Assembly (NCBI GenBank): GCA_903839715.1
Contig: CAIMDH010000138.1
Span: 1 to 25,082 of the forward strand
Length of the DNA: 25,082 nucleotides
From: an uncultured bacterium
Lineage (GTDB): Bacteria > Patescibacteriota > Minisyncoccia > Phycocordibacterales > UBA918
Reading direction: 5' to 3'
Part shown: piece after piece, positions 1 to 25,082 of the stretch
Position numbering within the stretch: the first letter of the stretch is position 1
Layout: each line of letters starts with the position of its first letter
Made by a program: the position numbers and the translations under genes
The notes under the pieces: model-generated
What the model was told of the DNA's origin: nothing
Database searches by the model: none
The model's input: only the letters and a program-made list of their open reading frames with translations

Positions 1-874
1 CCCAAGTCCAAAGACTGGTACCGACTTTGCTTTCAAGTGCCTTGATGGCACCATCATGCTCGACCAGCTTGGTGTCATGTGCAGTGGTTTTATCCAATGC
101 ACTTTTCGCTACACCAGCTGCCGATTTTGCCGCAATATGAGCTGCTGCAAGACCCGTGGTACTGTTTCCAATCTTTTCCTCCAAGATGTCAAGGCGTCCA
201 GCTAAGGACATTACTTTGTTCACCTTAACTTCAAGCGCTTTCAATTGCTCTTTAGTTGCCACTTTCTGCAACTCGTCTTTCAGCAACTTGATTTCTCGCT
301 CAAGCTCTGTTGCCTTGGCGTTATCGCCTTTTGCAATAAGAGACCTCATCTCAGCGCCGAGCTTTGTAAGCTCGGTATTAAGTGAAGCCTCAGTCACATA
401 CAGCGGTGTCGTTGAGACTGCTGCTGTACCGACCGGTGAAGCGACCGCTTGATTGGTGCTCTGGTTTTGAACCAGAGCTTTGGGCAACATCGAGGTAGGA
501 ACGGGAACAAAAATTCCCTTTTCTTTTCCCTGTCTCACCAAATCCGCGCCCTTGATGATAGGGTCCTTTGCATGCCACCCATTCCTCACCATCATAGCGA
601 GGAACAAGTCACCCTTCTTTTGACAAAGAGCCGGAAAGGGTGCATCGGACCAGGTACACATAAGAGCCAAGAGTGACATCAGTTGCACCGTATCTGTCTT
701 CGGGTCATAGAGACTTTGTCCACTTTGCTTGACTTCTGCAATGTGATCAATCAGCTTGCCTTGTCGAATACTTTCTTCAAAGACCCGAATATCTGTCGTG
801 TCTGTTGAAGACGCCATGGACTGACCAGCGGCAAATGCCAACACGGCCGCCAAAATAAACTTCAAAACTTTCAT
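1..874 (-). CDS. Secreted coiled-coil protein, partial (runs off the left edge; absent from the ORF track)
   Basis: Manual translation from ATG at 874 is open for 291 codons to the window edge: MKVLKFILAAVLAFAAGQSMA (signal-peptide-like), then an Ala/Lys/Glu-rich heptad region (ELEREIKLLKDELQKVATKEQLKALEVKV). SD GAGGAG (881-886) lies 6 nt upstream. Confidence 0.85.
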   Translation of the reverse strand, partial: MKVLKFILAAVLAFAAGQSMASSTDTTDIRVFEESIRQGKLIDHIAEVKQSGQSLYDPKTDTVQLMSLLALMCTWSDAPFPALCQKKGDLFLAMMVRNGWHAKDPIIKGADLVRQGKEKGIFVPVPTSMLPKALVQNQSTNQAVASPVGTAAVSTTPLYVTEASLNTELTKLGAEMRSLIAKGDNAKATELEREIKLLKDELQKVATKEQLKALEVKVNKVMSLAGRLDILEEKIGNSTTGLAAAHIAAKSAAGVAKSALDKTTAHDTKLVEHDGAIKALESKVGTSLWTW

Positions 875-942
875 GATTCACTCCTCAATGAGAGCACACC
901 AGGTCGCCCTGATGTGCTCAATGATTACTCGGGCGACCGTTT

Positions 943-1398
943 TTACTTACAAGTCCCAGTACTACACGCACCACTCACCGTGAGGTTCGAGGTGTTGGTG
1001 TTCAACGATTCAGCCAAAGACTGAACCTGGTTGTTGTAAACCGGACCGCAGATTGCACCGTCACCACACTTACCTTTTTCCGCAACGGCCGTAGCCGTTT
1101 TGTAGTTAATAAGAGCAGGAACAGTACCACCGAAAGCACCAGCAATTGTTTGCCCAGCCACTGTCGACGAAATCGACAACTGGAACGGGCCAACGCGAGT
1201 GCCGGAGACTATCTTGCCACTAGCGTCTTTCACGCAATTTTTGTACTCCCCAAAGTAAGTACCACTGCGGTCAAGCGTATCCCAGACAGTCTGTGAATCA
1301 ACACAGCTTCCATCCAAGTTCATCTTTGGCCCACTGGCGCAAGCGCCAAGCAGTACCGCTACCAAAACGAGCACGAGGCTCAAGAGGCGTGATTTCAT
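943..1398 (-). CDS. Putative lipoprotein, Cys-rich, function unknown
   Basis: Basic N-terminus, hydrophobic core and lipobox-like LLGA-C20; 6 further Cys; SD AAGGAG at 1406-1411. Confidence 0.8.
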   Translation of the reverse strand: MKSRLLSLVLVLVAVLLGACASGPKMNLDGSCVDSQTVWDTLDRSGTYFGEYKNCVKDASGKIVSGTRVGPFQLSISSTVAGQTIAGAFGGTVPALINYKTATAVAEKGKCGDGAICGPVYNNQVQSLAESLNTNTSNLTVSGACSTGTCK

Positions 1399-1428
1399 TT
1401 CAATTCTCCTTCAAAGTAGAGTTAAGAG

Positions 1429-2307
1429 TTACTTACAGACTTCTGTTTGACGAATTATCGTCATCACATCGCCTGGAATCGAGACAAAAGTAGCCGGAAT
1501 GGCCACCTGCCCGTTACACACTGCCACAGAAAGGCCTGGAACATAAATGTTCTGACCTGACTGCGGTACTATGTACCGCTCGGTCACCCATTCACACACC
1601 TTTTCAGGTGGTGATGTTTGTCGCGAAGCTATACAGCTTGCAGGCGCCCCACCATTTTTACCTGGACACTGCCACGAACTGGTAGAACCAGGAGTGGCAG
1701 GGAAAGCAATGACAGAGGGAGACAAATCTCCCGACTGACAAAAACTTTCCCCCTGTGGCCAAGTAGTCACCTCAGGCGCAAAGCTTGTAGCATTACTGCC
1801 ACAAGCTCCCGCAACAGCGATGGGTTGAACTATTGGTTTTGCAACATAGACAAAGCCGACGTTATTACACGACCGACCCGTATCACCAACAAACCAATAA
1901 GCATAGACTTCATCACCAAGATCACAGAGCAGAGCCGGGTCATTACGACCCAGCAACTTTTTTACATGATGAGTCACCTGTGAACGACCGCTTACGCGAC
2001 CATTCATATGATCAAACACCACACCGTCTGCGACACTGACACTTTGACATGTCTTTGCCTTGAGTTTTTGCTCCAAGACTTGGCACATTTCCGGTGTGAG
2101 CCGGTCATTCGAGTCGAGCTTGGCAGTGCGTTCGCACTGTTCAAGCGCCGACTCAACCGTCGGTGCAAAGCTGGTTGGGTGCATCTTGGTCCAATTGCCT
2201 TTCGCCGGGTTTTCCGACGTAGGTAGTTGCGGGTTTGCCCAACTAGGCATACCAACAACAGTAAGCAGCAGCGCCATGAGCGCTACCCAGAAGAGCTTTT
2301 TGCTCAT
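1429..2307 (-). CDS. Secreted Cys-rich protein with one CPR-type CGS...C..G...W.C.G..GG...C module
   Basis: Signal peptide ending SWA; 12 Cys; segment CGSNATSF...FCQSG...SWQCPGKNGGAPASC resembles, from recall, Cys modules of Parcubacteria surface proteins; SD AAGGAG at 2315-2320. Confidence 0.8.
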   Translation of the reverse strand: MSKKLFWVALMALLLTVVGMPSWANPQLPTSENPAKGNWTKMHPTSFAPTVESALEQCERTAKLDSNDRLTPEMCQVLEQKLKAKTCQSVSVADGVVFDHMNGRVSGRSQVTHHVKKLLGRNDPALLCDLGDEVYAYWFVGDTGRSCNNVGFVYVAKPIVQPIAVAGACGSNATSFAPEVTTWPQGESFCQSGDLSPSVIAFPATPGSTSSWQCPGKNGGAPASCIASRQTSPPEKVCEWVTERYIVPQSGQNIYVPGLSVAVCNGQVAIPATFVSIPGDVMTIIRQTEVCK

Positions 2308-2426
2308 AGCGTTTCTCCTTTTGATTGTGCCCTCATTACGAGAGCGAGGTTTTGAGATATTAAGATGTCAAAGAACTCACACATCTTTTCCTCATGTGAA
2401 GCAAAATTACTTCACCTGATTGCTAT

Positions 2427-2455
2427 ATATTAGCACACTTTATTGAAAAAATCAA
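2427..2455 (-). promoter_or_regulatory. Sigma70-type promoter for the 2307-1398-874 gene run
   Basis: Minus strand TTGATT (2455-2450), 17-nt spacer, TAATAT (2432-2427) with an extended -10 TGn. Confidence 0.6.
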
Positions 2456-2489
2456 GTCTTGACGATTAGTGCATTTGTCTATGTGACAC

Positions 2490-2530
2490 AAAAGAAAACC
2501 ACCTACCAACACGAGTGTAGATAGGTGGTT
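2490..2530 (-). terminator. Intrinsic terminator downstream of the 2571-3023 gene
   Basis: Minus strand AACCACCTAT...GTAGGTGGTT stem followed by TTCTTTTG. Confidence 0.6.
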
Positions 2531-2570
2531 GAAGTGGTATACCAGAAAATTCTGATTGCCACTTGATTTG

Positions 2571-3023
2571 TCACGGTGCCGATGCTGGCGGTGGCGGTGT
2601 GTTCAGCCATGTAATGCCAAGACTGGCACTGAAGTTACCTCGCGAATTTATCCGCGAAGTTACTGGGGCGGCTTGTGTGCCTGTACCCTGATTCAGGGAG
2701 CGGGCAGCCATGATTTGCTGTCCCACTACACTGAGAGTCGCTTGGGTACTTGAACAGTCCACTGTACAGTTTGGGTTACTGTTACTGGTCAAGAACGAGT
2801 CGGAGTCGAGTTGAAAAAACCCATCAGACATCGTTGTCACTGTTCCAGCCCCATTACCACCGGTGGTATATCCACTGGCAGTCCCGTCGTTCACCGACCA
2901 ACCACTGATGGTCAAACCCGTGGGGGGCACAACAGTTGTCTGGGCTGACACACTGGTCAGACCAACAACCAGCAATGCGAACATTGCCAGCAAAAACTTA
3001 CACTTACGAAAGAACGAGTCCAT
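2571..3023 (-). CDS. Secreted Thr/Ser/Gly-rich protein of unknown function
   Basis: Signal peptide ending VSA; CxxxC pair (CTVDC); Pro-rich tail; SD AGGAG at 3031-3035. Confidence 0.8.
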   Translation of the reverse strand: MDSFFRKCKFLLAMFALLVVGLTSVSAQTTVVPPTGLTISGWSVNDGTASGYTTGGNGAGTVTTMSDGFFQLDSDSFLTSNSNPNCTVDCSSTQATLSVVGQQIMAARSLNQGTGTQAAPVTSRINSRGNFSASLGITWLNTPPPPASAP

Positions 3024-3172
3024 TTGAGTTCTCCTAGAAAAACTAACCGTTTAAAAAGTGGAAATCACGATGTGTGACTTCCGGACAAGCCCCGCCGAAG
3101 CGAGGGCATGAGGGGTGGCGACTGGTTTTATTTGTCGATCCAACGCACCCCCGACTCAGTAGAACTACGAGT

Positions 3173-3200
3173 ACTGTACACGTGTTTAGACAAATGTCAA
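3173..3200 (-). promoter_or_regulatory. Possible sigma70 promoter for the 2571-3023 gene
   Basis: Minus strand TTGACA (3200-3195), 16-nt spacer, TACAGT (3178-3173). Confidence 0.45.
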
Positions 3201-3310
3201 GCAATTTGAAGCGGAGTTTTGTCAAGGGTGCTTTCTGAAAAAATACCCTTTCGCACCTGTGTCTCACTACCGGAAAAAATCTCATGATACAATAAACTCC
3301 CTTCATTACT

Positions 3311-3883
3311 ATGAATTTTAAAGCTCTCCTCCATCTCCTTAATGAATTTGTACCAATTATTGCCTTCTTCATTAGTGCGCAGCTTTTTTCATTTTATACA
3401 GCTACCACAGTTTTAATTACGTCGACAATTATTGCCCTTGGTACTGGCTGGTACTCTGAACGACGCTTCCCTATTCTTCCAATCATTTCAGGATCTTTTG
3501 TAGTCATATCCGGACTGATAACTATTTTTTACCAAACACCAAGTGCCCTAATTTTTGCTGACTCACTCTATTACCTCCTTATGGGTTTTACCATTTTGGG
3601 AGGATTATTCTTTAGAGTAAATATTTTAAAATTGATCTTTGAGACCACCTTTGCAATGGAAGATATTGGTTGGAATATCCTGGCACGCAGGTGGGTACTG
3701 ATTTTTCTCTTAGCGGGAGTAGCCAATGAAATTGCACGTCTTACCCTCACTCCTGAAGACTGGGTAAACTTCAAAGTACTAAAGGTTATTACGATTGCTC
3801 TGTTTGGTTTTTACCAATTTACACTCTCAAAGCGTTATCGCGACAAAAATCACGCCAATGCCTGGGGTCTGCGTATTGATTAA
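3311..3883 (+). CDS. yciB: YciB/IspA (septation protein A) family inner membrane protein
   Basis: About five hydrophobic segments plus family motifs W..L..RW..F...A.ANE and DWVNFK. Confidence 0.8.
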   Translation: MNFKALLHLLNEFVPIIAFFISAQLFSFYTATTVLITSTIIALGTGWYSERRFPILPIISGSFVVISGLITIFYQTPSALIFADSLYYLLMGFTILGGLFFRVNILKLIFETTFAMEDIGWNILARRWVLIFLLAGVANEIARLTLTPEDWVNFKVLKVITIALFGFYQFTLSKRYRDKNHANAWGLRID

Positions 3884-3957
3884 CTACTTTTAATATAAAC
3901 GAGCTCGCTGGTTTGTTATTTTGAAAGTCGGCAAAAATTGCGTACAATGCACATGTT

Positions 3958-4653
3958 ATGTCTATACAAGAAACTATCATCATGTCTGTTGGCGGCTCGC
4001 TCATTGTTCCCGATCAGATTGATACGAGCTTTCTTATCAATCTCAAACAGTTTATTACCACCGAAACGGCACTTGGCCGTCGTTTTATTATTATTGCTGG
4101 TGGTGGACGAACCGCTCGCCGCTACCAAGAAGCCGCAGCGAGTGTAAGCGATCTAGCAAACGATGACCTCGACTGGATGGGTATCCATGCCACTCGTCTT
4201 AATGGTCATTTGCTTCGCACTATTTTTCGAGACATAGCACATAGAGTTATGATCACCAATCCTGATGAAATTCTTGATATCAATCCAAACGAAAAAGTCA
4301 TCATTGCTGCGGGGTACCGTCCTGGTTGCTCAACTGACTTGCGAGCAATTCAGATAGCTGACCGTGTTGGCGCTCGAAAGGTCATCAACCTTTCTAATAC
4401 CGATTATGTCTACACAGACAACCCGAAGACTAATCCGGCCGCTACAAAAATTGAAACTATTACTTGGAGTGATTTTAGAAAACTAATTCCCGCAGAATGG
4501 GGACCAGGTCTCTCTTCTCCATTTGACCCCGTCGCAGCACGTGAAGCAGAACATCTTGGTATCGAAGTTGCTCAAATCAACGGCACCCGGATTCAAGAAG
4601 TGGTCCACTACGTACACGGCGAAACCTTCATTGGTACCCGCATCCACAACTAA
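3958..4653 (+). CDS. pyrH: UMP kinase, archaeal-type
   Basis: Amino-acid-kinase-fold motifs SVGGS, GGGRTARRYQ, DWMGIHATRLN, PGCSTD and FDPVAA. Confidence 0.92.
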   Translation: MSIQETIIMSVGGSLIVPDQIDTSFLINLKQFITTETALGRRFIIIAGGGRTARRYQEAAASVSDLANDDLDWMGIHATRLNGHLLRTIFRDIAHRVMITNPDEILDINPNEKVIIAAGYRPGCSTDLRAIQIADRVGARKVINLSNTDYVYTDNPKTNPAATKIETITWSDFRKLIPAEWGPGLSSPFDPVAAREAEHLGIEVAQINGTRIQEVVHYVHGETFIGTRIHN

Positions 4654-4713
4654 CTCTTCTGAGGGAGGCTTAGACTCCTTCAATTCTGAAGGGGTTTTAC
4701 CTCCTTCAGACAT

Positions 4714-4752
4714 ATCAAAAAGACGGAAAGCAAAGCTTTCCGTCTTTTTGAT
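4714..4752. terminator. Bidirectional terminator between convergent pyrH and DUF805
   Basis: 18-bp perfect inverted repeat ATCAAAAAGACGGAAAGC-AAA-GCTTTCCGTCTTTTTGAT. Confidence 0.75.
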
Positions 4753-4767
4753 TTCAGTACTTTATTC

Positions 4768-5253
4768 CTACAGTCCTTCGCTAGGCCATGTTGGTGCTGG
4801 AGTTGGAGTTTGAGTAGGTGCTGGAGCGGGAACAATAGGCTGACCCAGGACTACGACCGTAGCGGCCTCAGTCGGTTGCGGTGGCACAGGTACAGGAATA
4901 GCTGACTGTCCAACTGGGTATCCGTAGACGTTAACATTCGCATCTCCTTTAGTCGCTAAAAATACTATATAAATAATAATACCGATAAACGGAACAAGAA
5001 TAATCAGCCACCACCAGCCACTCTTTCCGATATCATGCAGACGACGCGCAGCGATCGCAAGTGATGGAACAAATATTGCTAACATAAAAACCGTTGAAAG
5101 ATATTCCATGTCTGTTACCGCTCCAATAATACTTAGTCCAATAGAAATAATGAACTGAATGAGTACAAACATCCAATACGCCTGTCGCGTTGCGCGTCCA
5201 CTGAAATCCGCATACTGATTCATTACCGGATTAAGAAACCAATCAAATGACAT
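4768..5253 (-). CDS. DUF805 (YhaH/YhaI family) membrane protein with Pro/Thr/Ala-rich tail
   Basis: YADFSGRATR..YW, P.LAIAARRLHDIGKSGWW and G....N.YG motifs. Confidence 0.9.
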   Translation of the reverse strand: MSFDWFLNPVMNQYADFSGRATRQAYWMFVLIQFIISIGLSIIGAVTDMEYLSTVFMLAIFVPSLAIAARRLHDIGKSGWWWLIILVPFIGIIIYIVFLATKGDANVNVYGYPVGQSAIPVPVPPQPTEAATVVVLGQPIVPAPAPTQTPTPAPTWPSEGL

Positions 5254-5314
5254 ATCTAAACTTATTATTTATTTTATTTATTAAAAGTATACCATCAAAA
5301 TATTAGCGACATCT

Positions 5315-5351
5315 CCTTTCTAGAGAAAGGTTCGACCTTTCTCTAGAAAGG
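5315..5351. repeat. Perfect 17-bp inverted repeat (REP-like palindrome)
   Basis: CCTTTCTAGAGAAAGGT-TCG-ACCTTTCTCTAGAAAGG; each arm is itself near-palindromic. Confidence 0.85.
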
Positions 5352-5359
5352 TACAGCTA

Positions 5360-5398
5360 ATAAAAACCGTGGTGAGCGTAGCTCACCACGGTTTTTAT
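5360..5398 (-). terminator. Intrinsic terminator of the secD-secF-kinase run
   Basis: 18-bp inverted repeat ATAAAAACCGTGGTGAGC-GTA-GCTCACCACGGTTTTTAT with T runs on both sides. Confidence 0.75.
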
Positions 5399-5435
5399 CT
5401 ATCTTTCCCTAGGACCGACCTCGGAAAAGATTATC

Positions 5436-5990
5436 TTATTCAAAATCAACAGACTGCAAAAACTTTTCTACTTCCTGATACAGTTCATCCATGGTGCCAT
5501 TATTGGTGATGGTGTAATCAGATTCTTTAAGGGCACCAAAAATATTTTGTTTGGTGGGGTCGTTTTGGTTGGACTCGGCTTTTTCTTGGGAAAGCCACTT
5601 TTCAAAGGTAACGTGATCTTTTACACTGTTGCGTGCCAGGATGTGTTTAAAACGTACTTCCGGTAAGGCGTCAATACCGAGCACAATGCCACCCAGTTCC
5701 TTTATCCGTTGCACCTCAGCTACTGCTCGCAAACTCTCAATAATGACATCTCCCGCATGTTCCTCTGCACGTGCATAGAGTGAATCGATAATGTAACTCG
5801 GGTCATGGCTAGCACGTAATTCGTTGGCGACCATAATCATAGAATCACGGTTGACTGGCAGGCCTCGGCGCTCGATCTCCTCGACGATAAAACCACTGGC
5901 TGAGTAGTGAGTAAATCCCTTTTCTTTTTTGAGATACTCAACGACCGTCCCTTTTCCTGCTCCAAATGAACCAGTGATTCCGATTATCAT
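5436..5990 (-). CDS. P-loop nucleotide kinase-like protein (dephospho-CoA/CMP kinase-like)
   Basis: N-terminal IIGITGSFGAGKGT Walker A; VIIESLR..AEV segment; size typical of NMP kinases. Substrate not assignable. Confidence 0.75.
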   Translation of the reverse strand: MIIGITGSFGAGKGTVVEYLKKEKGFTHYSASGFIVEEIERRGLPVNRDSMIMVANELRASHDPSYIIDSLYARAEEHAGDVIIESLRAVAEVQRIKELGGIVLGIDALPEVRFKHILARNSVKDHVTFEKWLSQEKAESNQNDPTKQNIFGALKESDYTITNNGTMDELYQEVEKFLQSVDFE

Positions 5991-5992
5991 AC

Positions 5993-6973
5993 CTATTTTT
6001 TAGCTTCTTTTAGCTTCTTGGTATGCCATTCTTCGTAGAGAACTAGGAGTGGGTTAGCAATGAATATGGATGAATATGCTCCTGCAAATACTCCGACGAT
6101 CAATACCAAAATAAATGTTTCTGTAACAGTACTACCGAAGAAGTAGAGGGCAGTGAGAGCAAGAAGTACTGTTAGTGACGTATTGATTGAACGTGCCATT
6201 GTCTCGTCCACTGCCTGACCCACAATTTCACTAAAAGGCTTGGTCAATGTGTAGGTGATCACCGTTCGGTCTACACCTCCGATTTCTTTTACTATACGTT
6301 TTTGTTCGGTTCGATTTTGTTTAAGCTTGTCTCGTACCCGGTCGAAAATAACAATTGTGTCATTTACAGAATAACCAAGAATAGTAAGGAGGACAGTAAT
6401 AAAAAGAATATCTGCTTCAGCGCCAAGGAAGTAGCCCAAGAGACTCATCGCTGCCATCGGCACCAATATATCATGTATCAACACCACAATTGTAATGAGA
6501 CCATAGACCCAAGAGCTAACTGGCCAGCCAATACCCGCAAACGCAAAAGCGACGTAACAAATAGTAAGGAATAGCACTGCACCAATGGCCCAGACAGCCT
6601 TATCCTTGAGCTCTTGACCAATCACTGGACCGATTGAAGTAAAGCGAGATACTTCACCACCTTCTCCTAACTCCGTGAGTGCAGTACTAAGAACAGCACG
6701 TTCTTCTTCATTAAGTGCACGTGTACTCACAAGATACCCACTGCCAGCGTCGCTATCCGACTGACGTACTGCCACAGTACCGAGACTGAGCTCGGCCGTC
6801 CTGGTCTCTACGACCGTCTTTTCCGGCATTGCCGTATAACGTACTTCCATGAGTGAGCCGCCCGTAAAATCGATACTAGGCTTGAGTCCCAAAAAGAGCA
6901 CAATCACGATAGCCGCAGCCACGATACCAGCAGCAATCATCAGAAAGTATTTTTTGTAGCGAATGATATCCAT
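5993..6973 (-). CDS. secF: Protein translocase subunit SecF
   Basis: IDFTGG, SIGPVIGQEL, HD, GYSVNDTIVIFDRVR, TMARSINTS and YSSIFIA motifs; adjacent to secD. Confidence 0.97.
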   Translation of the reverse strand: MDIIRYKKYFLMIAAGIVAAAIVIVLFLGLKPSIDFTGGSLMEVRYTAMPEKTVVETRTAELSLGTVAVRQSDSDAGSGYLVSTRALNEEERAVLSTALTELGEGGEVSRFTSIGPVIGQELKDKAVWAIGAVLFLTICYVAFAFAGIGWPVSSWVYGLITIVVLIHDILVPMAAMSLLGYFLGAEADILFITVLLTILGYSVNDTIVIFDRVRDKLKQNRTEQKRIVKEIGGVDRTVITYTLTKPFSEIVGQAVDETMARSINTSLTVLLALTALYFFGSTVTETFILVLIVGVFAGAYSSIFIANPLLVLYEEWHTKKLKEAKK

Positions 6974-6976
6974 AAA

Positions 6977-8413
6977 TTATTTTTTTATTAGTCCAGTACC
7001 AAACAAGTAAGTCCAGATGCCACTTTCAGTGCGTTTTACATCAGGCAGGGCGATGAGCAGGGTTCGTGTAAAGACAATAGCTGAAAGCATGGAGGTGAGA
7101 ATACCAAGTGCAAGCACGAGAGCGAAGCCTTTAATCAAAGACGTACCGAACCAAAATAGAATTCCAGAAGATAGTAACCCAGTGACGTTACTGTCCCAAA
7201 TAGCGGTCCAAGCGCGGCGGAAGCCTTCAACAGCTGCCTCACGACTACCTTTACCAGATCGGTACTCTTCTTTCATGCGCTCAAAGATAAGGACGTTGGC
7301 ATCAACAGCCATACCAAGTGAGAGGACAAAGCCAGCGAGTCCTGCCGCGGTCAACGTCACCGGGATAAACATAAACAACGCCAACAAAAGCGCTCCATAA
7401 AAACACAGCGCAATACTCGCCACCAATCCTGATACGCGGTACCACAAAATCATAAAGAGGGAGATGAGTGCGAAGCCAGCCACGCCAGCCTCAAAGCTCT
7501 GTCCAACTACGCCAGCACCAAGCGTGGCATCAATAGTTTGGGTACTAACTAGCTCGATTGGCACCGGCAATGCACCAAAGTTGAGATTTTCTGCCAACGC
7601 TCTAGCTTCTTCTGGGGTAAAGCTACCGGAGATAACTGCAGTACCACCGACAATCGCTTCGTTGATACGTGGCGCTGAAAGCATTTGACCATCAAGGAAG
7701 ATAGCAAGTTGCTTCCCAACATTGTCACGAGTAAGTTCGGCAAAGATGGCACCTCCCTCTTGGTTGAAGGTAATAGAAACGATTGGTTCATTAGACAACT
7801 GTCCAGTCTGGCCACTCGTAAATTCAAGCCGCGCACTCTCAAGATACCGACCAGTTAACTCGGTTGTGATGTACGGATCACCAATAGCGGTAATCGAAGC
7901 CGCGAGCATGTTAGCATCAGCGGTTGATGACGAGGTTGAAGTTGAGTTGTTTTCAGCAGCAATCAGCAGTTCAGTTTGTTTATCGTATCTTTCTTGGTCA
8001 ATTAGTTTAAATTCAAGGAGTGGTGTTCGACCAATTTCGGCTACAGCTTGCGCGACATCTGTAACCCCAGGCAGCTCAACAACGAGTCGCTCACGCTGAT
8101 CTCCCGAGACAATACTACTGCGCTCGACATACACCACTGGCTCAGACACACCAAAGACGTTAACTCGACGCTCAATTACGTCACGAAGTACGTTCATTAG
8201 CTCTGGCACTTCAGAGGCATCGACACCAGCAACATTGGCTTCATAAATAAGGTGCGCTCCCCCAGCAAGGTCCAGGCCAAGTTTAAATGGGTGTGACGCA
8301 TCTTCACGGATGGCGTTTTGATAGACAAAGAATCCTAGGTACCCTAGTATCCCGACCAACAATACAGCTTTAAAAATTCGTAAGAAGGCAGCGGAACTTG
8401 ATTCTGTAGTCAT
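6977..8413 (-). CDS. secD: Protein translocase subunit SecD
   Basis: LGLDLAGG, IERRVNVFGVSEP, LNFGALPVP, GMAVDANVLIFER and AIWDSNVT motifs. Confidence 0.97.
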   Translation of the reverse strand: MTTESSSAAFLRIFKAVLLVGILGYLGFFVYQNAIREDASHPFKLGLDLAGGAHLIYEANVAGVDASEVPELMNVLRDVIERRVNVFGVSEPVVYVERSSIVSGDQRERLVVELPGVTDVAQAVAEIGRTPLLEFKLIDQERYDKQTELLIAAENNSTSTSSSTADANMLAASITAIGDPYITTELTGRYLESARLEFTSGQTGQLSNEPIVSITFNQEGGAIFAELTRDNVGKQLAIFLDGQMLSAPRINEAIVGGTAVISGSFTPEEARALAENLNFGALPVPIELVSTQTIDATLGAGVVGQSFEAGVAGFALISLFMILWYRVSGLVASIALCFYGALLLALFMFIPVTLTAAGLAGFVLSLGMAVDANVLIFERMKEEYRSGKGSREAAVEGFRRAWTAIWDSNVTGLLSSGILFWFGTSLIKGFALVLALGILTSMLSAIVFTRTLLIALPDVKRTESGIWTYLFGTGLIKK

Positions 8414-8462
8414 AATAAAGAAATTATATGCGTACAGTTATAGCATATCTGCCAAGGGTTTC

Positions 8463-9266
8463 CTATTGACGGACCTTCAATTCTAGGAGGTTTTGAAATA
8501 GCACCGCGACAGTAATTGGACCAATCCCACCCGGCACCGGAGTAAAGAGGGCTGCTTTCTCTGCGACAGTCGGTGTTGCATCCCCTACCAACAAACCGCC
8601 ATCTTCTGAAGCACCAGCATCAAAAACTACCACTCCCTCTTTGACCATGTCAGGAGTAAGAAGATTTGGTTTACCAACTCCCAAAATAATAATATCAGCA
8701 GTGCGGGCGATATCGGCAGTATTCAGACTGGTTTCGTCTAGAACCGTGACATGAGCACCTTCTGTGAGAGCATACGCGGCAGCTGGTGCCCCTACTAATC
8801 GACCCGAACCAAACACCACAACATTTTTACCCGCCCAGGTAATACTGTGTCGTTCCGCAATTTCGGCAATCGCTGCTACTACAGGCGGCAATACTACCGC
8901 TGCTGGCTCACCCTGATATGTAAAGGCGTCTACATCATACGTAGCTGGTACAGCAGCCAGTACCGCCTTTGTATCAATATGACTCGGTAGTGGTAGCTGT
9001 ACCACTACCCCATCCGTGTTTGGTAGACTAGCTGTTATAGCAGCTATCACAGCAGCTGTATCTGACTCACGTGTGAGTGCTTCCACCACCAGCGTAATCC
9101 CTAGGGACTCAGCACGGGTTTTTTTGAGTGCAAGGTATTTTTGTGTTTCAAAATTTGGATCACATGCCACTACCACCAGACGAACTGGAGTTTGAAGTGC
9201 TGCCACCTTTACCTTCACAGCCGCTGCAATATCGGCCGCTATTTTTTTGCCATCTACTAATACCAT
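8463..9266 (-). CDS. folD: Bifunctional methylenetetrahydrofolate dehydrogenase/cyclohydrolase
   Basis: DGKKIA, Y...KK, VVQLPLP, DVD, VGAP and TPVPGGIGPITVA motifs. Confidence 0.93.
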   Translation of the reverse strand: MVLVDGKKIAADIAAAVKVKVAALQTPVRLVVVACDPNFETQKYLALKKTRAESLGITLVVEALTRESDTAAVIAAITASLPNTDGVVVQLPLPSHIDTKAVLAAVPATYDVDAFTYQGEPAAVVLPPVVAAIAEIAERHSITWAGKNVVVFGSGRLVGAPAAAYALTEGAHVTVLDETSLNTADIARTADIIILGVGKPNLLTPDMVKEGVVVFDAGASEDGGLLVGDATPTVAEKAALFTPVPGGIGPITVAVLFQNLLELKVRQ

Positions 9267-9309
9267 AAAAAGCTAGTATACAGAGGAAGTGGAGAGAGGT
9301 CTATCTAGA

Positions 9310-10665
9310 CTAGGTACCAGTCCGCATCACAATCGTTGCGATGGTCTTCAGCGCAATTTGTATATCAAGCAGGAGTGAACGTTTTTCGAGATAATACAAG
9401 TCATAGGAGACTTTGACTTTCGTACGTTCGACGTCTACTCCACCCCGCGGTACATCAAAGTTATTTATTTGGGCCCAGCCCGAGAGGCCTGGCTTCAAGA
9501 AGTGGCGCGCGTTGTAGTACGGGACAGCCTTCTCATACACTTCTACCAACGCCGGCATTTCTGGTCGTGGCCCAATAAAAGACAGGTCACCCTTAAGTAC
9601 ATTGAGTAGCTGTGGCAACTCGTCGATACGTGTCTTGCGTAAGAAGGCTCCAACCTTCGTGTCCACGAGCGTACTCTTGAGAGCAGCGGCTCCGACATCA
9701 TTGCCATTTTTGGTGCGAAACTTATAAATAGTGATTGGTTTGTTGTATTGTCCAATGCGAGTAGTGGTATACAACAGCGTGCCATACTTATCTTCAATCT
9801 TCATCAACAAGGCAATAACTGGAAAAACAGTAGCTGTTGGCACCAAGAGTATAAGGGCGCCGATAATATCAATACCCCGTTTAATAAAGTCATAGAGTGT
9901 ATTGGTGGCTTGAGAAATATTGGCAATAAACCAATCGTACTGAATAGAGCTCACCGGTACCCGATCGAAAGTATCTTCATACACCTTATTAAAATCTAGG
10001 AAAGTAGTCTTAAATCGTAAGTACGACAAATCAAATATCTTCGGTAGAGCTGCACTCACGAATTTGGAGTTGGGATTAGCTACGACAATATCAATACGTT
10101 CTTTTTCAATTAAGCGCAGTAACTTTTCTTCAAAGTCAGTAGTCTGACCAGCCGTCTCGCCGTCGATAAGACGAATAAACGTATAACTATAACGATCATT
10201 ATTGTTTGTTTCATCCACAAGCTCAATTGCTTCTGGTCCTTCTGCGAGCAATATCGCTCGGTGTCGGGTCTTTGGTTCAATATGGCGATACAGTGACATG
10301 CGCCACCAAGTCAGCAAGACTACACTAACTATCAAATAAATAACGAGATTGGTCTTCGGCGCAATCCCAAACGGAATCACAAAGAATAACACCGCTGCTA
10401 GCAAACTATTGACTATTTGGGTAGCGAGAATCCGATTAAACAGCAGCGACTTCAAAAAAACAGTGTGCTTGTCGTAGAGCCCAGCAATATAAAAAACAAA
10501 AAGCCAAACCGTCGACAAAATAAGAAATGGTCCGACATGTGTATAAAAAAGCTGAAAGCTTGGAAACGTCAAATACCGCACCAACAGCGTTAGCCACAAC
10601 GCCAGGATAAAGAACCCGACGTCGCCCAGGATAAGTAATGTGAGTTCTCGGGTTCTTTCGCCCAT
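9310..10665 (-). CDS. Polyprenyl glycosylphosphotransferase (WbaP/WcaJ-like sugar transferase)
   Basis: N-terminal TM bundle, then KRGIDI, YKFRT, FLRKTRIDELPQLLNVLKGDLSFIGPRPE, KPGLSGWAQIN and DLYY. Confidence 0.93.
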   Translation of the reverse strand: MGERTRELTLLILGDVGFFILALWLTLLVRYLTFPSFQLFYTHVGPFLILSTVWLFVFYIAGLYDKHTVFLKSLLFNRILATQIVNSLLAAVLFFVIPFGIAPKTNLVIYLIVSVVLLTWWRMSLYRHIEPKTRHRAILLAEGPEAIELVDETNNNDRYSYTFIRLIDGETAGQTTDFEEKLLRLIEKERIDIVVANPNSKFVSAALPKIFDLSYLRFKTTFLDFNKVYEDTFDRVPVSSIQYDWFIANISQATNTLYDFIKRGIDIIGALILLVPTATVFPVIALLMKIEDKYGTLLYTTTRIGQYNKPITIYKFRTKNGNDVGAAALKSTLVDTKVGAFLRKTRIDELPQLLNVLKGDLSFIGPRPEMPALVEVYEKAVPYYNARHFLKPGLSGWAQINNFDVPRGGVDVERTKVKVSYDLYYLEKRSLLLDIQIALKTIATIVMRTGT

Positions 10666-10752
10666 AAATAATTAGTGTCTATCGTACCGGAGCCGTGGAA
10701 AATAACAAGTAGCGCATGTTTTTTACCTTTGGCGCCACACTAAAAGTGCGTT

Positions 10753-11910
10753 ATGCTAGAGCCAATGACTGCATCACTAGCACCCCGCATTCTGTACGTT
10801 ATCACGAAATCAAACTTCGGGGGCGCGCAACGCTACGTATTTGAACTAGCCACAACCATGCAGCAACGTGGCTTTACTGTAGCAGTTGCCTGCGGTGGAA
10901 CTGGAGAACTAATCGACCGCCTGGCCGCAGCCGGTATTACTACCTTCCACATTACTGGTCTCGAACGAGATATCAGTCTCAAACGTGAACTCTCTGCCCT
11001 CTACTGCCTTGCCCATATCATCCGTAACTTTGACCCAGATCTCATTCATCTAAACAGCACCAAAGCCGGCTTACTCGGCAGTCTAGTTGCCCGCCTACTC
11101 TTCGTGCCGCGCATCATTTTTACCGCGCACGGCTGGCCCTTTAGGGAACAGCGGAGTCTTACCTGGCGACTCATGGCGTGGACCGGCTCATACCTCACTG
11201 CTCTGTTCGCACACCACACCATCGAAGTCAGCCAAAACGATCACGAAGATGTACACATGCCGGGCACAAACCAAAAACGCACAGTCATTCCAACCGCCGT
11301 CTCCCCTTTTCCACTACTTGGTAGAGCAGAAGCGCGCTTAGCTCTCTTGCCAGCAGAAACTATCTCTGCCCACCTTTCTAATATCTGGTTAGTCACTATT
11401 GCTGAACTCAATCACAACAAAAATCACACGACTGCGATCGATGCTGTAGCTGAATTCAACAGTACCCACTCCAATAAAATCTTCTACACCATTCTCGGTG
11501 CCGGTGAACTAGAAAACCCTCTCAAAGAACAAGTTGCACTGCGTGGCCTTACCGACTACGTTCATTTTCATGGCTACACCAAAGACGCCAGGCAGTACCT
11601 GCTCGCATTTGATATTTTTCTACTTCCTTCAAAAAAAGAAGGTCTGCCCTACGCCCTCCTTGAAGCTGGCTTAGCTGAAGTGCCGTGTATGGCGAGTGCG
11701 GTCGGAGGTATTAGTGAAGTACTAACCGACCAAGCCACAGGCATCCTTATCAATCCTGACAACCACATGAGTATCGTAACGGCTCTAGAAGACCTCCTTC
11801 AAAACCCCGACAACCGTACCCACTTTGCAACAGCTCTGAAGGCGCATATCGTAGCAGAATACAGTACAACTACTATGCTAGATCGGACGGAGAAACTCTA
11901 CGCTTTGTAG
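10753..11910 (+). CDS. GT4 (GT-B fold) glycosyltransferase
   Basis: GGAQRYV, FTAHGW and EGLPYALLEAG...GGISE motifs; overlaps the 3' end of convergent rodA by 13 bp. Confidence 0.93.
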   Translation: MLEPMTASLAPRILYVITKSNFGGAQRYVFELATTMQQRGFTVAVACGGTGELIDRLAAAGITTFHITGLERDISLKRELSALYCLAHIIRNFDPDLIHLNSTKAGLLGSLVARLLFVPRIIFTAHGWPFREQRSLTWRLMAWTGSYLTALFAHHTIEVSQNDHEDVHMPGTNQKRTVIPTAVSPFPLLGRAEARLALLPAETISAHLSNIWLVTIAELNHNKNHTTAIDAVAEFNSTHSNKIFYTILGAGELENPLKEQVALRGLTDYVHFHGYTKDARQYLLAFDIFLLPSKKEGLPYALLEAGLAEVPCMASAVGGISEVLTDQATGILINPDNHMSIVTALEDLLQNPDNRTHFATALKAHIVAEYSTTTMLDRTEKLYAL

Positions 11911-13034
11911 ACATCGGTAAAAATAGCCTCACTACTTTCAGAGCGAATCGGCATTGATCGCCGCATCGCGAGCACTATACCAAGAGCCACAAACTCAGTA
12001 ACGAGATGTGATCCGCCATAACTCAAGAATGGTACAGTAGTCCCCGTCACTGGCAGTAGTCCGATATTAATACCAACATGAATGAAAAAATGTGCCAATA
12101 AAAATATGGCTACGCCGGTTGCGAATAGTTTTTCAAAATTACCAGCACCATTAGCGGCATGGACGAGAATACGCCAGATTAAAGTTGAGAATAGTATAAA
12201 TAAAATACAGACTCCAATAAGTCCCCACTCCTCAGCAAATGCCGCAAAAATAAAATCAGTCTCAAACTCAGGGAGAAATAGGAGCTTTGACTGCGTGCCG
12301 TACCCAATCCCCTTGCCGATAAGTTCACCTGAACCAACGGCCACAGTCGACTGATACGCATTGTAACCAGCACCGCTAATATCGGAGAGAGGGTCCAAAA
12401 AAGTCATGATGCGGGCTTTTTGATAATCGTAAAATGCAAACTGCCAGAGCAGAGCAAGAACAATCGAGCCAATTAAAAACACGACCGCCACGTGCCTAAA
12501 GCGAATACCTGCAACCAACACCATCCCAAACCAGATAAGAAAAATAATCATCGCAGACCCAAAATCGGGCTGGAGAAAAACCAATCCAAAAATACCAAGC
12601 GTGTAGATTCCTGATACAATCACATGCGAAAAATCACCAATAAGCTCGTGACGCTTAGCAAAATACTTCGCCAACAGTGCGATCAAAATAAGTTTAGCCG
12701 GATCAGAAACCTGCAAGGAGAAAAAACCAAAATCAAAACGTTGTCGCGCTCCCATAACATCTTCTCCAAAAAAAGCGACGCCAATCAAAAGTAGAATGGT
12801 ACCCAAATACAAAAAGAACGTCGTATTCCCCGTCCGCAAAAAACGGTAATCGGGAATCATCACTAAGAAAAACAAGAACGTAGAAAAACCAATCCAGATT
12901 AATTGACGATTGAAGTAGAGATTCTCCCCAACATGGGAATACATTGTTACTAACCCAAAGAGCGCCAAGCTCATCATGGAGAAAAACAATATTCCGTCAA
13001 AACCAGCAAAAAGAGTCTGTAAAAAACGCTGCAT
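11898..13034 (-). CDS. rodA: SEDS family peptidoglycan polymerase RodA
   Basis: GARQRFDFG..SLQVSD, QPDFG, YQKARI..FLDP, GYNAYQS..AVGSG, PEFETDFIF..FAEEWG and P.LSYGGS motifs. Confidence 0.93.
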   Translation of the reverse strand: MQRFLQTLFAGFDGILFFSMMSLALFGLVTMYSHVGENLYFNRQLIWIGFSTFLFFLVMIPDYRFLRTGNTTFFLYLGTILLLIGVAFFGEDVMGARQRFDFGFFSLQVSDPAKLILIALLAKYFAKRHELIGDFSHVIVSGIYTLGIFGLVFLQPDFGSAMIIFLIWFGMVLVAGIRFRHVAVVFLIGSIVLALLWQFAFYDYQKARIMTFLDPLSDISGAGYNAYQSTVAVGSGELIGKGIGYGTQSKLLFLPEFETDFIFAAFAEEWGLIGVCILFILFSTLIWRILVHAANGAGNFEKLFATGVAIFLLAHFFIHVGINIGLLPVTGTTVPFLSYGGSHLVTEFVALGIVLAMRRSMPIRSESSEAIFTDVYKA

Positions 13035-13052
13035 CCCTACAGCATATACAAT

Positions 13053-14489
13053 CTACTGCAGTGGTGCAAAATTAGTACGTGTTTTAGTAATTACCTCAAT
13101 ACGGGTCGGACCTTCTTCACACAAATCACCAGCGATTTTTTTGTAGACAGCTTCTAGATCAGCTGCCGTAGGAGCGGTGTAGTACAAGGATGGATCAGAC
13201 GCTAAATCACGGATGAGCTCAACATCACGAGCAATAACATCATTTTCCTCCGTAAAAAAATCACCAAATCCAATAGTGTAAATTGTCACGTTTTCGGCTT
13301 TGGCTTTTTCAGCCTGAGTGCGCGCATAGGTAGCTGCATAGTCACGATCAGCAAGACCAGTCTCTGGGTTTAGCGGTCTTGTAACATCACCATCAGTCAA
13401 TATTACAATTACTTTACGAGCATCTTCGCGATGGCGAGTACTTGTAAGCTCTGTATAGGCGGCAGCAAATGCCGCGCCCATATTGGTGTACTGCACCCCA
13501 TCCTCGCCCATTTTTACCTTCTCAATAGCCTCGTCAAGTAATGCAGGATTGGCAGTTAACATTTGTTCTAGTGGCTCACTAGGCACAGTAGCATATGATA
13601 CAAAACCAATAGTATCAGTAGCACGCACTAAACGTACAAAGGACTTGGCGGCTTGCTTGGCGCTTTCAAGTGGCTCAGGTGGTGTACCTCCATCAGCAGC
13701 CATTGAGCCTGAGCGATCAAGTACTAGCATAATATCTGAAGGCACTTCACAACTTCGCACAGTTTTAGCAATTGAACTTGGCCAGGTGAACACAATATTT
13801 TGTGTACTTCGTGGAGCAAAGACATCGATAAAAGTTTGAGATGCAGTTACCGGCTGACCAGCGCGATTAAAGACCGTCGCTACCACTTCCACGTCTCGAG
13901 CTTCGGACAATTCAGTATTTTCTACATCCACATTTAAACGCGGTCTGGAGTCAGTACTCAAGAGCTCGACATCAAGAGTCCTAAACTGTGTACGCCCAAC
14001 TTTTGCTGGTTGCCACATATCAGCCGGAGTAAGCACAATCTCGGTCTTAGTAGGAACTCTTTCGTCTTTTGTTAAAATCCGTCCTTCGAAGATTGGGTAG
14101 ACACTATTAGGAGGTAAGATGGTTGTTCCTGAACGCTCAGCAATTACATCATCTCCTGCAAATAATTTGAAGGTATAGGCGAGCGCCGGCGTGGCTGCTT
14201 CACTATTCTTATTTTCGACATACGCCACGGCATTGTACTGATTATTTACAATTCTAAAACTCTCAGCCCACACTACTTGCGGTGGAATGACACTAGAGGC
14301 ACAGATACGGACGCAACTGCCATTGCAGTCAACTCCTGTTTCTGCATTATTTTGGATACCATCAAAACACGTTGGCTCGACAGTGAAGTAGATAAAGTAC
14401 ACACTAACTCCAATAATGCTCCAAAAAATTAAAAAGCCGCTCCCATACTGAAGTCTGCGCCAAAACGCCCAAGATCTAAAACTACTCAT
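13053..14489 (-). CDS. Membrane-anchored protein with von Willebrand factor A domain
   Basis: Single N-terminal TM; CFDGIQN..ETGVDC.GSC motif; beta-rich region; vWA MIDAS DRSGS, YTN and ILTDG. Confidence 0.88.
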   Translation of the reverse strand: MSSFRSWAFWRRLQYGSGFLIFWSIIGVSVYFIYFTVEPTCFDGIQNNAETGVDCNGSCVRICASSVIPPQVVWAESFRIVNNQYNAVAYVENKNSEAATPALAYTFKLFAGDDVIAERSGTTILPPNSVYPIFEGRILTKDERVPTKTEIVLTPADMWQPAKVGRTQFRTLDVELLSTDSRPRLNVDVENTELSEARDVEVVATVFNRAGQPVTASQTFIDVFAPRSTQNIVFTWPSSIAKTVRSCEVPSDIMLVLDRSGSMAADGGTPPEPLESAKQAAKSFVRLVRATDTIGFVSYATVPSEPLEQMLTANPALLDEAIEKVKMGEDGVQYTNMGAAFAAAYTELTSTRHREDARKVIVILTDGDVTRPLNPETGLADRDYAATYARTQAEKAKAENVTIYTIGFGDFFTEENDVIARDVELIRDLASDPSLYYTAPTAADLEAVYKKIAGDLCEEGPTRIEVITKTRTNFAPLQ

Positions 14490-14795
14490 ATCTTTAAAGT
14501 ATATCAGAAGACCTGAGTCTGTTTGGCACTTTATTGAGAGTATACAAGATACAGAATCACCAGACTTAGGGCTGGTGATTGTGGTACGTACTGTATAGAT
14601 AACCTGTGTACCAGTCAGATTATTTGAGACCGGTCACCGACAGCTTGTGGATTGTGAAATAGAGATATTAGTCAAAATAATTTATGTATAGCCTGCGGAT
14701 GTATCTGCGGGAGTGAAATTATACACAAGAGACTGTGTATAACGAGCTAACAACATGTAGATATACCAGTATAGCCAATAAGTTTGGTGTCAGTT

Positions 14796-14822
14796 AAAAA
14801 CCAGTCATGAAGACTGGTTTTT
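14796..14822 (-). terminator. Terminator of the 23S-5S transcript
   Basis: AAAAACCAGTC-ATGAA-GACTGGTTTTT about 20 nt past the 5S 3' end. Confidence 0.75.
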
Positions 14823-14841
14823 ATTTAGGAGTATTAAAAAC

Positions 14842-14958
14842 TTAATGTTGGCGCCTACCTACTCTTCCCCTTACGGAGTACCATCGGCGATGAGAGACTT
14901 AACTTCCGAGTTCGGAATGAGATCGGGTGTACCCCTCTCGCTAAAGCACCAACATTAA
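14842..14958 (-). rRNA. rrf: 5S rRNA (ends approximate)
   Basis: Reverse complement has CACCCGATCTCATTCCGAACTCGGAAGTTAAG and GATGGTAC; termini pair TTAATGTTGGTGC / GCGCCAACATTAA. Confidence 0.97.
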
Positions 14959-15168
14959 ATTTTCAATGACTATTTTTGTGAGTTATTTAGCGACATCGGG
15001 TAAATCTTACAGATTCTGTACACCTTGTAAACATAGTTTCCTTTCAGCGTTCACTCGGAAGTAAAAATTCATTTTTACTTCGCTCGTTCACTTGAAAGTC
15101 ATTATTTCTTTTCGTTTCCTCAAGAAATAATAGGCAAGGTCTTGCGAAGTGACATTGAGTCACTTCTC

Positions 15169-15205
15169 ACCCCTCTCGCTAAAGCACCAACATTAAATTT
15201 TCAAT
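15169..15205 (-). repeat. 37-bp exact duplicate of the 5S 5' end plus its upstream flank
   Basis: ACCCCTCTCGCTAAAGCACCAACATTAAATTTTCAAT at 14931-14967 and 15169-15205. Confidence 0.95.
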
Positions 15206-15271
15206 AACTTTTTGATACTTGTCATGCATTGCGTGAAATGATCCCATTTTCTTTATTATAAAGAAAATGGG

Positions 15272-15349
15272 TGGTCGGAGGGGTAAGATTTGAACTTACG
15301 ACATCTGAGCCTTTAGGCTCAGTGCTCTACCTAACTGAGCTACTCTCCG
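15272..15349 (-). ncRNA. tRNA-like element or pseudo-tRNA without a canonical anticodon loop
   Basis: CGGAGAG acceptor (one A-C mismatch), D arm GCTC/GAGC, T arm GTAAG-TTCAAAT-CTTAC, A73 and encoded CCA; the anticodon arm is an 18-nt perfect hairpin CTGAGCC-TAAA-GGCTCAG. Confidence 0.8.
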
Positions 15350-15396
15350 TTACCATTTCACGCGATACATGCGTTGCATATTCTATTATTTGTAGG

Positions 15397-15425
15397 TGTC
15401 GGGAAAAGCTTTGCTTTTCCCGACA
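15397..15425. repeat. 13-bp inverted repeat in the 23S-5S spacer
   Basis: TGTCGGGAAAAGC-TTT-GCTTTTCCCGACA; same AAAGC-AAA-GCTTT apex as 4714-4752. Confidence 0.8.
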
Positions 15426-15491
15426 TTGAACACAATTACACTTCAAAATTGTACAGCTGTTGTACTATCGCCTTGTAAGCACAGTACATTT

Positions 15492-15507
15492 GCACTGTTC
15501 CTTACAG
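15492..15507 (-). repeat. 16-bp exact duplicate of the 23S 3' end / helix-1 extension
   Basis: GCACTGTTCCTTACAG at 15492-15507 and 15647-15662. Confidence 0.9.
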
Positions 15508-15772
15508 TTGAGTGACTTGAGAGTCATGTAAATAAAAGTTTTACTTTTATTTACATGACCGAATAAACGAGAACTGTATAAAGGTACTCAAATATTCTCA
15601 CTCAACTATAAGAAACTATTTAGCGCTCTCTGCATTGCAGAGATATGCACTGTTCCTTACAGGAAATACGCCCTATTAGTACACCTTGACTCCATACATT
15701 GCTGTACTTCCATCTAGTGCCTATCAACCTGATCATCTCTCAGGGGACTTAATGATTCCTAATCTTGGAGTT

Positions 15773-15805
<33 letters not shown>

Positions 15806-15884
15806 ATTCCGAACATAGCTACTCGGCGGTGCCACTGGCGTGACAGCCGATAGACCAGAGGTTCGTTCATTCCGGTCCTCTCGT

Positions 15885-16665
15885 CGTTTATTCCCCTCTT
15901 TCAAGGAGCACAGACTATATCTTCACCCGTCTACATGGATAGTAGTGAGGGTGATGGCATCTTACACATAGAAGCAGTCATTTTCTAAGAAATGATTCCT
16001 CTACCTATGCGTCCGCGCGTCTTTCAGCGCAAGTCGTTACGGGGTCAAACCCAATCGAAGTAGCAAAGTTTCTTTACTCAAAGTAGCGTGGCTTTTGTAG
16101 TTACAGCCTCTAATTAAAAAGACAAAATCTACTAAGCTTCGCAACTCATACTCACTCAGCTTGCTAATTGTTTTCGAACTCAAGATTGTACAAGCTTGCA
16201 ATAAAGCATCCGCTTGAACTGTTTTGAATCTGATAAAAGGTCGCAACTGAGTCAATACTTTTTGTACTGAAACAAAACCATTAATTCTTAGCTCGGTCAT
16301 CCCATCATTACGATTGGATAAGTATCCGATTTCTAAGATTTCACGCATCCACTTAAGTGGTTCTGCGTGGCAAGTATCTTGATAGAGACATATAGTTGCC
16401 ATAAATCTGACGCCACGACTAGTGTCGTTTCGTAGTTTTATCTGCAACATTATGCTTCCATCTCCATCAAGGAAACCTGCAATGTATGCTAAATCTGTTT
16501 TGGATCGACTTCCCACGGTATTATCATATCAACATTCCGGTCCTCAAGCGAGTTTAATGCACACTGGACCGTGGCGCATTAAATTCTAAAACCGAAAGTG
16601 ACGTAGACTTCACCGTTATAAGCCATGTTGTCATCAGAGATCTCTCTCTGAAGTAGCAAAAATTT
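15885..16665 (-). mobile_element. Group I intron (IA-like, 781 nt) inserted after U2656 (E. coli numbering) in the sarcin-ricin loop
   Basis: Removal restores CCTAGT|ACGAGAGGACC. The 5' exon ends in U paired to G in P1 (UAGU/GCUA) and the intron ends in G. P3 GAUGACA/UGCCAUC, P7 ACGACUU/UAGUCU with J8/7 GAAGAUA, P7.1/P7.2 stems and a GAAA-capped P9 are present. Confidence 0.92.
16037..16516 (-). CDS. Single-motif LAGLIDADG homing endonuclease (I-CreI-like) in the intron P6 region
   Basis: YIAGFLDGDGSI motif, 159 aa, GTG start; lies between the Q (AAUACCGUGG) and R/P7 elements, with the stop abutting P7. Confidence 0.93.
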   Translation of the reverse strand: MGSRSKTDLAYIAGFLDGDGSIMLQIKLRNDTSRGVRFMATICLYQDTCHAEPLKWMREILEIGYLSNRNDGMTELRINGFVSVQKVLTQLRPFIRFKTVQADALLQACTILSSKTISKLSEYELRSLVDFVFLIRGCNYKSHATLSKETLLLRLGLTP

Positions 16666-16712
16666 ACTAGGAACAACTCTCCTCAAGAATCGACGCCTGC
16701 AGTAGATAGGAG

Positions 16713-16750
<38 letters not shown>

Positions 16751-17388
16751 GACTTTTTAATTGGCGAACAGCCAAACCCTTGGGACCTGCTCCAGCCCCA
16801 GGATAAGTCGAGCCGACATCGAGGTGCCGAACCGTGCCGTCGCTATGGACGCTTGGGCACGACTAGCCTGTTATCCCCAGGGTTACTTTTATCGGGTAAT
16901 CTCCGGCCGCATCTAACGCGTACCATCGGTTCACTATGCTCCGCTTTCGCGTCTGTTCGGCATCTACGCCTTACAGTCAAGCTGGTTTATGCCATTACAC
17001 TATCGGTACGGTTTCCATTCGCACCTAACCAACCTTGAGACCCCTCCGTTACTTTTTGGGAGGGTAGCGCCCCACTAAAACTGCCTGCCACGCACTGTCT
17101 CTGATAGATTTTTTCTAACAGGTTAGAGACTACCAAATTAAAGGGTGCTATTTCACTGACGACTCCATGGTACCCGAAAGCCCACTTCAAAGTCTCACAC
17201 CTATACTACGCATTAATTCAATAGCCCCAATACGAAGCTACAGTAAAGCACCTGGGGTCTTTTCGTCTATCTGCAGGTACGCGGCATCTTTACCGCGATT
17301 GTATTTTCACCGAGCTGGTCCTCGAGACAGTTTCCCACTCGTTACGCCATTCGTGCACGTCGGAACTTACCCGACAAGGAAATACGCT

Positions 17389-17618
17389 CTATTTTTCCTT
17401 CTTAACGACAAGCCTTACTTGTCTGTGCACCAATAGGACTCTATCTTCATCTTCACCAAGAAATAAATCAGGGTGGTCAGATGTCTAGCATTTGGTCTCT
17501 TGTTGGCTAGATTTGGATTACTCTCTATTTCTAGAGGTAAGGTAACTATGGCTAGGCTGTTTAAACCTATAACCGTTCTAATCCGTAGAGCGTACTTCCC
17601 TTACGGGAAATGCGCTCT
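17389..17618 (-). mobile_element. ORF-less, compact or degenerate group I intron (230 nt) at L1931
   Basis: Removal restores CTAAGGT|AGCG-TAT-TTCCTTGTCGGG. The 5' exon ends in U and the intron ends in G. Contains S-like GAAGATAGAGTCC, R-like GAGACC, CTAGC/GCTAG P3 and GACAAG/CTTGTC P9. The boundary could shift 2 nt because of an AG repeat. Confidence 0.8.
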
Positions 17619-19063
17619 ACCTTAGAACGATTATAGTTATCGCTGACATTTACTGGGGCTTATATAGTCCAGCAATACAATCCGAAGATCATATCACCCC
17701 CCATATTTAACCTTCCAGCATAGGTCAGGCGTCACCCTCTATACATCCACTTACGTGTTCGCAGAGAGCTGTGTTTTTGTTAAACAGTCGGCAGGAAATC
17801 TTTCGCTGCGGCCTCATACATTGCTGTAGAGGCAGGCCTTATCCCTAAGTTACGGCCGCTTTTTTGCCGAGTTCCTTGAGGACCAATCACTCGTTCGCCT
17901 TAGTCTTCTCGACTCTACCACCTGTGTCGGTTTGCGGTACGGAACCGTTATGTTTAACCCAAACGAAGTTTTTCTCGGAAGCGTGCTCTTTATATTTGCT
18001 TGGCCGTAGCCGCGCATTCAGACTCATCTCGGAATATTGCCACGCGGATTTGCCAACGTGACTTCCTCAAAGCTCCAGCACCAATCCAATAAGATGCTAT
18101 AAGTACAACGCTCCGTCCCTCCATAGGAACATAACAGTGTGCAGGAATATTAACCTGCTATCCATCGGGTCCCCCATTCGGGATTCCCTTAGGACCGACT
18201 AACCCTTCGCTGATCAACATAGCAAAGGAAACCTTGGTATTTCGGCGGACGGGGGTCTCACCCGTCTTGCGGTTACTTGTGCCGGCATTCTCACTCCTCC
18301 TCGCTCCACCGCGGCTCTCGCCTTGGATTCATCGCAGAGAAGGACGCTCTCCTACCACTCCCATGATAAATCATGGAAATCCGCAGTTTCGGTAATATAC
18401 TTGAGCCCCGATCATCTTCGGCGCAAGGACTCTCGATCAGTGAGCTGTTACGCTTTCTTTAAAGGATGGCTGCTTCTAAGCCAACCTCCTGATTGTTTGA
18501 GAATCCTCACCTCCTCAAGTTGCACTGAGTATATATTTAGGGACCTTAACTGGCGATCTGGGCTGTTTCCCTTTCGACCAATGGAGCTTCTCCCCCATAG
18601 TCTAACTGCTGCGCTATAATCTACTGGTATTCGGAGTTTGATAGGAGCAACGAGATTTCTCCCTGTTTGCTCCTTCCAGTGCTCTACCCCCAGAGGGACC
18701 ACGCAACGCCAACCCAAAAGCTGTTTCGGAGAGAACCAGCTATTACGTAATTCGATAAGCTTTTCACTCCTTACCACAAGTCATCCCATAGTTTTGTACG
18801 GCTAACGGGTTCGGGCCTCCACGACCTATTACAGTCGCTTCACCCTGCTCATGGTAAGCTCATCACGCTTCGGGTCGTACCCCTACCCTATATTCGCGCT
18901 ATTCACGCTCGCTTTCACTGTGCCTCCGTGGGTCTACCACTTAGACAAAGGATAAAGGTACACTCGCCGGCTCATTCTTCAATAGGCACGCCGTCACCCC
19001 AATAAATTGAGGCTCCGACTCCTTGTAGGTGTATGGTTTCAGATCTATTTCACTCCCCTCTCC

Positions 19064-19109
<46 letters not shown>

Positions 19110-19333
19110 TCCAAGAATATTTAGCCTTACCAGTTAGTACTGGCAGATTCATTCGGGCTATTCGTGTCCCGAACTACTCAGGAACTCAAACAAAAGAGAC
19201 ATATGCATTTCGAATACAGGACTATTACCTACTGGGGTCGAGCTTTCCAACTCATTTTTCTATACATACATTTTATAACTCTTTGCAACTAAATGCCGTC
19301 TGAGCCCTACAACCCCATTAATGTAAACATTAA

Positions 19334-19368
<35 letters not shown>

Positions 19369-19381
19369 AAGGGAATCGCAA

Positions 19382-19479
19382 GAACCTTCTTCCTGAACAT
19401 AATGGCGCAGAGCACCAACGTCCAGGAACTAGTCCCTGAACATGATGCAATGCATCTGTTCAGAAAGAAAGTTCCGTTA
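19382..19479 (-). other. About 98-nt expansion or IVS in 23S helix 12 (E. coli about 224-231)
   Basis: Between AGAAAGCAA and TTGCGATTCCC: an 18-bp stem GAACTTTCTTTCTGAACA / TGTTCAGGAAGAAGGTTC closing three internal hairpins. Confidence 0.85.
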
Positions 19480-20110
19480 TTGCTTTCTATTCCTCCAGCT
19501 ACTGAGATGTTTCACTTCGCTGGGTGCGCATCTACATACGTAGATTCCTGCTGATAGCAGGAGGGTTTCCCCATTCGGAAATTTCCGGGTCAAAGGTTAT
19601 TTGGCACCTCGCCGAAACTTATCGCAGCCATAACACGTCCTTCATCGCTTCTTGAAGCCTAGGCATCCACCATACACCCTTACATTCCTGTAAGGAACAG
19701 TACATACGTACTACTCTCTTACCAAATGCGATTTTGTACACCGCTGTACAATTCTGAGTGTGTCTGGTCTCTGAAAAATACAATAATCAGAACCAGACTT
19801 GTGTTTGGTTTGCTGGGGACGAAAAGACCCGCCAAATGGCAATTGTCTTTACCCAACAAACCGCTTTTTACCTACAGCGCAAAATTGCCTCGCAATTTTT
19901 GCGCTATTACCTCGCTAGCGTCGAACTAGCGAGGATTTTGCGGAACAGGCCTTATCAACCTGTTCCTAGAATATGCAATTATCAAGTATCGCGTACCCCC
20001 TTGAGTTTTGGATAAAAAAGACCGCGTTGTCGCGGCAGTACATTCGCGGTTGCGAAAGTTCTGTGCGACTAGCTCCCTTAGTTCCCAATACTCATAAATA
20101 CGTAGGCGCC

Positions 20111-20138
20111 ATTGTATACAATCAAAAAATAAAGTCAA
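20111..20138 (-). promoter_or_regulatory. rRNA-type promoter for the stand-alone 23S-5S unit
   Basis: TTGACT, 16-nt spacer, TACAAT, then GC-rich discriminator GGCGCC, as in classical rrn P1 promoters. Confidence 0.75.
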
Positions 20139-20239
20139 GCGCTCAGTGTGGCAAACGAGGCTTAGTTATCTACATTTATATCAACAGTTTTATACACAGG
20201 ACAAATAAGCCTTATTTTTTGTTGCTTGCGTAGGAAAAA

Positions 20240-20273
20240 CTAAAGCCCGGCGCTTTATGGCGCCGGGCTTTAG
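20240..20273 (-). terminator. Terminator of the winged-helix gene
   Basis: 14-bp inverted repeat CTAAAGCCCGGCGC / GCGCCGGGCTTTAG followed by TTTTT on the minus strand. Confidence 0.75.
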
Positions 20274-20281
20274 TCTCTTCC

Positions 20282-20926
20282 CTACCCTCTAAATGAACCT
20301 GTGTGCAACTCATCACGAACCCCGATCCGATCAATCAGTATCTGGTGTTTGTAATCAAATACGTCGCGTGTCAGCTTGTCATTCATACCGACTCGGTACA
20401 ATAGATTATCGGAAGTCATAATCGCGAAGCGAATTTCTATCCCAATCTCAGCCTCCAGTGAACGAATCGCCGTCTCGATTTTAGCTTGTGAAACTTTCTT
20501 CATTGCAATCAGGACATCAAGCTGTTGCTCAAACTCACGGACAAACACCCCTGCTACCGCCAAAAAATCAACAGTGCCAGCCTTACGTAGATGCAATAAA
20601 AGCGTTTTACCATCTACGGGAGCTGTTTCAAATAGAAATGTCTGCAAAGCTTGTAACTCTGGAAATTTCTTGTTAAGTCCATATCCAATAGCTTTAGTCT
20701 TCTTTTCTTTACCGTCCTTACCAAGAGTTATAACGTACAGTGTTCGTTTAGTGATTACTTCAGCTCGCTCTAGTGCTGATATTTCGGTACGCGCAGTACG
20801 CCGTACCAGCTTTGCACGTTTACACATATCCTCAAAAGTAAACTCCTTAGAGGGGTTAAAGAGAAAAAAGCGTAGCAATTTTACTCGAGCTTGGCTGCCA
20901 AACAAGATAGAAAGAGGGTCTGCCAT
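20282..20926 (-). CDS. Winged-helix (ArsR-like) protein with degenerate nucleotidyltransferase-like C-terminal domain
   Basis: LFGSQARVKLLRFF...HTH N-terminus; C-terminal AGVFV...LDVLIA resembles a minimal NTase GS/DxD region with only one Asp. Confidence 0.75.
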   Translation of the reverse strand: MADPLSILFGSQARVKLLRFFLFNPSKEFTFEDMCKRAKLVRRTARTEISALERAEVITKRTLYVITLGKDGKEKKTKAIGYGLNKKFPELQALQTFLFETAPVDGKTLLLHLRKAGTVDFLAVAGVFVREFEQQLDVLIAMKKVSQAKIETAIRSLEAEIGIEIRFAIMTSDNLLYRVGMNDKLTRDVFDYKHQILIDRIGVRDELHTGSFRG

Positions 20927-21056
20927 ACAGATGTCGCGTGATTATAGCACGCAAGGAGAAAGCGCAAATCTGGACAGATTAACCGAGTGGTGTTGTGGAA
21001 AAAAGAAATTTGTCATATAACTACTGTAGGCCCATTAACTTTCTGGAGGTGACACC

Positions 21057-21389
21057 ATGTCTAAGATCATTTCCGCAGGGACAGTTCTTTTAGTTAGCCC
21101 GAACGACATTGTTAGATATCAAATTTTCTATGAGCGTAATACCGCACCCTTGGTTTGTCTCAACACACTAAGTGACAGTTATCGCTACTTGAAACGCTTC
21201 AACGACGCAGATATGATTTATCTCGACAGCGCCCTCCTCACCAAGGACGCGATACACCCGCTCGAGACCGAATTGCACCACCTCAGTCCTAGACTGAAAA
21301 TTGCGTATCTGCTCTTGAGCACGAATGAACTCTATCGATTGCCGTTACCGAAGAACTCTTTGTTTCGTTTACTCGAACCTATCAATTAA
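21057..21389 (+). CDS. Hypothetical protein, divergent CheY-like receiver fold suggested
   Basis: SD GGAGGTG (21045-21051) and its own terminator; TVLLVS...DMIYLDSAL...KIAYLLLS...LLEP spacing resembles a receiver domain. Confidence 0.65.
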   Translation: MSKIISAGTVLLVSPNDIVRYQIFYERNTAPLVCLNTLSDSYRYLKRFNDADMIYLDSALLTKDAIHPLETELHHLSPRLKIAYLLLSTNELYRLPLPKNSLFRLLEPIN

Positions 21390-21414
21390 CCCCACACCCG
21401 TGTGGGGTTTTTTA
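21388..21414 (+). terminator. Intrinsic terminator
   Basis: AACCCCACAC-CC-GTGTGGGGTT followed by a T run, at the stop codon. Confidence 0.75.
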
Positions 21415-21552
21415 TTTAGGCCAATAACCTTATTATAAGGCAAGGTAACTTTGAAGATTTCTTGCCAAAATAAAAACCTCGCAAATGCGAGGTTTTTATT
21501 TTGAACTAAGAAATTTACTTTAAAGTAAGGAGACCTTTCTCTCTGCATGCGC

Positions 21553-21588
21553 TCGGTCATGCAAAAGTAAACTTTCGCACGACTCTCA
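21553..21588 (-). repeat. Fold-back element core, homologous to 15518-15562
   Basis: TGAGAGTC(G/A)TG-[AT-rich hairpin with AAAG-TTT(T)A-CTTTT apex]-CATGACCGA at both loci. Confidence 0.8.
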
Positions 21589-21589
21589 C

Positions 21590-21613
21590 TTACTTGAAAG
21601 TTACCTTTGCGCC
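21590..21613 (-). repeat. Duplicate of the last 8 codons of rplL (22/24 identical, stop retained)
   Basis: Minus strand GGCGCAAAGGTAACTTTCAAGTAA versus rplL GGCGCAAAGGTAACTTTGAAATAA (21828-21805). Confidence 0.9.
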
Positions 21614-21766
21614 GTCACGAATCACTAAGCAAATTCACTCGTTTCACTCACGAATTGGCCAAGTGTTCGCTACCCCGCCTCAGCGCTTTCGAAGAAATAG
21701 TCTCCCAGACTATTTCTTCTGATACGCGCTTCCGGCTCTGGTGCAAAGGTAATTAAAATATAGGTA

Positions 21767-21802
21767 TTAAAAAACTACTCCCGGAAGGGAGTAGTTTTTT
21801 AA
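21767..21802 (-). terminator. rplJ-rplL terminator
   Basis: 16-bp inverted repeat TTAAAAAACTACTCCC / GGGAGTAGTTTTTTAA directly after the rplL stop. Confidence 0.85.
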
Positions 21803-21804
21803 CC

Positions 21805-22212
21805 TTATTTCAAAGTTACCTTTGCGCCAGCTGCCTCAAGCTTTACCTTAAGAGCCTCAGCATCTTCCTTCTTCATACCTTCCTTTACTACTGATGGAGC
21901 AGCGTCTACAAGGTCCTTGGCTTCCTTGAGTCCAAGACCAAGTACCTCCTTGACTACCTTGATAACTGCAATCTTCTGTGCGCCACCATCGGTGAGCTCA
22001 ACAGTAAATTCTGACTGCTCTTCAGCTGCTGGTCCTGCTGCTGGTCCTGCTACGGCTACCGCTTGTGCAGAAACACCAAAGTGCTTCTCGAGAACCTTCA
22101 CAAGAGCGTGGAGCTCAAGTACAGTCATCTTTTCTACTTGATCAATGAGAGCCTTAAACTCTTTTGGAATCTCTACTGTTTCGGTTGCAGCTACGGTTGT
22201 TTCTTCTGACAT
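21805..22212 (-). CDS. rplL: 50S ribosomal protein L7/L12
   Basis: [33 protein letters not shown] and AGAKVTLK. Confidence 0.98.
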
Positions 22213-22355
22213 ACTAATTTTAGTGTAAATATTTTTAATTTTCTAAAAAGGTCTAGGTTGCCTGAGCTGCGAGGCGCACAAAGAAATTTTTGCGAGCCGT
22301 ACTAAATGTACGGTGAGTAAAAATTTCTGCAGTGCAACGAAGCAGATTAGGTGAA

Positions 22356-22841
22356 CTAGGCTTTTTTCTGAGCGATAGCGTCGAGAGAAATAACAAGACC
22401 CTGAATTGGGGAATTGATAATATTGACGAACATACCACGGAGAACTTGGAGTGGTGGGATTGAAGCAATCTCAACCATTTCCTCCTTTGACTTAAAGACT
22501 CCTTGGAATACTCCTCCCACAATCGCGAGATTGTCTTTGAACTTTCCAGAAAATTCTTTAATGCTTTGCGCTGGAGCGATTGCGTCACTACTGAAAGCAA
22601 CAGCAATTTCTCCATCAAGGTTTGGCATTTGACCTGTGAAGGTAGTACCAAACGCTTTTGTCATCAGTGTCTTCTTTGCAACAAAGTACCCTACTCCCTT
22701 CTCACGTAATTCCTTACGCATAGCGGTGGTATTGGCAACAGAGAGGCCTTTGTAGTGTACAAAGACGATAGACTCTGAATTGTCGCGGACGGTTTCAAGC
22801 TTCGCAAGAATGTCCTGCTTCTTAGCTTTTGTAATTGCCAT
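22356..22841 (-). CDS. rplJ: 50S ribosomal protein L10
   Basis: YKGLSVA...MRKELR, VAKKTL, LDGEIAVAF and IASIPP; upstream of rplL. Confidence 0.97.
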   Translation of the reverse strand: MAITKAKKQDILAKLETVRDNSESIVFVHYKGLSVANTTAMRKELREKGVGYFVAKKTLMTKAFGTTFTGQMPNLDGEIAVAFSSDAIAPAQSIKEFSGKFKDNLAIVGGVFQGVFKSKEEMVEIASIPPLQVLRGMFVNIINSPIQGLVISLDAIAQKKA

Positions 22842-22934
22842 GAATCAACTTTTGAGGATTATAAGTAACAACACAGGCCATGGATACGCTGTAGTATAAA
22901 CGTATCTTAGGCTTCGACCCCAATCTAAAAGAGT

Positions 22935-23004
22935 GGACCTCGGTCGGCGACTATTGCTAGTCATTACCGCACTTTCGTGCGACCAACTGTCATGAGCCTG
23001 GTCC
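22935..23004 (-). ncRNA. Structured core of the rplJ 5' leader (candidate cis-regulatory RNA)
   Basis: GGACC/GGTCC and GTTGGT/GCCGAC enclose CGCAC-GAAA-GTGCG and GACTA-GCAA-TAGTC; both GNRA loops lie on the rplJ sense strand. Confidence 0.6.
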
Positions 23005-23191
23005 GGAGAATATACCAGAAAGAGGGCGAGACGTAAAGGGGCGCCGGCAATTCCTCTTTTTCCCAAAACCAAGTTTTGGTATGATGTGTAGTGTCAGTTT
23101 CAATCCATACTTTCTAACGACTTGAGTATAGTACGTACGCTGACTGACCGGCTACGAATTGCACGGAGCGGAAAAGTCCCCCGGACTTTTT

Positions 23192-23262
23192 CGGGGTATA
23201 GCACAGTGGTAGTGTGCGTGCATGGGGTGCACGTGGCGGCGGTTCAATTCCGCCTATCCCGA
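23192..23262 (+). tRNA. tRNA-Pro(GGG), CCA not encoded
   Basis: Acceptor CGGGGTA/TATCCCG-A, D arm GCAC/GTGT, anticodon arm CGTGC-ATGGGGT-GCACG, T arm GGCGG-TTCAATT-CCGCC. Confidence 0.95.
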
Positions 23263-23266
23263 CAAT

Positions 23267-23307
23267 AAAAACCGGTAAAGGAAGCATTGCTTCCTTTACC
23301 GGTTTTT
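23267..23307. terminator. Bidirectional terminator between tRNA-Pro and the PNPOx-like gene
   Basis: 20-bp perfect inverted repeat AAAAACCGGTAAAGGAAGCA-T-TGCTTCCTTTACCGGTTTTT. Confidence 0.8.
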
Positions 23308-23310
23308 AAC

Positions 23311-23706
23311 TTACCCCACCACCTTCCCTGCTCGCTCCGCGTCTGCACTAATATCACGTACCGACTGTGGTGTCAGAATGACTATCCCCTTCACGACACG
23401 GCTTGGGAGTATCTCTTTAATCCACATCACCACCTCATCAAAAAGCGCGCCTGTCGTCTCGTAGCGCGCTACAGCCTTAAGCTGGTAGCCTTCAAGACCC
23501 TTCCAATATGCCAACGCTACCTCCGGATTACTTTGTATATTTTCTAGCGTCTGGCCAAAGAAATAATTAACCAGCAAAATCTCATCCCCCACCATCTTTA
23601 GTGTCGACACCGGCACTACGTTTACTTCCCCTGCACTACTCTTGGTCGCCAGCGCTTTTGCTTCGGCATGGAGTAACGTCTCCACACATGCTGCAGATAA
23701 TTGCAT
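23311..23706 (-). CDS. Pyridoxamine 5'-phosphate oxidase-like FMN-binding protein
   Basis: LATKS..GEVNVVP, QTLENIQSNPEVAL and GYQLKA motifs; 131 aa. Confidence 0.85.
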   Translation of the reverse strand: MQLSAACVETLLHAEAKALATKSSAGEVNVVPVSTLKMVGDEILLVNYFFGQTLENIQSNPEVALAYWKGLEGYQLKAVARYETTGALFDEVVMWIKEILPSRVVKGIVILTPQSVRDISADAERAGKVVG

Positions 23707-23788
23707 AGAACAAAAATTACTTCCTAAATAAGTTACTTATATCTACTCTGAAGTAAACCAAATATTTCCTTTTCGGAGTGTATGTGAA

Positions 23789-24268
23789 TTATACTTCGTT
23801 TTCTCTTTTGAGCTGCTCGGCCTTATGTCCAATCACGTTACTCGTGAGCTGGAAAAAGGTCGCTACAGCGGAGACAGCCAGGATAAGCACTGGATACAGA
23901 GCGTACGGCGTGAGGAGATAAAAGAAAATCACTGATGCGGCCGCCCAGGTACTCACGCACCACGGACAAGAGAGAAGATCAGCAAGAGTACGTCTAGGAC
24001 CAAACTTCGGTTTCTCAAGATCGTACCCCTTTCCGACCTTTACCACGTCCCAAAATTGCTCACGGAAAAACTTGGTCAACGCATCATACACAAAGAGTCG
24101 TGTCAGCCGCCAGGTTGCGAGAGTAATAAGCACAAAGTCAGTGAGCGTAAGCTCAGAGAGCTTCACCCGCGCTTCTGTCTCCAAAATAATCGCCCCCATT
24201 ACTACCAGCAAGGTAAAGAAGAGCAAAAATACTACATTCCAAAAATACTGATCCGTGATTTTAATCAT
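23789..24268 (-). CDS. DUF1360 family membrane protein
   Basis: LATWRLTRLFVYD and LLSCPWCVSTWAA motifs. Confidence 0.85.
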   Translation of the reverse strand: MIKITDQYFWNVVFLLFFTLLVVMGAIILETEARVKLSELTLTDFVLITLATWRLTRLFVYDALTKFFREQFWDVVKVGKGYDLEKPKFGPRRTLADLLSCPWCVSTWAAASVIFFYLLTPYALYPVLILAVSAVATFFQLTSNVIGHKAEQLKRENEV

Positions 24269-24277
24269 ACAAAACTA

Positions 24278-24373
24278 TTATACACCCAAGCCCACCACTA
24301 AAATAAAAAAGAGCGTGCCCGCCACCACCGCCACAAAACTCAGCAGAAACCGATAAAAAGTCTTATTGAACAT
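24278..24373 (-). CDS. Small single-TM protein, 31 aa (below the ORF-track cutoff)
   Basis: MFNKTFYRFLLSFVAVVAGTLFFILVVGLGV*; TATACT 10 nt upstream; stop 9 nt before the DUF1360 start. Confidence 0.6.
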   Translation of the reverse strand: MFNKTFYRFLLSFVAVVAGTLFFILVVGLGV

Positions 24374-24474
24374 GATGCCTTCTAGTATACCATCCCCTTA
24401 TTACTGTCGTTATCCCCGCCCACCCCAAGAAACCAAAAAGCATTCACTCCGAAGACCAACCTAGGGAAAGCGGC

Positions 24475-24813
24475 CTACATTAGCAATACAGAAAGTTTGG
24501 CTTGCACTTCTTCCAAAACTCCATTCGGAGCCTTACACCAAAATCGCACTCCTCGCTCCTGCCAATCGAGTGTCCTAATCTGGTCAACCAAAACCGCACT
24601 CTCTTCTTCCATTTTTTTGATAGACACCTCAAACGGATAACCCTTAATTTTGCTAGTCAGAGGACACACTATCATTAAGCCGGTTTTTTTATTATATGCC
24701 TTTGGAGAAATAACTAATGCAGGACGGTGATTTGATTGATCTCTACCCAGATTTGGATTGAGATTTATCCAGACGATATCTGCACGGTCTGGAGTATACA
24801 CTTTATTTACCAT
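24475..24813 (-). CDS. mazF: MazF/PemK-family endoribonuclease toxin
   Basis: PDRADIVWINLNP..G..Q...RPALVISP..YN, CPLTSKIKGYPFEV and VLVDQIRTLDW. Confidence 0.95.
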   Translation of the reverse strand: MVNKVYTPDRADIVWINLNPNLGRDQSNHRPALVISPKAYNKKTGLMIVCPLTSKIKGYPFEVSIKKMEEESAVLVDQIRTLDWQERGVRFWCKAPNGVLEEVQAKLSVLLM

Positions 24814-25049
24814 ACCTCTTTACCTACTGACTCATTCCACGAGATTTCTGACGGTGTATTATTTTTTGTAACAGCTTTAAGTAATGCGTCTAGTGTAACC
24901 TTAGGCTGCTCCACAATTTCAATCGCCAAGCCAGTGTCAGTTTCGGAAACCAACACACGACTTCCAAGTTTAAATGCCTTTTTGGCAGCAAGAGCTTGAG
25001 GGAGCCTAACACCTAGACTGTTTCCCCACTTTTGAATATTTGTTTCCAT
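24807..25049 (-). CDS. mazE: MazE (AbrB/SpoVT-fold) antitoxin
   Basis: IQKWGNSLGVRLP N-terminus and W...VGKEVW C-terminus; overlaps the mazF start. Confidence 0.95.
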   Translation of the reverse strand: METNIQKWGNSLGVRLPQALAAKKAFKLGSRVLVSETDTGLAIEIVEQPKVTLDALLKAVTKNNTPSEISWNESVGKEVW

Positions 25050-25055
25050 GTGGTA

Positions 25056-25076
25056 AGTATATACAGTGTATATACT
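25056..25076 (-). promoter_or_regulatory. mazEF operator palindrome overlapping the -10 box
   Basis: AGTATATAC-AGT-GTATATACT; minus strand TATACT lies 6 nt before the mazE ATG. Confidence 0.7.
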
Positions 25077-25082
25077 ATGTCA

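Follow-up and report, generated by a model that had tools for sequence, protein, structure and literature searches.

A non-decoding, tRNA-Pro-derived element in the 23S–5S rRNA spacer of a Patescibacteria genome

The mascRNA of MALAT1 is a tRNA look-alike that serves as a landmark for RNase P and RNase Z. Landmarks of the same kind, the t-elements of plant mitochondria, define the ends of neighbouring RNAs (PMC1920247), and a tRNA-like structure 5' of the 5S rRNA of Haloferax volcanii is cut by tRNase Z (Holzle et al. 2008, cited in PMC3296008). The latter, in the terms in which PMC3296008 presents it, is the closest described system to the element analysed here. In rRNA operons, tRNAs are released by processing of a single precursor (PMC5179076), and Lui et al. 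2021 (PMC8172020) report that a few CPR genomes have tRNA genes between 23S and 5S, with no mention of non-decoding ones. A pseudo-tRNA of Bacillus cereus, tRNA-Other, is retained without a role in translation (PMC3399842). The literature that we searched holds no description of anticodon-less tRNA-like elements in bacterial 23S–5S spacers. To our knowledge, rRNA maturation in CPR/Patescibacteria is essentially unstudied; these bacteria are without several of the ribonucleases that carry it out in model bacteria.

Here we describe such an element in a stretch of 25,082 nucleotides (the window), which is contig C138 of a metagenome-assembled genome, G000 (876 kb, 147 contigs, 97% complete). That the element is non-decoding, tRNA-Pro-derived and structurally constrained is a much firmer conclusion than the processing role that we propose for it, in which it would most likely be a built-in handle for RNA-cutting enzymes and not a working tRNA.

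Locus and anatomy of the element

The rRNA genes of the window lie on the minus strand, with the 23S gene running from 19693 downwards (Rfam). Colinearity with the close relative G010 places a 780-nt insertion in the 23S gene at 15885–16664 (minus strand), which is assigned as a group I intron. It sits directly ahead of the sarcin-ricin loop sequence, is missing from G010, where the 23S gene is uninterrupted, and carries a 159-aa LAGLIDADG open reading frame (16516–16037; Pfam, 31 bits) together with a weak group I intron signal. Because this intron interrupts the gene, the true 23S 3' end is near 15655, and the true 23S–5S spacer is therefore approximately 15655–14954, roughly 700 nt; the last ~260 positions of the LSU model (2656–2912) match 15910–15668. 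The features of the region are as follows.

14846–14953, minus strand: 5S rRNA gene (Rfam 5S, 75.1 bits)
15223–15240, minus strand: 3' arm of the bracket helix, containing CAUUUCACGC (inverted repeat, fold, covariation)
15243–15271, minus strand: AU-rich hairpin of 13–14 bp, beginning right after the CCA (inverted repeat I6, fold)
15272–15349, minus strand: tRNA-Pro-derived non-decoding element, 78 nt including the encoded CCA (15274–15272), with discriminator A at 15275 (ARAGORN, Rfam, fold, model R1)
15283–15299, minus strand: T arm GUAAG/UUCAAAU/CUUAC with G53, U54, U55, C56 and A58 (sequence; T loop fits TTCRANY)
15305–15322, minus strand: replacement of the anticodon arm, a 7-bp stem CUGAGCC/GGCUCAG with a UAAA loop at 15312–15315 (sequence, fold)
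15354–15371, minus strand: 5' arm of the bracket helix, containing GCGUGAAAUGG (inverted repeat I5, fold z = −9.2)
15655–15884, minus strand: 23S rRNA 3' exon (boundary at 15884 by colinearity with the intron-less G010; the exon end is the real spacer start)

The element starts about 305 nt after the 23S and ends 318 nt ahead of the real 5S. A 45-nt duplicate of the 5S start (15169–15213) lies between the element and the real 5S (14953–14846), and in the ancestral layout, measured to this duplicate, the distance is 78 nt. No terminator-like site was found between 23S and 5S of the window, and promoter-like matches in the spacer are at chance level, which together favour cotranscription of 23S, spacer and 5S. 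The hairpin after the CCA was considered as an intrinsic terminator and rejected, being AU-rich, without a U-run and not called as one. The element is a non-decoding tRNA-shaped fold between the 23S 3' exon and the 5S, inside a longer precursor.

The spacer appears to have been enlarged at both ends. On the 5S side (14931–15213, minus strand), a 45-nt stretch made up of the 5S leader and the first 23 nt of the 5S occurs twice, with 96% identity and at a distance of 238 nt, on either side of a hairpin-rich insert of ~193 nt; a like insert occupies the same 5S position in G004 (L013), a related piece is found in the spacer of G022 (L026), and the first ~40 nt of the insert, consisting of a GUGAGAAG hairpin and then CUUCGCAAGA, are repeated many times over in the genomes of the genus. 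On the 23S side, the hairpin directly after the 23S (15643–15662) is repeated 155 nt further on (15488–15507; 20 nt, 95% identical), and the piece bounded by the repeat includes a perfect 17-bp hairpin (15523–15559). G010 is without this ~155-nt piece, which suggests a second small insertion into this spacer. Elsewhere in the assembly, contig C72 (764–1296) holds a second 23S 3' end, 74% identical to that of the window, and a second 5S (92.6 bits), which would come either from a contaminant or from a second operon that has diverged strongly.

Outside the anticodon arm, the element is a complete tRNA body. The acceptor stem CGGAGAG/CCCUCCG forms seven pairs with one A6·C67 mismatch, begins with C1–G72 and is followed by A73 and CCA. 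U8 and A9 precede the D arm GCUC/AGUUAGGUA/GAGC, which is canonical with G18G19; the variable loop is AUGUC. The nucleotides of the elbow and core are present in the sequence (U8, A14, G18G19, G53-U54-U55-C56, A58 and the R15–Y48 pair). The Rfam tRNA model (RF00005) matches over its full length with 52.8 bits (E = 6.5e-9), and the family model R1 described below scores the element at 82.6 bits. Folded alone, the 78 nt form a cloverleaf of −26.7 kcal/mol (ViennaRNA), and the same cloverleaf appears when the surrounding 176 nt are folded, as helix, cloverleaf, hairpin and helix (z = −9.2). Directly after the CCA, two 14-nt arms (15243–15256 and 15258–15271) are 100% complementary.

The anticodon arm departs from this pattern. 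Its 18 nt, CUGAGCC-UAAA-GGCUCAG, form either seven base pairs closed by the tetraloop or five base pairs with an 8-nt loop, CCUAAAGG, which is non-canonical and has no U33; the 7-nt loop with U33 and a purine at position 37 is absent. ARAGORN returns 15272–15349 (minus strand) as 'tRNA-???' with a two-base 'anticodon'. The acceptor identity set of E. coli ProRS is C1–G72 and A73, and the anticodon identity bases of tRNA-Pro are G35 and G36. The element carries the former, in common with relatives whose spacer copy reads UGG or CGG, and its loop contains no NGG triplet and thus no G35 G36. Judged by this loop, the element is unable to decode. The original prediction had described the same anatomy, namely tRNA-grade acceptor, D and T arms with CCA and a Pro-like end, an 18-nt anticodon arm with a perfect 7-bp stem, UAAA and no U33 that should not decode, and a hairpin starting right after the CCA; all of this is borne out, the hairpin being longer than the 12 bp then given.

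Expanded 8-nt anticodon loops occur in some frameshift suppressors, and with its five-pair stem, intact body and CCA the element could be imagined as a decoding tRNA that reads quadruplets or shifts frame. We regard this as very improbable. The loop has no U33 and closes into two further C–G pairs, the Pro identity bases G35 and G36 are absent, and homologues carry loops of 4, 6 or 8 nt, or inserts of 30–65 nt, at this place.

It had also been argued that random decay would not zip an anticodon loop into perfect pairs while the elbow is kept. The comparison below upholds the first half of this, in that the element is not the random decay of one gene, whereas the zipped loop itself requires no special cause. 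The outer two positions of an unconstrained 8-nt loop pair by chance in ~14% of cases (arithmetic), and relatives have tetraloops, 6-nt loops, 8-nt loops and long inserts alike.

A family of spacer elements in the genus and the order

The stretch from the 23S end to the 5S was used to search 40 relatives, and the loci were scanned with ARAGORN and with R1, a covariance model derived from the initial 14 elements. Homologous tRNA-like elements, one to four per spacer, are present in at least 13 of the 18 complete 23S–5S spacers of the genus. Most share the Pro-like acceptor (C1–G72, A73) and ACCA, and their anticodon arms vary widely, as listed by genome.

G018: canonical Pro-UGG loop
G003: canonical Pro-CGG loop
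G010: 'CCA' loop on a Pro-like body
G007: 'GAA' loop
G014: 6-nt loop
G020: 5-bp stem with a GUCA tetraloop
G000 (the window): 7-bp stem with UAAA
G009 and G023: long replacement arms
G019: D loop of 65 nt (about 56 nt inserted)
G004 and G006: half-decayed copies, that of G004 being the 3' half only

No tRNA-like element was found in the spacers of G012, G021, G022 and G024, and G016 has at most a remnant. In those relatives whose spacers were read by eye, a hairpin was present at the place after the CCA too, with unrelated sequence. For a wider sample of the order, 5S coordinates were obtained from 150 further genomes and the 450 nt upstream of the 5S were taken for 100. Of these stretches, 25 carry tRNA or tRNA-like elements on the rRNA strand; in the other ~75% none lies within 450 nt of the 5S. 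The acceptor CGGGGUG...CACCCCG-ACCA is nearly the same in several elements from different families of the order, and the recurrence of this Pro-like lineage at the same place fits vertical descent.

A second type of spacer element has a Gln-like body (U1–A72, G73, CCA), with 'CCA' or 'ACU' in the anticodon position (L007:2008–2082 in G007 and L018:1144–1217 in G011), so the spacer modules derive from more than one tRNA type. An exact-pattern search of the genome contigs with the anticodon arm of the window's element gave no match. Five metagenome contigs (L175–L179) match it exactly over the D arm and the anticodon stem word, but beyond these run into another conserved sequence, and the 3' strand that would complete the acceptor lies ~200 nt away. 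They carry an unrelated odd tRNA-like, possibly an intron-bearing tRNA or a split tRNA of another lineage.

In the nearest relative, G010, the element differs at 22 of 78 positions, and the 3' part of the 23S is ~98% identical. A one-base error or a single recent pseudogene, either of which would have undone the original prediction, is thereby set aside, and the homologues with variable but paired apical stems for which it had called a survey of 23S–5S spacers do exist. Between G010 and G020 the stems are the same, the loop UUCCAAA is replaced by GUCA, and the C1·A72 mismatch becomes an A1–U72 pair. In a MAFFT alignment of 14 sequences, 93.4% of the cells in stems are paired, as compared with 40–49% when the partner strand is slid, with 59 double-sided changes, and none of 500 shuffles reached the observed pairing. 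With 48 sequences the values are 96.7% and 278 double-sided changes, against 40–50% for the slid controls; these statistics are not tree-aware, the 48-sequence alignment is one fitted to the model, and it mixes Pro-like and Gln-like origins. All four stems covary.

The loops behave differently from one another. Among the 48 spacer elements (alignment A3), 46 have all four D-stem pairs, 46 have at least six of seven acceptor pairs, and 41 have a TTCRANY T loop, whereas a canonical 7-nt anticodon loop with U33 and R37 is present in 12, a contrast that is partly one of ascertainment, since the search model gives credit for T arms and takes no account of anticodon loops. That the tRNA body is preserved next to a scrambled anticodon loop is hard to blame on recency, because the genus is deeply diverged: the protein gene adjacent to the operon is 69.6% identical in DNA between G000 and G010, and most of the spacer sequence of the genus is unalignable.

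Redundancy offers a reason why the anticodon could be lost. Native 72-nt tRNA-Pro genes without CCA were found elsewhere in each of the four relatives that were checked, UGG in G018, G003, G010 and G007, and GGG in G018 and G007. The window has a tRNA-Pro(GGG) of its own at 23192–23263, which is without CCA, as had been predicted. The spacer copy is probably a redundant paralogue that these genes make dispensable. In contrast to the native genes, the spacer elements tend to encode CCA: of the 21 elements whose position 1 is C, 16 have it (about 76%), as compared with ~5 of 66 native tRNAs (about 8%; G000, G018, G003 and G010). A CCA-adding enzyme is present in G000.

We note that, of the 17 CCA-encoding tRNA genes of the G000 assembly, 14 cluster on contigs C81, C93, C112, C113 and C147. 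Many have unusual first pairs (U1, A1, C1), some anticodons occur more than once, and a tmRNA is called on C93; the 25 tRNAs of G000 without encoded CCA mostly begin with G. A phage or mobile tRNA array may explain these clusters, as may foreign DNA in the bin.

Dispensability also suits a neutral account, in which a redundant spacer tRNA-Pro is decaying without function and its tRNA shape is the part not yet eroded. The element is optional and patchy in genus and order, some copies have decayed (the 3' half in G004, remnants in G006 and G016, weak extra copies in G003 and G007), and the search method prefers copies that are still tRNA-like. In so diverged a genus, however, a relic should have stems that evolve like their flanks with no compensatory bias, and this is not what the elements do: four helices have kept their pairing across 59 to 278 double-sided changes, the invariant bases of the T and D loops have survived whereas the anticodon loop, equally small, is scrambled, and CCA is kept in Pro-like copies where native tRNA genes are without it. 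We consider neutral decay rather unlikely, and favour a tRNA body held by selection.

The bracket helix, the enzymes and a possible pathway

The element and its hairpin form a module at the apex of a conserved helix of ~20 bp, here called the bracket helix. In 15 of 18 spacers of the genus, a pair of 20-nt arms forms 17–20 pairs with a GUGAAAUGG-type core, and compensatory changes occur at many of its columns. In relatives, the 3' arm ends 26–47 nt ahead of the 5S start; in G000 and G004 the added insertion with the duplicated 5S start brings the distance to 271 and 277 nt, respectively. The helix encloses from 17 nt (G012, with no tRNA-like) to 420 nt (G003, with four elements), so that it is the helix that stays constant, with the tRNA-like as an optional passenger at its apex. 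A perfect duplex of ~20 bp is a typical RNase III substrate, and the bracket helix, which was absent from the original prediction, is likely an RNase III site. PMC6582327 describes a general role for RNase III in pre-rRNA.

So variable an apex raises the possibility of a mobile cassette or integration scar, in which modules are inserted or exchanged and the tRNA-likes are att-type duplicates that elements targeting tRNA ends have left behind. One to four tRNA-likes occur within the 17–420 nt, some as 3' halves only (G003, G004); their bodies have at least two tRNA origins, Pro-like and Gln-like; and small insertion elements have entered the same spacer twice. A contig from a related strain (X24) joins the 5S to 15386 and upward, with 275 unrelated letters in place of 14968–15385; it shows a relative with a different module, and nothing more. 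We nevertheless find a mobile origin quite improbable. The element is present as a single copy in G000, there is no integrase nearby, and the Pro-like acceptor lineage keeps its place in several families, as vertical descent would have it. Between G000 and G010 the bracket arms are identical at 18 of 20 positions and the element is 71% identical, which matches the overall divergence of the genomes; a cassette swap between the two was rejected as unnecessary, given the 69.6% identity of the neighbouring gene.

The enzymes encoded by G000 narrow the choice of how such a module might be read. The genome has a type A RNase P RNA gene (contig C23, 1042–1411; 106 bits). In RNAs of this type, two G of loop L15 pair with the CCA at the 3' end of the precursor, and both G are retained in G000. 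RNase III is encoded (247 bits), and RNase J gives a partial hit at a contig end. RNase E/G and M5 were not found in this 97%-complete assembly. The RNase P protein, which is short and may be divergent, was not detected in G000. No RNase Z was found in G000, and nothing above 33 bits in 40 relatives (cut-off 293). An encoded CCA blocks RNase Z as an anti-determinant. The element had been predicted to be an RNase P/RNase Z punctuation mark; the RNase P part of this is credible, with the RNA gene and its L15 GG in place, whereas RNase Z, for which no gene was found, was rejected as the 3' processing enzyme. In all, none of 41 genomes of the order gave an RNase Z match above 33 bits, though most native tRNA genes are without CCA.

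The further claim, that the mark separates 23S from 5S, has to be modified, as the element is optional and abuts neither mature rRNA end. At ~305 nt past the 23S and 78 nt (now 318 nt) before the 5S, it could not alone create a mature end. In addition, most of the leader that RNase P would cut is taken up by pairing in the bracket helix, which in the predicted fold reaches to within 2 nt of the cut site, so that RNase P would possibly be hindered until RNase III has acted. Cleavage of the bracket helix by RNase III alone could separate 23S and 5S, in which case the tRNA-like would be a passenger.

With these constraints, we propose that the element is a tRNA-Pro-derived, structure-selected cis module for processing and folding of the pre-rRNA, with RNase P and RNase III as the likely enzymes, and rate this explanation slightly better than an even bet. 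The ancestor would have been a tRNA-Pro gene embedded in the 23S–5S spacer of an rRNA operon in the Parcubacteria lineage. With decoding provided by separate tRNA-Pro genes, the spacer copy would have lost its anticodon loop, which in G000 closed into the 7-bp stem with the UAAA tetraloop, while selection would have kept the acceptor stem, the D arm, a helix in the anticodon position, the T arm and the encoded ACCA. The module would have sat at the apex of the ~20-bp helix, ~30 nt upstream of the 5S in the ancestral layout. RNase P would cut at the 5' end of the element, between 15350 and 15349, aided by the encoded CCA, and RNase III would cut the bracket helix; both cuts together would separate the 23S and 5S precursors and provide entry points for exonucleases such as RNase J. 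Such a route would matter in a genome without detectable RNase E/G, M5 or Z. We infer every cleavage step, and the benefit to rRNA maturation, from anatomy, homology, structural conservation, position and the content of enzyme genes; because of this, and because the element defines no mature end and is optional, the processing role is given about an even chance. In public RNA data (shares of at most 0.21, all contigs), coverage is limited to the conserved 3' part of the 23S and to the 5S, and comes from many organisms.

More broadly, and as a tentative suggestion, the CCA-bearing tRNA-shaped modules may be dedicated RNase P entry sites of an undescribed pathway of 23S/5S maturation in the order. 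RNase III would cut the bracket and RNase J would trim, the pathway would replace the routes based on RNase E or M5 that model bacteria use, and the CCA would be kept for recognition by the ribozyme and not for aminoacylation.

One feature of the family is not accounted for by RNase P, which requires only an acceptor/T minihelix: the conserved element is a full L-shape, including a helix in the anticodon position. This would suit a product that acts in trans, a stable, CCA-ended RNA of ~75 nt released as a decoy for, or regulator of, tRNA-binding factors, by analogy with B. cereus tRNA-Other or mascRNA. The encoded CCA would give it a mature-looking 3' end, and non-translating pseudo-tRNAs with cellular effects have a precedent (PMC3399842). 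We judge a released RNA improbable, as a 13-bp hairpin abuts the CCA with no detected RNase Z to free the end, the anticodon arm, which would be the likeliest surface for specificity, is the least conserved part, and the element is optional.

The significance of the preferred cis role depends on RNase P. If read by it, the elements would be a bacterial counterpart of the archaeal and organellar tRNA mimics that act as processing marks, and their variation would be a natural experiment on which parts of a tRNA are needed by RNase P and its partners. Independently of function, annotation lists such elements as tRNAs and gives them odd or wrong anticodons ('Trp', 'Asp', 'Phe', 'undetermined'), which distorts tRNA inventories of CPR genomes and the inferences on the genetic code drawn from them.

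Comparison with known systems

What is new here is the Pro lineage of the elements, the contrast in encoded CCA, the enzyme inventory and the bracket helix. The ancestor was probably an rRNA-operon tRNA-Pro gene, of which G018 and G003 keep canonical-looking Pro-UGG and Pro-CGG copies. As with the tRNA genes of bacterial rRNA operons (E. coli tRNA-Ile, tRNA-Ala and tRNA-Glu between 16S and 23S), which PMC5179076 covers in general terms, a tRNA fold is co-transcribed with rRNA, and in those operons it is excised by RNase P. Those tRNAs are functional and usually lie between 16S and 23S or after the 5S, whereas the place of the G000 element is between 23S and 5S; it is without an anticodon loop, and its identity is one that native genes already provide. 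Like B. cereus tRNA-Other, it is bacterial, non-translating and retained; unlike the element, tRNA-Other flanks a genomic island instead of lying in an rRNA spacer, and its effect on gene expression is exerted in trans.

The organellar t-elements and mascRNA are organellar or eukaryotic, are cut at the 3' side by RNase Z and are often reduced to minihelices, as compared with the complete cloverleaf, encoded CCA and bacterial type A RNase P of G000. In t-elements the cut creates the mature end of a neighbouring RNA, which is not the case for the element described here.

The likeness to H. volcanii is the strongest, as far as PMC3296008 describes that system: both have a non-decoding tRNA-shaped fold in the rRNA precursor just upstream of the 5S. 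In H. volcanii the fold is read by a tRNA-processing endonuclease, and for the G000 element such a reading is what we propose. The archaeal cut by tRNase Z makes the mature 5' end of the 5S. G000, by contrast, is a bacterium without detectable RNase Z, in which the fold encodes a CCA that would deter this enzyme, lies 78 nt from the 5S in the ancestral layout, and is held inside a separate, conserved helix.

What the first reader, a model, noticed from the sequence alone, without database searches (positions are those of the whole stretch)
17389..17634. Minimal L1931 intron carrying a 31-nt guide antisense to the ligated exons
Seen: intron segment 17599-17569 (GGAAGUACGCU-CUACGGA-UUAGAACGGUUAU) pairs 13 bp with the 5' exon (AUAAUCGUUCUAA, H69 3' side) and 11 bp with the 3' exon (13 bp including the terminal AG), with the unpaired gap centred on the junction. 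The intron's 5' end (AG-AGCGCAUUUCC) mimics the 3' exon and occupies the same guide before step 1. Established: P1 and P10 are normally about 4-8 bp with a U-G pair at the 5' site. Here the best pairing gives U-A, P7 has only 4 good pairs and P4-P6 looks reduced. Inference: a decayed ribozyme compensated by a strand-exchange splint, or an intron removed by protein nucleases or in trans.
Basis: partly seen in the sequence, partly recalled or inferred. Interest (0 to 1): 0.7.

Follow-up and report, generated by a model that had tools for sequence, protein, structure and literature searches.

The report
Mini group I intron clamping exons
The 230-base insert in this tiny bacterium's 23S rRNA gene is a stripped-down self-splicing-type (group I) intron that has lost a domain normally considered essential, grips both flanking rRNA pieces with unusually long base-pairing, and still appears to be cut out exactly in RNA data.

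Summary
The reading as one 31-nt guide on a decayed ribozyme is only partly right.

The insert (17618-17389, minus strand; after U1931, ending in G) belongs to a lineage of L1931 group I introns found only in CPR bacteria. I sampled 80 distinct members, and about 66 of them, this one included, lack P4-P6 entirely.

The "guide" is three separate elements:
- The 3' strand of a hairpin at the splice site. It is complementary to 12 nt of the 3' exon, but only in this genus.
- A 13-nt site that pairs with helix 69 of the 5' exon. It is compensated across six exon variants and is present lineage-wide.

The canonical guide lies elsewhere (GUU|ACCUU, 17546-17539) and gives U-A rather than U.G. A second covarying clamp joins the intron tail to the 3' exon.

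A metatranscriptome contig identical to this species' exons skips exactly these 230 nt.

The exon clamps also occur in relatives that keep P4-P6, so they predate the loss. Help in trans from another intron is not general.

This scan has noted the P4-P6-less family before, on other genomes. I found no paper describing it.

The parts
17624..17636 (-). 5' exon strand of the 5' clamp (E. coli C1914-U1926: helix 69 loop and 3' strand)
   Evidence: Pairs with 17579-17567. In 80 relatives, 1918-1926 are paired in at least 97%. Both-sided changes occur at 1924, 1921 and 1920 across six exon haplotypes.
17619..17623 (-). Last 5 nt of the 5' exon (AAGGU, A1927-U1931), the P1 exon strand; the 5' splice site follows 17619
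   Evidence: Complementary to ACCUU at 17543-17539. The junction is confirmed by intron-less relatives and by the RNA joint.
17389..17618 (-). The intron, 230 nt, with no ORF
   Evidence: Rfam Intron_gpI scores 27.3 bits, E 4e-5 locally, below the gathering score of 50. Homologues sit at the same site in 55 genus genomes. An RNA contig skips exactly 230 nt.
17587..17618 (-). P1a: hairpin that starts at the first intron nucleotide (13 bp, GUAA loop at 17604-17601). Its 5' strand mimics the 3' exon.
   Evidence: -19.3 kcal/mol. 5 to 19 of 34 sequences have both-sided changes at 9 of its pairs. Its 3' strand pairs 12 bp with the 3' exon.
17580..17584 (-). GGAUU, 5' strand of the closing helix of the 5' domain
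   Evidence: Pairs with AAUCC at 17519-17515. The fourth pair is U-A in 28, C-G in 51 and mismatched in 1. The first pair is G-C in 65 and U-A in 6.
17567..17579 (-). Exon-binding site (EBS) of the 5' clamp
17539..17546 (-). Canonical internal guide: GUU (P10 guide for AGC of the 3' exon) plus ACCUU (P1 guide; the A faces U1931)
   Evidence: Invariant in the genus. Positionally homologous to GCU|GCC of relatives with P4-P6 and to CGUU|GCC of canonical L1931 introns, in each case directly 5' of a GNRA hairpin.
17520..17538 (-). P2 hairpin with a GAAA loop
   Evidence: Stem pairs show both-sided changes in 7 to 18 of 34 sequences.
17515..17519 (-). AAUCC, 3' strand of the closing helix
17484..17511 (-). 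P3 (UCUAGC 17511-17506 with GCUAGA 17489-17484). It encloses only CAACA, the R element AGAGACCA (17500-17493; P7 5' strand with bulged A) and AAU. No P4-P6.
   Evidence: P3 has both-sided changes in 10 to 21 of 34 sequences. Its 5' strand lies 4-7 nt from R in the minis.
17448..17483 (-). P8 hairpin
   Evidence: Covaries.
17436..17447 (-). S element AAGAUAGAGUCC (J8/7 plus the P7 3' strand GUCC)
   Evidence: Matches the Rfam consensus. Invariant in the genus.
17407..17423 (-). P9 hairpin
17394..17400 (-). Intron-tail strand (AAGGAAA) of the 3' clamp
   Evidence: Pairs with 17382-17376. Compensated in the other 3' exon haplotypes (AGGUAU/AUACCU, AGGUAC/GUACCU, AAGGAAUU/AAUUCCUU).
17389..17389 (-). 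Terminal G (omega G)
   Evidence: Every one of the roughly 66 minis ends in G.
17376..17388 (-). 3' exon A1932-U1944. Positions 1-3 are the canonical P10 target. Positions 1-12 are complementary to the P1a 3' strand. Positions 7-13 form the 3' clamp.

Best explanation
This is a working, miniaturised group I intron at 23S position L1931. It belongs to a lineage found only in CPR bacteria.

Shown by comparison of sequences:
- The lineage has an enlarged P1 loop. A hairpin (P1a) starts at the splice site. It is followed by one strand of a closing helix (GGAYU/ARUCC) and then by a 13-nt exon-binding site that pairs with helix 69 (C1914-U1926).
- The canonical guide (GYU|RCCU) sits further downstream, directly before the GNRA-capped P2 hairpin.
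- A second clamp pairs the intron tail with 3' exon positions 7-13.
- In most members, this one included, P4-P6 is deleted cleanly between P3 and P7. In these members the guide base opposite U1931 is A instead of G.

Inferred mechanism:
- The exon-binding site and the guide together pair 18 consecutive 5' exon nucleotides. This builds a four-way junction with P2 and the closing helix.
- That junction and the 3' clamp hold and position both exons, work normally shared with the P4-P6 scaffold and its J4/5 contact to the U.G wobble.
- The retained P3-P7-P8-P9 core then carries out the usual two guanosine-dependent transesterifications, possibly with protein or chaperone help.

One RNA contig shows exact excision and ligation.

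The 12-bp complementarity between the P1a strand and the 3' exon is a genus-specific addition. At most it is an auxiliary extended P10.
For: Group I identity: Rfam's model aligns the R and S elements, P3 and P8 but deletes P4-P6.

Spread: 55 of 127 other genus genomes carry the intron. That is 55 of the 59 that have this 23S stretch assembled. Among 164 distinct L1931 introns fetched, 80 have this architecture, and every one whose record names its organism is a CPR bacterium apart from one bin labelled Gammaproteobacteria (L105); 84 are canonical.

5' clamp, in 80 introns with six exon haplotypes:
- 1924: U-A 36, C-G 43
- 1921: C-G 40, G.U 31, G-C 5, U-A 2
- 1920: U.G 14, U-A 28, C-G 38

Closing helix: covaries in 79 of 80.

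3' clamp: compensated in four exon haplotypes.

Guide: homologous by position to canonical relatives. It is G in all 13 members with a canonical P4 and A in all of the roughly 66 minis.

P4-P6 loss: the P3 5' strand lies 4-7 nt from R. All minis end in G.

RNA:
- A joint 17386/8 to 17617/9 that skips 230 nt appears in one contig in each of three metatranscriptome runs.
- None appears in the DNA run that holds the window.
- The X16 contig matches 121 nt of the 5' exon with 0 differences. Every other species representative is at most 98% identical there, and the known intron-less species at most 95%.
- Intron depth in X16 is 0.
Against: - No biochemical test. Catalysis by the RNA alone is inferred.
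- Three hallmark features fail: P4-P6 is absent, the 5' splice site has U-A instead of U.G, and the Rfam score is 27.3 against a cut-off of 50.
- P7 keeps only 4 standard pairs.
- The four-way junction and the guide assignment rest on homology and invariance. The exon AAGGU and the guide ACCU do not vary, so there is no covariation to test.
- The RNA joints in X15 and X20 have only 28 nt on the shorter side. An intron-less strain of the same species cannot be excluded for X16.
- The link between the A/G guide base and P4-P6 loss may reflect only one or two events. The AU test does not reject a single mini clade (p 0.34). L068 is an exception.
Confidence: 0.7

Rival explanations
1. After step 1 the 3' exon displaces the intron's own 5' end from the P1a 3' strand (17600-17589). 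This forms a 12-bp P10 that, with the 5' clamp, splints the two exons. The mimicry would make the swap nearly isoenergetic, because the freed mimic could take over the tail strand.
For: - 12 contiguous bp at -17.4 kcal/mol; 0 of 300 shuffles are as good.
- 28 of 37 genus introns reach p<=0.05 even though their hairpin sequences differ widely. Changes are often one-sided and keep the pair, as in GGAAGUACGCU, GGAAAUACGUU and GGAAGUGCGU.
- The mimic is identical at 12 of 13 positions.
Against: - Outside the genus only 6 of 43 introns reach p<=0.05, with mean z -0.3.
- The variant 3' exon AGCGCAAUUCC is compensated in only one (L017) of the 8 introns that carry it.
- 3' exon positions 4-13 or 7-13 are held by the tail clamp, which does covary.
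- The P1a hairpin (-19.3) plus the clamp (-5 to -7) outweigh the long P10 (-17.1).
- A canonical 3-bp P10 guide sits next to the real guide.
Confidence: 0.25
2. A protein-dependent ribozyme. The core cannot fold or dock its substrate alone and needs a host protein or an intron-encoded maturase, as CYT-18 or LAGLIDADG maturases support other group I introns. That protein would stand in for P4-P6.
For: - P4-P6 is lost, P7 is short and the splice site has U-A.
- The same 23S gene carries a LAGLIDADG ORF in its SRL intron at 16037-16516.
- From my own knowledge, engineered P4-P6 deletions of the Tetrahymena ribozyme need unusually high ion concentrations.
Against: - Near-complete genomes (G006, G003, G062, G021, G007, G089) carry the mini-intron with no other detectable group I intron. 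An intron-encoded maturase is therefore not generally available.
- No candidate host factor was identified.
Confidence: 0.3
3. Help in trans from the P4-P6 domain of another intron RNA, for example the SRL intron of the same transcript.
For: This genome has three other group I hits. From my own knowledge, P4-P6 can be supplied in trans in vitro.
Against: At least eight genus genomes have the mini-intron as their only RF00028 hit, and four more have no hit at all. These include assemblies of 1 to 4 contigs. RF00028 has limited sensitivity, so this is not absolute.
Confidence: 0.05
4. The insert is not spliced by group I chemistry. Either it is retained in mature 23S rRNA, as reported for the Simkania L1931 intron, or it is removed by nucleases with fragmentation or protein ligation.
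For: The title of Everett et al. 1999, cited in PMC11270868, reports an unspliced L1931 intron. The long perfect helices could be RNase III substrates.
Against: - An RNA contig joins the exons exactly at the U| and G| boundaries, and no intron RNA is seen in that run.
- The clamp sequesters helix 69, so retention would disrupt a conserved ribosome element.
- The G-binding P7, the terminal G and the R and S elements are conserved.
Confidence: 0.05
5. The long antisense stretches serve mobility. The excised intron would use them to find and reverse-splice into intron-less 23S rRNA, replacing the lost homing endonuclease.
For: There is no ORF. The combined complementarity to the ligated exons (13-15 plus 12 bp) far exceeds what forward splicing needs.
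Against: The distribution in the genus fits vertical inheritance: the genus introns form one clade at 100/100 support. The clamps also occur in ORF-bearing relatives. No direct evidence was found.
Confidence: 0.1

Closest known systems
Canonical L1931 group I introns of bacteria, organelles and archaea (e.g. Haugen et al. 2007, PMC1995217). 84 were fetched here from many phyla.
   Same: The insertion site is the same, after U1931. The R and S elements, P3, P7, P8 and P9, the GNRA-capped P2 in one subtype and the P10 target AGC(G) are shared.
   Different: The canonical introns have a 3-7 bp P1 with a U.G wobble (66 of 84 use GCCUUAG) and a 4-bp P10 (CGCU). They keep a full P4-P6, have no exon-binding site in the P1 loop, and have a median length of 631 nt.
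CPR rRNA insertion site 23IS7 at position 1931 (Tsurumaki et al. 2024, PMC11270868), e.g. the 691-nt I-ShaI intron
   Same: Same phylum-level group and same site. The paper records group I-like inserts there.
   Different: The paper classifies inserts by Rfam hit and ORF content. It does not describe the exon clamps, the P4-P6 loss or the U-A splice site.
Engineered P4-P6 deletion of the Tetrahymena ribozyme ('Minimal catalytic domain of a group I self-splicing intron RNA', Ikawa, Shiraishi and Inoue 2000; recalled from memory, title seen in reference lists)
   Same: The P3-P9 domain acts without the P4-P6 scaffold.
   Different: It is man-made. As I recall, it depends on peripheral elements and high ion concentrations. 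The present family is natural, conserved and has its own exon clamps.
Degenerate 63-75 nt group I introns of Phialophora SSU rRNA (Harris and Rogers 2011, PMC3160393)
   Same: They are natural group I derivatives that have lost core helices yet keep P1, P7 and P10. They also pair with the 3' exon in a way the authors suggest stabilises them.
   Different: They are fungal nuclear IC1 derivatives that also lack P3 and P8. They have no long 5' exon clamp.
Group II intron EBS1/EBS2-IBS1/IBS2 and EBS3-IBS3 pairings; extended guide sequences of engineered trans-splicing group I ribozymes (PMC6155759)
   Same: They work alike: long intron-exon duplexes beyond the splice-site helix hold and select the exons.
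   Different: Group II is a different ribozyme class. The engineered guides have a different position and polarity.

Membership tests
Group I intron (Rfam RF00028, Intron_gpI) | Score at or above the curated gathering threshold | tested here: not met
   27.3 bits against 50. E is 4e-5 on the 421-nt region and 2e-5 per genome.
Group I intron | The 5' exon ends in U, the intron ends in G, and the exons join exactly | tested here: met
   GGU|AG...AG|AGCG. Intron-less relatives read GGU|AGCG. An RNA joint skips 230 nt. All minis end in G.
Group I intron | P3/P7/P8 pseudoknotted catalytic core with the R-S pairing and a bulged-A G-binding P7 | tested here: met
   P3 and P8 covary. R (AGAGACCA) and S (AAGAUAGAGUCC) align to the consensus. 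P7 has only 4 standard pairs and is invariant, so it is not itself tested by covariation.
Group I intron | P4-P5-P6 scaffolding domain (P and Q elements) | tested here: not met
   81 model positions are replaced by 1 nt. P3 leads to R through 5 nt. Relatives with P4-P6 show what is missing.
Group I intron | U.G wobble pair at the 5' splice site in P1 | tested here: not met
   U1931 faces A both in the canonical guide ACCUU and in the AC linker. Relatives with P4-P6 have G there.
Group I intron | Internal guide forming P1 and then P10 on adjacent nucleotides | tested here: met
   GUU|ACCUU at 17546-17539 is homologous by position to GCU|GCC. The assignment is by homology, with no covariation available.
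Group I intron | Guanosine-initiated self-splicing in vitro | not testable with these tools
   Needs a bench experiment, or raw RNA reads showing a non-templated G on the intron's 5' end.
CPR L1931 lineage with an enlarged P1 loop ('class B', defined here) | P1a hairpin at the splice site, then A(C), GGAYU and a 13-nt site complementary to exon 1914-1926 | tested here: met
CPR L1931 lineage ('class B') | ARUCC partner after a GNRA-capped P2, and an AGG-containing tail that pairs with 3' exon positions 7-13 | tested here: met
RNase III-processed rRNA intervening sequence | A simple long stem at helix 25 or helix 45 type sites, with fragmented rRNA and no ligation | tested here: not met
   The site is L1931, group I core elements are present, and an RNA contig shows ligated exons.

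The most novel reading that the evidence does not exclude
A natural group I ribozyme that splices without P4-P6 and without a protein. Two covarying exon clamps and a four-way junction built on the 5' exon would replace the scaffold and the wobble receptor, which is why U.G became U-A. In this genus, a partner swap between the exon-mimicking 5' end and the true 3' exon would drive the change from the first to the second step.
Probability: 0.25. Interest if true: 0.9.

Novelty: new variant of a known kind. Interest (0 to 1): 0.72.

Why it matters
Reviews treat P4-P6 as the scaffolding half of every group I active site, and the U.G wobble as the mark of the 5' splice site. This family has neither. 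Hundreds of millions of years of natural selection appear to have kept it working in an essential rRNA gene that appears to be the only copy in these small genomes.

Three consequences follow:
- It offers a natural test of how little RNA suffices for group I catalysis.
- It provides a candidate structural solution that can be probed, mutated or imaged: exon clamps plus a four-way junction.
- It may be a compact scaffold (180-230 nt) for engineered splicing or RNA circularisation with built-in long target recognition.

It also affects annotation. Rfam's threshold misses these introns, so CPR 23S genes are mis-delimited.

Tried and rejected
- The Rfam gathering scan of the window reports no intron. 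Only the permissive scan does.
- I first read the conserved block between P1 and P3 as a possibly transposed P4-P6. Relatives that still have P4-P6 carry the same block, so I rejected that.
- I first took the A(C) after the hairpin as the whole P1 guide. Homology points to GUU|ACCUU instead.
- The MFE fold pairs A1927 and A1928 with the UU of GGAUU. Covariation assigns those U's to AAUCC.
- I tried to show that P4-P6 loss and the G-to-A guide change happened more than once. The best tree needs 2 changes, but the AU test does not reject a single mini clade (p 0.34). Only 1-2 independent pairs exist, so no statistical claim is possible.
- The RNA joints in X15 and X20 have 28 nt on the shorter side and were laid at 90% likeness. 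They are too weak to assign to this organism. Uncovered intron bins in RNA runs are not used as evidence, except alongside the X16 joint.
- Literature searches found no description of this architecture: CPR with 23S and group I intron; 'lacking P4-P6'; P4-P6 with Patescibacteria; L1931 with P10.
- I did not use the count of structure pairs, build_rna_model, protein tools or complex prediction. Pair counts come from RNAalifold and from my own scripts.
Full report
**What is at the coordinates**

The window carries a 23S rRNA gene on the minus strand. Around E. coli position 1931 the gene reads ...CUAAGGU, then 230 nt, then AGCGUAUUUCC.... The insert is 17618-17389. It follows U1931 (17619) and ends in G (17389). 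Five intron-less members of the same genus read CTAAGGT|AGCG at this point, which fixes the boundaries.

A second intron, carrying a LAGLIDADG ORF, splits the sarcin-ricin loop further downstream. The genome is 876 kb in 147 contigs.

**Check of the observation**

- Segment 17579-17567 pairs with exon 17636-17624. The MFE fold gives 15 contiguous pairs, and the region folds at z = -6.3 against shuffles. The 13-bp duplex is worth -15.7 kcal/mol.
- Segment 17600-17589 pairs 12 contiguous bp with the first 12 nt of the 3' exon (-17.4 kcal/mol; 0 of 300 shuffles as good).
- The first 13 intron nucleotides match the last two intron nucleotides plus the 3' exon at 12 of 13 positions. With the same strand they form a GUAA-capped hairpin, P1a, of -19.3 kcal/mol.
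- Rfam's group I model matches at only 27.3 bits against a cut-off of 50. It aligns the R and S elements, P3 and P8, and collapses 81 model positions (P4-P6) into one nucleotide.

**Relatives**

BLAST of the intron finds homologues at the same site in 55 of 127 other species genomes of the genus. Only 59 of those genomes have this 23S stretch assembled, so the true frequency is 55 of 59.

Searches of the order, and a pattern scan of all species genomes for the exon followed by a base other than A, gave 164 distinct L1931 introns. They fall into two classes.
- **Class A** (84 introns, many bacterial phyla and archaea). It has the textbook guide. In 66 of 84 the guide is GCCUUAG, which gives a 7-bp P1 with a U1931.G wobble, preceded by CGCU for a 4-bp P10. 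The rest use UGCC. All have P4-P6, and the median length is 631 nt.
- **Class B** (80 introns). Those with named records are Paceibacterota, Saccharibacteria, Nomura-, Yonath- and Zambryskiibacteria and Minisyncoccia, plus one bin labelled Gammaproteobacteria (L105).

Long exon pairing is therefore not standard at L1931 in general, but it is standard in this CPR lineage.

**The 5' clamp is real**

The sampled hosts have six different helix 69 sequences, and the intron stretch follows them:
- position 1924: U-A 36, C-G 43;
- position 1921: C-G 40, G.U 31, G-C 5, U-A 2;
- position 1920: U.G 14, U-A 28, C-G 38;
- positions 1918-1926 are paired in at least 97% of the 80 introns.

Within the genus the exon is invariant, and the intron strand changes only between A and G opposite exon U.

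**The 'gap' is a helix**

GGAYU (17584-17580) pairs with ARUCC (17519-17515). The Y-R pair is U-A in 28 introns, C-G in 51 and mismatched in 1. The first pair is G-C in 65 and U-A in 6.

**Where the canonical guide is**

Lining up class A introns that have a P2 hairpin, class B introns with P4-P6, and the minis shows one common order: P10 guide, P1 guide, GNRA hairpin, J2/3, P3. After P3 comes either UAUAU plus GCUGG (J3/4 and P4) or, in the minis, about 5 nt and the R element.

The guide reads CGUU|GCC in class A, GCU|GCCU in long class B introns, and GYU|ACCU in the minis. In the window it is GUU|ACCUU at 17546-17539. P1 is therefore AAGGU with ACCUU, where U1931 faces A, and P10 is AGC with GUU.

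The exon-binding site and this guide pair 18 consecutive exon nucleotides. Their intron strands meet at a point from which P2 and the GGAUU/AAUCC helix also leave, with 0-2 unpaired nucleotides. That geometry implies a four-way junction. This part is inference. Neither the exon end nor the guide varies, so covariation cannot test it.

**Loss of P4-P6 and of the wobble**

In about 66 of the 80 class B introns the P3 5' strand lies 4-7 nt from the R element. P3 itself covaries freely.

The guide base opposite U1931 is G in all 13 members with a canonical J3/4 plus P4, and A in all minis. One Saccharibacteria intron, L068, has a divergent P4-P6-like domain together with A.

From my own knowledge, the U.G wobble is read by J4/5 within P4-P6. 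Losing both together makes structural sense.

The events may be few. The best tree needs two changes, but a single mini clade is not rejected (AU p 0.34).

All minis end in G. P7 keeps G-C, a bulged A, G-C, A-U and C-G. Its distal pairs, present in some relatives as GGCCAU/AUGGUC, are lost in the window's type.

**The 3' clamp**

The intron tail AAGGAAA (17400-17394) pairs with 3' exon positions 7-13 (17382-17376). Hosts with other exon sequences carry matching tails:
- AGGUAU with AUACCU;
- AGGUAC with GUACCU;
- AAGGAAUU with AAUUCCUU.

RNAalifold scores one of its pairs as A-U in 28 and U-A in 6. In some genus members the clamp reaches 10 bp, leaving the splice site in a 5-nt loop.

Complementarity between the P1a 3' strand and the 3' exon beats shuffles in 28 of 37 genus introns (mean z -3.1). 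It does so in only 6 of 43 outside the genus (mean z -0.3). It is therefore a genus-level feature.

Several points count against a required strand exchange:
- Of the eight genus introns with the variant exon AGCGCAAUUCC, only one compensates.
- The clamp competes for the same exon nucleotides.
- P1a plus the clamp are more stable than the long P10.

In its favour, hairpin sequences differ widely across the genus yet keep the complementarity. The mimicry would also let the freed 5' strand take over the tail. I rate it an auxiliary function at about 0.25.

**Is it spliced?**

Metatranscriptome contigs from three studies join 17386/8 to 17617/9 and skip exactly 230 nt. The DNA run that holds the window shows no such form and has a contig running across the 3' junction.

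Two of the joints have only 28 nt on the shorter side and are weak. The third, in run X16, has 37 nt on one side and 121 nt of 5' exon with no mismatch. No other species representative exceeds 98% identity in that stretch, and the intron-less ones reach at most 95%. Intron depth in that run is 0.

This supports exact excision in this species. An intron-less strain cannot be excluded.

**Help in trans**

Genomes G062, G006, G003, G021, G093, G098, G070 and G012 have the mini-intron as their only RF00028 hit. G007, G089, G128 and G147 carry the mini-intron and have no hit at all. Several of these assemblies are in 1-10 contigs. Help from another intron's P4-P6, or from an intron-encoded maturase, is therefore not generally available.

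**Comparison with what is known**

Tsurumaki et al. 2024 catalogue CPR inserts at position 1931 but not this architecture. Hausner et al. 2014 describe P4/P6 as the scaffolding domain of the active core. Harris and Rogers 2011 describe fungal 63-75 nt group I remnants that also pair with the 3' exon. Searches found no paper on CPR introns lacking P4-P6.

Earlier notes of this scan report the same P4-P6-less family on other genomes. I re-derived that independently here.

This report adds the following:
- the dissection of the 'guide' into three elements;
- the location of the real guide;
- the link between the guide base and P4-P6;
- the finding that the long P10 is genus-specific.

**Verdict**

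The insert is a new variant of a known kind: a conserved, apparently functional mini group I intron with two covarying exon clamps. It is not a decaying one.

Noticed in passing
window 15886-16673 (minus strand): A second group I intron splits the sarcin-ricin loop (AGU|...G|ACGAGAGG, after U2656). It carries a 159-aa LAGLIDADG-type ORF at 16037-16516. Because of it, Rfam's LSU match stops at 16679, although the true 23S 3' part continues to about 15690.
   Followed up: partly
L185, L186, L188 (genus genomes G036, G069, G097): Three of the five genus genomes that lack the L1931 intron carry an intron at L1951 instead (GUCGGGUA|G...). L187 and L189 have neither.
   Followed up: no
L054 (G276:C11), minus strand: A roughly 1.1-kb group I intron with a canonical P4 and an ORF sits after U1943 (UUCCU|...G|UGUCGG). 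This site was not among those I saw listed for CPR in PMC11270868.
   Followed up: no
L068 (Saccharibacteria contig CAYTZA010000019.1): A 297-nt class B intron with a short, divergent P4-P6-like domain but A rather than G opposite U1931. It may be an intermediate between the long and mini forms.
   Followed up: partly
G252 contigs C60 and C34 (L047): A 59%-complete bin from another genus holds two 23S alleles. One is 85% identical to the window including the mini-intron, and one has no intron. This looks like a mixed bin.
   Followed up: no
window 17473-17619, RNA run X15: Contigs at depth 10-46 cover the 5' two-thirds of the intron in a freshwater metatranscriptome, with a 1-nt deletion at 17563. 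They could come from precursor, excised intron or a close relative. The 3' third has no cover.
   Followed up: no
L048, L053, L061, L064, L075: A second group of minis keeps a full 6-bp P7 (GGCCAU/AUGGUC or GACUAU/AUAGUC). On the tree it groups with P4-P6-bearing introns at modest support. This hints at stepwise reduction or a second loss.
   Followed up: partly
window 15275-15349 (minus strand): A tRNA-like gene (Rfam tRNA, 52.8 bits) lies between the 23S 3' end and the 5S gene.
   Followed up: no
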